64,000 bases of DNA from Pseudomonadota bacterium (GTDB lineage Bacteria > Pseudomonadota > Alphaproteobacteria > UBA11222). The translations under genes and the position numbers were made by a program. Where the stretch lies: NCBI GenBank assembly GCA_049323435.1, contig JBMOMX010000035.1, forward strand, positions 10,357 to 74,356. Direction: 5' to 3'. Positions 1-64,000 of the stretch are shown here, piece after piece. Within the stretch, counting starts at the first letter, position 1, and each line of letters opens with the position of its first letter. The notes under the pieces are model-generated. The model made no database searches and was not told the origin of the DNA. It worked only from the letters and a program-made list of their open reading frames with translations.

Positions 1-1803
1 CCGTGCTGACGCCAACAATCAATTCGGCGGCGCCTTTGCCGCTGATCATCGGCTGCACGGTGAAGCCGTCAATCTGCGCCTCTGGCCGGGTTCGCGCCAT
101 CCGCGCCAGCATTGACGCGGCCGCCGCGCGCACCATATCGGCGCCTTCAAGGCCAAGGGCAACGCCGCCCGCATCCGATTTATGGGTAATGTCGCGCGAC
201 ATGATTTTCAAAGCAACGGGGCCTCCAAAACCACCGGCGATTTCGCCCGCCTCAACCGGATTTTGCGCCACGCGGGTTTCCACCACCGGAATGCCATAAG
301 CCGCCAGAACGCATTTCGCCTCCGCTTCGCTCAGCCATTCGCGCCGCTCGCTGAGCGCCCTGTCTATGATCTCGCGCACCTCGCCGCAATTGGTTGCCTG
401 CAAAACCTCGCCTCCGCTGGCGGGGGTTTGCATCAGCAGATCCTGATTGCGGCGGTAGCGCAGCAGATGACCGAACGCCCGCACCGCATGGGTGGGCGTA
501 TCATAGCTCGGCACGCCCGCCGCGCGAAACAGCGCCCGCGCCGGGCCGGTGCTTGCGCCGCCCAGCCAGCTGGTCAGCACCGGCTTGCGCGTATCATGCA
601 GATTATCCAGCACCGCGCGGGCGGCTTCGCTGCTATTGGCGATGGCCGTCGGGCAATTCAGCACCAGCAGCGCGTCGACATTTTCATCCTCCAGCAATGC
701 GCGGGTGGCCTCGGCATAGCGCGCGCCGGGCGCGTCACCGATAATGTCAACCGGATTGCCATGCGACCAGGTGACCGGCAGCGCCATGTTCAGGCGCGCC
801 AGCGTCGCTTCGGACAGCGCCGCCAGCACGCCGCCATCATCGATAAGTTCGTCCGTTGCCAGCACGCCAATGCCCCCGCCATTGGTAAGAATCGCCAGGC
901 GTTCGCCAATGGGGCGTATCCCGGCGGACAGCGTTTCCACCGCCTCGAACAGTTCATCCAGCACCTTCACCCGCAACATGCCGGCGCGCCGGAACGCCGC
1001 CTCATAGACATCATCCGCTCCGGCCAGCGCGCCGGTGTGCGAGCTTGCCGCTTTCGCGCCTTCCGCATGGCGGCCCGCCTTGATGACGATGACGGGCTTG
1101 ATGCGGGCGCAGGCGCGCGCCGCCGACATGAATTTGCGGGCATGGGTGATGGATTCGACATATAGCAGCACGGCGCTGACATCCGTATCATTGGCGAGAT
1201 AATCCAGCATGTCGCCAAAATCCACATCCGCCATGCCGCCCAGCGACACCATGTGCGAAAAACCAATATTGCGCGATCCCGCCCAGTCCAGCACCGAGGT
1301 CAGCACCGCGCCTGATTGCGTAACAAAGGCCAGCTTGCCGCACAGGGCATTTACCGGAGCGAAACTGGCGTTCAGATTGACGCCGGGAACCAGTATGCCG
1401 ACGCAGTTTGGCCCGATAATGCGCAGCAGATGCGGCTTGGCCGCTTGCAGCACTTGCTGTTGCAGGGCGCGTCCCGCATCGCCCAGTTCGGCAAATCCGG
1501 CGGTGATGACAATGGCGGCTTTGACGCCGCGCCGCCCCAGCGCATCGATCAGCCCGGGCACGGTGGCGGGCGGCGTGCAGATCACCGCCAGGTCCGGCGT
1601 GACGGGCAGGCTTGCCACATCCTTATAGGCGGGGAGTGAGGCAATCATCGTTTCATTGGGATTCACCGGCAGCACCGGCCCGGCAAATCCCTGGCCGAGC
1701 AGATTTTGCATCAGCACCTGACCCACCGAACCTGGCCGCTGGCTGGCCCCGATCAGGGCGATGCTTTTAGGCGCAAACAGAAATTGCAAATTACGCACGG
1801 ACA
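1..1803 (-). CDS. NDP-forming acyl-CoA synthetase / Pat-type protein acetyltransferase family protein. The N-terminal ~600 aa lie in the window; the 3' end runs past the window start.
   Basis: I translated the reverse strand myself. The ORF track omits it because it has no in-window stop. The translation opens MSVRNLQFLFAPKSIALIGAS..., with ATG at 1803. It shows a CoA-binding Rossmann segment, then succinyl-CoA-ligase-like and ATP-grasp-like segments (GPNCVGI, KPVIVIKAGR, HTGALAG). Plus-strand ORFs 182-1165 and 394-744 are Arg/Ala-rich antisense artefacts. Confidence 0.78.
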
Positions 1804-1840
1804 TCGGTACTTGCTCCCATATGCAGGCGCCCGCCCGTGC

Positions 1841-3607
1841 TCACCGCTCCAGCACATACAGGCCCGGCGCATCGCCCAGAGGCGCATAACCCTTTTGCGG
1901 CGCGCCCATTTGCGGCGAACTTACTCTATACCCGGAATGCCGGATCAGCCAGTCCTGCCAGCATAGCCACCAGGAGCCTTCCTGGCGCGGTGTCGCCTGC
2001 TGCCAGCGATCCGGATTTACATAGTTTTCGTCATCTTTTTGCGTCGATATCTGATAATGCTGCCCTGGCTGGCCCGGCGGGTTGACGATGCCCGCATTAT
2101 GGCCGCCATTCGACAGCACAAAGGTTACATCAGAACCAGTGAGCATCTGGATTTTGTAAACAGAACGCCAGGGCGCAACCTGATCCCCGATCGTACTCAC
2201 CGCGAAGATCGGAACCCGTATATCGCGCAGCGATACGGGCCGTCCGTCACACTCATAACGGCCCTCAACCAGATCATTGTCAAGAAACAGATGCCGCAGA
2301 TAGCCCGAATGCATATGAAAAGGCAGGCGCGTTGCATCGGCATTCCAGGCCATAAGATCGTTCATCGGCCGCCGCTGGCCCATCAGATAGGTTTTCACCA
2401 GCGCGGACCAGATCAGATCGTTCGAGCGCAAAAGCTGAAACGCGCCCGCCATCTGGCGCGTGTCGAGATACCCCTGTTCGGCCATCATATCCTCCAGAAA
2501 GCTGACCTGCGCATCGTCAATGAACAGCATCAGCTCTCCGGCCTCGGTGAAATCCGTCTGTGCGGCGAACAGCGTCAGGCTCTGAAGGCGGTCATCCGCA
2601 TCCCTGGCCATGGCGGCGGCGGTAATGGCGAGCAGCGTGCCGCCAATGCAATATCCGGCGGCGTGTATCTTCTGGCCGGGAACGATAGCCGAGATGGCGT
2701 CCAGCGCGGCCATGACGCCAAGCCTGCGGTAATCAACCATGCCCAGATCGCGGTCAGCGCCGGTGGGGTTCTTCCAGGAAATCATAAAAACCGTATGGCC
2801 TTTTTCCGTCAGATATTTTACCAGCGAATTTTCCGGAGAAAGATCGAGGATATAATATTTCATGATCCAGGCGGGGGTGATGAGAATCGGCTCCGCATGC
2901 ACGGTGTCCGCCGCCGGGGCATATTGAATCAGTTCGATCAGCCGGTTGCGGAGCACCACCTTGCCGGGCGTGACCGCCACATTGCGGCCAACCTGAAAGG
3001 CTTCCGCGCCAGCCGGCGGTGCGCCATTCACGGCCCGGCGCCAGTCTTCCCACAAATTGCGTGCGCCAATGACAAAATTCATTCCGCCCTGCCGGATGGT
3101 TTCCTCCAGTATTTCCGGATTTGTCAGCGGGAAATTCATTGGGGAAAGCATGTCAAGCAACTGACGCGCGGTAAAGGCGGTCACATCTTCATGGTGCCGG
3201 GAAACCCCGTCAACCCCTATGGTGGCGTTGTGCCACCATTGCTGCGTCAGCAGAAACCCCTGAGATATGGCGGCGAAGGGCTGTTTGCGCCACGCCTCGC
3301 CGGTGAAGCGGTTGTCAAATGGCAGCGGTTCAATGCATGGTGCGCAGGCAGGATCCGAACTGGCGCGCAGGCAATAGTCGGCGAAGCGCATCGATTTGCG
3401 CAAGGCCTTTATGGCAAGCAGGGCCTGCTTGTCAGGCGATAACAGCAGATGCTGCGCCCAGTCCGTATAGGCCTGCGCCAATGCGGCGGGCGAAATCCCG
3501 GCCGTAAATAACGCCGTGGCGGCGTGCAGCGGACGGTCGAAGGAAAAGGGCAGCCGCTCCGGCGGCTCTTTCCCCAACTGGTTTAATGACGGTGCTCGTT
3601 TTGCCAT
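1841..3607 (-). CDS. phaC: Class I poly(3-hydroxyalkanoate) synthase
   Basis: 588 aa, a typical class I length. Lipase-box GYCIGG is present and the alpha/beta-hydrolase core is conserved. It ends only 37 nt from the start of the acyl-CoA synthetase gene. Confidence 0.93.
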   Translation of the reverse strand: MAKRAPSLNQLGKEPPERLPFSFDRPLHAATALFTAGISPAALAQAYTDWAQHLLLSPDKQALLAIKALRKSMRFADYCLRASSDPACAPCIEPLPFDNRFTGEAWRKQPFAAISQGFLLTQQWWHNATIGVDGVSRHHEDVTAFTARQLLDMLSPMNFPLTNPEILEETIRQGGMNFVIGARNLWEDWRRAVNGAPPAGAEAFQVGRNVAVTPGKVVLRNRLIELIQYAPAADTVHAEPILITPAWIMKYYILDLSPENSLVKYLTEKGHTVFMISWKNPTGADRDLGMVDYRRLGVMAALDAISAIVPGQKIHAAGYCIGGTLLAITAAAMARDADDRLQSLTLFAAQTDFTEAGELMLFIDDAQVSFLEDMMAEQGYLDTRQMAGAFQLLRSNDLIWSALVKTYLMGQRRPMNDLMAWNADATRLPFHMHSGYLRHLFLDNDLVEGRYECDGRPVSLRDIRVPIFAVSTIGDQVAPWRSVYKIQMLTGSDVTFVLSNGGHNAGIVNPPGQPGQHYQISTQKDDENYVNPDRWQQATPRQEGSWWLCWQDWLIRHSGYRVSSPQMGAPQKGYAPLGDAPGLYVLER

Positions 3608-3694
3608 GTCTGATTATAATGTCTAACTTAGCTACGCTTGCAAACGCGGGGACGCAACGGCTGCCCGTAAATACACTGCGCGATCATTTGCGGG

Positions 3695-4285
3695 TCAGCG
3701 CTTTCTGCCACGCGCAGCAGATTTGGAAACAGTGGATGTGCGTTTACCAGCGCCCGTTTTAAGCAATGCCCGGACCTTTTTATTTTTCACCGGCGCGTCA
3801 TCATCATCATCATCATCATCCGTTTCCTCATCGGATGACGCCACATGTAATGTGAACTCTTTCGTTGCATCCGCTATGGCCGTCTCAGCCGCAGTATCGG
3901 CTCTCGCGGCCATATCGCGGACCATGGCCTGGCCACGCTCTTGCAGCCTTTGCGTCAGCTCCAGCCAGCTCCGGGTTTGCCCGGAGAAGCTCTCCATTAT
4001 GTCCGATACAATATTGGATTGGACGTCGATCAGATCCTGCGGCTTGCGCGCGCTGAACAGATCCTGAAAGTAACGCACGCTCCGTTCGCTGGCGGCTTTC
4101 AGCGCCTCGGTCTGGCGGGCCGATGCGTCCTGAACAAGCTTGCTCATATCCGCATTGTGCGCCTGAAATTTTCCGAAAAGGGATTCCATTTCGGATGTAT
4201 TGAAAATGCCGGACTGACCCCAGAAGGCACGCAAGCCGTTAAAGGGATTCATTGCCGCCGGGATGATTTCTGATGGTGCAGTCAT
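3695..4285 (-). CDS. Phasin (PHA granule-associated protein) with a poly-Asp and Lys-rich C-terminal tail
   Basis: The ORF runs to 4339, but AGGGAG sits 7 nt before the ATG at 4285 (MTAPSEIIPAAMNPF...). The body is a helical phasin-type sequence. It ends DDDDDDDD...KNKKVRALLKTGAGKRTSTVSKSAARGRKR. It lies next to phaC. Confidence 0.78.
   Translation of the reverse strand: MTAPSEIIPAAMNPFNGLRAFWGQSGIFNTSEMESLFGKFQAHNADMSKLVQDASARQTEALKAASERSVRYFQDLFSARKPQDLIDVQSNIVSDIMESFSGQTRSWLELTQRLQERGQAMVRDMAARADTAAETAIADATKEFTLHVASSDEETDDDDDDDDAPVKNKKVRALLKTGAGKRTSTVSKSAARGRKR
3798..3820. repeat. (TCA/ATC)7-8 trinucleotide microsatellite encoding the poly-Asp run of the phasin
   Basis: Plus strand reads gtcatcatcatcatcatcatcatcc. 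On the coding (minus) strand this is GAT repeats that give D8. Confidence 0.9.
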
Positions 4286-4425
4286 GATTCGTGCTCCCTG
4301 GTTATAGTTTACGCTTTGTAAGCTTAATGATCCGATCACGGAGCAATAATTTCATTGCCCCTGAATGATGCGAAAATCCTACCGCGCCATCGTGACGTAT
4401 TCGTGACAGGCGCGAATTTTTTCCG

Positions 4426-5436
4426 CTAAAGCAGCAGACTTGCAGTGATAATAAAACTCATTATTGAGAACGTGTCCTGAAGCACGGTGGCGACAGGACC
4501 AGAGCCAAGCGCGGGATCATATCCAAGCCGCGCGAACAGCCACGGCAGCAGAAAACCAATGGAGGTGGCGACGCTGCATGCAATAACCAGTGCTATCGCA
4601 ACAGACGCGCCCAGCGCCAGGCTGCCAAAACCCAGCCAGACCAGCGGCAAAGCCAGCGCCCCTAATGTTACGCCAATCACAATGCCGGTTCCGATCTCGC
4701 CCAGCAATAACTGCCCCATCCGGGCTTGTGTCAGTGACAGGCTTCGCACCGCAACCGATTCCGTCTGTGTTCCGACGGCGTCAGCGAGATAGACAATTGC
4801 GGGAATGAAGAAGGTAATTGCGATATGCGCCGCAAGCAGCGTCTCGAATTGCGATATCATGAGTGTCGCCAGGGCGCTGCCCGCCATACCGGCAAGCAGC
4901 CATGGCAATCTGTACCAGGCGCGCCGGAACGGCGGCGCCGTCAACGCCGCCTGCGCCGCCTCGGATTTTCCCATGATGCCAACAATATGATGCAGATCCT
5001 CAAGATGCTCATCACGCAGGATCAGCATCAGCGCCGCAGCCGGCACGGCGCCAATAAGGCGGCCATTCGCGTCGCAAACCGCCAGCGATGTGGCGTCTGC
5101 GCGGATCGCCAGGCTGGCGGCCAGTTCGCGATCCGTCTGAGGCGAAACGACATGGCTATTGGCAGGGAACATCAGCGCACTGATTATCTTGCTGGAAGGC
5201 GCCGCCAGAAGATCCGTAAGCTTGGCGACGCCCAGCAGCTTTTGGTCTTTATCGATGACAAAAACATGCGATGCATCGGCATAGCGCTGGCCCATAAGCC
5301 GCCCGCGCGCATCGGCGGCGCTTTCATCAGGCCCCGAAATGGGAATATCACGCACAATATAGCGCGCAACGGTTTGAGGATGCGGTGTTTCGTCCGGGGA
5401 GACAATGTCCACCATATTTTCAGACGCTGCTGTCAT
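4426..5436 (-). CDS. MgtE-family Mg2+/divalent-cation transporter, short form (CBS pair plus MgtE membrane domain, no MgtE_N)
   Basis: 336 aa. A CBS-pair region (VFVIDKDQKLLGV..., AVCDANGRLIGAV) is followed by five hydrophobic helices typical of the MgtE transmembrane domain. Confidence 0.82.
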   Translation of the reverse strand: MTAASENMVDIVSPDETPHPQTVARYIVRDIPISGPDESAADARGRLMGQRYADASHVFVIDKDQKLLGVAKLTDLLAAPSSKIISALMFPANSHVVSPQTDRELAASLAIRADATSLAVCDANGRLIGAVPAAALMLILRDEHLEDLHHIVGIMGKSEAAQAALTAPPFRRAWYRLPWLLAGMAGSALATLMISQFETLLAAHIAITFFIPAIVYLADAVGTQTESVAVRSLSLTQARMGQLLLGEIGTGIVIGVTLGALALPLVWLGFGSLALGASVAIALVIACSVATSIGFLLPWLFARLGYDPALGSGPVATVLQDTFSIMSFIITASLLL

Positions 5437-5547
5437 GGCTCACGCGCCACCTTTCATAGAGCCAATGGGGTGGCTTCACCACTATTGCGCCGGTTGATAG
5501 CGCGCCTTCAGGCAGGCTGCTTAAGCAAACTGCATCCTCTCGGAAGC

Positions 5548-5640
5548 GTACCCCCTCCCAACCTCCCCCTTTCAGGGGGAGGAGTCATTCGCCGCAGCGT
5601 CCCCTCCCCTTGGAAAGGGGGGGGGACAGGGAGGGGATCA
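5548..5640. repeat. Compound GC-rich palindromic intergenic element, copy 1
   Basis: Hairpin cctccccctttcagggggagg at 5562-5582 has a 9-bp stem. A second G/C hairpin, cccctcccc...ggaggggatc, follows, and the two are nested inside outer inverted arms. The 21-nt core is identical to the one at 31241-31261. Translation gives the artefactual PFQGEG peptide. Confidence 0.8.
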
Positions 5641-5688
5641 ACGGCACACAAGAAAGCAAGCCGTGTATCAAGCTGATCACAAAATGCT

Positions 5689-6054
5689 CTAGGCGATAGC
5701 CCCAATCAATGCCAGCGCCGACCGCTCGATAATCTTCTCGAGAACGAAGCCCCCGACCAGGCGGGTCGCAATCCTGCCTGTCTCCGAGATCACGTCTGTC
5801 TGCGCCTGCGGCACACCGCCTTCTGGCGTAACGATATTGTGGCCACGCAAATGATCCAGCAGGCCATTATGGCAGATCAGGCGCATATCATAGGTAATCT
5901 TAATGCTGCCGGTAACCGTGCTGGCCTCAACCGTTTTAACACCCTGTAATGCGGAGAGGGTTTCGCACACACGGCCCGCCAACCACTCATCGCGCTTGAT
6001 GGCGTCGCTGCGTACCCTCAGCCGGCCCGGAACATGATGCAGATAATGGACCAC
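5689..6054 (-). CDS. Hypothetical protein with an HMA-like fold lacking CxxC (HxVPGRxRxR motif), paralogue A
   Basis: GTG start with AGGAG 7 nt upstream. It opens VHYLHHVPGRLRVRSD...GVKTVEASTVTGSIKITYD. The predicted b-a-b-b-a-b order matches heavy-metal-associated domains, but Arg residues replace the metal-binding cysteines. The same motif occurs in ORF 6906-7427 and at the N-terminus of the ATPase at 12148. Confidence 0.65.
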   Translation of the reverse strand: MVHYLHHVPGRLRVRSDAIKRDEWLAGRVCETLSALQGVKTVEASTVTGSIKITYDMRLICHNGLLDHLRGHNIVTPEGGVPQAQTDVISETGRIATRLVGGFVLEKIIERSALALIGAIA

Positions 6055-6265
6055 GGTTGCTCCTGTGGTGGTTTAAGTCACGATCCCTCTATGTCAAAAA
6101 TATTTCAGTTTCAGTGTTGGTTTTATGAAGAAATGGTGACGGGCAAAGTGCCGTGGATGCAGCGCAAGCAATAATCCGGCCTTCTCCGATCTGACTGAAT
6201 TGCCGGATTCAATCAGATCGGATATTCCGTATTAGCGGCATGCGCCTGTCTGTGCCGGGTCGTTG

Positions 6266-6913
6266 TTACAGCACGCCATCACGTGGAGGTTGCGGTTTAC
6301 CCTCTGGCAGCAATGCGCCTGCTACACGCTTGACACCGCCCAGGACATTGACCAGCACGCTTTCCACTGCTGACACTGCCGTGTTGCTGATGCTTCCCGC
6401 CGCCTCAAGCGCGCCGTTCGCTGCCGATACGGCCAGATTGCCAACATTGCCGCCAATTTCAGCCGCCGCCTCGACCACGCCCTCCACAACGCGCTTGGCG
6501 ACCGTGCCGACATCGCCGCCAACTTCAGCCGTGCCCTTGACCGCAGTTTTAGCGAGTTCCGCAGCCGCGCCAATAAGATCGCCGCCAACATCACTGACGC
6601 CAAGAATGACGCCCTTGGCGACGCTCTTGGTGGACAGGACCAGTCCGGTGCCGACCTGCTCCGTGGCCTGGATGGTTCCATGGATCACGTCGCGGGCAAC
6701 CCCGAGTGTTTCGGATGTCACCGATTTAGCGGCATGCACCGTGTTGGTGACGGTGCTGCGCGCCAGCGCCACGATCTCAGCCTCGATTTGGTCGATACCG
6801 CGCAGGCTGTTCACGATACCGTCTTTGATCTTGAGGCCAGCCTCGCTGGCCGGCTGCGCGGTTTCATGCATTATCTCGGCTGCTGTTTCTTTAACATGTG
6901 GGGTCTTAACCAT
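6266..6913 (-). CDS. Hypothetical Gly/Ala/Val-rich protein with degenerate ~21-aa tandem repeats
   Basis: The ORF runs to 6994, but the ATG at 6913 has AAGGAG 7 nt upstream (MVKTPHVKE...). The repeats are SDVGGDLIGAAAELAKTAVKGT / AEVGGDVGTVAKRVVEGVVEAA / AEIGGNVGNLAVSAANGALEAA / GSISNTAVSAVESVLVNVLG. I see no recognisable family. Confidence 0.6.
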   Translation of the reverse strand: MVKTPHVKETAAEIMHETAQPASEAGLKIKDGIVNSLRGIDQIEAEIVALARSTVTNTVHAAKSVTSETLGVARDVIHGTIQATEQVGTGLVLSTKSVAKGVILGVSDVGGDLIGAAAELAKTAVKGTAEVGGDVGTVAKRVVEGVVEAAAEIGGNVGNLAVSAANGALEAAGSISNTAVSAVESVLVNVLGGVKRVAGALLPEGKPQPPRDGVL

Positions 6914-7427
6914 CTCTGTCTCCTTGCTGCTGATGTTTACGTTGTGCTTTCCTCCCCTCGCTTCCGCTTCTTTTAGGCGTGGCAACCGGGGCAATAGCCT
7001 CGATTTCCAGCGCCGCTTGATCTGTGTCCGCGTTCAACAGGCTGAACGCGTACCAGAAAAATGTTGCAGCCGGCGCAAGGACATTACCCTGCGCCAGCTG
7101 ATAAAGGCCAAGCCCGATCAATAGCGGCGGCAACAGGCTTCGCAGGTCCAGCGCCGCTATGTCCGTAGACGGTGCAGGCGGTTCCCCGCCAAGCCGGAAC
7201 AGGCCGTGTTGTTCGGCATAGCGCGTTATCGCTTCCGGCTCGGTGGTGTGAATGACCAGCACGCTTCCCGTCATAGGGTTTATTTCCACCGTCTGCACCA
7301 TCTCGCATTTCAACAGCTCCGCGCCTATATGGGCATAAAATTCCCGGTCCCCGCGCCGCGCCGCAATCCGGTAGCGCACTCTTCCAGGCACCTCATGCGT
7401 CAGCGCGGCGGCTGCATCGCCATTCAC
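6906..7427 (-). CDS. Hypothetical protein with an HMA-like fold lacking CxxC, paralogue B
   Basis: GTG start whose codon overlaps the upstream stop as GTGA. It opens ...THEVPGRVRYRIAARRGDREFYAHIGAELLKCEMVQTVEINPMTGSVLVIHT. The C-terminal half is hydrophobic and Pro/Leu-rich. Its stop overlaps the next gene's start by 8 nt. Confidence 0.62.
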   Translation of the reverse strand: MNGDAAAALTHEVPGRVRYRIAARRGDREFYAHIGAELLKCEMVQTVEINPMTGSVLVIHTTEPEAITRYAEQHGLFRLGGEPPAPSTDIAALDLRSLLPPLLIGLGLYQLAQGNVLAPAATFFWYAFSLLNADTDQAALEIEAIAPVATPKRSGSEGRKAQRKHQQQGDRDG

Positions 7428-7792
7428 TGGACCGATCCAGGAAAAATATTATCGGGCTCCTCAGCCGCGGGCTTCGCCGGCTGCTGCCGCGCCGCCTGGG
7501 GCGCCGCCGTGGCGGCCGTCGCTGTGGCTGTGGCGGCCGCCGCCGTCTGCCGCTCTTTCGCCAGTTCCGCATGCGCCTCAGCGGCTGTGTCTTCGATGAA
7601 CTCGCCAAGTTCCGCTGCGGCCTCCCGCCCGCGCTCGAACATCTCAATGCCGGTTTTGAGCAAGGTTTTTGCCACCGGCCGGGCAGCCCGCAGAACGACA
7701 GGAACGATCACCGGTCCCAATACCGCGACACCAAGGCCCACCGCCAAACCAACAACAACGTTTCGCTTCAACATCTCATCAATGATCATCAT
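7424..7792 (-). CDS. Hypothetical small membrane-anchored helical protein with an Ala/Thr low-complexity tail
   Basis: ATGATG start. One N-terminal transmembrane helix (VVVGLAVGLGVAVLGPVIVPVVL) is followed by a charged helical region, then AAAATATATAATAAPQAARQQPAKPAAEEP. Confidence 0.55.
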   Translation of the reverse strand: MMIIDEMLKRNVVVGLAVGLGVAVLGPVIVPVVLRAARPVAKTLLKTGIEMFERGREAAAELGEFIEDTAAEAHAELAKERQTAAAATATATAATAAPQAARQQPAKPAAEEPDNIFPGSVQ

Positions 7793-7916
7793 CTGTAACC
7801 GCCATTCCTTCTCTACTCTCTGCGTTTAGCGTTCGGCGGGGCCTAATTCTGGTTCAGTGATGACCGCCTTGCGCTACAAACTCATGTCAATCCGCCTTCC
7901 AGGCGGAGAAAAGTAT

Positions 7917-9116
7917 CTAATCCCGCAGCGCGGGCACCTTGTCGATGCGTTCCCACGGCAGCCCAATATCCATGCGGCCTATATGACCATATGCCGCAAG
8001 GCGGCTGTAGAAGCGGCCGCGAAACAAAGCCGGCAGGCGGCGCAGATTAAATTCCGCGATTATTCCGGCTGGCCGAAACTCGAATGCGGCCTGCAACCTT
8101 TTTGCGATCTCTTCGTCCGCAATACGGCCCGTGCCAAAAGTCTGCACGCGCAGGCTGACAGGTTGCGCCATGCCGATCGTGTAACTGAGTTGCAACTCGC
8201 ACTCCTCCGCAAGCCCGGCGGCAACGACATTCTTCGCCGCGTAGCGGGCGGCATAGGCGCTAATCCGGTCAATGCGCGATGGGTCCTTACCGCTCAGGGC
8301 CGCGCCGCTGTGGCGTGAATATTCGCCATAAGTGTCAATCGCATTTTTGCGGCCGGTAAGCCCCGCATGCATTTCCGGCCCGCCCGTGAATAGCAGGCCG
8401 CCGGGATTGACGAAAATGCGGGTGGCGTTATCGGGGCGGATTAATTCATCTTCAAAGACCGGCTTGACGGCAAGATCGACGAGGTTTGCCTCCAGCTCCT
8501 TTAACGAAGGGGCGTGCCGGGGATCAACCGCGGCTGTAATGGTAAGGCTGTGGATGCGATGCGGGCGCCGGTTGCGATACTCCACCGCAACCTGAATCTT
8601 GCCGTCAGGGGCGAGATAGCCAAGCTGACGGGTGAGGCGGACGGTTGCGATGCGCCGCGCCAGCTTGTGCGCAAGCCAGACCGGCAGGGGCATCAGCGCA
8701 GCGGTCTGGGTGCAGGCATAGCCGAACTGGGTTACCTGGTTATCGGCGGCAATTGCGTCAATGCCCGCATCGTCCAGCATGGTTTCGTCGATCTCGCGGT
8801 AGGCGCCGCCAACTTCGGTAAGACTGGTCATGATGTGGCAGTTCGCGGCCGTGAACCCGTCTTCGTCATCGCCATTGCCATAGCCCGCACGCCTTATTGC
8901 CTGACGGGCAACCATTGGCGCATCAATCGTGGCGCGCGATGCGAAACGCACGGCAAGGAAGAGGATGCCCTTCGCAACGGCGCATTCGGCGTCAAGCCGG
9001 GAAAACGGGTCGGCAAGCAGATAACTGTCGAGGATCGAATCGCTGATCTGGTCGCACAGCTTGTCCGGATGCCCTTCGGTTACGGATTCGGATGTGAAGA
9101 CAAAATCTTCCATCAT
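7917..9116 (-). CDS. metK: S-adenosylmethionine synthetase, a divergent MetK paralogue
   Basis: The ORF extends to 9305, but the MetK N-terminus MMEDFVFTSESVTEGHPDK begins at 9116, giving 399 aa. The conserved blocks are altered: GGGAFSGKD is replaced by HSGAALSGKD, and DQGxMFGYA by DNQVTQFGYA. The ATGATGG start overlaps the ATPase TGA stop. Confidence 0.85.
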   Translation of the reverse strand: MMEDFVFTSESVTEGHPDKLCDQISDSILDSYLLADPFSRLDAECAVAKGILFLAVRFASRATIDAPMVARQAIRRAGYGNGDDEDGFTAANCHIMTSLTEVGGAYREIDETMLDDAGIDAIAADNQVTQFGYACTQTAALMPLPVWLAHKLARRIATVRLTRQLGYLAPDGKIQVAVEYRNRRPHRIHSLTITAAVDPRHAPSLKELEANLVDLAVKPVFEDELIRPDNATRIFVNPGGLLFTGGPEMHAGLTGRKNAIDTYGEYSRHSGAALSGKDPSRIDRISAYAARYAAKNVVAAGLAEECELQLSYTIGMAQPVSLRVQTFGTGRIADEEIAKRLQAAFEFRPAGIIAEFNLRRLPALFRGRFYSRLAAYGHIGRMDIGLPWERIDKVPALRD

Positions 9117-12100
9117 GCGCCTCCATCCGGATTTGCGGCTTGCGCCCGCAGCCGCGCGCCCTTGATGGTCTCGTTGACAAGCAGCGAACCTGCGGCAGCC
9201 GCGCCCGCCACGGCGTAATCCGCCAGTCCAAGCGCATCCAGCCCAAGCAGGCGGCGCGTTACAGGGAATAATGCGGCGAGCCCCTGCAACCCCAGCAGAC
9301 CCCATACCGCCTGGTTGAGACGCGGATTGGGCGGCAGCGCATTACGCTCGAAGATGGTGTGGCGCGGCGATCGGGCGGAGAGGGCATGCAGTAATTGCCC
9401 GGCGGCAAGCGTGATAAAGGCCACACCGCCAGCCGCCGGGCCAGCGCCATAGCGGGCGGCGCCATACAGATAGGCGGCCAGCCCGCCCGCGCTAAGCACC
9501 GCGCCTTCAATGCCGATGCGCCGGAACTCTTCTGCGGTAATCAGGGGTTCCCGCGGATCGCGCGGCGGGTCTTTGAGCACGTCCGGCTCGGGCGGTTCCA
9601 GCCCCAGCGCCAGCGCCGGGAAAATGTCCGAAACCAGATTGATCCACAATAGCTGCACCGGCGTAAGCGGCTGACCGAGACCAAGGCCGACCGCCCCCAG
9701 CATGACAAAGATTTCACTGGAATTGGTGGCGAGCAGGTAATGGATCGCCTTGCGGATGTTAGCGTAAATGGTCCGCCCCTGACCAAGCGCGACCAGCATG
9801 CTTTGAAGCCGGTCGTCCTCAAGGATCACATCGGCTACTTCGCGCGCCACATCGGTGCCGCTCTGGCCCATGGTCACTCCAATATCGGCCGCGCGCAGCG
9901 CAGGCCCGTCATTGATGCCATCACCCGTCATGGCCACAATATTGCCGTTGCGTTGCAGCGCCTGCACGATCTGCAATTTGTTCGCCGGGCTGACACGGGC
10001 GAACACATGCGTGCGCTGCGCCAGCCCCGCCAGCAATCCGGGATCAAGTCTGTCAAGATCAACGCCTTCAAGAATTTCCACAGGCTGGCCCTGAGAGAGA
10101 TCAAGCTCCCTGGCGATAGCGAAGGCCGTCGCACCCTGGTCACCTGTAATGATAATGGTGCGCAGGCCCGCATCATGGAAGTCCCGCATCAGCGCCGCCA
10201 TGCCGGGGCGCGTCGGATCGGCAAGGCCAGCCAGGCCCAGCCAGGAAAATGCGCCGGGATCCTGGGCATCGCCCTGGCGGGTTGCAAAGCCGAGCACCCG
10301 CAGGCCGCGCCCAGCCATTGCCTGGTTCAGTGCCTGGATGCGCAGCACATCCTCTTCGTCAAGCGGCCGCTCCGCGCCGCCATCAAAAAAGGCCGTGCAT
10401 AATTGCAGCACTTCGTCCGGGCTGCCTTTGACGGCCGTGAACGGGCAGCCATCCTCGCCTGCATGGCTGGTCATCATGAAACGATGCTGTTCCGTGCGCC
10501 GGTCCATATTGAGCATCGGGCGCTGTGCGCGCAATTGCCGCACATCGATGCCCGCAGACATGGCAAGTTCTATCAGCGCGGTTTCGGTCGGCGAACCCTT
10601 CAGCGAGACGTCTTCGTCCTCAGCGATCTCGACTTCGCTGCACAAGACGCAGGTTTCCAGCAGCCTGCGCAGTTCATCGTTTGCAGATGCGCTAGCCCCG
10701 GAATGGTTGCGCTGAATCTGACCGTCCGCGATCTCGAAGATTTCGCGGGCATTCGCGACCGCCACGGCGCTCATGCGGTTGAGCGTTAGCGTGCCTGTCT
10801 TGTCGAGGCATACGGTGCTGACGGCGCCAAGGGTTTCAACAGCATCCAGGCGGCGGATGAGAACGTTATGCGTCCGCATGGTGCGGATGCCCAGCGCCAG
10901 CGTCACCGTTGCGACTGTCGGCAGGCCTTCGGGCACCGCAGCAACGGCCAGCGAGACGCTGCTTCGGAGCATTTGCAACATTCCAAAGCCGCGCAGCAGA
11001 CCCAGCGAGAAAACCAGCCCACAGGCGCCCAGGCTGAGCCAGACCAACTGTTTGCCCATGATATCGAGCTGATGCTGCATGGGCGTTTCCGGCGGCCGTG
11101 CATCGCCCACCAGGGATTGAATATGGCCAAGTTCGGTGCGTTCCGCCGTCGCCGTCGCCGCCGCCAGGCCGGAGCCGCCCGTAACCGCGGTTCCCTTGAA
11201 CACCATATTTGCGCGATCGCCCAGCGCTGTCCCGGCGCTGGCGATGGCGGTAGCGCTCTTGACCGAGGGCATGCTTTCACCGGTAAGCGCGGATTCATCA
11301 ATTGTGAGATCCTTTGCCTCAATGACCCGCGCATCGCAGGCGATAAGCGTGCCCGGAACAAGCTTCAGCATATCGCCCGGAACGATGTCACAGGACGCGA
11401 CCTCGCAAACACCGCCGTCGCGCAGCACCAGCGGCGCAGCGGGCACAAGCCGGCCGAGCGCTTCAATGGTGTGCTCCGCCTCGGACTCGGAACGATAGCC
11501 AATGGCGGAATTTAGCGCCACGACCGCGAGAATAACCACTGCGTCCGCAAGCCCCCCGGTCGCAACCGACAGCGCCGCCGATCCGAGCAGCAAAAGCGAG
11601 GGCAAGCTGTTGACCTGGCCAAGCAGAATTTCAAGCGCGCTGCGGCGCGGCATTTGCGGCAGCGCATTCGGCCCGTAGCGCGCCAGCCGCAGCGCGGCCT
11701 CGCTGCTGGAAAGGCCTTGCTCCGGCTGTGTCTCCAGCCGCTGCAACACCTGCTCCCTGCTCAGCGTATGGGGCGGGGCATCCCCCGGGACGGCGTCTGG
11801 CATGCCGCTATCCTCGCGCTTCCTGCCTGCGGGGAAGGGAACGACATTTGGCGCCGGCTTTGGTTCGCCGATGTCCGCCGCGCCGGAATCGAGCATGGCC
11901 GCCACAGCCTGGATTATTGTGTCAACGGATCGCGCAGGATCAAAATGCACCAGCAGATTGCCGGTGCGGATATTTGCGGCGGCGGCGCGAATGCCGCTGC
12001 GCCCCGGAAGCCGATGCTCCAGCATCTGCGCAACCCCGGTATTGCGGTCAAGGCCAACCACTTTCAGGCGTGCGCGGCCGCTGACCGCGACATGCAGCGG

Positions 12101-12148
12101 TACGACGCCTGCAAGCGATGCGGCCATTGACGCCACGCTCATGACCAT
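9113..12148 (-). CDS. Cation-transporting P-type ATPase, P2 (Ca2+-ATPase-like) type, with an extra ~128-aa HMA-like N-terminal domain
   Basis: 1011 aa. It carries DKTGTLT, PEGLP, KGSPDEVL, TGDGINDGPAL and GVTMGQSGTDVAREVADVIL, and a Cation_ATPase_N helix (LSSSEAALRLARYGPNALPQ) at about residues 130-165. Ahead of that helix lies ...PLHVAVSGRARLKVVGL...TGNLLVHFD. Confidence 0.9.
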   Translation of the reverse strand: MVMSVASMAASLAGVVPLHVAVSGRARLKVVGLDRNTGVAQMLEHRLPGRSGIRAAAANIRTGNLLVHFDPARSVDTIIQAVAAMLDSGAADIGEPKPAPNVVPFPAGRKREDSGMPDAVPGDAPPHTLSREQVLQRLETQPEQGLSSSEAALRLARYGPNALPQMPRRSALEILLGQVNSLPSLLLLGSAALSVATGGLADAVVILAVVALNSAIGYRSESEAEHTIEALGRLVPAAPLVLRDGGVCEVASCDIVPGDMLKLVPGTLIACDARVIEAKDLTIDESALTGESMPSVKSATAIASAGTALGDRANMVFKGTAVTGGSGLAAATATAERTELGHIQSLVGDARPPETPMQHQLDIMGKQLVWLSLGACGLVFSLGLLRGFGMLQMLRSSVSLAVAAVPEGLPTVATVTLALGIRTMRTHNVLIRRLDAVETLGAVSTVCLDKTGTLTLNRMSAVAVANAREIFEIADGQIQRNHSGASASANDELRRLLETCVLCSEVEIAEDEDVSLKGSPTETALIELAMSAGIDVRQLRAQRPMLNMDRRTEQHRFMMTSHAGEDGCPFTAVKGSPDEVLQLCTAFFDGGAERPLDEEDVLRIQALNQAMAGRGLRVLGFATRQGDAQDPGAFSWLGLAGLADPTRPGMAALMRDFHDAGLRTIIITGDQGATAFAIARELDLSQGQPVEILEGVDLDRLDPGLLAGLAQRTHVFARVSPANKLQIVQALQRNGNIVAMTGDGINDGPALRAADIGVTMGQSGTDVAREVADVILEDDRLQSMLVALGQGRTIYANIRKAIHYLLATNSSEIFVMLGAVGLGLGQPLTPVQLLWINLVSDIFPALALGLEPPEPDVLKDPPRDPREPLITAEEFRRIGIEGAVLSAGGLAAYLYGAARYGAGPAAGGVAFITLAAGQLLHALSARSPRHTIFERNALPPNPRLNQAVWGLLGLQGLAALFPVTRRLLGLDALGLADYAVAGAAAAGSLLVNETIKGARLRAQAANPDGGA

Positions 12149-12636
12149 CCACCCCAGTCTGCCTTAGCGCGCAGGAAAAGAGGTAAAACCAGGCCGGTAC
12201 AGTAAGGCAGCTGCTCTATCACCGGTAAATCCTGAATTGCACAATATTGCGCTCCACATTTCCCGCGTCCGGCGGGCGGCGAGAATGGCCGCGGGACCAA
12301 ATCGCTCGAACGGGTATTCTCGCTCCCCAGCCAGAATGGTGCGGAAGCTGCCGCAGTTGACTTGATCGAGATCAAATTTGCGATGACATGTTGATTAAGT
12401 TTTTATTACAGCCTGGATCAGCATCACTTTGCCGCGCAGACGGCGCAAAGAAATGGTTCTGGCTTAGGTTTGGAGAATGGCGTCTGCGGGGAGGAGAGAT
12501 GGCTGCTATCTATCGCGGCCTCAAAATAAATATTTCAGGAAAAAACACGCTAAAAATAACGCTGCGAGATGCCAGCCCCGGCGCCGTTTTTCCCCGGTTT
12601 CATCCCATGCGCTGTAACGTCTGGCTGGCGGATTGC

Positions 12637-13947
12637 CTATTCCTTGCTGATCAGAACCGTTTCGACATGATGGTCGCGCATGCCTTCGACAATGAAGCGG
12701 TAGGCGCCATCGGTGATCATGTCCCCTTCCACCGGAATACGTTCCAGCCGGTGCATGAACAGGCCGGACAATGTATTCACATTGACCGGCTCGCCGGGAA
12801 TGTAACCGGTTTCACGCTCGACATCGGCCAGTGACGCCAGGCCATGCGCCTTCCATCCGGCGTCTGTTTCGGTGATCGGAAATTCCGAAATATTTTCGTC
12901 CGTTTCATCGGCGATTTCGCCGACAATTTCTTCCAGCAGATCTTCAATCGTCACCAGGCCGGCAAAAGTGCCATATTCATCCAGAATGCAGGCCATATGC
13001 GCCTTTTTAACCCGCATCATTTCAAACAAGGTGGAAACCTTGAGCGATTCCGTAACCACCAGCGGCTCACGGCAATGGATGCGCAAATCTTTCCAGGGCT
13101 CGGGCCCGCCCGAAAGCAGGGTGTCCACAATATCCTTCATCAGAATCATGCCGATAAGACTGTCGCCGCTGCCATCGACAAGCGGAAAACGCGAATGGCG
13201 CGTGTCTTTCATAATGGCCAGGTTGGACTCCGGCGGCTGATCCAGCCGCAGCAGATCACACTTCATCCGCGGGATCATGACCTGGCCCACTGTGCGTTCG
13301 TTGAACCGGAACAGGTTCTGGATCATCTCCGCGGTGTCAAGGTGCAATTCGCCATGCTCGGCCGATGTCGTCACCAGGCCGCGAAATTCCGTATTGGTCA
13401 GCACATCCATATGGCTGGCCTCCTCGACGCCGAACAGGCCAAGCATGCCCCGTGACGCCCGGTTAAGCCCCCAATGCAAGGGATAGGACAGCAGATAAAA
13501 AATCCGCAATGGAATGGCGCAGAACAATGAAAGCGCCTCGGGCTTGCGGATGGCGAAGGTTTTCGGCACCTGTTCTCCCACGACGATATGCAGCGACGAA
13601 AAGACAGTGAAGCCGATCAGAAACGAAATCGTATGCAATGCCGGCTGGCTCAGTTCGAACGGCGCCAGCAGCGGCTCGATCAGCGCCGCCACCGCTGGTT
13701 CGCCCACCCAGCCCAAACCAAGCGAAGCCATGGTGATGCCAAGCTGACAGGCCGCCAGATAGGCTTCGAGCTCCTCCTGTATTTTAAGGGTCAGTTTAGC
13801 CGAAAAACTGCCCGTGCTGGCCATGCTTTCAATACGAAATCCCCTCGCTTTCACCAGTGCGAATTCCGCCGCCACAAAAAATGCATTGGCGGCCAGCAGC
13901 ACCAGTACGGCGATCAGACTTACCGAAATTTCCTCGCTCGTCAGCAT
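12637..13947 (-). CDS. HlyC/CorC (CNNM) family transporter: DUF21, CBS pair and CorC_HlyC domains
   Basis: 436 aa. It has the N-terminal four-TM DUF21 region, CBS domains and the C-terminal CorC domain. Confidence 0.9.
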   Translation of the reverse strand: MLTSEEISVSLIAVLVLLAANAFFVAAEFALVKARGFRIESMASTGSFSAKLTLKIQEELEAYLAACQLGITMASLGLGWVGEPAVAALIEPLLAPFELSQPALHTISFLIGFTVFSSLHIVVGEQVPKTFAIRKPEALSLFCAIPLRIFYLLSYPLHWGLNRASRGMLGLFGVEEASHMDVLTNTEFRGLVTTSAEHGELHLDTAEMIQNLFRFNERTVGQVMIPRMKCDLLRLDQPPESNLAIMKDTRHSRFPLVDGSGDSLIGMILMKDIVDTLLSGGPEPWKDLRIHCREPLVVTESLKVSTLFEMMRVKKAHMACILDEYGTFAGLVTIEDLLEEIVGEIADETDENISEFPITETDAGWKAHGLASLADVERETGYIPGEPVNVNTLSGLFMHRLERIPVEGDMITDGAYRFIVEGMRDHHVETVLISKE

Positions 13948-13960
13948 TTTGACTGTTTCT

Positions 13961-15151
13961 CTAGGAGTTTTTCTTGCGTTGTTCGCGCATCAGCCGTTCG
14001 GCGATGGCCCAGCGATGCACTTCCGATGGGCCGTCATAGATGCGGAACGGGCGTACATCGCGATAGATGCGCGCAACCACCGTATCATTGGTAATGCCCT
14101 TGCCGCCCAGCACCTGCAGGCTGCGATCCACCACACGCCCGGCGGCCTCGGAACACAGTACTTTGGCAATAGCGGTTTCCTGGCGTCCGTCCGATCCATT
14201 ATCCAGCGCCCAGGCGGCATGCCAGATGGTCAGGCGCGCGGTGTGAATATCCATCTCATTATCGGCCAGTTGAAAGCCCACCCCTTCATGATGGCCGATC
14301 AGTTTGCCAAAGGCTTCACGCCGCGCCGCATAATTCAGCGCCACATCATGGGCGCGCTTCATCGCGCCCAGCCAGCGCATGCAATGGGTCAGCCGCGCGG
14401 GCCCCAGCCGCACCTGGGCATAACGGTAGCCCTCATCAAGCTCGCCCAGAATATCAGCGGCGGGTATGCGCACATTATTGAGCAGCACCTCACTGTGACC
14501 GCCGGTGAAGCCCCGGTCCAGCGTATCCAGATCGCGGATAATTTCGATACCCTTGCGGTCCATAGGGGTCAGAAACATGGTGGCGCCGCGCCCGCGTTCC
14601 ACAGTGGCGCCGGTACGCGCCATGATAATGCCAAGACCCGCGCCGCGCGCGCCGGTGATCAGCCATTTGCGGCCATTGATCACAAAATCCTGCCCGTCGC
14701 GGACTGCCGTGGTGGCCAGCATGCCGGGATCGGACCCCGCCCCGTCAGGTTCCGTCATCAGAAAAGCGGACCGGATATCGCCCGCCGCCAGCGGGCGCAG
14801 CCAGCGTTCCTTGTGCGATTTGCTGGCAACCACTTCGAGCATGTGCATATTGCCCTCATCCGGGGCGAAAATATGCAGCGCGATCGGCCCGAGCGGCGAA
14901 TAGCCGGCCTCCTCAAAAACCACCGCCTTGCCGCGATGATCCAGCCCAAGGCCGCCAAATTCCTTGCTGACATGCGGCACGAACAGGCCCGCTTTTTTAG
15001 CCAGCGCATTCAATTCCAGGCGCAGTTCATCGGATGGCCCGTGTTCGCCCTGACGGCGGTCATTCTCATAGGGAATGATCTGATCGCGGATAAAGGCGCC
15101 GGTTCGTTGCTTGAGCTCTACCAGTTCCTGCGGCAACGAAAAATCAATCAT
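13961..15151 (-). CDS. Acyl-CoA dehydrogenase family protein
   Basis: 396 aa with the typical ACAD N/M/C-domain pattern, including the C-terminal YDGPSEVH-like motif. Confidence 0.88.
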   Translation of the reverse strand: MIDFSLPQELVELKQRTGAFIRDQIIPYENDRRQGEHGPSDELRLELNALAKKAGLFVPHVSKEFGGLGLDHRGKAVVFEEAGYSPLGPIALHIFAPDEGNMHMLEVVASKSHKERWLRPLAAGDIRSAFLMTEPDGAGSDPGMLATTAVRDGQDFVINGRKWLITGARGAGLGIIMARTGATVERGRGATMFLTPMDRKGIEIIRDLDTLDRGFTGGHSEVLLNNVRIPAADILGELDEGYRYAQVRLGPARLTHCMRWLGAMKRAHDVALNYAARREAFGKLIGHHEGVGFQLADNEMDIHTARLTIWHAAWALDNGSDGRQETAIAKVLCSEAAGRVVDRSLQVLGGKGITNDTVVARIYRDVRPFRIYDGPSEVHRWAIAERLMREQRKKNS

Positions 15152-15582
15152 GGTTCACCTGGCCTTCTGATGTGAATATGTGAAAAGGCAAATAACCGCC
15201 CCGCAAAACTGCATAATCGAATCTAAAGCAATTCCATCAAGGTTGGAAAGCCATAGTCGGACAATCAAAATCAAACAGTCAAAGTCAAACAAACAGACAC
15301 AAGCGCCAGTGAAATGGCGCCCGGTACGGAATCACACTATTGGGAAACATGTATATTTATCAATCAACCAATGTACAGCACTGTTCGCAGCCGCCAACAA
15401 TAATAGCAGCACATTATTTATAGAACGGGTTCAGCTCCCGAATAGCTTTTATACACACGCCCAGATATATGATGCTTGTGAAAGCAGTGGCCGCCGGTGC
15501 GTCTCCGGAACCATAGCGTGACGGCATCTTGTTGACCCCGCAGCGCATAGCCCCATCAGGACGAAGCGCGGGGGGCGAAGTG

Positions 15583-15658
<76 letters not shown>

Positions 15659-15753
15659 ATACCCGCTTGTTCCCGCCGCGCGCCTCAGCGCCCGGACGGG
15701 GGTCATGCAGGGGTTTTAGGGGCGGCGGCGTCCCGTGTCAAGCTGTGCCGCCA

Positions 15754-15818
15754 GGCCCTATTTTACGGATCATATGGAACAGCCAAAGGCTGTTCCATAT
15801 GATCCGTAAAATAGGGCC
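15754..15818. repeat. Perfect inverted repeat, 31-bp arms and a 3-nt loop
   Basis: ggccctattttacggatcatatggaacagcc aaa ggctgttccatatgatccgtaaaatagggcc. It is AT-rich and lies between the divergent tRNA-Ala and yggT starts. Confidence 0.9.
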
Positions 15819-15956
15819 GGTCTGAAAATTCAGGGCAATTCCTGTTCGGACTACACCATCTGCTTCAAGTCGTACAGACTCCAGTGTTAGGGCGCTTGCA
15901 TGACGCGCTGGGCGCGGGTACATGTGGTCCAAATAACCGGCGGGATCGGGCGCAGC

Positions 15957-16247
15957 ATGCAGGCAGTTTTCTGGCTTATCAACGAATTACTGAATCTTTA
16001 CTGGTGGGTGATCATCATTGGCGCGGTATTAAGCTGGCTGGTGGCCTTTGAAGTGGTCAATACCCGCAATCGCTTTGTCGCCATGGCGCTGGATTTCACC
16101 CATCGCCTGACCGAGCCGGCCTTGCGCCCGATCCGGCGGTTTCTTCCCGATCTGGGCGGTATTGATATCTCGCCGGTGCTGCTATTGCTTGGCATCATGT
16201 TCTTGCAAAAACTTCTATATGATCTGGCGCGCACCGTGTCCTTCTGA
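15957..16247 (+). CDS. yggT: YggT family membrane protein
   Basis: The protein starts [28 protein letters not shown]... and has two transmembrane segments with the YggT/Ycf19 pattern. The ORF opens at 15900, but the Met at 15957 is the likely start. Confidence 0.7.
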
Positions 16248-16288
16248 GATGGCCAGGCCGGGCCGGGCGCGAACAGCGGAGACACGCC

Positions 16289-17188
16289 ATGGGTAAAGCC
16301 CGCATCATTGATGGCAAGGCGCTGGCGCAGTCACTGCGCGCCGATGTGGCCCGCGAGGCGGCGCGGCTGGCGCGCGATCACGCGCTCACGCCGGGGCTTG
16401 GCGTCATATTGGCTGGCGATGATCCGGCCAGCCAGATTTATGTGCGCAACAAGGGCGTGCAAGCGGTTGAGTCAGGCCTGCGCAGTTTTGAAACCCGGCT
16501 GCCGCAGAACGCCAGTCTTGCGGATGTTTTGGCCGCTGTGCGCGCCTTCAATGAAAATCCATCCGTACACGGGTTTCTGGTGCAGCTGCCGCTGCCCCGG
16601 CATCTGCCCGAAGCCGAAGTGCTGCGGGCTATTGATCCGGAAAAGGACGCCGATGGCATTCATGTGATCAATGCCGGCCTGCTGGCCAGCGGCATCGCGG
16701 GGCCTGCGCCCTGTACGCCGGTTGGCTGCATACTTTTGATCAGGCAGGTGCTGGGGCCCGATCTTTCAGGGCTTGAAGCGGTTATTGTCGGACGCTCCAA
16801 TATTGTCGGCAAACCGGTTGCGCAATTATTGCTGCGGGAAAACTGCACGGTCACGATTGCCCATTCGCGCACCAGGGATCTGGCGGGCATCTGCCGCCGT
16901 GCGGATATTCTGGTCGTTGCGGCCGGGCAGCCCGAACTGGTACGCGGCGATTGGATAAAACCCGGCGCCACTGTCATTGATGTGGGCATGAACCGCCTGC
17001 CTGCGCCGGAAAAAGGCGAGGGCAAAACCCGGCTGACGGGGGATGTCAATTTTGCAGAAGCGGTGGAGGTCGCCGGTGCGATCACGCCGGTGCCGGGCGG
17101 CGTTGGCCCAATGACGATTGCCTGTCTGTTGCGCGCCACCCTGATTGCCGCCTGCCGCCAGAATGGGCTGCCGGTTCCGGAGATTTGA
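16289..17188 (+). CDS. folD: Bifunctional methylenetetrahydrofolate dehydrogenase / methenyl-THF cyclohydrolase
   Basis: 299 aa with a conserved FolD N-terminus and the GRSNIVGKP Rossmann motif. Confidence 0.93.
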
Positions 17189-17224
17189 TGCGCCGCTGAT
17201 TTAACCCGCCTGAGGACTGGAGCC

Positions 17225-18433
17225 ATGCTGATGGGGCGGATCTGGATTCTGATGCTGATTGCTATGCTGGGCGCGTGTGACGCGCCGGTCCCGCTGCGCG
17301 GGGCCTGCATGGGCAGTGATCTGCAAAGCGGGCTGCGTTACGCGGATTGCGGTCCCGATGCGCCGGTCCTGACAGTGCGCACCGGCCAGCGCGGCGCGCC
17401 CCTGCATCAGCGTGCTCTGGTATATGCCGTCAGCAATGATTTTGATGGGCCCATCACCGGCTTTCGTCCGGACTTTCTGTTTTATCCGGTGTCTGCGGAA
17501 GCGCTGATCAACCGGGCCGTGACGCGCATTCGCGCCGGTGCATATCCCGGGGCCATTGAGGATCTGGATTCGGCGCTGAATTTTAATCCGCTGGCCGGGG
17601 ATGCGTTTTATGCGCGTGGCCGTCTCTATGTGCTGACCGGGCAACCGCGCCAGGCCATTCAGGATTTGAACGAGGCCTGGCGTCTGACCGGAGGGCGCAG
17701 CGATATCGCCTATCACCGTGCCAATGCCTATCGTCAGACCGGACGCCTGCGCGAGGCCTTGCGCGATTATGATTATGTTCTGCGTCACGACCCGCAGCAT
17801 GCCGGGGCCACTATCAATCGGGGCGCGGTCCGGGCCCTGCTGGGGGTAATGAACGGCGCGCTAGCGGATGAAAATACTGCCCTGAAATATCAACCCGATA
17901 GCAGCGAGGCTTTGTATAATCGCGCCACTGTCAATGTCTGGCTGGGAAATATTCCGGCGGCGCTGGGCGATCTTGACCGGTTGATTGAACGCTTTCCGAT
18001 GGATCTGGCTCTGTATCGCAGCCGCGCGGCGGCGCTGGTCCTGTCCGGGAATATCACGGCCGCCAAGGGTGATTATCAGCGGATTCTGCATGAAATGCCT
18101 GACGATGCGGATGCGCTGATTGGCCGCGGGCGGCTGCGCGCGCGCGAAGGCGGACATAATCTGGCAGTGCTCGACTTTAACCATGCCTTGCGGGTGCGCC
18201 CCGGCGATGCCGTTGCGGTGCTGGCACGCGGACAGGCCTATAGGGCGCTGGGCCGTCTGCCCGAAGCGTTGGAAAATTTTGACGCCGCCATTAAATGGGC
18301 GCCTGGCCTGGCCGAAGCCTATGCGGCGCGGGCAGCCCTGCTGCGCCAAATGGGCGACACCGCGCGCGCCAGTGCGGACGAGGCCAGCGCCGCCGCACGC
18401 GCCGCGCGCCCGCAATCCACCGGCGCAAGATAA
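17225..18433 (+). CDS. TPR-repeat lipoprotein
   Basis: Lipobox ...MLGAC, then at least eight TPR-like 34-aa repeats (AxxxxAxxxG pattern). Confidence 0.72.
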   Translation: MLMGRIWILMLIAMLGACDAPVPLRGACMGSDLQSGLRYADCGPDAPVLTVRTGQRGAPLHQRALVYAVSNDFDGPITGFRPDFLFYPVSAEALINRAVTRIRAGAYPGAIEDLDSALNFNPLAGDAFYARGRLYVLTGQPRQAIQDLNEAWRLTGGRSDIAYHRANAYRQTGRLREALRDYDYVLRHDPQHAGATINRGAVRALLGVMNGALADENTALKYQPDSSEALYNRATVNVWLGNIPAALGDLDRLIERFPMDLALYRSRAAALVLSGNITAAKGDYQRILHEMPDDADALIGRGRLRAREGGHNLAVLDFNHALRVRPGDAVAVLARGQAYRALGRLPEALENFDAAIKWAPGLAEAYAARAALLRQMGDTARASADEASAAARAARPQSTGAR

Positions 18434-18516
18434 AACCAAGCCTTCACTTGAATTTTGAGACTGACAGGGATAGGTTGCGCGGCGATTGCAGCCGCCGGGC
18501 TCAATCCATTGCTTAT

Positions 18517-18593
18517 GCCGCCGTAGCTCAGTTGGTTAGAGCGCTTGATTGTGGATCAAGAGGCCCCTGGTTCGAATCCAGGCGGTGGTACCA
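18517..18593 (+). tRNA. tRNA-His(GTG), with no genome-encoded G-1
   Basis: GCCGCCGTAGCTCAGTTGGTTAGAGCGCTTGATTGTGGATCAAGAGGCCCCTGGTTCGAATCCAGGCGGTGGTACCA. The anticodon loop is TTGTGGA. Confidence 0.85.
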
Positions 18594-18712
18594 GCCCTCA
18601 CCGCCCCTGCCTCTATTGCGCCCCCTTTCCGCTGCCGGGAGGCGCCGGGCCCTCTTTCTATTTACATTTAGTTATAGTAGAATAATCTGAATACTACATT
18701 CCGGACAGGCAT

Positions 18713-19921
18713 ATGTTATCGGGAAAGCGCATTCTACTCATCATTGGCGGCGGCATCGCGGCCTATAAAAGTCTGGAACTGATTCGCGCCCTGCGCGCCC
18801 AGGGGGCCAGTGTGCGCGGCATTCTGACGGCGGGCGGGGCGCAGTTTGTGACGCCTTTGTCGGTCGCCAGCCTGTCCGGCGACAAGGCCTATACCGAACT
18901 GTTCGATCTGATGAACGAAGCCGAAATGGGGCATATTCAGCTATCTCGTGACGCCGATCTGCTGGTGGTGGCGCCCGCCACCGCCGATCTGATGGCGAAA
19001 ATGGCGCATGGGCTGTGTGATGATCTGGCCACCACGGCGCTGCTGGCCACTGACAAGCCGGTGCTGATTGCGCCCGCCATGAATGTGCGCATGTGGGGCC
19101 ATGCGGCCACAAAGCGCAATCTGGCGGCATTATGTGCCGATGGGGTTATCGTGGTGGGCCCCAATGCGGGCGACATGGCCTGCGGCGAATTCGGGCCGGG
19201 GCGCATGGCGGAAGCAGGCGAAATCGTTGCGGCGGTGGCGGCGCAGCTTGTCCCTGCCGCCCGCCCGCTTAGCGGTTTGCGCGCGCTGGTAACCTCGGGG
19301 CCGACGCATGAGCCGATTGATCCTGTGCGTTATATCGCCAACCGCTCTTCCGGCAAGCAGGGCCACGCCATCGCTGCCGCGCTGGCGGCGCTGGGGGCTG
19401 AAACGATCCTGGTCTCCGGCCCGGTGCAGGAAGCCTTTCCCAAGGGCGTCGCCATCCGCCGGGTGGAAACCGCCTGCGACATGCTGGCCGCCTGCAAGGA
19501 GGCCGGTCAGCTTGATATTGCGGTCTGTGCCGCCGCCGTTGCCGACTGGCGCGTCGCAAGCCAGTCGTCCCGCAAGATTAAAAAACGCGCCGATGGCAGT
19601 ACCCCGGCACTCGCATTGACGGAAAATCCTGACATTTTACACACGCTGAGCACCCCGGGCCCGCAACGCCCCCGTCTGGTGGTGGGCTTTGCGGCGGAAA
19701 CCCATGATCTCGTAAGCCATGCCCGTGAAAAACGCGCCCGCAAAGGCTGCGACTGGATCGTCGCCAATGATGTCTCGCCGCATACCGGTATCATGGGCGG
19801 CGATTTCAATACCGTGCATCTGCTGACCGAAACCAGTGTTGAAGACTGGCCGGCGATGAGCAAGATCGAGGTTGCGCAACGGCTGGCCCAGCGCATCGCA
19901 GAACATTTTGCGAAGCGCTGA
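18713..19921 (+). CDS. coaBC: Bifunctional phosphopantothenoylcysteine decarboxylase / phosphopantothenate-cysteine ligase
   Basis: 402 aa. An N-terminal flavoprotein domain is followed by a C-terminal DFP ligase domain. Confidence 0.92.
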
Positions 19922-20370
19922 TGCTGAAGATTGCTTTTTGCCGCCTGCCGCATAATCCGGATCTGCCGCTGCCGGCCTATGCCACACCGGGCGCTGCCGG
20001 GCTGGATCTGTGCGCCGCAGTGCCTGCCGATGATCCGCTGATTCTGCAGCCGGGCGCGCGCGCGCTGATCCCCACCGGCTTTGCCATGGCCATACCGCCT
20101 GGATATGAGGCGCAGATACGGCCCCGATCCGGTCTGGCGCTAAAACATGGTGTCACCGTGCTGAATGCGCCCGGCACTATCGACGGCGATTATCGCGGCG
20201 AAATTGGCGTCATCCTGATTAATTCGGGCAAGACGCCCTTCACCATTGCGCGCGGCGCGCGTATTGCCCAGATGGTGATCGCCAGCACCACACAGGCGCA
20301 AATCATCGAAACCGCCGAACTGCCTGAGACCGGGCGCGGCGCCGGCGGCTTTGGTTCTACAGGTTTATAG
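19921..20370 (+). CDS. dut: dUTP diphosphatase
   Basis: 149 aa with Dut motifs ([22 protein letters not shown]). The usual coaBC-dut synteny is kept. Confidence 0.93.
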
Positions 20371-20383
20371 GGGTGCAGGACAG

Positions 20384-20836
20384 ATGTTGCGGCTGACGAA
20401 GAAAATGCGTTTTGCGCTTGAGGCGGTGGTGGACATTGCCTATAACGCCCGGCCCGAGCCGGTGCAGTCGCGCGAAATTACCCGGCGTCAGGGCATTCCG
20501 CAACGCTATCTGGAACAGGTGATGCAGCAATTGGTGCATGCCAATATCCTGAAAGGCGTGCGCGGCCCGCGCGGCGGCTATACGCTGGCGCGCGAACGCC
20601 GCCGTATCAGCGTTGGCGAAATCATCCGCGTGATCAGCGAGAATGACGAACCCGATCCCGACAAACAGGAAGTCCATTCCGTTCTCGGCGCAACCGTGAT
20701 CAATCCCTTATGGGATGAAATGCAGGCCGAAATGATGCAGCGCTTTGACCGGGTCAGCATAGAAGATTTATGCAATCGCGCCGACGCCGCAAAGGTCGCG
20801 CCCGAACACCGCAAACAGGCCGACTTCAATATCTGA
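20384..20836 (+). CDS. Rrf2 family transcriptional regulator
   Basis: MLRLTKKMRFALEAVVDIAYN... is an Rrf2 winged-helix N-terminus. The ORF opens at 20351, and the Met at 20384 is the likely start. Confidence 0.8.
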   Translation: MLRLTKKMRFALEAVVDIAYNARPEPVQSREITRRQGIPQRYLEQVMQQLVHANILKGVRGPRGGYTLARERRRISVGEIIRVISENDEPDPDKQEVHSVLGATVINPLWDEMQAEMMQRFDRVSIEDLCNRADAAKVAPEHRKQADFNI

Positions 20837-20848
20837 TCCGGACAGGGC

Positions 20849-22183
20849 CTAGCGGCCCGCTTCCTTGACGCGCATCAGAATCCAGAAACCCAATATAAGA
20901 AACAGCAGGACCACCGCCATGCCGGCGCGTTGCGAAGATAGTGTGGCGGTAATCAGGCCGATTAGCAGGGGCGCCAGAAAGGCTGTGGCCTTGCCCGACA
21001 TGGCATAGAGCCCGAAAAATTCCCCGGACATGTGCCTGGGTGCGAGACGGGCCAGCAGGGTCCGGCTGGCGGCCTGCACCGGTCCGCCGAATATGCCCAT
21101 CAGGATACCGCTCAGCAGATAGGCCTGTTCCGGAACGCTGCTGAATGGCGGCGCGCCCGCAATGGCGGGATCTGCCGCAACACCAAACAGGATCGTGCCC
21201 GGCTGAATGGAAATGGCCAGCAGCGCAGCGGCGATCAGCCCGGAACCCGAAACCAGAATTGTACGGCGCGAGCCAAACTGGTCATCCGCCCAACCGCCTG
21301 CAAATGCGCCAATGGCGGCAAAGATAATCAAAATAATGCCAAACAGGCCGAGCGTGAAAATCTCCCAGCCGAACAGCCCCGCCCCGTAAATGCCGCCAAA
21401 TGCAAACAGCGCCGAAAGCCCGTCGGAATAGATCATATGCGCGATCAAAAACCGCATCACATTACCATGGCGGCGCAGCTGCAACAGTGTTTGACGCAAT
21501 TGCGCCAGACCTTCGCGCACCGCCTGTGTAACGGCCTTGTCCGCCCTGGGCCGGTCCGGCGTGAACAAAAAGAAGGCCGGGCAGAACAGCGCAAACCAGA
21601 TGGCTGTCATCGGGCCAACAAGCTGTCCTGGCGCCTCCTTCAGGCCCGGCGCGGTGATGATGAGCACCAGGCTGATCAGGCCCCCGACATATCCAAGCCC
21701 CCAGCCAAATCCGCTTAATCGTCCCAGGCGCTCCGGCGAAACCAGATCGGGCAGCATCGCATTGCTGAACACAATGATGAATTCCGCGCTGATCGAAGCC
21801 AGCACCAGCGCAGCCATGACCGGCAATAACAGGCCCAGCGCGCCGGGTGCTGCAAACCACAGCATGGTGTTACTCAGTACAAAGATTACAGCCAGCGCCG
21901 CTATCCAGGGCTTGCGCCGCCCCATTCTGTCGGCGGCCGCCCCCAGCACCGGGCTTAACAGCGCAATGAGTGCGCCTGCAAGGGCCTGTGTATAGCCCCA
22001 CAATTCCTGCCCGCGCACCGCGTCTCCAATAAAGGCCGTGGCGAAATAGGGTGCAAAAATGAAAGTCGTGACCAGTGTGAAATAGGGCTGATGCGCCCAA
22101 TCCAGCAGCGCCCAGGAATATTGCCCGCGGCGCCGCCAGAAGGATAACCGCTGCTTATCAGCGCTTGCCTGCGGGTGATTCAT
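20849..22183 (-). CDS. MFS transporter
   Basis: 444 aa, about 12 transmembrane helices, with the MFS GRRKP loop. Confidence 0.8.
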   Translation of the reverse strand: MNHPQASADKQRLSFWRRRGQYSWALLDWAHQPYFTLVTTFIFAPYFATAFIGDAVRGQELWGYTQALAGALIALLSPVLGAAADRMGRRKPWIAALAVIFVLSNTMLWFAAPGALGLLLPVMAALVLASISAEFIIVFSNAMLPDLVSPERLGRLSGFGWGLGYVGGLISLVLIITAPGLKEAPGQLVGPMTAIWFALFCPAFFLFTPDRPRADKAVTQAVREGLAQLRQTLLQLRRHGNVMRFLIAHMIYSDGLSALFAFGGIYGAGLFGWEIFTLGLFGIILIIFAAIGAFAGGWADDQFGSRRTILVSGSGLIAAALLAISIQPGTILFGVAADPAIAGAPPFSSVPEQAYLLSGILMGIFGGPVQAASRTLLARLAPRHMSGEFFGLYAMSGKATAFLAPLLIGLITATLSSQRAGMAVVLLFLILGFWILMRVKEAGR

Positions 22184-22222
22184 GCAGGCAGCATAGCCTG
22201 GCGGAACTGACCGGCGCCAGCC

Positions 22223-25200
22223 TTACTTGTTCAGCAGATCGCGCATCTGGCGGTTGACGAAGGCCAGTTTGGCGACGCTGATGGTTCCGGCCCACATGCC
22301 TTCAATCAGCCGCACCGTGCGGGCCACTGCCTGTGCATGCTGTGTGCACCAAAGCGCCACTGCCTGCTGCGCGTCATGTCCTGCCCCGGCGCTTAACGCC
22401 TGGGCCGTCATCACCCGCTGCTGCCCGTAAAAATCATCAATCATGGCGTTCATCGCCAGGCGTTCCCAATGCCCCTGGGCCGGATTTTTTTCCGCCGCGC
22501 TGCACAGCCAGTCCAGATTCAGTTCCGCCCCTATGCGGTAAAAGGCTGCCGCCACATCGCCAATATCCCGGCCTGTGCTGCGCGCCACCTGCACCATATC
22601 CGCCGCTGCCCCCATCGGCGGCAGCGCCGCCGCCTGCCGGCTGATATCTTCGGGCGTGCCATCGGCCAGCAGGGCCTGCAAGCGTTCGTTGTATGCCTGC
22701 ATTTCCACCGGCGGCAGATGCAGATGGATTTCGCTGCGCAATTGCGCAATGCCCGGCTGATAGGCCGCGATAACCGCACTCATATCCATGGGTTGCGGCA
22801 CATTGCGCAAAAACCAGATGGCCGCGCGCCGGATCAGGTCGCGCCCATAAAGCTGGATGCGCGTCTGCACCCCTGCTGGCAGCCGGTTGTCCAGCGCTTC
22901 CAGCGCATGCCAGAATGCGCGCATATCAAAAGCTGCGCGCGCCACTACAAAGGCGCGTACAATTTCGGCAGTGGAATTTCCGGTTTCCTCGGCGATGGCG
23001 CTGACAAAACTGATGCCCGCCCGGTTGACAATCGAGTTGGCCAGCAGCGAAGCCATGATTTCACGGCGCAACTGATGCCCAAGCAATGCCTGTGGATATT
23101 TTTCGCGCAGCGGTTTGGGAAAATAACCCAGCAGATCGTCCCGCAAATATTCCGAATCGAGCAGGTCGCTGTCCAGCAGCTCCATCCGCATGCCATTTTT
23201 GGCATAGGCGACCAGCACCGCAATCTCCGGCCTTGTAAGGCCGGACCCCGCCTCCGCGCGTTCCGCCAGCGCCGCATCATCGGGCAGAAATTCGATGCTG
23301 CGGTTTAGCAGGCCGGCGCGTTCCTGTTCGCGGATAAAGCCCGCATGGGCGTCCAGCAGGCGATGCGCCTGCGCAGCCTCCAGGCTGATCGCCAGGGTCT
23401 GCTGATAATTATCGCGCAGTACCAGTTCGGCCACCTCATCGGTCATCGAGGCCAGCAGCTGATCGCGCTGCTTGCGCGGCAGATCGCCCGCGCGCACTTC
23501 AGGGCCAAGCGCGATCTTGATATTCACTTCATGATCAGAGCAATCGACGCCCGCCGAATTATCCACGGCGTCGGTATTGATCGCGCCGCCGGATTGCGCA
23601 TATTCAATGCGGCCCAATTGCGTGCAGCCAAGATTTGCGCCTTCGCCAATGACTTTGGCTTTCACCTTGCAGCCGTCAATGCGCACCGCGTCATTGGCCT
23701 TGTCGCCCACATCCAGATGGCTTTCGCGCGAGGATTTGAGATAGGTGCCGATGCCTCCGAAAAACAGCAGATCCGCCTCCGCCCCCAACAGCGCGTGGAT
23801 CAGTTCCTCCGGCGTGACCGCCGCCTGGCTCAGGCCGGTCATCTGCTGTATCTGCGGCGTCAGCGTGATGGATTTACGCGCACGGCTGAACACGCCGCCC
23901 CCGGCGCTGATCAGTTTTGGATCATAATCCGCCCAGGAAGAACGCGGCAGTTCAAACAGCCGCGCGCGTTCCTCAAAACTTTTTGCCGGATCGGGATCGG
24001 GATCAATGAAAATATCACGATGGTCGAACGCCGCCAGCAGCCGCGTCTGGCGCGATCGCAACATGCCATTGCCAAACACATCCCCCGACATATCGCCACA
24101 GCCGATAACGGTGAAGGGTTCGCTCTGAATATCTTTGCCGCGTTCGCGAAAATGGCGCTTCACCGCTTCCCATGCGCCGCGCGCCGTGATCGCCATTTTC
24201 TTATGGTCATAACCAACCGAGCCGCCCGAAGCAAAGGCGTCGTCAAGCCAGAACCCGTAAGATTGCGCCACGCCATTGGCGATGTCCGAAAAGCTGGCCG
24301 TGCCCTTGTCGGCGGCAACCACCAGATAGGGATCATCCCCGTCATAGCGCAGCACATTTTCCGGCGGCACGGCCTGGCCATCAACAATATTATCGGTCAG
24401 ATCCAGCAGTCCCGAGACAAACATCCGATAGGCGGCGATGCCTTCCTGCTGAATGGCGTCGCGCGTGCCGTTTTGGGGCAGCCGTTTGGGGAAAAACCCG
24501 CCTTTTGATCCAACCGGAATGATGACTGCGTTCTTCACCTGTTGCGCCTTGACCAGCCCCAGAATTTCGGTACGGAAATCCTCGCGCCGGTCGGACCAGC
24601 GCAGCCCGCCGCGCGCGACCTTGCCAAAACGCAGATGCACCCCTTCGACACGCGGCGCATAAACGAAAATTTCCACCATGGGGCGCGGCAGCGGTAAATC
24701 ATCCACGTGACGGCTGTCCAGCTTGAAAGAGAAATAGGGCTTGTCCATCCCGTCATGGGCGCGCTGATAAAAATTGGTGCGCAATGTGCTCTCGATCAGA
24801 TTCAGAAATCGCCGCAATATCCGGTCTTCATCAAGGCTTTCAACCGCATCAAGGGCCTGTGCGATCTGTTCGCGCAGTTGCGCGGCCTGAATGCCGCGGT
24901 CAGCCGGATAAGCCACATTAAAACGCGCATGAAACAGATCAATCATCTGGCGCACAATGGCGGGATTGGCGCTTAGCGCGCGCTCCATATAATCATTGCT
25001 GTACAGAATGCCCGCCTGGCGCAGATATTTGCCATAGGCGCGCATGACGGCCGCCTCGCGCCATTTCAGGCCGGCCGCCAGCACCAGCCGGTTATAGCCG
25101 TCACTCTCGGCGGCGCCGCGCCAGATTGCGCTGAACAATTCCTGAAGATTTTCACGCACAAGCCCAAGATCAACCGGACGGCCCTGTGCTTCCTGCATTT

Positions 25201-27058
25201 CAAAATCATGCAGCCAGATGCGCGCCAGGCCCGCGGCGTCAATTTCATAAGGATGTTCGCCCAGCACCTGGAAACCCATGCGTTCCAGCATGGGCATGCA
25301 GTCACTCAGGGGAACGGCTTCACCCCGGCGGAACAGTTTGAAACGCACTGTTGCGTCCGCATCCTCGATGGCGCGGTAAAAGCTGACTTCGACGCCATCT
25401 GAATTTAACAGCATCTCCATATGCTCTATATCGCGCACCGCCAGTTCCGGCGAAAACTGCGCCATATAATCGGGCGGAAAGCCGTTTGAATAGCGTTCCC
25501 ATAATTGCAGCCCGCGCCCGCCGCCCGCATGGGCCAGCACCGCCACCCGCAATTCATCCCGCCAGGTGCGGGCCGCCTGATCAATTTGCGCCTCGATCCT
25601 TGCAATTTCAAATTCAGGCAGCGCGCCGGGGGTGGCCGTGACGATAAAATGCACGCGCGCCAGCGGCGCATCGCCATATTCCGGCGTGATGGCGGTGACT
25701 GTGCCATTAAAACTCTGCGCCAGAATGACGGCGATACGCGCCTGCAAACCGGCGTCATAGCGTTCACGCGGAATGAAGACCAGGCATGAAACATAGCGCT
25801 CAAACGGATCGACACGCACGATCAGCCGGGTGCGCGGGCGTTCCTGGAGGCGCAGAATGGCGATGGCGTTTTCAAACAGATCATCGCGCCGGGTCTGAAA
25901 CAATTCATCTCGCGGATAGGTGTCGAGAATATTCTGAATGGCCTTGCCGTCATGGCTGTCGCGGGCGAATCCGGCACGCGCAATGGTCAGTGCGACTTTG
26001 CGCCGCAGCAGGGGGATATCAGCGGGCGGCAGGCTATAGGCGCCGGATGTGAACAGGCCGGTAAAGCGGCGTTCGCCTATCACCGCGCCATCCGGGCCAT
26101 ACCGCTTGACGCCGATATAATCCATATAGGTATCGCGGTGCACGCTGGAGCGTATATCGGTTTTGGTAATGATCAGCGGCCCCGGACGGTTCAGGCTTTG
26201 CAGAATTTCGGGCGAAATCGCCACCAGCGCATTGCTCCGGGAACGGAACAGTTTGATATCCGGATCCCGCAGCACGCCAAGGCCTGTCCCTGGAACCACC
26301 GATGCGGCAAGCCCGGCGCCATTTCCCGAGAATGCCAGTTCGGCATAGCCCAGCAGCGTGAAGTGATTGTCCCGCAGCCATTGCAGAAACGCCACTGATT
26401 CGTCTATTTCAGCTTCTGCAATCGGCAGGCTGTTCTGGCGAATTTCGGTCACCGCCATATCAATGCGCGCCAGCATTTCACGCCAGTCGGCAACTGCGGC
26501 GCGCACATCCGCCAGAACCGCGGCAATATGATCGCGGATGGCGTTCAGCCCCGCGCCTTCGGGCTGTTCATCAATCATGATATGAATGAAGGATTCCGCT
26601 TTGGCCCCGGAATCGCCGCCTTCCGCCAGGGCGTCCCAGCATCCATCCGGCGTGCGCCGCACGTGCAGCACGGGATGCGCCACCAGATGCACGCCCAGGC
26701 CGCGCCGCGCAATCACCGCGCTGACGGAGTCGAGCAGAAACGGCATATCGTCATTGACGAGTTCAATGACCGTGTGCGGGGTCTGCCAGCCATGCGCTTC
26801 CATGCGCGGGGTGTATACCCGCACCAGCGCCTCGCCGGGCTGGCGTCTGGCCGCCAGTCTGTAATGCGCCAGCGCCGCCCCGTAAATATTCTGCACCGGC
26901 AATTGCAGCAGGTCTTCGGCGATGACGTTTTTGAAATATTGCCCGATAAAGTTTTCCAGTTCTGCTCTGGCCGCCGGGCTTATACGGTCCCCCGCCAGAG
27001 TGGCGGCGCGGGCAAGCAGTGCCGATTTTCTATCATTCGCACTCGCAATCATATGCAA
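22223..27058 (-). CDS. NAD-specific glutamate dehydrogenase, large (~180 kDa) GdhB-type
   Basis: 1611 aa. The central Glu/Leu/Phe/Val dehydrogenase catalytic region is flanked by the long N- and C-terminal extensions typical of large NAD-GDHs. Confidence 0.9.
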   Translation of the reverse strand: MHMIASANDRKSALLARAATLAGDRISPAARAELENFIGQYFKNVIAEDLLQLPVQNIYGAALAHYRLAARRQPGEALVRVYTPRMEAHGWQTPHTVIELVNDDMPFLLDSVSAVIARRGLGVHLVAHPVLHVRRTPDGCWDALAEGGDSGAKAESFIHIMIDEQPEGAGLNAIRDHIAAVLADVRAAVADWREMLARIDMAVTEIRQNSLPIAEAEIDESVAFLQWLRDNHFTLLGYAELAFSGNGAGLAASVVPGTGLGVLRDPDIKLFRSRSNALVAISPEILQSLNRPGPLIITKTDIRSSVHRDTYMDYIGVKRYGPDGAVIGERRFTGLFTSGAYSLPPADIPLLRRKVALTIARAGFARDSHDGKAIQNILDTYPRDELFQTRRDDLFENAIAILRLQERPRTRLIVRVDPFERYVSCLVFIPRERYDAGLQARIAVILAQSFNGTVTAITPEYGDAPLARVHFIVTATPGALPEFEIARIEAQIDQAARTWRDELRVAVLAHAGGGRGLQLWERYSNGFPPDYMAQFSPELAVRDIEHMEMLLNSDGVEVSFYRAIEDADATVRFKLFRRGEAVPLSDCMPMLERMGFQVLGEHPYEIDAAGLARIWLHDFEMQEAQGRPVDLGLVRENLQELFSAIWRGAAESDGYNRLVLAAGLKWREAAVMRAYGKYLRQAGILYSNDYMERALSANPAIVRQMIDLFHARFNVAYPADRGIQAAQLREQIAQALDAVESLDEDRILRRFLNLIESTLRTNFYQRAHDGMDKPYFSFKLDSRHVDDLPLPRPMVEIFVYAPRVEGVHLRFGKVARGGLRWSDRREDFRTEILGLVKAQQVKNAVIIPVGSKGGFFPKRLPQNGTRDAIQQEGIAAYRMFVSGLLDLTDNIVDGQAVPPENVLRYDGDDPYLVVAADKGTASFSDIANGVAQSYGFWLDDAFASGGSVGYDHKKMAITARGAWEAVKRHFRERGKDIQSEPFTVIGCGDMSGDVFGNGMLRSRQTRLLAAFDHRDIFIDPDPDPAKSFEERARLFELPRSSWADYDPKLISAGGGVFSRARKSITLTPQIQQMTGLSQAAVTPEELIHALLGAEADLLFFGGIGTYLKSSRESHLDVGDKANDAVRIDGCKVKAKVIGEGANLGCTQLGRIEYAQSGGAINTDAVDNSAGVDCSDHEVNIKIALGPEVRAGDLPRKQRDQLLASMTDEVAELVLRDNYQQTLAISLEAAQAHRLLDAHAGFIREQERAGLLNRSIEFLPDDAALAERAEAGSGLTRPEIAVLVAYAKNGMRMELLDSDLLDSEYLRDDLLGYFPKPLREKYPQALLGHQLRREIMASLLANSIVNRAGISFVSAIAEETGNSTAEIVRAFVVARAAFDMRAFWHALEALDNRLPAGVQTRIQLYGRDLIRRAAIWFLRNVPQPMDMSAVIAAYQPGIAQLRSEIHLHLPPVEMQAYNERLQALLADGTPEDISRQAAALPPMGAAADMVQVARSTGRDIGDVAAAFYRIGAELNLDWLCSAAEKNPAQGHWERLAMNAMIDDFYGQQRVMTAQALSAGAGHDAQQAVALWCTQHAQAVARTVRLIEGMWAGTISVAKLAFVNRQMRDLLNK

Positions 27059-27218
27059 TACTGCCTTTTGCTGACGCCATTCCCCCAGGTGCGAAAAGTT
27101 ACCACTTGATATCTTTCAATTATCTTTCAAATTTTTGCCATTGTTTTTTATCCGCCAAGGATGGACACTTTGCGTCCGCAAACAGTTTCTGGCATCAAAA
27201 TCAAAAAGGGGTCGATAT

Positions 27219-28568
27219 ATGAACGTCGCAGCGAGCGATCTGGAAGTCTTTATGCAAGGTCTGATCCGCAGAAATCCTGGGGAAACCGAGTTTCATCAGG
27301 CCGTTCAGGAGGTTGCCGGCAGCATCATCCCGTTCATTCAGGACAAGCCCAAATATCTGAAAATGCGCATCCTGGAGCGGCTGGCCGAGCCCGACCGGGT
27401 GGTGATCTTCCGGGTCTGCTGGGAAGATGATCAGGGCAATATCCGTGTCAACCGGGGCTACCGGGTTCAGAACAGCAACGCCATCGGCCCCTATAAAGGC
27501 GGTATCCGCTTTCATCCAACTGTAACATTAAGCGTTCTTAAATTTCTGGCCTTTGAGCAAACCTTCAAAAACAGCCTGACCGGCCTGCCCATGGGCGGCG
27601 GCAAGGGCGGCTCGGACTTCAACCCCAAGGGCAAGTCGGATAATGAGGTGATGCGCTTCTGCCAGTCTTTCATGACCGAACTGCACCGCCATATCGGTGC
27701 GGATGTCGATGTTCCGGCGGGCGATATCGGCGTGGGCGGACGCGAGATCGGTTTCATGTTCGGCCAGTACAAGCGGCTGGAAAATATCTATACCGGCGTG
27801 CTGACCGGCAAGGGGCTGGAATATGGCGGCAGCCTGATCCGCACCGAGGCCACCGGCTATGGCGCGGTCTATATGATGGAAGATATGCTGACCCGCAACA
27901 AAAACGGCTTTGTCGGCAAAAAATGTCTGGTGTCGGGTTCAGGCAATGTTGCGCAATATGCCGCCGAAAAGCTGATCCAGCTGGGCGCGACGGTTTTGAC
28001 CCTGTCGGATTCGGATGGCTTTATTTATGACAAGAACGGCATCACCGCCGAAAAGCTGGCGCAGGTGATGGAAATCAAAAATGTCAAACGCGGCCGCATC
28101 GAGGAGGCCGCCAAAAAGATCGGCTGCGAATATTTTGCGGGCAAGCGGCCCTGGGCCGTGCCGTGCGATCTGGTGTTCCCCTGCGCCACGCAGAACGAAA
28201 TCAGCGGCGATGAAGCCAAACTGCTGCTCACGAACGGCTGTATCGGCGTGGCCGAAGGGGCCAATATGCCGACCGTGCAGGAAGGCATTGATGCGTTCCT
28301 GCATTCCAAAATCCTGTTCGCGCCGTCCAAGGCGGCGAATGCCGGCGGCGTGTCGGTGTCGGGCCTCGAAATGAGCCAGAACAGCGCGCGGCTTTCCTGG
28401 AAGGAAGAAGAGCTGCAAAAACTGCTGCGCGACGTGATGACCGGCATTCACGAACGCTGTGTGCAGTATGGCGAGGAAAAGGATGGCTATGTGAATTACC
28501 TCAAGGGCGCCAATATTGCAGGCTTCGTCAAGGTCGCCGACGCCATGCTCGCCTATGGCGTGGTGTGA
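27219..28568 (+). CDS. gdhA: NADP-specific glutamate dehydrogenase
   Basis: It has the KGGIRFHP and GGGKGG motifs. The Met at 27219 is preceded by AAAAAGGGG. The ORF opens at 27135. It is divergent from the large GDH. Confidence 0.9.
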   Translation: MNVAASDLEVFMQGLIRRNPGETEFHQAVQEVAGSIIPFIQDKPKYLKMRILERLAEPDRVVIFRVCWEDDQGNIRVNRGYRVQNSNAIGPYKGGIRFHPTVTLSVLKFLAFEQTFKNSLTGLPMGGGKGGSDFNPKGKSDNEVMRFCQSFMTELHRHIGADVDVPAGDIGVGGREIGFMFGQYKRLENIYTGVLTGKGLEYGGSLIRTEATGYGAVYMMEDMLTRNKNGFVGKKCLVSGSGNVAQYAAEKLIQLGATVLTLSDSDGFIYDKNGITAEKLAQVMEIKNVKRGRIEEAAKKIGCEYFAGKRPWAVPCDLVFPCATQNEISGDEAKLLLTNGCIGVAEGANMPTVQEGIDAFLHSKILFAPSKAANAGGVSVSGLEMSQNSARLSWKEEELQKLLRDVMTGIHERCVQYGEEKDGYVNYLKGANIAGFVKVADAMLAYGVV

Positions 28569-28711
28569 TCGCAGGCGGACAGGTTTTTCCTGATCCTGTA
28601 TCCGTAAGATGCACACAACATGCATTTTACGGGTAAAGCCGGGGCCATGATTAAAATGGCGCCGGCGGCCGGGTTTGCCAGAAAATTCGGGTATTGGCGC
28701 GATCCGGTCCC

Positions 28712-28744
28712 CGCGTGAAATCCGCGTGAAATCTGCGTGAAATA
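28712..28744. repeat. Three tandem 11-nt direct repeats: cgcgtgaaatc, cgcgtgaaatc, tgcgtgaaata
   Basis: Read directly from the sequence, about 140-170 nt upstream of the acyl-CoA dehydrogenase start at 28883. Confidence 0.85.
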
Positions 28745-28882
28745 ATGGCCCTCTTAATCCGCCGCGCTTTATTTGGCGGGCGCAAAATTCAAGCAATTCT
28801 GCGCCCATTGCACTTGCGGCGTGACTAAAGTAAGACTAAAGCACAGCAATTAACAGCACCCCGCAAAAGGCGAAAGCAGATC

Positions 28883-30124
28883 ATGGATTTTAACGATACC
28901 CCGGAAGAAGCCGCGTTCCGCGCCAAGGTTCGCGCCTGGCTGACCGCCAATGCCCCGCGCCGCATTGAGGGCGAATCCCCCCCGTCCATTCTGGCGATGG
29001 AAGGCGCGGATGCTGAATTGATCGCACGCTCCAAGGCCTGGCAAGCAAAAAAGGCGGCCGAAGGCTATGCCGCCATCAGCTGGCCAAAAGAATATGGCGG
29101 CATGGGCGGCACGCCGATGCAGAATGTTATTTATTCGCAGGAAGAAGCGCATTTTGATGTTTCCAGCGATCTGTTCATTCTCGGCCTGGGCCTGGCCATG
29201 CCTACTTTGATGGTGCTGGGATCGCCTGCGCAGAAAGAACGCTTCATCAAGCCGGCGCTTTATGGCGAAGAAATCTGGTGCCAGCTATTTTCCGAACCGG
29301 GGGCGGGGTCCGATCTGGCCGGGGTGCGCACCCGCGCCGAAAAAGACGGCGATGAATGGGTGGTGAACGGACAGAAAATATGGACCACGCTGGGCCATAT
29401 CGCCGACTGGGGCATTCTGGTCGCGCGCACCGATCCCAACAAGCCCAAGCACAAGGGGCTGAGCTTTTTCCTGCTGGACATGAAAACCCCGGGCATCACC
29501 GTCAAACAGATCAAGCAGATTTCCGGCGCCAGCAGCTTTAATGAAATTTTCTTTGAAAATGTGCGCATTCCCGACGCCAACCGCGTGGGCAAGGAAGGCG
29601 ATGGCTGGAAGGCGGCCTTGACGGTGCTGATGAATGAACGTGTGGTCGTCGGCAATCTGTCGGCAGGTCATGGCGTGGGTGAATTCCTGTCACTGGCGCG
29701 CGACACGCAGCTGGCTGATGGCCCGGCCATCCGCAATGCCGCCGTGCGTGAAAAAATTGCCGACTGGTATATTCAATCTGAAGGCCTGAAATATATTCAC
29801 TACCGCACTTTGACTGCGATCAGCAAAGGCGTGACCCCCGGCGCGGAAAACGCCATCTCCAAGGCTGTGGGCGCGGTCTATGGCCAGGACCTGCCGCATT
29901 TCGCCATGGAACTGATGGATATGGGCGGCATCATCCGCGATGCGGAATTATCCCCGCATGAAGCGGGTTTCCAGGAAGCCTGGATCACCTCGCCCGCTTT
30001 GCGCATTGGCGGCGGCACCGACGAAATCCTGCGCAACATCATCGCCGAACAGGTGCTTGGCCTGCCCGGCGATATCCGCGTGGACAAGGACATGCCCTTT
30101 AACGCTTCGCCGGGGAATAAATAA
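28883..30124 (+). CDS. Acyl-CoA dehydrogenase family protein
   Basis: 413 aa with an ACAD fold (WITSPALRIGGGTDEI near the C-terminus). Confidence 0.85.
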   Translation: MDFNDTPEEAAFRAKVRAWLTANAPRRIEGESPPSILAMEGADAELIARSKAWQAKKAAEGYAAISWPKEYGGMGGTPMQNVIYSQEEAHFDVSSDLFILGLGLAMPTLMVLGSPAQKERFIKPALYGEEIWCQLFSEPGAGSDLAGVRTRAEKDGDEWVVNGQKIWTTLGHIADWGILVARTDPNKPKHKGLSFFLLDMKTPGITVKQIKQISGASSFNEIFFENVRIPDANRVGKEGDGWKAALTVLMNERVVVGNLSAGHGVGEFLSLARDTQLADGPAIRNAAVREKIADWYIQSEGLKYIHYRTLTAISKGVTPGAENAISKAVGAVYGQDLPHFAMELMDMGGIIRDAELSPHEAGFQEAWITSPALRIGGGTDEILRNIIAEQVLGLPGDIRVDKDMPFNASPGNK

Positions 30125-30179
30125 TTCTCCGGCGGCGTGCGTTGTCTTTAACCCGGAAAATCCGCACGCCATATGCTTG

Positions 30180-31202
30180 ATGCTGTACAAAATGAACGCG
30201 AATAGGCCGAAATTTACGCATCGCTTTTGTGTTGCGCCGATGATGGACTGGACGGACCGGTTTGACCGGTACTTTCTGCGCCAGCTGTCGCGTCATGCGC
30301 GGCTCTATACCGAAATGGTCACGGCCAATGCGGTGTTGCATGGCGACCGGCAGCGTTTGCTGGGCTTTGATCAGAGCGAACATCCCGTCGCGTTGCAGCT
30401 TGGCGGGTCGGAACCCGCAGCACTGGCCGAAGCGGCAAAAATCGGCGCGGATTTCGGCTATGACGAGATCAATCTGAATGTCGGCTGTCCCAGCGACAGG
30501 GTGCAGTCCGGGCGTTTCGGCGCCTGTCTGATGGCGGAGCCGGAACTGGTCGCGCACTGCGTGGCCGCCATGCGCGCCGCCGTGCCGCATCTGCCGGTGA
30601 CGGTGAAATGCCGTACCGGCATTGACCGTCAGAACCCGGAGGAAATTCTGCCGCGCTTTATCGCCACTGTGCGCGATGCGGGCTGTGAAACCTTTATCAT
30701 TCATGCGCGCATGGCCTGGCTCGAAGGGCTTAGCCCGAAGCAGAACCGCGACATTCCGCCGCTCGATTATGCGCTGGCGCATCGTATGAAGACTGAATTT
30801 CCGGAACTGACTTTTGTGCTGAATGGCGGCCTGCATTCGCTGGATGACGCCGCGCCGCATCTGGCGCATCTGGACGGGGTGATGCTGGGCCGTGCCGCCT
30901 ATCATAATCCCTATCTGCTGGCGGAGGTTGATGGCCGCCTGTTCGGCGATGACGCGCCGCCGCCCACACGCGCGCGGGTGATCGAACGCCTGCTGCCCTG
31001 GGCCGATGCCCAGGTGGCGCAGGGGGTGCCGCTGCATTGCATTACCCGGCATATTTTTGGTTTGTTTCAGGGCCAGCCGGGCGCGCGATCCTGGCGGCGG
31101 CATCTGAGCGAAAATGCGCATCGCCCCGGCGCGGGCGCGGGTGTGATCCGGGATGCGCTGGTGCATGTACTGGACCCCGATCTGGCGCGGCGGGCGGCCT
31201 AG
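30180..31202 (+). CDS. dusA: tRNA-dihydrouridine synthase A
   Basis: HRFCVAPMMDWTDRFDRYFLRQLSRHARLYTEMV matches the DusA N-terminus. The ORF opens at 29940, overlapping the preceding gene, so 30180 (MLYKM) is the likely start. Confidence 0.85.
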   Translation: MLYKMNANRPKFTHRFCVAPMMDWTDRFDRYFLRQLSRHARLYTEMVTANAVLHGDRQRLLGFDQSEHPVALQLGGSEPAALAEAAKIGADFGYDEINLNVGCPSDRVQSGRFGACLMAEPELVAHCVAAMRAAVPHLPVTVKCRTGIDRQNPEEILPRFIATVRDAGCETFIIHARMAWLEGLSPKQNRDIPPLDYALAHRMKTEFPELTFVLNGGLHSLDDAAPHLAHLDGVMLGRAAYHNPYLLAEVDGRLFGDDAPPPTRARVIERLLPWADAQVAQGVPLHCITRHIFGLFQGQPGARSWRRHLSENAHRPGAGAGVIRDALVHVLDPDLARRAA

Positions 31203-31226
31203 CGGCATGACATTAGATTTGTCCTT

Positions 31227-31320
31227 TGACCCCCTCCCGGCCTCCCCCTTTCAGGGGGAGGAGGGCGATAGCCGCGCATACTCCCTCCCCCTGCAAGGGG
31301 GAGGGCTGGGGTGGGGGTCC
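31227..31320. repeat. Compound GC-rich palindromic intergenic element, copy 2
   Basis: Hairpins cctccccctttcagggggagg (31241-31261) and ccctccccctgcaagggggaggg (31283-31305) sit inside outer inverted arms gaccccctcccggcc / ggctggggtgggggtc. Confidence 0.8.
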
Positions 31321-31380
31321 ACTTTTATAGAGGGCTGGATGGCTTACGGGCCGATTCAACCTGATGTCATGCTGCTCTAG

Positions 31381-32214
31381 ATGGACATCCTCGCCGGTTA
31401 CACGCTTGTCCAACTGGTGCTGTTTGCAGGCGGTTTGGCGCTGACCGGCGCGGTGGCCGGCATATTGGCGGGTCTGCTGGGCGTGGGCGGCGGCATTGTG
31501 ATCGTGCCGGTGCTGTATCATATATTTACCGGCATCGGCATTGATGAGGCGGTGCGGATGCATCTGGCGGTCGGCACCTCGCTCGCCACCATTGTCGCCA
31601 CCTCGACCCGTTCAATGCGTGCGCACCGCGACAGGGGTGCGGTGGATGCGCAACTGCTGAAACAGCTTGCCTTGCCGATAATCGCGGGTGTGCTGCTGGG
31701 CTCGGTTCTTGCGGGTTGGCTGAACAGTGCTGCGTTGATGGCGGTGTTCGCCACAGTGGCGCTGATTGTTTCATGCCATCTGGCGTTCGGGCGCGAGAAA
31801 TGGCGCATCGCCGATCATTTTCCCGGCGGCCTCCTGCGCGCGGCCATTGGCGCATTTATCGGATTGATCAGTGTGCTGATGGGTATTGGCGGCGGCACGG
31901 TGGGGGTACCGATCCTGACGCTGTATAATACACCCATTCACCGGGCAGTCGGCACCGCGACCGGATTCGGGTTGATCATCGCCGTGCCGGGAACGCTCGC
32001 CATGATGGCGAATGGCTGGGGCGCGCCGGGCCTGCCGCCATTCTCGATCGGTTATGTCAATCTGCTGGGTTTTGCGCTGATTGTGCCCACAACCATTCTG
32101 GCAGCGCCCTGGGGCGCGCGCATTGCCCATGCGATCAGCCGCCCCGCATTGCGCGCCGCTTTTGCGGCCTTTCTGGCGCTGACCAGCCTGCGAATGATAC
32201 TCGATCTTATCTAG
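31381..32214 (+). CDS. TauE/SafE (DUF81) family sulfite/anion exporter
   Basis: 277 aa with two repeated four-TM halves carrying the GxGGG motif. Confidence 0.85.
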   Translation: MDILAGYTLVQLVLFAGGLALTGAVAGILAGLLGVGGGIVIVPVLYHIFTGIGIDEAVRMHLAVGTSLATIVATSTRSMRAHRDRGAVDAQLLKQLALPIIAGVLLGSVLAGWLNSAALMAVFATVALIVSCHLAFGREKWRIADHFPGGLLRAAIGAFIGLISVLMGIGGGTVGVPILTLYNTPIHRAVGTATGFGLIIAVPGTLAMMANGWGAPGLPPFSIGYVNLLGFALIVPTTILAAPWGARIAHAISRPALRAAFAAFLALTSLRMILDLI

Positions 32215-32277
32215 CAATTTTTTTAGGGTTTTTTGATTCAGGGGCTTGCAAGGGGCGGAGCTTTCTGATCACATCTA

Positions 32278-32290
32278 TGATCATAGATTG
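32278..32290 (+). promoter_or_regulatory. Putative operator box TGATCATAGATTG upstream of amidohydrolase paralogue 1
   Basis: The same box occurs at 46196-46208 and 47506-47518, 24-26 nt before each paralogue's ATG. In this copy it lies inside a perfect 16-bp palindrome ATCTATGATCATAGAT, next to a second half-site TGATCACA at 32266-32273. Confidence 0.5.
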
Positions 32291-32316
32291 TGAAGCCGCG
32301 TCAACGGAGGAAACCC

Positions 32317-33486
32317 ATGAAGACAGGAATCGGACCAGGAGCCATCTCGGCGGACAGTCATATCGTCGAGCCGCCAAATTGTTATATCGACTATATTGAA
32401 CCGAAATACCGCGATACCGCCCCGCATGTGGCGGCCGGTGAAAATGGCCAGGACATCATCGTCATCAAGGATATGAAGAAAACCGTGCCCATGGGTTTTC
32501 TGGCTGGCGCCGGCATGACACCCAATGACCGCGCCAAATTCGCAGCGACCACCAAATTCGACGGCATCCGCCGCGGCGCCTGGGATCCCAAGGCGCGCGC
32601 CGCCGATCTGGACCAGGATGGTATTGCCGCTGAAATCATATATGCCTCCATTGGCATGATTTTATGCACCCACCCGGATGCGGAATATAAAAATGCCTGT
32701 ATGCAGGCCTATAACCGCTGGCTTCAGGAATTTTGCGGCGGCTTGCCGAACCGGCTGTTCGGGCTGGCGCAAACCGCCGTTCTGTCCGTGGACAGCGCGA
32801 TCGAGGATTTCCGCCGCGCCAAGGAAATGGGTTTTGTCGGCATGATGATGCCGGGCAATCCCATTCAGGGCGATTACGACAAGCCGGAATATGACGCTTT
32901 GTGGGAATGCGCGGTGGATCTCGACCTGCCGCTGGCGTTTCATATTCTTACCTCATCGGAAGGCAGCATCGAAAGCGTATTGGCGCCAAAGCGCGGACAT
33001 CCGCTGGGCGGATTCCTGAATATCATCCGCGCGGTGCAGGACATTGTATGCCTGTTCACCCTGACCGGCATTTTCGAGCGCTTCCCCAAACTGAAACTGG
33101 TTTGCGCGGAAGGCGATGCGGGCTGGATGCCGCATTACATGTACCGGATGGATCATGCGGCGACCTTTAACCTGCAAACCGGCATCATTCCGGGGCTGTC
33201 CAAACTGCCCAGCGAATATCTGCGCAGCAATGTCTGGATGACCTTCCAGGATGACGGGATCGCCTATCAGACCGCGCATCTGATGAATCACAAGCGCCTG
33301 ATCTGGGCCAATGATTTTCCGCATACGGATTCGACCTGGCCGCGCTCGCAGGCATTGATCAGCAAACAAGCCAAAGGACTGACCGCGGCGCAGCATCAGG
33401 ATATTTTCCGCAACAATGTGGCGGAACTGTTCAATCTGCCCGCGGGCAATGAATCCTGGCAGATGCACAAAATGGCGGCGGAATAG
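32317..33486 (+). CDS. Amidohydrolase family protein (PF04909 / Amidohydro_2 type), paralogue 1
   Basis: It has the ISADSHIVEPPNCY...HILT...ANDFPH metal-ligand pattern. GGAGGA precedes the ATG at 32317. It is about 70% identical to the ORFs at 46235 and 47543. Confidence 0.85.
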   Translation: MKTGIGPGAISADSHIVEPPNCYIDYIEPKYRDTAPHVAAGENGQDIIVIKDMKKTVPMGFLAGAGMTPNDRAKFAATTKFDGIRRGAWDPKARAADLDQDGIAAEIIYASIGMILCTHPDAEYKNACMQAYNRWLQEFCGGLPNRLFGLAQTAVLSVDSAIEDFRRAKEMGFVGMMMPGNPIQGDYDKPEYDALWECAVDLDLPLAFHILTSSEGSIESVLAPKRGHPLGGFLNIIRAVQDIVCLFTLTGIFERFPKLKLVCAEGDAGWMPHYMYRMDHAATFNLQTGIIPGLSKLPSEYLRSNVWMTFQDDGIAYQTAHLMNHKRLIWANDFPHTDSTWPRSQALISKQAKGLTAAQHQDIFRNNVAELFNLPAGNESWQMHKMAAE

Positions 33487-33571
33487 CGCCGCCCGCGCCG
33501 GAATGGCCTGATCGGATCAATCGGGGACAGTATAAATGCTGTCCCCGATAAGCCGTGCGCCCCGGCCAGTG

Positions 33572-34840
33572 TTAGGCCGGATCAAACATTATGTGCAGTT
33601 CCTTTAACCCGCGCAGAACGATGCTGGGTTCATGGTGCGGGTCGGGATGACCGGGCGCCAGGCGCAGATTTTTCATCCGTGTCAGGATGGTTCTGAACGC
33701 CAAATTCATTTCCTTGCGCGCCAGCATGGCCCCCAGGCAGTGATGCGTGCCCTGGCCAAACGCCACATGGCGGGCCGCGTTTTCACGGCGCACGTCGAAT
33801 TTTTCCGCCCCCTCGAATTGCGCCTCGTCACGATTGGCGCTGGCGAACATCAGCATCACCGCTGCGCCTTTGGGCATGAAGGTTCCGCCCAGCGTCGTGT
33901 CGCGGGTAGTAACCCGGAAAAGACCCTGCACCGGGCCGTCAAAGCGCAGCACTTCCTCGGTCAGGTTCTCCACCAGCGACATATCATCAAGCACCAGTTG
34001 CATTTGATCCGGGTGCTGAAGCAATAGCATCATTCCCTTGGACAGCGAGTTGGTAGTGGTTTCATTACCCGCCGCCAGCAACTGATTGAGCACGGACAAT
34101 AGTTCCGCTGTGCTCATCGGCTCGCCATTTTCCATACGCGCGCGCACCAGATCGGAAATAATGTCATCGGTGGGATTGGCGCGTTTTTCCTCGATCACCC
34201 TGGCGAAATATAGCTGAAACTCCAGCATCAGTTTCGAGGCTGCAATACGCTGTTCCTTGCTGGACACGCCGCTGATCTGCTGGGTCAGCGCATCCGACCA
34301 TTGCTTGAAAATTCCGATATCGCTGCGCGGCACACCAAGCTGATCGGCAATGATAATCATCGGCAGCGGCACGGTGAATTGCGACACGAACTCGCACTTG
34401 CCGTCTTTGATGAATTTGTCAATCAGCTCGTCGACCAGGTTCTGAATATAGGGTTCCAGCTGATTGACGCGCGCCTGGGAAAACACCTTGTTGATCGGGT
34501 TGCGATAGAATTTATGCTTGGGCGGATCCACCGTGATCAGTGTGGGCACAGAAGGATAGCCGCCATAATCTTCAAACCGGGTGCGCATTTCGGGCGGCGC
34601 CATTAAATCAATGACATCGCTGGAAAAAGTCGCGGTGTCCTTGAGCGCCTTCACAACATCCTCATAGCAGGTGACGGTAAAAAACCCGGCAACCGGGTCT
34701 TTATGAACCGGATCTTCTTCCCGCAGTTTTTTGTAGGTGTGATACGGGCATTCGATCACATCCATATCGACCAGCGTGGTCTGCTCCAGTGGCTTTTGCG
34801 CAGCAATGCGGCCCTTTTCTTCAAGTTCCGTCCGGATCAT
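33572..34840 (-). CDS. Cytochrome P450
   Basis: 422 aa with heme loop FGQGTHHCLGAMLA, an ExxR motif and the AGNETT I-helix. Confidence 0.9.
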   Translation of the reverse strand: MIRTELEEKGRIAAQKPLEQTTLVDMDVIECPYHTYKKLREEDPVHKDPVAGFFTVTCYEDVVKALKDTATFSSDVIDLMAPPEMRTRFEDYGGYPSVPTLITVDPPKHKFYRNPINKVFSQARVNQLEPYIQNLVDELIDKFIKDGKCEFVSQFTVPLPMIIIADQLGVPRSDIGIFKQWSDALTQQISGVSSKEQRIAASKLMLEFQLYFARVIEEKRANPTDDIISDLVRARMENGEPMSTAELLSVLNQLLAAGNETTTNSLSKGMMLLLQHPDQMQLVLDDMSLVENLTEEVLRFDGPVQGLFRVTTRDTTLGGTFMPKGAAVMLMFASANRDEAQFEGAEKFDVRRENAARHVAFGQGTHHCLGAMLARKEMNLAFRTILTRMKNLRLAPGHPDPHHEPSIVLRGLKELHIMFDPA

Positions 34841-35121
34841 GGCAAATTCCTCAGTTGGTTGCGGTCTGCAAATGACAGGCCTATCAGGCCCTCATCTACA
34901 ATATTATCAGTAATATGGTTTATTTTTGGTCAAGAGGCAAATTGCTTGTAAGAGATTTACAAAAAAATGCCGTTGCGTCCCTTGCCTTCTGGCTGCCACG
35001 GCGGCAAGACAGGGGGTGAATGACAGGCGCGATAATTCAGGGCACGCCCTGGAATAACAGGCATCCCGGTCCGTTACATACCCAGATCAACTGGCCGTGT
35101 TTTCTCCGGCCAGCCTGATTG

Positions 35122-35745
35122 TTAGTCCGGTTTTTTTGCCTTTAGCGGCAGCAGCCGGAACAGGCTTTCCTGATCAGGCAGGCCAGTGACATTAATTCCA
35201 TTCTTCTTTTGGAATTCGCTCAGGGCCGCATGCATGGCCTTACTGTAATTGCCATCAATTGATCCCTTGTAAAACCCCTGATCCGACAGGCTCTGTTGCA
35301 CCCTTTGCAATGTTTCACGATAAATGGGAACGCCCTTTTCCTTATTGCCAGCCAGTAATTTGTCACTACGGGCGATAATGCGCTGCGGGTGAAGCGCCTG
35401 GATCATATTATTTACAGCAATTTCAAATCGGTCCTCGGGATAAGATGCGCAGTAACGCTCCAGCAGCGCCAGCAGCAGATCGGTTGTCTGCCAGGGCGTC
35501 AGATCGAAAGTATCCGGGCTATTCTTGTTTGCGGCGGACAAATATCCATCCACCCAGCCGGCGAACAGATCTGCGGCCTTGGCGTTTCCCGCCTTGCGGG
35601 AATCGGTAAAGGCCTTGCATGGCGCACCGCCGCCGCCATCAATGGCATAGGCCCCATTACTATCGGCGGCTTTTGCGCGGTCCACCGGCAATGCAGGGCT
35701 CCATGCCAGGCCAAACACAAGAAGCGCCAATATCCTATGCGCCCG
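35122..35745 (-). CDS. Secreted protein with a C-terminal peptidoglycan-binding (PG_binding_1-like) domain
   Basis: Signal peptide MRAHRILALLVFGLAWSPALP. The C-terminal motif is LSDQGFYKGSIDGNYSKAMHAALSEFQKKNGINVTGL. Confidence 0.62.
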   Translation of the reverse strand, partial: RAHRILALLVFGLAWSPALPVDRAKAADSNGAYAIDGGGGAPCKAFTDSRKAGNAKAADLFAGWVDGYLSAANKNSPDTFDLTPWQTTDLLLALLERYCASYPEDRFEIAVNNMIQALHPQRIIARSDKLLAGNKEKGVPIYRETLQRVQQSLSDQGFYKGSIDGNYSKAMHAALSEFQKKNGINVTGLPDQESLFRLLPLKAKKPD

Positions 35746-35837
35746 CATGGCGAATATTCCTATTTCTGATTTGAATAATAAAAACCACCGGCGCATCATT
35801 ATGGCGCGCCGGCGGTTGCTAACGTAAGTGGTGCGCT

Positions 35838-37316
35838 TTAGCCGGCGCGAACCAGCTGCCCGCGTCCCGTCCTCAGACCAAGGATCCCCGCCAGTCCCGT
35901 GCCCAGAAGCAGCAGCATGCCGGGCTCAGGCACAGCGGCGCCATCATCATCCACAAGGATGGCCGTCATCGTCAGGGACAGGGCGCCGCCAGTGAAGTCG
36001 AGGAAAGTTGGGAACGCCGTGGCGAAGCCCGCATCCGCAACGTCAAGTAGTGGCAATATCCCCATCAGATCAAATGTGGTGACATCATCATCGGGGTCGA
36101 AGGAGTAGGATTCACCCGGTAGAATGGTGGCCACGACAATCCCATCAACAATGATGTCGAAGGGCCCGGTAAAGCCGGTCAAGGGCGCCATCACTTCGAG
36201 GAACTCGGCCCCGGGACCGGTCAGCGCATAGGTGAAGCCTTCCGCAAATGGCGGGTCATACCACAGACGGGGTTGTGGCGCGGGGAACTCAAACTGCCCG
36301 GGTGCGGGAACGAATGGCAGTACAGGATTGTCTTCCGTCTCGCCCGGGGCAACACCACCGACGCCGCCAAAGGCAAAGATAAAGGTCGCGGGCGTGCCGT
36401 CAGGGTTGCCTTCGACAGGATCGCCCACGGCAGCAGATGTAAACCCATCGCCGCCGCCGCCGCCAGGGTTGCTTTGCCCCAATGAATACAGATTGACACC
36501 AAGCCCGGCCAGCGCGGCAAGGGCGCTGGCCTCGCTTTCGCGCGAGCCGTAGAAGATGTTGAAGGTGCGGCTTTCCCCGGAGGCAAGATCACCAAAGGCA
36601 AAATCAAACAGAGAGCCATGGTCGTCCGGCCCCAGGTCGATAAAGTCGACGTTTTCCGACGAGGACCCAAAGTCACCTGTCGTGCTCGGACCCGTGAGCG
36701 GGTCGCCACTGGCGAAGCCATCATTGCTGGCATACAACACATTGCCGCCATTGGCCACCAGATTGTCCTCCACGCCCTGATGGGTGACAAATTCATTGAA
36801 AGCAGTGGGCGGCACATCCCAATCCATTACCCGCCGGTAGATGACATTATTCGCTGTCAGATCGCCAGTATTCCGGATCGTGACATTGACCTGGAAAATA
36901 TCGGCCTGCAGCGAGGGGCCAAACAGATGCGTGACCTCGATCGGGGCGCCGGATAGCCTTACCAGGGAGCTGGCGGTGTTGGCGGTTGCACCGAATGTGC
37001 CGCCGGTCAGGCCGCCAAAACCCGCAGCCTGATTAGCGAAACCTGAGGTGGTAATGCTGTCATAGGTGGTCGCAACACCCCAGCCTTCGCAGAAACAACC
37101 CGGAGAAATGGCATCGCCAATCGGGTTGCGGTAAACACCGTAGGTCATGAACCCGCCCGGACCGTTATCGGAAAAGTTCAGCTCGGCTGTATCGTTCACC
37201 CCTAGCGAAGTCGCGCCATAGGTGATGACCGCGCCAGCATAGGCCGGGCCATTTGCTAGAAATAATGCCATCGGCGCTGTCGCGGCGGTGGCCAATAATG
37301 CTCGTCTTAAGCTCAT
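35838..37316 (-). CDS. PEP-CTERM sorting-domain protein (an exosortase substrate), Gly-rich
   Basis: AGGAGA lies before the ATG at 37316. Signal peptide MSLRRALLATAATAPMALFLANGPAYA. The C-terminus VPEPGMLLLLGTGLAGILGLRTGRGQ is a PEP motif, a TM helix and an Arg cluster. Confidence 0.75.
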   Translation of the reverse strand: MSLRRALLATAATAPMALFLANGPAYAGAVITYGATSLGVNDTAELNFSDNGPGGFMTYGVYRNPIGDAISPGCFCEGWGVATTYDSITTSGFANQAAGFGGLTGGTFGATANTASSLVRLSGAPIEVTHLFGPSLQADIFQVNVTIRNTGDLTANNVIYRRVMDWDVPPTAFNEFVTHQGVEDNLVANGGNVLYASNDGFASGDPLTGPSTTGDFGSSSENVDFIDLGPDDHGSLFDFAFGDLASGESRTFNIFYGSRESEASALAALAGLGVNLYSLGQSNPGGGGGDGFTSAAVGDPVEGNPDGTPATFIFAFGGVGGVAPGETEDNPVLPFVPAPGQFEFPAPQPRLWYDPPFAEGFTYALTGPGAEFLEVMAPLTGFTGPFDIIVDGIVVATILPGESYSFDPDDDVTTFDLMGILPLLDVADAGFATAFPTFLDFTGGALSLTMTAILVDDDGAAVPEPGMLLLLGTGLAGILGLRTGRGQLVRAG

Positions 37317-37477
37317 GATATTTCTCCTATTAATAGTTAAGGACGTCCCAAAATGCGGAAGCCAAAGTTTTGATCTGCTTACTTCACCCAAATGCTTGCG
37401 GGTATATTCAAATACTAAGCAATGCCCATGCTAATTATGGGTTTATTAATGGTCAATAATTTGTCTATTCAAAATTT

Positions 37478-37909
37478 GTGACGGCCATCACAAAGCGGGT
37501 GGATTTTTCCCTGCGTGAGACCGCTCTTGCCTTATGGCGCAACAGACAGCAAGATTACCCCGTGAGCGACACCATACCCATACAGATGGCCCGCGTGCAG
37601 CGGGCCCCCGAAAAGGTCTTTTTCGACCGGCAGGAACTGCTGGTAATTCTGCATCTTTATGGCCGCATGGTGCAGGCGGGCGAATGGCGCGATTATGCGA
37701 TTGACGGGTTAAGGGATCGGGCGATTTTCTCGGCCTTCCGGCGCGCAAGTGAAATGCCGGCCTATTGCATCGTCAAACAGCCCGCGCTGGCCGGGCGTCA
37801 GGGCCAGTACGCCATTACCGGCAGCGGCGGCCAAATTCTGAAGCGCGGCCGTGAATTGCCCCAGGTGCTGCGAGTGCTGGAACGCAAACTGTTGAAGCTG
37901 GTGGAATAA
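37478..37909 (+). CDS. Conserved alphaproteobacterial hypothetical protein, possibly DUF2794-like
   Basis: The core LLVILHLYGRMVQAGEWRDYAIDGL resembles DUF2794 as I remember it. The real start may be the Met at 37586. Confidence 0.5.
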   Translation: MTAITKRVDFSLRETALALWRNRQQDYPVSDTIPIQMARVQRAPEKVFFDRQELLVILHLYGRMVQAGEWRDYAIDGLRDRAIFSAFRRASEMPAYCIVKQPALAGRQGQYAITGSGGQILKRGRELPQVLRVLERKLLKLVE

Positions 37910-37948
37910 AAAACCCCGCAGCTTAAGCAAGCTGCGGGGCTTGATTGT
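37910..37948. terminator. Bidirectional rho-independent terminator
   Basis: aaaaaa CCCCGCAGCTT aagc AAGCTGCGGGG cttgattgt lies between two convergent genes. An A-run sits on one side and T-rich sequence on the other. Confidence 0.7.
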
Positions 37949-37961
37949 CTCAGGCCGCAAC

Positions 37962-38681
37962 CTATTCGCGGTTGCCGCCAAACAGGCGCAGCATCATCAG
38001 GAACAGGTTGAGGAAATCCAGATACAGCGTCAGCGCGCCCATGATCGACTTTTTGCCGGCGATCTCATGGCCATCGTCTTCAAGGTAGATTTCCTTGATT
38101 TTCTGCGTGTCATAGGCGGTCAGGCCGGTGAACACCAGCACGCCGATCACCGAAATGGCGAAGTCCAGCGCCGAAGAAGCCAGGAAAATATTCACCACCG
38201 ATGCGATGATAATACCGATCAGCCCCATAAACAGGAACGAGCCAAAGCCGGTCAAATCCCGCTTGGTGGTATAGCCATACAGGCTGACCGCGCCGAACAT
38301 GCCCGCCGTGATAAAGAATACGCGGGTAATGCTGACCCCGGAATAGACATAGAAAATGCCCGACAGCGACAGGCCAACCAGCCCGGCATAGACCCAGAAC
38401 CAGGTTTGCGCGGAACTGAAGCTCATCGCATGAATGCGGGCGCTGAGATAGAGGACAACGCCCAGCGGCGCCAGCATCACCACCCAGATCAGCGGCGATC
38501 CAGCGATGGCGGAATAGATATCGGTGCGATAACCAAGATAAGCGATGATGCCGGTCAGCGCCAAACCCGACGCCATATAATTATAGACCCGCAGCATATA
38601 TTCGCGCAGGCCCTGATCGATGACCTGCGCACGCGCGCCAGTGCCGCCGAGGGCCGTCATATTCCGATCAAAATCAGCCAT
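37962..38681 (-). CDS. Bax inhibitor-1 / YccA family membrane protein
   Basis: 239 aa with seven transmembrane helices and a conserved BI-1 N-terminus (...REYMLRVYNYMASGLALTG). Confidence 0.85.
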   Translation of the reverse strand: MADFDRNMTALGGTGARAQVIDQGLREYMLRVYNYMASGLALTGIIAYLGYRTDIYSAIAGSPLIWVVMLAPLGVVLYLSARIHAMSFSSAQTWFWVYAGLVGLSLSGIFYVYSGVSITRVFFITAGMFGAVSLYGYTTKRDLTGFGSFLFMGLIGIIIASVVNIFLASSALDFAISVIGVLVFTGLTAYDTQKIKEIYLEDDGHEIAGKKSIMGALTLYLDFLNLFLMMLRLFGGNRE

Positions 38682-38878
38682 GTGAGTCCAGTTCTCCCTG
38701 TAAGAATGCTTGCGCTATATATCGGTCATATATGGGCAAAGTTCAAGCCATAGCCGTTAAACCGCCGCTTGCAGCAATAAAAGTGTCACTGTAGCTGTTG
38801 ATTAGTTGCTTTTTTACTATTGATATATTACATATTAACCCGCACGCACCATCCGCCAAAGATAGATATGAGGGTTAA

Positions 38879-40129
38879 ATGTCAATTCTGGAAGAAAAGG
38901 GCCGCGCCGCCGCCGCCAAGCCGGTTGATCAGATCACACTGGTGGATATGGATGTGATTGGCTGCCCCTATCACGCCTATCAGAAGCTGCGCCAAGAGGC
39001 GCCGGTATTCAAGGATCCGGCGGGTTTTTTCGTCGTGACCCGCTATGACGATATTTATATGGCGCTGAAGGACACGGCGACATTCTCCAGCGATTCGCTG
39101 GTGCCGCGCGAGGAATATGTCCGCCCCGTGCAGTATGGCGGCCTGCCGATGACGGACACCATGATCACCTCCGATCCGCCCCGGCACCGTTTTCTGCGCG
39201 GCCCGCTGAACAAGCTGTTTTCGCTTTCGCGCGTCAATCAGATGGAAGCCTATGTGCAGCAGATTGTGGATGAGCTGATCGACAGCTTCATCGACAAGGG
39301 CGAATGCGATTTCGTCAAAGACTATACCATACCGCTGCCGATGATTGTCATCGCCGATCAGCTGGGCGTGACACGCGATGACCTGCCGAGCTTTTCACGC
39401 TGGTCGGACGCTTTTGCTTCGCTGGTCAGCGGTTTTGCAACCGAGGATGACAAGATTTTTGCGGCGAAACAGATTGTCGAGATGCAGCAATATTTCCTCA
39501 AGGTCATTCCGGTAAAACGCCAGAACCCGACCAATGACGTGATCTCCGATCTGGTACAGGCCAAAATGGAAGATGGCGAACCGATGAAGGATGTGGATAT
39601 TCTTTCCAGCATCCATCTGCTGCTGACGGCGGGGAATGAGACCACGACCAATTCCATGTCGCTGGCCATGCGGGCGCTGATCGAAAATCCGGCGCAGATG
39701 CAGGCGCTGCGCGATGATCCGTCGCTGGTCACCAATTTTGTCGAGGAATCGCTGCGTTTTGACGGGCCGGTACAGGGGCTGATGCGCCGCGCCACCTGCG
39801 ATACCCAAATCGCCGGGGTAAAAATTCCCAAGGATTCGCTAGTGAATCTGCGCTTCGGCAGCGGCAATCGCGACGCAGCCAAATATACCAAACCCGATGA
39901 GCTCAATGTCTGCCGTAAGGACAGCACCGTGCATCTGGCTTTCGGCCAGGGTACGCATACCTGCCTGGGCGCCAGCCTGGCGCGCAAGGAAATTGATCTG
40001 ACCTTCCGCACCATTCTGCGCCGGATGAAAAATATCCGCTTCCGCGATCCGGGGGTGGAAATGGTCTATGAACGCAATATAGCGCTGCGTACCATGAAAA
40101 ATCTGCATATCAAGTTCGACAAGGCGTAA
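38879..40129 (+). CDS. Cytochrome P450, a paralogue of the ORF at 33572-34840
   Basis: 416 aa with heme loop FGQGTHTCLGASLA. The N-terminus (EEKGRAAAAKPVDQITLVDMDVIGCPYH) aligns with the other P450. Confidence 0.9.
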   Translation: MSILEEKGRAAAAKPVDQITLVDMDVIGCPYHAYQKLRQEAPVFKDPAGFFVVTRYDDIYMALKDTATFSSDSLVPREEYVRPVQYGGLPMTDTMITSDPPRHRFLRGPLNKLFSLSRVNQMEAYVQQIVDELIDSFIDKGECDFVKDYTIPLPMIVIADQLGVTRDDLPSFSRWSDAFASLVSGFATEDDKIFAAKQIVEMQQYFLKVIPVKRQNPTNDVISDLVQAKMEDGEPMKDVDILSSIHLLLTAGNETTTNSMSLAMRALIENPAQMQALRDDPSLVTNFVEESLRFDGPVQGLMRRATCDTQIAGVKIPKDSLVNLRFGSGNRDAAKYTKPDELNVCRKDSTVHLAFGQGTHTCLGASLARKEIDLTFRTILRRMKNIRFRDPGVEMVYERNIALRTMKNLHIKFDKA

Positions 40130-40134
40130 TCGGT

Positions 40135-40548
40135 TCACATGCCCAGCAGGGTGACGCCGGCAGCGTCACCCGCCGCGCGCAATTCCTTATCGAGCGACGC
40201 CAGCGGCAGGCGCAGCCGCAGCGCCAGCTCCAGATAGGCGGCATCGTATAGGGTGAGACGGTGCTGTTCGGCGAGGCTTAGGGTCGTTGACCAGGCGAAA
40301 TTATCCGTATCAGGATCAGTTGTAATGTTGAGCAGTGCAAGCCCCCTGAGCGCGGTGTCGCGGGTTGCAGCATCTATGCGCCCACGCCGGACAGACATCT
40401 GCAACCCGTTGGCAATCTCCAGTCGCCAGATGGCTGGCACGAAAGCCTGTTCGTCAATGAGACGGTCCAGGATTTTCTGAACCGGCAAAGTTCTCTCCTC
40501 AGTAAAAATCCAGGCAAGAGTAACCGATGCGTCCACGACAAGCGTCAC
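40135..40548 (-). CDS. vapC: Type II toxin VapC (PIN domain)
   Basis: 137 aa with PIN acidic residues (VVDASV..., ...YDAAYLELA). It overlaps the upstream antitoxin by 4 nt. Confidence 0.82.
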   Translation of the reverse strand: MTLVVDASVTLAWIFTEERTLPVQKILDRLIDEQAFVPAIWRLEIANGLQMSVRRGRIDAATRDTALRGLALLNITTDPDTDNFAWSTTLSLAEQHRLTLYDAAYLELALRLRLPLASLDKELRAAGDAAGVTLLGM

Positions 40549-40820
40549 TTACGCCCCTCGTCGCGATAGGCTTTCCACTCTTCCCAGTTAAAGCCACCCT
40601 CTAGCTTGACGGCATTCCTGCGCAATCCTTCTACTGCGGCGCGCGCGCGGACACGGTCGGCGGCCTGCCGCGCTTTTTCCCGGTCGAACACCGACTCCGC
40701 CGACACCAGCCGTGCCACCGGCTTGCCGCGCCTTGTGATCAGGACTTCCTCGCCCGCCTCAACCCAATCCAGCAATGTGCCAAGCTTGTTCTTGGCCTCA
40801 AAGGCCCCAACTTCCCGCAT
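40545..40820 (-). CDS. Phd/YefM-family antitoxin
   Basis: 91 aa. MREVGAFEAKNKLGTLLDWVEAGEEVLITRRGKPVARLV is the Phd/YefM signature. Confidence 0.78.
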   Translation of the reverse strand: MREVGAFEAKNKLGTLLDWVEAGEEVLITRRGKPVARLVSAESVFDREKARQAADRVRARAAVEGLRRNAVKLEGGFNWEEWKAYRDEGRK

Positions 40821-40886
40821 GAACCCATCTCCTCTAATAAGCTAGCTTACAGTCTAGCTTATTTAATCCAATGGAAAAAGTCAAAC

Positions 40887-43412
40887 TCAACCGGTGCGCA
40901 GTACACCCGCCGCTTTTTGTCCCAGCACCCGCCAGGTCATGGCCAGCCCTAGAAAGATGGTCACAGACACCGTGGCCAGCAGGGTAATCACCAGCGTGCC
41001 GGGCAAAAACTCAAAATCCGCATGCATCAGAAAGGTGACGGTCATATAGGCAGCGGCCGTGCCGATCAGGCCGGCAAGGCCTGCGGCGCACAGACCCAGC
41101 AGGGCATATTCCGCGCCATAGGCCAGCACCACCCGGGCCCGTGACGCACCCATGACTTTAAGCAGCACCGCGTCATAGACGCGCTGCCCATGCCCCGCCG
41201 CCAGCGCGCCTGCCAGAACCAGCATGCCGGTCACCAGCGTAACAGCGCCGGCCGCGCGCACGGCCATTGCCAGATTGTTCAGCAATCCGCTTACCGTTTC
41301 CAGGGTTTCGCGCACCCGCACCACGGACACGCCGGGGAAACGATCCGTCACTGCAATATGCAAGGGCGTTTCAGCCTTTTCAGTAGCGCGCGCGGTCGCC
41401 AGATAACTGTGCGGGGCGCTGGAAATCAGACCCGGCGAAAATATGAGCGCAAAATTCACCCCCATGGTGGACCAGTCGATGCTGCGCAGATTGGCGATAC
41501 GCGCCTCAATATCACGGCCCAGCACGTTGACCGTCATCGTGTCGCCAATCGCCAACCCCATATCCGCGGCCAGCCGCGCATCGAGCGATAAAAGCGGCGG
41601 CCCGTCATATCCAGGCGGCCACCATTCGCCTGTTGCAATGACGCTGTCTTCGGGCGGCATTGCTGCAAAGCTCAGATTGCGGTCCCCGCGCAGCGCCCAG
41701 CGCGCTTCGGGCGGAACGGAATCGACGGTGGCGGGCCTTTCCTTGATGCGCACAATCCGGCCGCGAAGGGTTGGCATGCTCTCCACATCCCAAACGCCGC
41801 CCACCCCATAGGCCAGTTTGCGAAACGCCTCAATATCCGTAGACTGAATATCCAGAAAGAAAAATGCGGGCGCGTCATTTGCCGTCCGCTGCGTCACCTG
41901 GCGGTTGATATTTCCCTCCACCATTGCAATCGTCACCAGCAGCGAAAGCCCAAGCCCCAGCGACAATAACACTGCCGGCGCGGGACTGCCCGGGCGGTGC
42001 AGATTGGCCAGCGCCAGACGCAGTTCCGGCCGCGGCGGCGCGGGCATGCGGCGCGCCAGCGCCATGACCGCAGCCCCAAGCACGCGCAACAAGGCAAAGC
42101 TCGCGCCAATGCCGGTGACGAACCAGAATGCAAATCGCGCATCGCCGGCAATCAGAAAGGCCAACCCCGCCAGCAGGCCAAGCAGCAGCGCAATCCCTGC
42201 AACATAGATGGGCCGCGGCCAGCGGCGGGCGGGCGCCACAATATCGCGGAACAGCCCGGCCGCCGAAATTTCCCGCGCCCGCGCCAGCGGCCAGATGGCG
42301 AACAGCACGGCCGTGATCATCCCGAAGGTGCTGGCATAGAGCAGCGGCAGCGGATAGACCGCAAAATGCGCAGGCACAGGCAGCATATCCGCCAATATCG
42401 TCCCCAGTAAAAACGGGATTGCCGCACCGAAGCCCAACCCGATGGCGATCCCGAGACAGGCGAGCAGAATAATCTGGATCAGATAGATGCGAAAAATCAG
42501 GCCGCCTTCCGCGCCAAGGCATTTCAGCGTGGCGATAGCCGCGCGCTTGCGCTGTAAATATCCGTGCACGGCATTGCCCGCGCCAACACCGCCCACCACC
42601 AGCGCCGTCAATCCGGTCAGGGTTAAAAACATCGCCATCTGATCCAGAAACTGCCGGGTGCTGGGCGCGCTATTGTCACGGTCACGCACCCGCCAGGCGG
42701 CGTCCGGAAATTGCGCGCTCAACCGCTCCAGCCAGATTTTAAGCTCCGTTTCCGGATGCAGCTTGATGCGGTAATGGCGCACTTGCAGGCTGCCGGGCTG
42801 CACAAGCCGTGTAACGTCCAGGGCGCCGGATGCGATCATGACCCGGGGCCCAAGCGCCAATCCGCCGGATGCGCGGTCCGGCTCACGCACAATAATGCCG
42901 CGCACCTGAAAATCATGCGCGCCAATACGCAGCAATGTGCCGGTGCGGGCATTCAGCCGTTCCGCCAGCGGGGCTTCGATGACCGCGCCCCAGACTCCAT
43001 CCCGCTGTGACAGCGCGCCATGCAGTTCCACATTCTCACGCAGGACCATCGCGCCAAACAGCGGATAGGCGGCGTCCACCGCCTTCAACTCGATCAGGGT
43101 GCGCACATTATTGGCGTGGCTTTTCACCATGGCGCGCATATCGCGGCTTAATGACACCGCGCCGCTGGCCTGCATATGCGCAAGTTCTGCGGCATTGGCG
43201 TCACGATAATTCAGTTCCAGCGCCACATCGCCGCCCAGAATGGCCTGCCCCTCGGCTTGCATACCCCCCATTATCGCCGCACCCAGCGACCCCGCCCCCG
43301 CAATCGCCGCCACCCCGACAGCCAGACAGGCCAGAAATATATAAAATCCATGCAGCCCCCCGCGCAGCTCACGCAGCGCAAAACGCAGGGATAGAGGTAA
43401 GGCCAGACTCAA
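40887..43412 (-). CDS. ybbP: ABC transporter permease with two FtsX domains, YbbP/MacB-like
   Basis: About 840 aa with two four-TM FtsX repeats and large periplasmic loops. The ORF extends to 43493, but a TTG at 43412 overlaps the ybbA stop as TTGA and aligns with the E. coli YbbP N-terminus. Confidence 0.78.
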   Translation of the reverse strand: MSLALPLSLRFALRELRGGLHGFYIFLACLAVGVAAIAGAGSLGAAIMGGMQAEGQAILGGDVALELNYRDANAAELAHMQASGAVSLSRDMRAMVKSHANNVRTLIELKAVDAAYPLFGAMVLRENVELHGALSQRDGVWGAVIEAPLAERLNARTGTLLRIGAHDFQVRGIIVREPDRASGGLALGPRVMIASGALDVTRLVQPGSLQVRHYRIKLHPETELKIWLERLSAQFPDAAWRVRDRDNSAPSTRQFLDQMAMFLTLTGLTALVVGGVGAGNAVHGYLQRKRAAIATLKCLGAEGGLIFRIYLIQIILLACLGIAIGLGFGAAIPFLLGTILADMLPVPAHFAVYPLPLLYASTFGMITAVLFAIWPLARAREISAAGLFRDIVAPARRWPRPIYVAGIALLLGLLAGLAFLIAGDARFAFWFVTGIGASFALLRVLGAAVMALARRMPAPPRPELRLALANLHRPGSPAPAVLLSLGLGLSLLVTIAMVEGNINRQVTQRTANDAPAFFFLDIQSTDIEAFRKLAYGVGGVWDVESMPTLRGRIVRIKERPATVDSVPPEARWALRGDRNLSFAAMPPEDSVIATGEWWPPGYDGPPLLSLDARLAADMGLAIGDTMTVNVLGRDIEARIANLRSIDWSTMGVNFALIFSPGLISSAPHSYLATARATEKAETPLHIAVTDRFPGVSVVRVRETLETVSGLLNNLAMAVRAAGAVTLVTGMLVLAGALAAGHGQRVYDAVLLKVMGASRARVVLAYGAEYALLGLCAAGLAGLIGTAAAYMTVTFLMHADFEFLPGTLVITLLATVSVTIFLGLAMTWRVLGQKAAGVLRTG

Positions 43413-44128
43413 TTTTGCGCTGCCGCCAGCGGCGCGCCGCCATTTGTCACACGTGCGATTTTCCCGTCCGCCAGATGCACCACACGGCCGCAACGCGCAG
43501 CCAGGGCCGCGTCATGCGTGATCAGCAGCAATGTGGCGCCGGTATCGGCCTGCAGGGCAAACATCAATTGAATGATCTGCTCGCCGGTAGCAGTGTCCAG
43601 ATTTCCGGTGGGTTCATCCGCCAGCAGTATGCGCGGCCGGGCGGCAACGGCGCGGGCCAGCGCCACCCGTTGCTGTTCACCCCCCGACAATTGCCCCGGA
43701 TAGTGGCCGGTGCGATGGGAAAGGCCGACAGACGCCAGCGCCTCCTGCGCGCGCGCAAATGCATCGCGCCGTCCCGCCAGTTCCAGCGGCACCGCGGCAT
43801 TTTCCAGCGCCGTCATCGTGGCGATCAGATGAAATGACTGAAACACAATTCCGGTATTATCGCGCCGGAACGCCGCCAGCTGATCCTCGCTCATGGCGCC
43901 CAGATCATGCCCGGCGACACGCACCACGCCGGAGCTGGCCCGCTCCAGCCCGGCCATCACCATCAGCATTGTGGATTTGCCCGAACCGCTGGGGCCGATC
44001 AGACCTACCGCTTCGCCTTCGCTTACGCTAAGATCAATGCCATGCAGAATATCAACTCTGCCTGCGCCGCTGTTCAGTGATAAATGCACATTGTCGAAGT
44101 GAATGACCGGATTACTCAAACATACCAC
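43409..44128 (-). CDS. ybbA: ABC transporter ATP-binding protein, YbbA-like
   Basis: Walker [10 protein letters not shown], the [14 protein letters not shown] signature and Walker B LLADEPT. Confidence 0.85.
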
Positions 44129-44147
44129 CTATGACCGTGTGAAGCAC

Positions 44148-44798
44148 ATGTCTGAACATAGCGTGATAAAGGCCATGATCAATAGCGCATTTCAACTTCT
44201 CATATTTGCAATGCTGCTTGCCGTCTCACCCTTGCAGGCAAAAGAGACGCCGGTGCTGGTTGTGCTGGGCGACAGCCTGACTGCGGGCGCGGGTTTGGCC
44301 GCCGGGGATGCGTTTCCGGCCAGGCTGCAAGCGCATCTGGCGTCGCTGGGAATAATGGTGAAAGTGGAAAATGCCGGCGTCTCCGGCGACACCAGCGCGG
44401 ATGGCCTGGCGCGGCTGGACTGGTCGATCGGCGCAGATGCGGACGCCGTGATTGTTGAACTGGGCGCCAATGACGCGCTGCGCGGGATCGCGCCGGAACA
44501 GGCTTATGCCAATCTTGAAAAAATCATACAGCGTTTGCAGCAGCGCAAACTGCCGGTCATGCTGGCGGGCATGAAGGCGATGCGCAATCTGGGGGAAGAC
44601 TATATCGCCGCCTTTGACGCGATTTACCCCCGGCTGGCTGAAAAATATCAGGTGCCGCTATACCCATTTTTTCTGGAAGGCGTTGCGGCGGACCCCAAAC
44701 TCAATCAGCCCGATATGCTGCACCCGAATGCGGCGGGCGTTGACGTGATCGTCAGGAATATTGCGCCGCAGGTGATAGAATTTCTCAAGGGCATATAA
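44148..44798 (+). CDS. tesA: SGNH/GDSL hydrolase, TesA-like (arylesterase / thioesterase I / lysophospholipase L1)
   Basis: Signal peptide, then VVLGDSLTAGAG (GDSL block), and DGLHP near the C-terminus. It is divergent from ybbA, as in E. coli. Possible starts are 44103, 44148 and 44175. Confidence 0.78.
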   Translation: MSEHSVIKAMINSAFQLLIFAMLLAVSPLQAKETPVLVVLGDSLTAGAGLAAGDAFPARLQAHLASLGIMVKVENAGVSGDTSADGLARLDWSIGADADAVIVELGANDALRGIAPEQAYANLEKIIQRLQQRKLPVMLAGMKAMRNLGEDYIAAFDAIYPRLAEKYQVPLYPFFLEGVAADPKLNQPDMLHPNAAGVDVIVRNIAPQVIEFLKGI

Positions 44799-44808
44799 GG
44801 TTTAATCC

Positions 44809-45342
44809 GTGTTTAGACTATTTTCAGCCCTCACGCTGCCGGCTGATATTGTGCGGCGCCTGGAATGGATGGGCGGCGGCATTCCCGGCGCGCGCTGGGT
44901 TGCTGCGGAAAATATGCATGTGACCCTGCGTTTTATCGGCGATGTCGATATGCACGCCGCCGGACTGGCCCATACGGCGCTTCAGGAAGTTTCCTTCTCG
45001 CCCTTTGATCTGCAATTGCGCGGGGTTGCGGTATTTGGCGAACGCAAGCCGCGTCTGTTATATGTGGGCGTTGAACCGGCTGAAGAATTGCTGGCGCTCT
45101 ATGCGCGGACCAATGCGGCGCTGGCCCGCGCCGGACTGCCGCCGCCGGCTGGGCGGCGATATGTGCCCCATGTCACGCTGGCGCGGCTGAACAATCCGCC
45201 GCGCGACCGCATCGGGGCCTTTATTGCGGCGCATAATATTCTGGCGCTGCCGGCAATCAGGGTGGAAAATTTCGTGCTGATGTCCAGCCACCGGTCCGAA
45301 AATGGCGCCAGCTATCAGATCGAGGCGCGCTATCCCGTCTAA
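44809..45342 (+). CDS. thpR: RNA 2',3'-cyclic phosphodiesterase (2H family, ThpR/LigT)
   Basis: Two HxTx motifs (HVTLRF and HVTLAR) in a 177-aa protein. Confidence 0.85.
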   Translation: MFRLFSALTLPADIVRRLEWMGGGIPGARWVAAENMHVTLRFIGDVDMHAAGLAHTALQEVSFSPFDLQLRGVAVFGERKPRLLYVGVEPAEELLALYARTNAALARAGLPPPAGRRYVPHVTLARLNNPPRDRIGAFIAAHNILALPAIRVENFVLMSSHRSENGASYQIEARYPV

Positions 45343-45773
45343 TTCAGCATATTGGGCTGCGCCAGGGCGGCATCTTCGAGCATTTCCATCGCCTCATCCG
45401 ACAGGCCGAAATGATGGCCGATCTCATGCACCAGTACATGGGTGACGATGTCCGCCAGACTGTCATCGCCCTCGCACCAGCAGTCCAGGATCGGGCGGCG
45501 GTACAGAAAAATAATGTCCGGGCCGGATGGCTGATCAAGAATATTTTTGCTGGTCAGATCAACCCCCGAATATAATCCCATTATCTCGAACGGGTTTTCG
45601 ATACCCAGTTCGCGGCAGGTGTCTTCATCGGGAAAATCCACCACCTGAATAATGATTTCAGTAATATTTTCGAGAAATTGCTGCGGCAGGCGCGCCAGTG
45701 CGGCACTGCCGATTTCGGCAATATCGTCAAGGCTCGGCGCTAACATGTGGGCGGACCAGTTGCTATATGTCAT
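45339..45773 (-). CDS. Small zinc metallopeptidase-like protein (zincin HExxH)
   Basis: 144 aa with HEIGHHFG near the C-terminus. Confidence 0.65.
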
Positions 45774-45863
45774 GTACGCAGTCTAGCCGATCTTGCCGGT
45801 CATGCAAAGCGGGCGCATACTGCGCGGCCTCAGATGGAAGGGAAATTTCGAAAGGAAGCAGCA

Positions 45864-46160
45864 ATGATTGAAAAACTAAGCGGCGAAGCCCGGCATGCGG
45901 CCCTGGCGGAACTTGCGGGCTGGCAGGAAGTGCCGGGACGTGACGCCATTGCAAAACAATTCAAATTCGCCAATTTCAATGCCGCCTTTGGCTGGATGAC
46001 GCGGGTTGCACTGCTTGCCGAAAAAATGGACCACCATCCAGAATGGTCCAATATATACAATACAATAGATGTTACCCTGGCGACCCATGAGGCAAATGGG
46101 GTGACCCTGCGCGATCATAAAATGGCCCTGGCCATGAATGCCTATGCGGCGGGCAAATAA
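45864..46160 (+). CDS. Pterin-4a-carbinolamine dehydratase
   Basis: [10 protein letters not shown]...[22 protein letters not shown] with the conserved DHHPEW motif. AAGGAAG precedes the ATG at 45864. Confidence 0.85.
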
Positions 46161-46195
46161 TGCTTCTGCCGCAGCGCGCCTTGCGCCTATAATTA

Positions 46196-46208
46196 TGATC
46201 ACAGATTG
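46196..46208 (+). promoter_or_regulatory. Putative operator box TGATCACAGATTG upstream of amidohydrolase paralogue 2
   Basis: 26 nt before the ATG at 46235. The same box precedes the other two paralogues. Confidence 0.5.
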
Positions 46209-46234
46209 AAAAGCCAGCATAGGGAGCGCCACCA

Positions 46235-47389
46235 ATGTTTTTCAAAGGCATCATCTCCGCAGACAGCCATATTGTTGAGCCGCCAAACTGCTATGTCGAT
46301 TTCATCGAACCCAAATATCGCGAAGACGCGCCGCGCGTGGTGCGCCAGCCTAATGGCAAGGACATTTATGTCATCAAGGATCTGAAGCAAAGCGTGCCTT
46401 TGGGGCTGCTGGACAGCGCCGGCATGAAGCCGAAAGAGCGCAAACATCACGCCGACACCACCAAGTTCGAGGAAACCCGTCCCGGCGGCTATGACGCCAA
46501 GGCACGCCTGCTGGACATGGACCTTGAAGGCACGGCGGCGGAAATCATCTATGCCTCGGTCGGCATGGTGCTTTGCACGCATCCGGACCCGCACTATAAA
46601 GACGCGGCGATGCAGGCCTATAACCGCTGGCTGCAAACTTTTTGCGCAGAAGCGCCGAACCGTCTGTTTGGCCTGGCGCAGACTGCAATTCTGTCCGTTG
46701 ACAGCGCCATCGCGGATTTCCGCCGCGCCAAGGAAATGGGCATGGTCGGGATGATGATGCCCGGCAATCCGGTTGAGGGCGAATATGACCGCCCGGAATA
46801 TGACGCGCTGTGGGAATGCGCCACCGATCTGGGCCTGCCGATCTGTTTTCATATTCTGACCGCCAAGGAAGGCGATTTATCTTCGGTGTTCGACGGCGGG
46901 CGCGGGCACAGACTGAATGGCGGCATGAAAATCATTCGCGCCATACAGGATATTGCCGGAATGATGGTGCTGGGCGGCGTGTTTGAACGCCACCCGAAAC
47001 TGAAACTGGTGACCGCCGAGGGCGATGCCGGCTGGATGCCGCATTATATGCGCCGCATGGACCACACCGCGTTCCGCGAGGCCGAGGATGGCATCATCAA
47101 GGGTCTGAGCAAACTGCCCAGCGAATATATCAAATCCAATGTCTTCATGACGTTCCAGGATGATTACATGGCCTGGCGGAATATCGAGCATATGAATTAC
47201 AAACAGCTTTTATGGGCCAATGATTATCCGCATTCGGATTCGACCTGGCCCAATTCCCAGGCCCTGCTGGCCAGACACGCCGCCGGCGTCGCCCCTGACA
47301 GGCTGCGCGCCATTCTGCGCGAAAATACCGCCAGCCTGTTCAACCTGCCGCTCGAAAAAATTCCCACCATGCAGATGGCGGCGGAATAG
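46235..47389 (+). CDS. Amidohydrolase family protein (PF04909 type), paralogue 2
   Basis: MFFKGIISADSHIVEPPNCYVDFIEPKYRED.... AGGGAG RBS. Confidence 0.85.
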   Translation: MFFKGIISADSHIVEPPNCYVDFIEPKYREDAPRVVRQPNGKDIYVIKDLKQSVPLGLLDSAGMKPKERKHHADTTKFEETRPGGYDAKARLLDMDLEGTAAEIIYASVGMVLCTHPDPHYKDAAMQAYNRWLQTFCAEAPNRLFGLAQTAILSVDSAIADFRRAKEMGMVGMMMPGNPVEGEYDRPEYDALWECATDLGLPICFHILTAKEGDLSSVFDGGRGHRLNGGMKIIRAIQDIAGMMVLGGVFERHPKLKLVTAEGDAGWMPHYMRRMDHTAFREAEDGIIKGLSKLPSEYIKSNVFMTFQDDYMAWRNIEHMNYKQLLWANDYPHSDSTWPNSQALLARHAAGVAPDRLRAILRENTASLFNLPLEKIPTMQMAAE

Positions 47390-47505
47390 GGCTAAACGCT
47401 CCGGCAGGGGGTCCGGCCAGTGGCTGGGCCCCTTTCCTTATAACGGCCGTGATCAGCGCCACACAAAAATCCCTTCTTTTCCCGCTATGTATGTGTCTAT
47501 AATTC

Positions 47506-47518
47506 TGATCACAGATTC
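47506..47518 (+). promoter_or_regulatory. Putative operator box TGATCACAGATTC upstream of amidohydrolase paralogue 3
   Basis: 24 nt before the ATG at 47543. Confidence 0.5.
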
Positions 47519-47542
47519 AAAACCGGAACAATGGAGCCTATC

Positions 47543-48697
47543 ATGTTCTTCAAGGGAGTCATCTCCGCCGACAGCCATATTGTCGAGCCGCCAAATTGTT
47601 ATGTGGACTTTATTGACCCGAAATTCCGGGCCGATGCGCCGCGCGTGGAACGTCTGCCCAATGGCACCGACACCTATGTCATCCGGGATATGAAACGCAC
47701 CATTCCGATGGGCTTTCTTGACGGCGCCGGCATGAAGGTGGCCGAGCGCAAGAAACATGCCGAAAATATCAGGTTTGAAGATATCCGCGTTGGCGGTTAT
47801 GACGCCAAGGCGCGCCTGGTGGATATGGACCGCGAAGGCACCGCAGCGGAAATCATCTATGCCTCGGTGGGCATGGTGCTGTGCACGCATCCTGATCCGG
47901 TTTACAAGGATGCGTCGTTCAAAGCCTATAATCGCTGGCTGCAAAGTTTCTGCGAAGGCGCGCCCAACCGTTTGTTCGGCCTTGCGCAAACCGCCATCCT
48001 GTCGGTGGACAGCGCGATCGAGGATTTCCGCCGCGCCAAGGAAATGGGCTTTGTCGGCATTATGATGCCGGGCAATCCCGTGAATGGCGAATATGACCAG
48101 CCGCAATATGATGCATTGTGGGAATGCGCGGTCGATCTGGATCTGCCCATTTGCTTTCACATTCTGACCGCCAAGGGCGATGGCGTTGACGAAGCGCTTC
48201 GCGGCAAGCGCGGCCATCCGCTGAACGGCTTTATGGGCATTATCCGCGCTGTGCAGGATGTCATGGGCATGATGGTGCTGGGCGGCGTGTTCGAACGCCA
48301 TCCCAAGCTGAAGCTGGTCACCGCCGAGGGTGATGCGGGCTGGATGCCGCATTATATGTATCGCATGGACCATGCGGCGCACACGGCGGCGGATGACGGC
48401 ATTATCAAAGGGCTGAGCAAACTGCCCAGCGAATATATTAAATCCAATGTCTATATGACGTTCCAGGATGATTATACCGCATTCCGCAATGCCGATCAGA
48501 GCAACTATAAGCAGTTGCTATGGGCGAATGATTATCCGCATACGGATTCAACCTGGCCGAATTCGCAGGCGCTGCTGGCCAAGCATGCCAGCAATCTTGC
48601 GCCGGATCTGGTGCGCGCCATCGTCAGGGAAAACACCGCCAATCTGTTCAATCTGCCGCTTGATAAAATCCCCGCCATGCAGATGGCGGCTGAATAG
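47543..48697 (+). CDS. Amidohydrolase family protein (PF04909 type), paralogue 3
   Basis: MFFKGVISADSHIVEPPNCYVDFIDPKFRAD.... GGAG lies 8 nt upstream. Another in-frame ATG exists at 47531. Confidence 0.85.
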   Translation: MFFKGVISADSHIVEPPNCYVDFIDPKFRADAPRVERLPNGTDTYVIRDMKRTIPMGFLDGAGMKVAERKKHAENIRFEDIRVGGYDAKARLVDMDREGTAAEIIYASVGMVLCTHPDPVYKDASFKAYNRWLQSFCEGAPNRLFGLAQTAILSVDSAIEDFRRAKEMGFVGIMMPGNPVNGEYDQPQYDALWECAVDLDLPICFHILTAKGDGVDEALRGKRGHPLNGFMGIIRAVQDVMGMMVLGGVFERHPKLKLVTAEGDAGWMPHYMYRMDHAAHTAADDGIIKGLSKLPSEYIKSNVYMTFQDDYTAFRNADQSNYKQLLWANDYPHTDSTWPNSQALLAKHASNLAPDLVRAIVRENTANLFNLPLDKIPAMQMAAE

Positions 48698-48704
48698 ACC
48701 GCGC

Positions 48705-49324
48705 TTGTTGCCGGATTTTTCCCGCGAACATGCGTTTTACGCCCTTCACCCCGGCGGAATTGCCGCCGGGGTTGATGAGGCCGGGCGCGGGCCCTGGGCG
48801 GGGCCGGTTGTCGCCGCCGCCGTCATTCTCGATCCGCGCAACATTCCCAGCGGACTGGATGATTCCAAAAAACTTTCCGCTTTGAAACGCGCCGCGCTGT
48901 ATGCGCAACTGCAGCGCTGTGCGCAGATTGGCGTGGGCAGCGCCAGTGTAGCAGAGATTGATGCGCTGAACATACTGCGCGCCAGCCTTCTGGCGATGCA
49001 GCGGGCGGTAGCCTGCCTGCCGGTGGCGCCCACATTTGCGCTGGTGGATGGCAACCGGGCGCCTGGGCTTTCCTGTCCGGTTGAAACCATGATCGCAGGC
49101 GATGCGCGCTGCCTTTCCATCGCCGCGGCGTCCATCATCGCCAAGGTAACGCGCGATGCGATCATGAATGATCTGGATACGGAATTTCCGGGATTTGGAT
49201 GGAAAACCAATCAGGGCTATGGAACCAGAGCGCATCAAAGCGCGCTTAGCCGTCTCGGCGTAACACCACATCATCGGCGCAGCTTCAAGCCGGTACACAA
49301 GATGTTGTGTGCGAACGGCAGCGT

Positions 49325-49334
<10 letters not shown>
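48705..49334 (+). CDS. rnhB: Ribonuclease HII
   Basis: GVDEAGRGPWAGPVVAAAVILDP and DDSKKLS motifs. The ORF as listed opens inside the previous gene. The first plausible starts after its stop are TTG codons at 48705 or 48708, so the start is uncertain. Confidence 0.82.
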
Positions 49335-51310
<1,976 letters not shown>

Positions 51311-51314
<4 letters not shown>

Positions 51315-52372
51315 CTGTCCGGCTCCTTTACGCAGGCATGCACATGCGCCGCAACTTTGCGCATCAGGCTTGGCAGGGCATATTCGCCAAGCCTGGCGGG
51401 CTGCACCCAGATTCCGTCTATGGGTGATGCGCGCGTGCATTCACCCGTATATACGCCAAGCGTCAGTTTGAAATGTGTGAAGGCGTGGCGCACCGTTCCG
51501 GGCAGTGCGCGCCAGGCGCATCCGGCTGGCGCATATGGCGCCAGATCCGGCATTTTATCGCCCCAGGGGGTGCCTGGAAATTCCATCATGCCGCCCAGCA
51601 GACCCTTTTCAGGCCGCCGCCGCAGCAGTACCGCGCCATCCCGGCGGGTCAGCCAGAACACCGCCCCAACATGCGACGGTACCGGCTGCTTGCGCGCTTT
51701 TACGGGCAGTTGTCCCGCAATGCCCTGACTGTGCGCGGCGCAGGCGGCCTGCCAGGGGCAGCGCGGACAATCGGGGCTGCGCGGTGTGCACAGCGTCGCG
51801 CCCAGATCCATCATGGCCTGCGCCATATCGCCCGGCCGCGCGCATGCGATCAGCCCAAGGCTCAGCGTGCGCAGCGCCGGTTTCGCGCCCGGCAGCGGTT
51901 GCGTTATCGCATGGAGGCGCGACAGAACCCGCTCAATATTGCCATCCAGCACCGGGCTTGCGGTGTCAAAGGCAATGGCCGCAATGGCTGCGGCGGTATA
52001 GGGGCCGATCCCCGGCAGTTTTTGCAACAGCGCCGGATCAGCGGGAAATTCGCCTTTCATCTCTGTACTGATAATTTTTGCGCAGCGATGCAGATTGCGG
52101 GCGCGCGCGTAATAGCCAAGGCCCGCCCACGCCGTCAGCACCGCATCCGGTTCCGCCCCGGCCAGGGCCTGCACGTCCGGCCAGCGCGCCGTAAAATTGT
52201 TGAAATAATCAATGACCGCCGCCGTGCCGGTCTGCTGCAACATGATTTCGCTCAGCCACACAGAGTAGGGATCGGCGCTTTCGCCCGGTCCGGCGCGCCA
52301 GGGAAACACTCTGCGATGCCGGTCATACCAGTCCAGCAATAGATCGGAAAGCTGCCGCGCGCTGTGCCGCAC
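51311..52372 (-). CDS. mutY: A/G-specific adenine DNA glycosylase
   Basis: HhH-GPD core, a 4Fe-4S cluster motif (C-x6-C-x2-C-x5-C, CTPRSPDCPRCPWQAAC) and a C-terminal NUDIX-like domain. Confidence 0.88.
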
Positions 52373-52381
52373 CCTCAGACT

Positions 52382-53290
52382 TCACTTTTGCATGGGATGA
52401 AAGATGACATTGATAAATACTTCGTTTACGGGCAGCATATCGGCATGCAGTTGCGGCCCTGTCCTGCCTGCTTCCAGCGCATGACAGCGATAACCTTGAT
52501 CCGCCATCCAGCGCACATAATCGCCCGCGGAAAAACCGGAAATTTTTGGCAGCAGTGAAAAATTCATTTCCGAAAGAATGACCGGGCGTGATTGCGCCAG
52601 CGTAGCGGCCGCGCCGCGCAGCGCCAGGCCTTCGGCGCCTTCAATATCCATCTTGATCACATCCACCTTGCGGCCGGCAACAAGACTGTCCAGCGTTTTC
52701 ACCTCAACTTCCTCGACGCTGAAACCGCTGTCGCGAAATTCCTGCTGCATTTCACTGGTGGGCAGGCTCCAGGTGCCGCCGGGATTGCCCGCATCATTGT
52801 CCCAGCCAATGCTGAATCGTCCGGCTTCAGTCCCCACGGCGCAATGATGCACTTCGGCGCGGTCTGAAAACCCGTTCGCCTCAAACAGCGAGCGCGCGAG
52901 ATAGCGCCCCGTCCGGGCGCGCGGTTCAATAGCAATGACCCGGCCGCCGGGGCCAACCGCGCGCGCGGCCTGCACCGCGAACCAGCCAATATTGGCCCCG
53001 ATATCAACGAATGTGTCCCCTGCCTTCACGCTGTTCAGTATGAAGGCGGTTTCGTCTTTTTCATAATGGCCCGACAGGCAGCCGAGCGAAACGCCGCTAT
53101 CACCCAGATCAATCCATAGCGCCAGCCCGCCGGGCATCTCGAACATCACCCAGCTATCAGGTGCAAAACCCGGCCGCGCCAGGCCCCCCGGAGCGGCCTC
53201 CGGTTGGGATAATGCCCCGCCCAGCCATGAACGGCGCACCAGTTGCGCGTCAAATTTTTTGAGCAGTTTTTCATTCAGCAGCGCAAACAT
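52382..53290 (-). CDS. FkbM family methyltransferase
   Basis: DIGANIGWFAV... is the SAM-binding motif of the FkbM family. The ORF extends to 53434, but 53290 is the likelier start. Confidence 0.72.
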   Translation of the reverse strand: MFALLNEKLLKKFDAQLVRRSWLGGALSQPEAAPGGLARPGFAPDSWVMFEMPGGLALWIDLGDSGVSLGCLSGHYEKDETAFILNSVKAGDTFVDIGANIGWFAVQAARAVGPGGRVIAIEPRARTGRYLARSLFEANGFSDRAEVHHCAVGTEAGRFSIGWDNDAGNPGGTWSLPTSEMQQEFRDSGFSVEEVEVKTLDSLVAGRKVDVIKMDIEGAEGLALRGAAATLAQSRPVILSEMNFSLLPKISGFSAGDYVRWMADQGYRCHALEAGRTGPQLHADMLPVNEVFINVIFHPMQK

Positions 53291-53411
53291 GGAATTAGAC
53301 ACGGGAAATCCTTCTACTAAACCGCCAGGAAAAGAACTGGCCCATCCACCATATAAAGGGCACATTTCAGTGCCGGAATACAGGCTGGCATCGCAACAGA
53401 GAGACCTAATG

Positions 53412-53915
53412 GTTGACAGCCCCAAACGCAACAAGCCAGCGCCGCGCCGCTATGGGCTTCGCCACCTTGCCAGCGCCGCCGACAGTGTGACCCGGCCGGC
53501 ATTTGGACGGCGCGGCTTCGCCCTTGGGGCATTGCTGTCGCAATGGCCGCAGATTGCAGGCGAACGGCTTAGTGAAAATTGTCAGCCCGAAAAACTGCAT
53601 TTCCCGCAGGGCAAGGGCGATGGCGGCACGCTGTGGGTGCGCGCAGATGGCGCCGCCGCATTGGAGTTGCAGCATATGCAGCCCGTTCTGATCGCAAGAA
53701 TCAATACGCTGTGCGGCTTTCGCGCCGTGGCTGCGCTGCGCATTGTGCAGGGGCCCATTCCCGCCCGTATCCGTCAGCCAGACCCGCCCAGACCCCTGCG
53801 TCCAGCGGAAAGCCTGGCCATTGATCAGGAGACCGCCATCATTACGGACCCGGAATTAAAGGCGGCGCTGACCCGGCTTGGGCAGGGTATTTACCGCCGT
53901 AAAAAGCCTTGTTGA
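53412..53915 (+). CDS. dciA: DUF721 / DciA-like protein (replicative helicase loader)
   Basis: The conserved alphaproteobacterial block mutY-DUF721-dsbA-smc is present. The sequence PAFGRRGFALGALLSQWPQIAGERLSENCQPEKL... fits the DUF721 core. Confidence 0.68.
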   Translation, partial: VDSPKRNKPAPRRYGLRHLASAADSVTRPAFGRRGFALGALLSQWPQIAGERLSENCQPEKLHFPQGKGDGGTLWVRADGAAALELQHMQPVLIARINTLCGFRAVAALRIVQGPIPARIRQPDPPRPLRPAESLAIDQETAIITDPELKAALTRLGQGIYRRKKPC

Positions 53916-53967
53916 GTCGGGTCAAAGCACCGTATAGTTCACCAGATATTGTAGTGGGAGGTCCATT

Positions 53968-54621
53968 TTGTTGCAATTAACGCGATATTTTGTAGGTATG
54001 CTCGGCCTTCTGGTGCTGGCGGCAGGGCTTGGCCTTTCCGGCGGCACGCGCCTGATGGCGGCGGAAGAACCGGCGGCAGCAGCGCCGCAAGGCAAGCCCT
54101 TCACCGGTGAAATTGTGCTCGGCAAGGCCGATGCGCCGGTGACGATCATCGAATATGCCTCAATGACCTGCCCGCATTGCGCAGCGTTCCATCTGGAAGT
54201 CCTGCCCGCGTTGAAGGAAAAATATATTGATACCGGCAAGGTCAAGCTGATGTTCCGCGAATTTCCGCTGGATGGGGTGGCGTTGCGGGCCTCCATGATG
54301 GCGCGCTGCGCTGGCGAGGCGAAGGCCTATCCCATGATTGATATATTGTTCAAGCAGCAGAAAATCTGGGCCACTTCTGAAGACCCTATCGGGGCATTAA
54401 GCCGGATCGCAAAACTGGGCGGCATGAGCCAGGGCACTTTTGACGCCTGTCTGGCCGACGAGACACTGATGAAGCAGCTTGTCCAAAGCCGCCAGGAGGG
54501 CGCGGACAAATTCGATATTAAAGGTACGCCCAGCTTTATCATTGATGGCAAGACCTATGACGGGGACACGGAAATCGAAGAGTTTGACGCGATTTTGCAA
54601 CCCTTGCTGAACGGCGCTTAA
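53968..54621 (+). CDS. dsbA: DsbA-family thiol:disulfide oxidoreductase
   Basis: Signal peptide and an active site CPHC in a thioredoxin fold. Confidence 0.82.
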   Translation: MLQLTRYFVGMLGLLVLAAGLGLSGGTRLMAAEEPAAAAPQGKPFTGEIVLGKADAPVTIIEYASMTCPHCAAFHLEVLPALKEKYIDTGKVKLMFREFPLDGVALRASMMARCAGEAKAYPMIDILFKQQKIWATSEDPIGALSRIAKLGGMSQGTFDACLADETLMKQLVQSRQEGADKFDIKGTPSFIIDGKTYDGDTEIEEFDAILQPLLNGA

Positions 54622-54645
54622 CCTAGCAGAGACAGGAACATTCCC

Positions 54646-57600
54646 GTGCGATTTACCCGGCTTCGCCTATCGGGCTTCAAAAGCTTCGTCGAACCAGTGG
54701 AATTGCGAATCGAGCCTGGGCTGACCGGCATTGTCGGCCCCAATGGCTGCGGCAAATCCAATCTGGTAGAGGCGCTGGGCTGGGTCATGGGCGAAGGCTC
54801 GGCCAAGCAGATGCGCGCCAGCGGCATGGATGATGTGATTTTCGCTGGCAGCGCCGGGCGCCCGGCCCGCAATATGGCCGAAGTAGGACTGGTCGTTGAT
54901 AATAGCAGCCGCACCGCCCCGGCCCATCTGAATGACGCTGATCAGCTTGAAATCACCCGGCGCATTGAACGCGAGGCGGGCTCCATCTACCGTATCAATG
55001 GCCGGGATGCGCGCCAGCGCGATGTCGCGCTGCTGTTCGCCGATGCGGCCAGCGGGCCGCGCTCCACCGCGATTGTCCGGCAGGGCCGCGTTGGCGCGCT
55101 GATCAATGCCAAGCCCAAGGAACGCCGCGCCATTCTGGAAGAAGCCGCCGGCATCAGCGGGTTGCATTCACGCCGCCACGAAGCGGAACTGCGTCTGCGC
55201 GCGGCCGAAACCAATTTGACCCGCCTCGATGACATTATGACGCAGCTTGAAACCCAGATCGCCGCGCTGAAACGCCAGGCGCGCCAGGCGTCACGCTATC
55301 GCAATCTGTCGGAACATATCCGCCACGGCGAAGCCCTGCTGTTTCATCTGCGCTGGCAGGAGACCGAACAGGCGGTGTCGCTGGCTGCTGAATTGCTGGA
55401 ACAGGCCGAAGCGCGGGTTGTGGACGCCACCACCGCTGCTGCCGCCGCCGCGACGGCGCAATTGGAGGCCGCCGAAGCCGTGCCGCCGCTGCGCCAGATC
55501 GAAGCCGAGGCCGCCGCTGCGCTGCACCGTCTGTCAGTGGCGCGCGACAGTCTGGAGGCCGAAAGCGCGCGCATCGCGCAACAAACCCAGCGCAGCGAAG
55601 CCAATTTATCGCAGGTCCAGCTCGATCAGTTGCGCGAAGGCGCGCATGTCAGCGACTCGGATCACGCCCTGCAACAGCTTGGTCAGGAACGCCAGGATCT
55701 CGAAGCCGCCGAGGCGGAGCAACATGGCCGGGGCGGCACGCTGCGCGATGAGGTGGCGCACGCCGCTGCCGCGCTGAAAACCAGCGAAGCGGCGCTGGAT
55801 AGTGCCACACGCCGGCTGTCCGATCTGATCGCCCAGCGCGAAAGCCTGAACCGCGAGATAAGCCAGACCCGGCAGCGTTTTGACCGGCTGGTCCAGCAAT
55901 TGACCGCCATCACGCAGGAGCGCACCCGGTTGCAGGCTGAAATGCCCGCTGCTGAATTGACGGCGGAAATGGAACAGCGCACCCTTGAGGCCCGCCAGGC
56001 GGTTGTTGCGGGCCGCGAGGCCGTAAGCCTTGCGGAAATCCGGCGCGAGGAAACCCAGAAGACCGAAGCCGCGCTGCGCGAAATATATCAATCCGCCCGC
56101 ACCGCAACCAGCGGGCTGGCGGCGGAAGAAAAAGCCCTGAGCGAGGTGCTGAATGATCGCGGCGGCGATCTGTGGCCGCCGCTGGTGGATGCGCTGCGTG
56201 TGGCGCCGGGATATGAAACCGCCCTTGGCGCGGCGCTGGGCGATGATCTGGAATATCCCAGCGATGACGCAGCCCCGGTGCATTGGGCGCTGCTGGCGGG
56301 CGATGGCCCATTGCCGCCACTGCCCGCAGGCGCCCAGCCGCTGGACCGCTATGTAACCGGTGCGCCCGCTTTGGCGCGCCGCCTGTCACAGATCGGCGTG
56401 GTGGCTGCATCGGATGGCATTTTTCTGCGTGCGCAGCTTAAACCCGGTCAGCGTCTGGTCAGCCTTGAGGGCGCGCTCTGGCGCTGGGATGGCTTTACCG
56501 CCGCCGCCGATGCGCCCACCGCCGCCGCAAGACGGCTGGAAATGCGCAACCGGCTGGGCGATGTTACGCTGCGCCGTCAACAGGCGGACGCACAATTACA
56601 AAGCGCGCGTGAGGCTTTCGAACAGGCCTCACATGCCGCTGCCACGGCGCGCAGCACTGAGGCGGATAGCCGCCGCTATGTCCGGCAAAAGGAAGAAGCG
56701 CTTTCCCAGATGCTGGATGCGCAGGCGAAAGCCGAACGCGAACTGCTTAACCGCACCGCCCGCCTGGCCGCTCTGGTCGAAGCGCAGGCGCGCATCGAAA
56801 ATGAATGCGCCGAGGCTGACCGGCACAGCCGGGAAACCGCCCAGGCGCGCGATATGCTGGAACCCGAAGAACAGCCCCGTGCCGTGGTGGCGGGCTTGCG
56901 CATCGAGGTTGATCTTGGACGTTCTTTATTGAGCCAGGCGCATGGCGCGCTGGATGCTTTTACGCGCGAGGCCAGTGCGCGTGCGCAGCGCCTTCAGGTC
57001 ATTGCGCGCGATCATGGCGCCTGGGCCACGCGCAAGCAGGCGGCGGCCCAGCAGCTGGAGGTTCTGGCCGCACGCGAAGCCGAGCTGAACACAGAGCTGG
57101 AAAATCTGCGCGCCCAGCCGCATGAAATTGAACAGCGGATGCAATCCCTGCTCAGCGAAATTGCCGGCGCGAGCCAGCGCCGCGATCAGGCGGCAGTCAG
57201 CCTTGCAGAGGCCGAAGCCTTACAGAGTGCACAGGACAAGGCGGCCCGCGCCGCACAAAATCATCTGGGTGAAATGCGCGAGGCGCGGGTGCGGCTCGAA
57301 GCAGCGGCGGGCGCCGCGCTGGAGCGCGCAAAGGATCTGGCGGATCAAATTCAGGAGCGGCTGGAATGCGGGCCGCAAGACTGTCTGCGTCTGGCCAATC
57401 ATGAGGATGGCGCGGCGCTGCCGGACATGGACACGGTCGAGCGCAATCTGGCGCGCTTCAAGCGCGAACGCGAGAATATGGGCGCGGTCAATCTGCGCGC
57501 CGAGGAAGAATCGCGCGAACTGAAGGAACGCCTGGAAGGCATGACCCGTGAACGCGCCGATCTCGAAGCCGCCATCGCGCGCCTGCGCCAGGCGATTGGC

Positions 57601-58104
57601 AGCCTGAACCGCGAAGGCCGCGAACGGCTGCTGAAAGCCTTCACCATCGTCAACGAACATTTCGCGCGCCTGTTCGTGCATTTATTTGGCGGCGGCAATG
57701 CGCGGCTGGAATTGATCGAATCCGACGATCCGCTGGAAGCGGGCCTGGAAATTCTGGCCAGCCCGCCCGGCAAGCGCCTGCAATCCATGGGCCTGATGTC
57801 GGGCGGTGAACAGGCGCTGACGGCGATGGCGCTGATTTTTGCGGTGTTCCTGACCAATCCGTCGCCCTTGTGCGTGCTGGACGAAGTGGACGCGCCGCTC
57901 GATGACGCCAATGTGGAGCGGTTCTGCAATCTGCTTGATGAAATGACCCGCTCGACCGAAACCCGGTTTCTGGTCATCACGCATAATTCCGTCACCATGT
58001 CGCGCATGGACCGCCTGTTCGGCGTCACCATGGCCGAACGCGGCGTCAGCCAGCTTGTCTCCGTCGATCTCGAACGCGCCGAAAAACTCCGCGCCGTGGG
58101 GTGA
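54646..58104 (+). CDS. smc: Chromosome partition protein SMC
   Basis: 1152 aa with an N-terminal Walker A GPNGCGKSN, long coiled coils, a hinge, and the C-terminal signature LSGGEQALTAMAL with Walker B. Confidence 0.93.
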   Translation: MRFTRLRLSGFKSFVEPVELRIEPGLTGIVGPNGCGKSNLVEALGWVMGEGSAKQMRASGMDDVIFAGSAGRPARNMAEVGLVVDNSSRTAPAHLNDADQLEITRRIEREAGSIYRINGRDARQRDVALLFADAASGPRSTAIVRQGRVGALINAKPKERRAILEEAAGISGLHSRRHEAELRLRAAETNLTRLDDIMTQLETQIAALKRQARQASRYRNLSEHIRHGEALLFHLRWQETEQAVSLAAELLEQAEARVVDATTAAAAAATAQLEAAEAVPPLRQIEAEAAAALHRLSVARDSLEAESARIAQQTQRSEANLSQVQLDQLREGAHVSDSDHALQQLGQERQDLEAAEAEQHGRGGTLRDEVAHAAAALKTSEAALDSATRRLSDLIAQRESLNREISQTRQRFDRLVQQLTAITQERTRLQAEMPAAELTAEMEQRTLEARQAVVAGREAVSLAEIRREETQKTEAALREIYQSARTATSGLAAEEKALSEVLNDRGGDLWPPLVDALRVAPGYETALGAALGDDLEYPSDDAAPVHWALLAGDGPLPPLPAGAQPLDRYVTGAPALARRLSQIGVVAASDGIFLRAQLKPGQRLVSLEGALWRWDGFTAAADAPTAAARRLEMRNRLGDVTLRRQQADAQLQSAREAFEQASHAAATARSTEADSRRYVRQKEEALSQMLDAQAKAERELLNRTARLAALVEAQARIENECAEADRHSRETAQARDMLEPEEQPRAVVAGLRIEVDLGRSLLSQAHGALDAFTREASARAQRLQVIARDHGAWATRKQAAAQQLEVLAAREAELNTELENLRAQPHEIEQRMQSLLSEIAGASQRRDQAAVSLAEAEALQSAQDKAARAAQNHLGEMREARVRLEAAAGAALERAKDLADQIQERLECGPQDCLRLANHEDGAALPDMDTVERNLARFKRERENMGAVNLRAEEESRELKERLEGMTRERADLEAAIARLRQAIGSLNREGRERLLKAFTIVNEHFARLFVHLFGGGNARLELIESDDPLEAGLEILASPPGKRLQSMGLMSGGEQALTAMALIFAVFLTNPSPLCVLDEVDAPLDDANVERFCNLLDEMTRSTETRFLVITHNSVTMSRMDRLFGVTMAERGVSQLVSVDLERAEKLRAVG

Positions 58105-58117
58105 GGGTGGGGGAATA

Positions 58118-59482
58118 TTGGCTGATAAATCACAACGCCTGCGTGACCCCATCCATGGCCTGATTATCTTTGATAGAGATAATGAAATTGATATGTTGGC
58201 ATGGCGTCTGATTCAGACACCAGAATTCCAGCGATTGCGCAGGATTAAGCAACTTGGACTTTCGGAGTTCGTCTATCCCGGCGCAACACACACCCGATTC
58301 GCCCATTCCATTGGCGTTTATCACAATGCCCGAAAGCTGATGGGGATTGTGAAGAAATCAAAGGGTGAGGGGTTTGATGAGCGCCGCTCAAAGGTTATTT
58401 TAATTGCGGCTTTGCTACATGATATCGGTCACGGACCATTTAGCCACGCCTTTGAGGTGGCACGTGAAGCAATCGCCAAGATGCGCGGCATCGAGGCTGT
58501 TGAGAGGCATGAAAAATTTACAGCTAAATTGATTCTCGCTGAGGATGGTGATCTTCTCCCAATTTTGAATGCTTTCGATGGGGCTCTTGCCAAAGATATT
58601 GCAAAACTGGTTGTCGCCGATGATCCAACTGATATTTATCATGCGGTAGTTTCAAGCTCTTTTGACGCTGACCGTCTCGACTATCTGGTGCGTGACCGCT
58701 ACATGACAGGTGCGTTAACGGGCTCGGTCGATTATGACTGGTTAATGGATAATCTCGAGACTTACGATTTACATGTCCCACAGGACGACGACCCACCACG
58801 TTTAATGCCTACTTTCGTATTTAAGGCGAAAGGCCGACAGGCGGCAGAGGATTTTCTTCTTGCTCGCTATCGGCTCTATACTCAAGTTTATCTCCATAAA
58901 ACTACCCGTGGTTTCGAAAAATTGATTTCGGCCTTGTTCGAGCATGTCGCCAGCGGCGTGCGTCCCCAAGAGTTAGGTCTTGATCCCACTCACCCACTTG
59001 TGAGATTTTTGTCCCAAGATGGCGAATCACTTCAAGATTATCGTCGGCTTGACGATACAGTGATCTGGGGTGCTGTCGAATGCATGACTCAGTGCCAGGA
59101 TGAGCGCGCTAACAGCCTTGCTAAACGGTTGTGGCATAGACAGAATCTAAAAGTATTAGACCTCTCAGTTGCTTACGGGCATGACGAGGAACAAAGACTC
59201 AATGCTGGAAAGCGGGTTGCTAAGCATGTGAGCAGTCAGCTTGGAAAAACTGTCTTTCAGGACGAACCTCGCTATAACCTTTACTCTCGTTCTGGTGCCG
59301 AGGCTGAAAAGGCTCATAAAATGGTGCGCGTGTTAGAGGGTAGTGGTGGTCAACGTGAGATAACCGAATTTGACGACACGATCATTAGCAAGAGATTAAG
59401 GGAAAACACGACTTTGACCAGATATTACTTCTTTTCTGCGGAAGAATGCCGAGACGCTGAGAAGGCCATGAGGGGGAACTAA
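58118..59482 (+). CDS. HD-domain phosphohydrolase, SAMHD1/COG1078-like (putative dNTP triphosphohydrolase)
   Basis: DPIHGLI...FQRLRRIKQLG...HTRFAHSIGV...LLHDIGHGPFSHAFE, and a C-terminal RYRLYTQVYLHK. Its GC is about 48%, against about 62% in the flanks. TTG at 58118 has GGGGG 6 nt upstream. The ORF reaches back to 58055, inside smc. Confidence 0.8.
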   Translation: MADKSQRLRDPIHGLIIFDRDNEIDMLAWRLIQTPEFQRLRRIKQLGLSEFVYPGATHTRFAHSIGVYHNARKLMGIVKKSKGEGFDERRSKVILIAALLHDIGHGPFSHAFEVAREAIAKMRGIEAVERHEKFTAKLILAEDGDLLPILNAFDGALAKDIAKLVVADDPTDIYHAVVSSSFDADRLDYLVRDRYMTGALTGSVDYDWLMDNLETYDLHVPQDDDPPRLMPTFVFKAKGRQAAEDFLLARYRLYTQVYLHKTTRGFEKLISALFEHVASGVRPQELGLDPTHPLVRFLSQDGESLQDYRRLDDTVIWGAVECMTQCQDERANSLAKRLWHRQNLKVLDLSVAYGHDEEQRLNAGKRVAKHVSSQLGKTVFQDEPRYNLYSRSGAEAEKAHKMVRVLEGSGGQREITEFDDTIISKRLRENTTLTRYYFFSAEECRDAEKAMRGN

Positions 59483-59487
59483 AAGCC

Positions 59488-59997
59488 ATGATAGAGAGCG
59501 AAAAGCTGGTGCACACCGTCCTTCAAGCTGCCGAGGGTGAGATCATTGGACGTATTCGGCTACAGAAGATTTTTTATCTTCTGGAACAGCTTGGTTTGGG
59601 GGGCGGGTTCCGTTTTTCTTACCACAATTTCGGCCCTTACTCCGAGGACCTGACCCATGCGCTTTTACTAGCCCGGATATTGGAAAAGACTATCAAAGAA
59701 GAAAAGGTTTCTAACGGATCGGGTTTTTACAGCATATATTCCGTCGTTAAGAAAGATCTCTCCCTCCCAAAAAAAATCGGCAGTCTTCGGGCGGAGGAAA
59801 TAAAAGAGTATATTAGCCGGATGAAGCAAACATCTTCTGTCGAGATAGAATTAGCTGCCACTATCCATTGGCTACGCAAAAAAGAAAAGGTGGGAGACTG
59901 GCGTTCTGAAATCAAAGCTCGCAAAGCCTCAAAAGCCCAGGACGCGGCAATTAGTAAGGCGGAAGAATTACTCAGGGGGCTTGGCCTGGCTGCATGA
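59488..59997 (+). CDS. Hypothetical protein, possibly Panacea-domain (DUF4065) antitoxin-like
   Basis: 169 aa. The RIRLQKIFYLLEQLGL...FRFSYHNFGPYSEDL pattern resembles Panacea domains (LQKLLYxxQ...GPYSxxL). It lies 5 nt after the HD gene and has the same low GC. Confidence 0.55.
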   Translation: MIESEKLVHTVLQAAEGEIIGRIRLQKIFYLLEQLGLGGGFRFSYHNFGPYSEDLTHALLLARILEKTIKEEKVSNGSGFYSIYSVVKKDLSLPKKIGSLRAEEIKEYISRMKQTSSVEIELAATIHWLRKKEKVGDWRSEIKARKASKAQDAAISKAEELLRGLGLAA

Positions 59998-60149
59998 ACC
60001 TTTCTCCCGTTGATCGCATCAGTACTTGTGGCGATAAAACGAAATCGAGGGAATTAAAAGACTTTACCCTTTAACTCCCTCCAATGAGCGTGCCCGGACG
60101 CGCAGCCTTACCCCAGCGATGTGTAGATCACCCGCAGCAAGGATCGCGC

Positions 60150-60266
60150 GGTCATCGCCGACAGCACCTTCGCCCATGCGGTTCATGACATGGGAAAGGG
60201 TGAGCGCGGTGTCAGCCAGCCTGTCTCGGTTGATCTCGAACGCGCCGGGAAATGCCGTACCGTGAG
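60150..60266 (+). pseudogene. Degenerate duplicate of the smc 3' terminus at the far end of the low-GC insert
   Basis: 60201-60246 matches smc 58036-58081 at 41 of 46 positions. Translated, it gives ...GERGVSQPVSVDLERAGK... against SMC ...AERGVSQLVSVDLERAEK... Confidence 0.6.
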
Positions 60267-60290
60267 ATAAAGCGCGGCATGTATCCGGAT

Positions 60291-60569
60291 TTACAGCGGG
60301 GGGCCTTCAATGCCGGGCGGGGCGGATGGCGGCAGAATGGTTTGGGCGCGCGATTTGCGCTGGCCATTCCAGACGGTAAAACCGCCCAATAATATGCCTG
60401 CAAACATCGCCGCGAAAATCACACCGTAAAGCGGCATGTTGACGCTCAGCCCTTCTGCGGCAGGTGCAATGGGATCAATGCTGAAAACCACCATGCTACG
60501 GTTAGCCACCGCCACCAGACTTGCCAGCAGCAGACAAAAACCAAGCCCGATCATGCGCAGCTGCTTCAT
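60291..60569 (-). CDS. Small two-TM inner-membrane protein, LapA-like (DUF1049)
   Basis: 92 aa with two transmembrane helices. It lies next to ihfB, as in many alphaproteobacteria. Confidence 0.5.
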   Translation of the reverse strand: MKQLRMIGLGFCLLLASLVAVANRSMVVFSIDPIAPAAEGLSVNMPLYGVIFAAMFAGILLGGFTVWNGQRKSRAQTILPPSAPPGIEGPPL

Positions 60570-60728
60570 TATTGGAGCAATTCCCGTTCAGATGCCATCA
60601 TATCCGGTCCGCGCAGTGTCATCACCCGGTTTGTCACTGCCCGCTCTGTCAGGGCAGTCCGGAACCCCGCACACAGCGCGCTGCGCAGGCAGGGATTAAC
60701 CGGACAGACACGAAGGCCGGCACACGGG

Positions 60729-61022
60729 TCAGCTGCCGCTGGCGCCGCCATTAAGCCGCTCGCGCATTTCCTTGCCGGTTTTGAAAAACGGCACGCGCTT
60801 TTCCGCAACCTCGACAGCGCCGCCGGTGCGGGGGTTGCGCCCGGTGCGGGCCGAACGCTGCTTGACCGAAAAAGCGCCAAAGCCGCGCAGCTCCACCCGG
60901 TCACCCCGCGCCAGCGCGCCTGAAATTTCGTCAAAAATCGTATTGACGATGCGCTCGATGTCACGCTGAAACAGATGCGGATTGGCAAGCGACAGTTTCG
61001 CGATCAGTTCGGATTTGATCAT
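60729..61022 (-). CDS. ihfB: Integration host factor subunit beta
   Basis: [11 protein letters not shown]...[12 protein letters not shown]...RTGRNPRTG. The ORF extends to 61070. Confidence 0.9.
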
Positions 61023-61129
61023 GCTGGAGCACCTGTTTTTAGACCATGCATCTTCATGCCTCTCAATCATCCTGACCCGGCGCGCTATCTGACCCGGCGC
61101 GCGACAGCGCGGCTAAAATCCGGCAGGTC

Positions 61130-62047
61130 TCAAGGTTGCCAGAGCGACACCAGCCCGTCAAGGGTAAGTCTTTTCATATCAAGGCTTTTTTCAGTCAATC
61201 CAAAAATCAGACTTTGGACCAGGCGGCCGGCCAGACCTTCCTCCTCGCCATATTCGACGGTTTGCAGCGGCAAGTCCCGGGAAATCCCTTTTTCCTTGTC
61301 CAGCCAGGCCCGCGCCTCCGGCAGGGCGCCGATCTGATCAATCAGTTGCGCTTCCAGCGCCTGACGCCCGCTGAAAACCCGGCCATCGGCCAGTTCACGC
61401 GCCCGCTCAGGCGTCAGCTTGCGCCGTTCCGCCACCAGACCGACAAACCATTGATAGGAATCATCTATGAGTGTTTTGATCGCCGCGCGGCCCTGCGCAT
61501 CCATCGGCTCGAAAGGCGAGGGTTTGCCTTTCAGCGGCCCGCTGGTGATCATTTCAACGCCAACCCCGATCTTGTCCAGCAGCCTGCTGACCTCGGTGGC
61601 CTGCATCAGCACGCCAATGGACCCGGTAATGCTATTGCCGCGGGCAAAAATATGATCGGCCCCAATGGCGGTGATATAGCCGCCGGACGCGGCCACCGTT
61701 CCCATGACGGCGACCACGGGTTTTTTTCTGGCGACTTCGCGCAGCGCCAGATAAAGCCCTTCCGAACCTGATGTGGTGCCCCCCGGACTGTCAATACTGA
61801 CAATCAGCGCCTTGGCGCGGCTGTCTGTGGCCAGTTCCAGCAAGGCCTGATCGCGTTCATTGTCATCGGTGATGACGCCGAATATTTCAAGCTGGGCGAC
61901 ATGATCGCGGCCCGGCGACCAGCCTGTAACCGCCAGCACAAACAGGATCAGCGCACCTGTAATCCCGGTAATGGCGGCAATACGCCACAGGGAAAGATTG
62001 CGCCGCAGGCGGCGCTTTTCAATAATGGCGTCCAGCTCAAATGACAT
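61130..62047 (-). CDS. sppA: Signal peptide peptidase SppA (S49 family, 36K type)
   Basis: An N-terminal TM segment, then the S49 core ...AASGGYITAIGADHIFARGNSITGSIGV. Confidence 0.85.
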   Translation of the reverse strand: MSFELDAIIEKRRLRRNLSLWRIAAITGITGALILFVLAVTGWSPGRDHVAQLEIFGVITDDNERDQALLELATDSRAKALIVSIDSPGGTTSGSEGLYLALREVARKKPVVAVMGTVAASGGYITAIGADHIFARGNSITGSIGVLMQATEVSRLLDKIGVGVEMITSGPLKGKPSPFEPMDAQGRAAIKTLIDDSYQWFVGLVAERRKLTPERARELADGRVFSGRQALEAQLIDQIGALPEARAWLDKEKGISRDLPLQTVEYGEEEGLAGRLVQSLIFGLTEKSLDMKRLTLDGLVSLWQP

Positions 62048-62126
62048 CGTGATGGCGCGGCATTATGATGGGGCCTCATTTCCAGGCCGCCCCGAAAGGG
62101 GCAGCCTGCTGATTAGCGTAAAATGT

Positions 62127-63854
62127 TCAGGACGATTCCTTGTCCTTTGCGCGCAATGCCGCGCCAAGAATGTCGCCCAGCGAAGCGCCGCTATCGGAAG
62201 AACCATATTGCGCGACGGCTTCTTTTTCCTCGTCAATTTCCCGCGCCTTGATCGACAGGCCGATCTTGCGGGTGTTTTTGTCAAGCGTGGTGATTTTGGC
62301 GTCAACCTTGTCGCCCACCGAGAAGCGTTCGGGGCGTTGCTCGGAACGGTCACGGCTCAGATCCGCGCGCCGGATAAAGGCCCGCATCCCGGTATCGGCG
62401 ACCGAAACTTCAATGCCCTGATCCTGAATTTCCTCGACGCGCACCGTCACCACCTGGCCCTTGCGCAGCGGCCCTTCAGCCGAGGCCGAGGCCTTCATGG
62501 GATCGGGGCCCAATTGCTTGATGCCGAGGCTGATACGCTCTTTTTCCATATCGACATCCAGCACCCGGGCCTTGACAATGTCACCCTTGTGAAAATCGGC
62601 AAGCGCGGTTTCGGGCGCACGGTCCCATGACAGGTCGCTCATATGCACCATGCCGTCAATGCCTTCTTCAAGACCAATGAACAGCCCGAACTCGGTGATG
62701 TTCTTGATCTCGCCTTCGACTTCCGAGCCGACGGGGTAGCGCTTGGCAAAGCCTTCCCAGGGATTGTCCATGCATTGTTTGAGGCCAAGCGAAATACGGC
62801 GGCGCTTGGAGTCAACATCCAGCACCATGACCTCGACTTCCTGCGAGGTCGAAACGATCTTGCCGGGATGCACGTTTTTCTTGGTCCAGCTCATTTCCGA
62901 CACATGCACCAGCCCCTCGACGCCCGGCTGCAATTCTACAAAGGCGCCGTAATCGGTGATATTGGTGACACGGCCCCGGAAGCGGCCATGCAGCGGATAT
63001 TTGACGTCGATGCTGTCCCAGGGGTCGGTCTGCAACTGCTTCATGCCGAGGCTGATGCGCTGCGTATCGGGATTGACTTTGACCACCTGCACTTTGATGG
63101 TTTCGCCAATGGTCAGCGCTTCGCTCGGATGATTGATGCGCTGCCAGGCAATGTCCGTGACATGCAGCAATCCGTCCACACCGCCAAGATCAACAAAGGC
63201 GCCGTAATCGGTGATGTTCTTGACCACGCCATCGAGGATCTGGCCTTCCTTGAGATTGACCAGCAATTCGGAGCGCTGTTCGGCGCGGGCTTCTTCCAGT
63301 ACGGCGCGGCGCGACACCACGATATTGCCGCGGCGTTTGTCCATTTTCAAAATCTGGAAAGGCTGTGACTGGCCGAATAGCGGCGTCACATCCCGCACCG
63401 GGCGGATATCCACCTGACTGCCGGGCAGGAACGCCACGGCGCCGTTCAGATCAACCGTAAAGCCGCCCTTGACGCGGCCGAATATGACACCATCAACACG
63501 TTTGGCTTCGGTAAAGCTGCGCTCCAGATCCGTCCAGGCTTCTTCGCGGCGGGCCTTTTCGCGGCTGAGCACCGCTTCGCCCATGGAGTTTTCGATGCGT
63601 TCGAGAAACACTTCAACCGTGTCGCCGACCTTGATCGCGGGGGCCTGTCCGGGCGCCGCAAATTCCTTCAGCGGAATGCGGCCTTCGGTTTTCAGGCCGA
63701 CATCGATCATTGCGAAATCATTTTCGATCGCAATAATCCGGCCAATGATGACGGAACCTTCTACGCTGCGCTGCTCCGAGAAACTCTCGTCGAGCATTGC
63801 GGCAAAATCTTCTTTCAGGGGCATCGCACGCGATGCCAGGTTTGCAGTAGCCAA
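62127..63854 (-). CDS. rpsA: 30S ribosomal protein S1
   Basis: 575 aa with six S1 repeats. Confidence 0.93.
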   Translation of the reverse strand: MATANLASRAMPLKEDFAAMLDESFSEQRSVEGSVIIGRIIAIENDFAMIDVGLKTEGRIPLKEFAAPGQAPAIKVGDTVEVFLERIENSMGEAVLSREKARREEAWTDLERSFTEAKRVDGVIFGRVKGGFTVDLNGAVAFLPGSQVDIRPVRDVTPLFGQSQPFQILKMDKRRGNIVVSRRAVLEEARAEQRSELLVNLKEGQILDGVVKNITDYGAFVDLGGVDGLLHVTDIAWQRINHPSEALTIGETIKVQVVKVNPDTQRISLGMKQLQTDPWDSIDVKYPLHGRFRGRVTNITDYGAFVELQPGVEGLVHVSEMSWTKKNVHPGKIVSTSQEVEVMVLDVDSKRRRISLGLKQCMDNPWEGFAKRYPVGSEVEGEIKNITEFGLFIGLEEGIDGMVHMSDLSWDRAPETALADFHKGDIVKARVLDVDMEKERISLGIKQLGPDPMKASASAEGPLRKGQVVTVRVEEIQDQGIEVSVADTGMRAFIRRADLSRDRSEQRPERFSVGDKVDAKITTLDKNTRKIGLSIKAREIDEEKEAVAQYGSSDSGASLGDILGAALRAKDKESS

Positions 63855-64000
63855 GTCATTCTCCTAAAACGGTAATTTTTCCGGCCTGCCGGTTGGTTCC
63901 GGCGGTCTTGGGGATTCACATCATATTCGGGCGGCGCCAGCCAAGGCCGTTCACCGGGAAAAGTCAGCCGTGAGGGGCAATTTTGCCGGAAACAGCCGCA

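What the first reader, a model, noticed from the sequence alone, without database searches (positions are those of the whole stretch)
58118..59997. SAMHD1-like HD phosphohydrolase paired with a putative Panacea-domain protein: a candidate toxin-antitoxin or anti-phage nucleotide-depletion module
The 455-aa protein has the full COG1078/SAMHD1-type HD core (HxxxFxHSLGV...LLHDIGHGPFSH) and the C-terminal RYxLYxQVYxHK region of dNTP triphosphohydrolases. dNTPases of this fold are documented anti-phage effectors.

The next gene is 5 nt downstream. It is 169 aa, with LQKIFYLLEQLGL...FGPYSEDL, which resembles the Panacea (DUF4065) antitoxin fold that neutralises diverse toxins.

The pair is horizontally acquired and lies inside a housekeeping block. 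An HD-dNTPase plus Panacea pairing would be an unusual combination.
Basis: partly seen in the sequence, partly recalled or inferred. Interest (0 to 1): 0.8.

Follow-up and report, generated by a model that had tools for sequence, protein, structure and literature searches.

The report
SAMHD1-like dNTPase with antitoxin-like partner
A foreign two-gene cassette inserted after smc encodes a SAMHD1-type nucleotide-destroying enzyme and a small partner related to the toxin-binding domain of the DarG antitoxin; this pairing is widespread and already catalogued, but nobody has tested what it does.

Summary
Two tightly linked genes (58118-59482 and 59488-59997, + strand) form a low-GC insert (GC3 0.46-0.49, neighbours 0.66-0.72) at the 3' end of smc. 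A degraded copy of the smc end lies 2.17 kb downstream.

The large protein is a SAMHD1/EF1143-type HD phosphohydrolase (COG1078), and all its catalytic residues are conserved.

The pairing is not unusual:
- An HD gene lies directly upstream in 77 of 80 alphaproteobacterial loci, in ever-changing contexts.
- It also occurs in a Synergistaceae genome, a predicted viral contig and the Bacillus-type ywfO-ywgA region.
- The Panacea paper's dataset lists HD(YdhJ)-PanA pairs as an untested toxin class (T34).

About 14 of the roughly 90 distinct loci examined lie next to restriction-modification-like, Zorya or Gabija-like genes.

My best reading is a dNTPase held in check by a dedicated antitoxin-like binding partner, here probably an accessory defence or addiction cassette. 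A non-immune role in dNTP-pool control is a serious rival. No function has been tested. It is a new member of a known kind, of moderate interest.

The parts
58118..59482 (+). HD gene: SAMHD1/EF1143-type (COG1078, YwfO/YdhJ-like) HD phosphohydrolase, 454 aa, TTG start
   Evidence: Pfam HD 4.6e-11 and HD_assoc_2 1.4e-7, both above cut-off. PDB matches: 2o6i 2e-44, 2q14 4e-37, SAMHD1 about 1e-21. H58, R60, H63, H101, D102, H110, D183, D185, R186, D188, R192, D193, Y258 and H260 are invariant in 66 paired homologues; H105 is in 65 of 66.
59488..59997 (+). Partner gene: 169-aa YwgA-family protein, a stand-alone homologue of the DarG C-terminal (DarT-binding) antitoxin domain; Panacea-like at superfamily level only
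58105..58117 (+). smc-HD junction with a purine-rich Shine-Dalgarno-like stretch (GGGTGGGGGA); there is no separate intergenic promoter region
   Evidence: Sequence read directly. No promoter-like site lies between smc and the HD start; the only +-strand promoter-like match (58170-58197) is inside the HD gene, and promoter-like sites are no more frequent than in shuffles.
58036..58098 (+). Functional 3' end of smc; upstream copy of the 63-nt direct repeat that brackets the cassette
   Evidence: the repeat finder family D1, reference copy. In frame with SMC, 54646-58104.
60150..60267 (+). Decayed second copy of the smc 3' end (remnant). It marks the right-hand limit of the rearranged or inserted segment
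   Evidence: 60202-60264 is 83% identical to 58036-58098. It translates to ERGVSQPVSVDLERAGKCRTVR*, read. Homology with the 81%-identical relative (L090/L091) stops at 60019.
60047..60081 (.). Long imperfect hairpin just downstream of the partner gene; a possible terminator at the cassette end
   Evidence: Terminator-like site called on the - strand: 16 pairs, T-rich tail. Terminator-like sites are not enriched over shuffles, so this is weak.

Best explanation
This is a mobile two-gene module.

Gene 1 encodes a SAMHD1/EF1143-type HD enzyme that most likely hydrolyses dNTPs to deoxynucleosides plus triphosphate. This is inferred from homology and intact catalytic residues.

Gene 2 is translationally coupled to gene 1. 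It encodes a YwgA-family protein with the fold of the DarG C-terminal domain, a module whose known job is to bind a partner enzyme and block it.

The likeliest mechanism (inferred) is that the small protein binds the HD enzyme directly and holds its dNTPase activity in check. Loss, displacement or titration of the partner, for example during phage infection or when the cassette is lost, would free the enzyme. The dNTP pool would then collapse and DNA replication would stop.

In this genome the cassette is a horizontally acquired accessory element at the smc 3' end. It most probably serves as a nucleotide-depletion defence or toxin-antitoxin-like addiction module.

Shown here: the homologies, the strict gene pairing, the co-divergence of the two genes, the foreign composition and the variable contexts. 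Inferred: the physical interaction, the inhibition, the substrate and the immune role.
For: HD identity.

Partner is a DarG C-terminal domain homologue. Ref. 51 of PMC13621843 describes that domain as the one that binds and inhibits DarT.

Strict pairing:
- HD sequence lies directly upstream on the same strand in 77 of 80 species-level loci. Two more loci are cut by contig ends. A 4-nt overlap is typical.
- More distant members (Synergistaceae, Rhizobium, Roseospirillum) are also paired.
- Look-ups that started from the HD protein also find the partner.

Co-divergence: pairwise identities of the two proteins correlate at r=0.83, Mantel 0/999.

Accessory and mobile character:
- GC3 0.46-0.49 against 0.66-0.72, and a duplicated smc end.
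- 141 immediate neighbours fall in 149 mostly singleton Pfam families.
- Only 207 hits among 185,579 species genomes, although the search patterns were narrow.

Defence neighbourhoods:
- 12 loci share at least part of a cassette of SNF2 helicase, Eco57I/DrmMI-like methyltransferase, HD, YwgA and HNH. Two of them adjoin a full Zorya system.
- One locus has Gabija-like OLD-TOPRIM plus UvrD genes, and one has EcoRII/Vsr/Dcm.

Decay pattern fits a toxin: the HD gene is broken or absent with the partner intact in L040, L086, L036, L030 and L091/92. I saw no intact HD of this clade without a partner, but the sample is small and biased.

Precedents:
- An unrestrained defence dNTPase is toxic and needs a restraining partner in Clover (PMC12265719).
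- HD(YdhJ)-PanA pairs are listed as putative toxin-antitoxin class T34 (PMC8832971 Dataset S1).
- A phage contig carries an orphan partner homologue (L105). This recalls phage orphan DarG-like anti-defence genes (PMC11825919).

The cassette is intact in all 10 contigs of this population that carry the identical IhfB.
Against: - No experiment exists, and no in-silico complex model could be made. Binding and inhibition are pure inference.
- The same gene pair sits in a stable, syntenic, housekeeping-looking region in Priestia (the Bacillus ywfO-ywgA region). COG1078 enzymes are treated as core DNA-metabolism genes in Firmicutes (PMC3814617, PMC4993169).
- Most alphaproteobacterial loci have no recognisable defence neighbour. 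Several lie beside DNA-metabolism genes (smc, uvrB, uvrA, gyrB-recF-dnaN, recJ, parC, nrdJ). That could equally indicate a role in dNTP supply.
- Neither protein is recognised as a complete known system in PADLOC. The HD matches the dGTPase model only over about 90 N-terminal residues.
- There is no PF13274 hit.
- Some of the 'broken HD' cases are probably long-read MAG frameshift errors.
Confidence: 0.45

Rival explanations
1. This is a non-immune nucleotide-metabolism module. The HD enzyme is a dNTP-pool regulator or 'sanitiser' of non-canonical nucleotides, and YwgA is its regulatory or specificity subunit, as presumably in the Bacillus ywfO-ywgA operon. The copy here was simply acquired sideways.
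For: The pair occurs in the conserved ywf-ywh chromosomal region of Priestia megaterium, among pta, rsfA, speEB and a PBP1A gene, with clear homology of both proteins. YwfO-type enzymes are discussed as core DNA or nucleotide housekeeping genes. DNA replication and repair genes recur as neighbours. The cassette is fixed and intact in this population.
Against: The distribution in Alphaproteobacteria is patchy, the context keeps changing and the composition is foreign. The pair is embedded in restriction-modification-like, Zorya and Gabija-like islands in a minority of loci. The partner's only characterised relative is an antitoxin domain. HD-only decay occurs with the partner retained.
Confidence: 0.3
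2. This is a purely selfish type II toxin-antitoxin addiction cassette, with an HD toxin and a Panacea/DarG-C-terminal-like antitoxin. It stabilises itself or adjacent DNA and has no role against phage.
For: The T|A gene order with a 4-nt overlap resembles the PanAT pairs, and HD(YdhJ)-PanA is listed as putative class T34. Antitoxin-domain homology. Orphan partners remain after HD decay. The contexts are mobile and variable.
Against: The 'toxin' is 454 aa and is a conserved housekeeping-type enzyme in Firmicutes. No integrase, plasmid or prophage backbone lies nearby in the window. Defence-island association points to immunity rather than bare addiction.
Confidence: 0.1
3. The small protein is chiefly a winged-helix DNA-binding regulator (an autorepressor of the operon or a DNA-targeting factor), not a protein inhibitor of the HD enzyme.
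Confidence: 0.08
4. The HD enzyme is not a dNTP triphosphohydrolase. It acts on another substrate, such as NTPs, modified or signalling nucleotides, or nucleic acid, so the module does not work by dNTP depletion.
For: HD-superfamily substrates are diverse. Sequence matches to SAMHD1 cover mainly the N-terminal 115 residues. A 2016 review speculates that YwfO acts on modified nucleotides or RNA 5' ends.
Against: The match to the dNTPase EF1143 covers about 340 residues (2e-44) and includes the SAMHD1-type motifs beyond the metal site (R60, H105, H110, DxDRxDY, Y258/H260), which are invariant in the family. The HD_assoc_2 region is present.
Confidence: 0.07

Closest known systems
Bacillus-type ywfO-ywgA operon (COG1078 HD protein plus 'uncharacterized protein YwgA')
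   Same: Same two protein families, in the same order and on the same strand, with a short gap. In Priestia megaterium the HD protein is 33% identical (E 5e-51), and the 169-aa partner matches the family profile at hhalign probability 98.3%. JGI names many family members YwgA.
   Different: In Priestia the pair lies in a conserved housekeeping region. Here it is a low-GC insert in a variable context. Neither version has a tested function. That the Priestia region corresponds to B. subtilis ywfO-ywgA rests on my knowledge of B. subtilis gene order, not on a tool result.
PanAT (Panacea) toxin-antitoxin pairs, putative class T34: HD domain-containing protein (CDD YdhJ) plus PanA (Kurata et al. 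2022, PMC8832971 Dataset S1)
   Same: A COG1078-type HD protein directly upstream (T|A) of a small antitoxin-like protein, with spacing of -17 to +23 nt. It is proposed as a toxin-antitoxin pair.
   Different: Those five entries are from Clostridia, and their antitoxins were found with DUF4065. The partner here and 35 relatives do not hit PF13274. Class T34 was marked 'notest', so it gives no functional evidence.
DarTG toxin-antitoxin/defence system (DarG C-terminal domain, PDB 7YK3)
   Same: The partner is homologous in sequence and fold to the DarG C-terminal domain that binds and inhibits the DarT toxin (function from ref. 51).
   Different: There is no macrodomain and no DarT. The neighbour is an HD phosphohydrolase instead of an ADP-ribosyltransferase. 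Only the type II 'bind and block' half of DarG could apply.
Clover defence system (CloA dGTPase plus CloB nucleotidyltransferase; PMC12265719)
   Same: A two-gene module in which a dNTPase effector is toxic on its own and is restrained by the product of the adjacent gene.
   Different: CloA is about 33% identical to the Dgt-type Shewanella dGTPase, which matches this HD protein only weakly (9p8w, E 9e-6). The restraint there is a small nucleotide (p3diT) made by an NTase. Here the partner is a non-enzymatic binding-domain protein.
Single-gene anti-phage dGTPase (Dgt type; Tal et al. 2022; PADLOC dGTPase, NCBIfam NF041026)
   Same: HD-superfamily dNTP triphosphohydrolase, with nucleotide depletion as the defence principle.
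   Different: This protein matches those models only over about 90 N-terminal residues and far below cut-off (23 bits against 400). It belongs to the SAMHD1/EF1143 branch and always has a partner gene.

Membership tests
SAMHD1/EF1143-type HD dNTP triphosphohydrolase (COG1078) | H...HD...D metal site plus the SAMHD1-type catalytic and substrate residues | tested here: met
   H63, H101, D102 and D183/D185, together with R60, H110, R186, D188, Y258 and H260, are invariant in 66 homologues; H105 is in 65 of 66. Pfam HD 43.5 bits against a cut-off of 22.
SAMHD1/EF1143-type HD dNTP triphosphohydrolase (COG1078) | Long-range sequence similarity to solved dNTPases and presence of the HD-associated region | tested here: met
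   2o6i (EF1143) 2e-44 over residues 8-346; 2q14 4e-37; 2hek 2e-31; fungal and human SAMHD1 1e-30 to 1e-19. PF19276 31.6 bits against a cut-off of 23.1.
SAMHD1/EF1143-type HD dNTP triphosphohydrolase (COG1078) | dNTP to deoxynucleoside plus triphosphate activity; nucleotide-dependent oligomerisation | not testable with these tools
   Needs an enzyme assay and SEC or cryo-EM.
Dgt-type anti-phage dGTPase (PADLOC dGTPase; NCBIfam NF041026/NF003701) | Full-length match at or above the curated cut-off | tested here: not met
   23 bits against cut-offs of 383-400; only residues 29-121 align.
Panacea / DUF4065 (Pfam PF13274) antitoxin domain | Match to the PF13274 profile | tested here: not met
   No hit at E<=1 for the window protein. 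No hit at E<=10 for 30 family members, nor for 5 further relatives and a DarG protein. UniRef nevertheless names P0088 and P0397 'Antitoxin SocA-like Panacea domain-containing protein'.
Panacea / DUF4065 (Pfam PF13274) antitoxin domain | Fold shared with Panacea proteins | tested here: inconclusive
   Foldseek against BFVD: a phage Panacea-domain protein at E 0.3, probability 0.90, TM 0.45/0.56. The afdb50 library was unavailable. PMC13621843 asserts that DUF4065 is homologous to the DarG C-terminal domain.
Panacea / DUF4065 (Pfam PF13274) antitoxin domain | Neutralises the toxicity of the adjacent gene product by complex formation | not testable with these tools
   Needs co-expression toxicity and rescue tests and a pull-down.
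DarG antitoxin (DarTG) | C-terminal DarT-binding domain | tested here: met
DarG antitoxin (DarTG) | N-terminal macrodomain (ADP-ribosylglycohydrolase) and an adjacent DarT gene | tested here: not met
   The protein is 169 aa with no Macro hit. The upstream gene is the HD gene. NCBIfam antitoxin_DarG scores 39 bits against a cut-off of 250. A true DarG control shows Macro plus an adjacent DarT.
YwgA family / ywfO-ywgA-type operon | Homology of the small protein to Bacillaceae YwgA-position proteins, with a COG1078 HD gene immediately upstream on the same strand | tested here: met
   hhalign probability 98.3%, E 1.3e-14 to the Priestia protein. HD upstream in 77 of 80 loci and in all further look-ups.
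Type II toxin-antitoxin system | Adjacent, co-oriented, translationally coupled gene pair inherited as a unit | tested here: met
   5-nt gap here; a 4-nt overlap is typical elsewhere. Mirror-tree r=0.83, Mantel 0/999.
Type II toxin-antitoxin system | Toxin arrests growth; the labile antitoxin neutralises it by binding | not testable with these tools
   Only indirect evidence: HD decay with the partner retained in about 5 loci.
Clover (CloA-CloB) | Partner is a Pol-beta-type nucleotidyltransferase that makes an inhibitory nucleotide | tested here: not met
   The partner has no NTase hit in Pfam, NCBIfam or PADLOC and folds as a winged helix plus a helical domain.

The most novel reading that the evidence does not exclude
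The YwgA/DarG-C-terminal-like protein is a protein 'safety catch', and perhaps also the infection sensor, for a bacterial SAMHD1 homologue. This would define a widespread, previously untested family of nucleotide-depletion immune modules gated by a protein inhibitor rather than by a nucleotide signal. Phages would carry orphan YwgA-like genes (such as the one on L105) as decoy antitoxins to keep the dNTPase switched off.
Probability: 0.3. Interest if true: 0.7.

Novelty: new member of a known kind. Interest (0 to 1): 0.45.

Why it matters
SAMHD1-type dNTPases restrict viruses in animals, and dNTP depletion is a proven bacterial defence. So far the bacterial examples are Dgt-type enzymes, either alone or controlled by a nucleotide signal (Clover).

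If this module works as proposed, it would be a protein-gated bacterial SAMHD1 homologue. It would also give a function to the long-uncharacterised YwgA family and the ywfO-ywgA operon. And it would extend the partner range of the DarG-C-terminal/Panacea-type antitoxin fold to a nucleotide-pool enzyme.

The test is simple, because it involves only two genes. If the housekeeping reading is right instead, the pair is an ordinary horizontally moved metabolic operon.

Tried and rejected
- Pfam PF13274 membership: searched three times and never found.
- PHROGs: nothing significant for the partner (best E 9e-4, to a family of unknown function). The HD protein hits phage family phrog_35128, also of unknown function.
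- PDB sequence search with the single small protein: only a chance hit to a designed protein. The family profile was needed.
- The afdb50 fold library was not available.
- In-silico complex: I built 66 paired HD+linker+partner sequences. I did not submit them, because structure prediction accepts only window or database sequences and returns no interface data. There is therefore no complex model.
- Metagenome scan with the single HD protein returned only 3 near-identical loci, so it could not test whether an HD gene of this clade ever occurs without the partner.
- Looking for an 'empty site' through the exact IhfB protein: all 10 contigs carry the cassette, so no insertion-free allele was seen.
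- PADLOC 'mad3' and 'mad8' hits among neighbours: the mad3 hits mirror the Pfam ABC_tran hits (5 members each, best E about 1e-56), so I read them as ABC-transporter false positives. The mad8 hits were not checked and were set aside. Neither was counted as evidence for a MADS system.
- Charge or pI pattern that might indicate a DNA-mimic partner: none is consistent. The family median pI is 6.3 and the window protein's is 9.4.
- No tRNA, Rfam RNA, integrase or transposase at the cassette. Promoter-like and terminator-like sites are not enriched over shuffles.
- Literature: no paper combines 'triphosphohydrolase' and 'Panacea'. The 'YwgA' and 'YwfO' searches gave no functional study.
Full report
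**Observation.** The HD gene runs from 58118 to 59482 on the + strand. It starts with TTG, 13 nt after the smc stop at 58104, behind a GGGTGGGGGA stretch, and encodes 454 aa. The second gene runs from 59488 to 59997 (169 aa) and starts 5 nt after the HD stop. Every quoted motif is present.

GC falls from about 0.62-0.66 in smc to 0.47 over the pair. GC3 is 0.459 and 0.494, against 0.66-0.72 in six neighbouring genes. The flanks are housekeeping genes: dciA, dsbA and smc upstream; a small membrane ORF, ihfB, sppA, rpsA, cmk and aroA downstream.

One detail is new. The last 63 nt of smc (58036-58098) recur at 60202-60264 with 83% identity. That copy translates as a decayed SMC C-terminus. The cassette therefore sits between a working and a vestigial smc 3' end, which is the signature of an insertion or recombination event. 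No tRNA, Rfam RNA, integrase or transposase lies at the site.

**The large protein.**
- Pfam gives HD (E 4.6e-11) and HD_assoc_2 (E 1.4e-7), both above their cut-offs.
- Against solved structures the best matches are the bacterial dNTPase EF1143 (2o6i, E 2e-44 over residues 8-346), 2q14, 2hek, a fungal SAMHD1 (9mr6) and many human or mouse SAMHD1 entries at about 1e-21.
- Dgt-type dGTPase models match only about 90 N-terminal residues and score far below cut-off. This includes the curated anti-phage dGTPase models.
- In 66 homologues that have the partner gene, H58, R60, H63, H101, D102, H110, D183, D185, R186, D188, R192, D193, Y258 and H260 are invariant, and H105 is in 65 of 66.

It is a catalytically intact SAMHD1/EF1143-type (COG1078) enzyme. 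The dNTPase activity itself is inferred, not shown.

**The small protein.** It has no Pfam hit at all. None of 30 family members, and none of 6 further relatives, hits PF13274 even at E<=10. What it does match is the C-terminal part of DarG:
- PADLOC DarG, model positions 165-319 of 329, E 4e-13.
- NCBIfam antitoxin_DarG, positions 183-311, E 4.6e-10, below cut-off because the macrodomain is missing.
- A family profile against all PDB sequences finds only 7yk3 chain B, the M. tuberculosis DarG C-terminal domain in complex with DarT (E 1.3e-3).
- An AlphaFold2 model from a 30-sequence alignment is very confident (pLDDT 96). Foldseek finds 7yk3_B/D (E 1e-4, TM 0.61) and nothing else significant.
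- hhalign of the family against a bona fide DarG next to DarT on an Agrobacterium Ti plasmid gives probability 96.9%.

JGI annotates many members as 'uncharacterized protein YwgA'.

The link to Panacea is indirect:
- A phage Panacea-domain protein is a weak fold match (E 0.3, probability 0.9).
- UniRef names two members Panacea-domain proteins.
- A 2026 paper states that DUF4065 proteins are homologous to the DarG C-terminal inhibitor domain (PMC13621843).

It fails the family's own profile test.

**Is the pairing real and is it unusual?** It is real, and it is common.
- A scan of one genome per species found 207 relatives of the small protein, almost all in Alphaproteobacteria. In the 80 loci kept, HD sequence lies directly upstream on the same strand in 77, two more loci are cut by contig ends, and one (L036) lacks it. 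A 4-nt overlap is the usual junction.
- More distant members (about 33-40% identity) in Synergistaceae, Rhizobium leguminosarum and Roseospirillum are paired too.
- Look-ups that started from the HD protein also find the small gene.
- Pairwise identities of the two proteins across 66 pairs correlate at r=0.83 (Mantel 0/999), so they are inherited as a unit.
- A full HMMER scan of 1.84 billion representative proteins finds 2,497 clusters at E<=0.001. The best 150 are nearly all stand-alone proteins of about 165-180 aa.
- On a Priestia megaterium replicon the same pair (HD 435 aa, partner 169 aa) lies among pta, rsfA, a DUF1450 gene, a tautomerase gene, a site-2 protease gene, a YwhD-family gene, a PBP1A gene and speEB. 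From my knowledge of B. subtilis gene order, this is the ywfO-ywgA region. Both proteins are clear homologues of the window proteins.
- Dataset S1 of the Panacea paper lists 'HD domain-containing protein, CDD YdhJ' (the COG1078 name, from my own knowledge of the COG naming) paired T|A with PanA in five Clostridia genomes. It is putative class T34 and is marked 'notest'.

The combination is therefore catalogued but functionally untested. I found no paper that studies it.

**Context and mobility.**
- Contigs from this population carry the cassette. The 4 places shown for the identical small protein (of 23 contigs read) have the same layout, and the 10 contigs with the identical IhfB all have both genes intact. 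No empty site was found.
- A relative at about 81% nucleotide identity has the same smc-HD-partner junction, but an atpI operon follows. Homology with the window ends at 60019. The linkage to smc is therefore older than this species, while the right flank differs.
- Elsewhere the neighbours differ almost every time. 141 immediate neighbours fall into 149 Pfam families, nearly all singletons.
- Twelve loci from diverse Alpha- and Betaproteobacteria share at least part of a cassette of SNF2 (DpdE/DrmD-like) helicase, 1,320-aa Eco57I/DrmMI-like methyltransferase, HD, partner and HNH endonuclease. In two of them a complete Zorya type I system is adjacent.
- The Synergistaceae locus adjoins OLD-TOPRIM ATPase and UvrD genes, a Gabija-like pair. 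Another locus lies near EcoRII/Vsr/Dcm. One lies beside an LPD3 polyvalent protein. One predicted viral contig carries the pair (L104), and another phage contig carries an orphan partner homologue (L105).
- Against this, most loci show no defence neighbour. DNA-metabolism genes recur next to the pair: smc, uvrB, uvrA, gyrB-recF-dnaN, recJ, parC and nrdJ.

**Decay pattern.** The HD gene is interrupted, truncated or absent while the partner stays intact in L040 (a 930-nt insertion), L086 (a deletion that fuses half of the HD gene to the partner), L036, L030 and L091/92. Five further frameshifted cases are in MFD-labelled MAGs, which I take to be long-read assemblies, and may be sequencing errors. 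I saw no intact HD gene of this clade without a partner. The sampling started mostly from the partner, so the asymmetry is only suggestive.

**Mechanism.** The HD enzyme most likely depletes dNTPs. The partner has the fold of a domain whose known function is to bind and block its cognate enzyme (DarG C-terminal domain on DarT; ref. 51). The two genes are translationally coupled and co-diverge. An unrestrained defence dNTPase is toxic and needs a restraining partner in the Clover system.

I therefore propose a protein-gated dNTPase. The partner binds the HD enzyme and keeps it off, and release of the enzyme collapses the dNTP pool. In this genome the cassette is foreign and accessory, which together with the defence-island cases favours an immune or addiction role (confidence about 0.45).

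The main rival (about 0.3) is a non-immune dNTP-pool module with a regulatory subunit, as the stable Bacillaceae context suggests. Lesser rivals are a purely selfish toxin-antitoxin pair, a partner that is mainly a DNA-binding regulator, and a substrate other than dNTPs. None of the functional steps has been tested, and I could not obtain a complex model.

**Comparison and novelty.**
- It works like a type II toxin-antitoxin pair, or like a Clover-style restrained effector.
- It is a member of the COG1078 HD family and of the YwgA family.
- It is not a DarTG system: there is no macrodomain and no DarT.
- It is not a Dgt-type defence dGTPase.
- By the Pfam test it is not a PF13274 Panacea protein, although it is probably a distant relative.

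Because the gene pair is already named (ywfO-ywgA) and listed as putative PanAT class T34, this is a new member of a known but uncharacterised kind. Interest is moderate (0.45). It does point to a cheap, decisive experiment on a widespread and unexplained SAMHD1-homologue module.

Noticed in passing
window 60150-60267 (repeat core 60202-60264), compared with 58036-58098: A decayed second copy of the smc 3' end lies 2.17 kb downstream of the real one (83% identity). It reads ..ERGVSQPVSVDLERAGKCRTVR*. This suggests the cassette arrived together with a replacement smc end, and the original end was left as a remnant.
   Followed up: partly
L026, L031, L033, L041, L048, L049, L050, L051, L056, L064, L073, L075 (for example L031:2-9268): A recurrent five-gene arrangement in diverse Proteobacteria: DpdE/DrmD-like SNF2 helicase, 1,320-aa Eco57I/DrmMI-like methyltransferase, HD, YwgA-like protein and HNH_2 endonuclease. 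Not every listed locus has all five genes. It may be a composite restriction-modification-like defence system that uses the HD pair as a module. In L056 an M78 (IrrE-like) peptidase gene is inserted before the HD gene.
   Followed up: partly
L031:9461-16458 and L049:10788-16169: Zorya type I genes (ZorA, ZorB, ZorC, ZorD; very strong PADLOC hits across the two loci) lie immediately next to the helicase-methyltransferase-HD-YwgA-HNH cassette. These loci are true defence islands.
   Followed up: partly
L105:5983-6495 (IMG/VR contig, 39 kb): A phage contig encodes an orphan YwgA-like protein (170 aa, family HMM E 8e-20) with no HD gene. Nearby are an ORF that looks by eye like an HNH/homing endonuclease and a 1,057-aa ORF; neither was searched. 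It could be an anti-defence decoy, by analogy with phage orphan DarG-like antitoxins.
   Followed up: no
L104:4527-6486 (IMG/VR contig, 46 kb): A predicted viral or prophage contig carries the complete HD-YwgA pair (HD E 4e-131, partner E 2e-44 against the family HMMs).
   Followed up: no
L086:7407-8492 (Bradyrhizobium elkanii WSM2783); L040:5697-8011 (Mesorhizobium sp. AaZ16): Natural decay forms. In L086 a deletion fuses HD residues 1-212 in frame to the partner from about residue 17. In L040 the HD gene is split by an insertion of about 930 nt while the partner stays intact.
   Followed up: partly
L099 (Priestia megaterium p2_CACC119, NZ_CP140268.1, 313467-325889): A 410-kb record deposited as a 'plasmid' carries what looks like core chromosomal synteny (hemQ, pta, rsfA, HD, YwgA-like gene, YwhD-family gene, PBP1A gene, speEB). 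It is either a chromid or a mis-assigned chromosomal piece.
   Followed up: no
L094:8262-11974 (Synergistaceae MAG): A Gabija-like pair (OLD-like TOPRIM/AAA_15/AAA_21 ATPase, 612 aa, plus a UvrD-type helicase, 625 aa) lies about 750 nt downstream of the HD-YwgA pair, with one tRNA-binding-domain gene in between.
   Followed up: no
P0088 (Hoeflea poritis), P0397 (Roseospirillum parvum): UniRef calls these family members 'Antitoxin SocA-like Panacea domain-containing protein', yet neither hits PF13274 in the Pfam copy used here, even at E<=10. This is a discrepancy between annotation sources.
   Followed up: partly
L017, L093, L106 (uvrB); L005 (gyrB-recF-dnaN); L009 (class II ribonucleotide reductase); L095 (recJ); L106 (parC); window (smc): DNA replication, repair or dNTP-supply genes are neighbours of the pair in many otherwise unrelated loci. 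uvrB lies upstream (directly, or one gene away in L106) in three loci. I did not test whether this is an insertion preference, shared ancestry or a functional link.
   Followed up: no
window 60047-60081: A 35-nt imperfect hairpin (16 pairs) lies between the partner gene and the smc remnant. It is called terminator-like only on the - strand.
   Followed up: no
PADLOC model PDC-M19A (294 aa) against window 59488-59997: The small protein weakly matches (E 4e-4) the first 138 positions of the candidate-defence protein PDC-M19A. This hints that a YwgA-like N-terminal domain also occurs in another candidate defence system.
   Followed up: no
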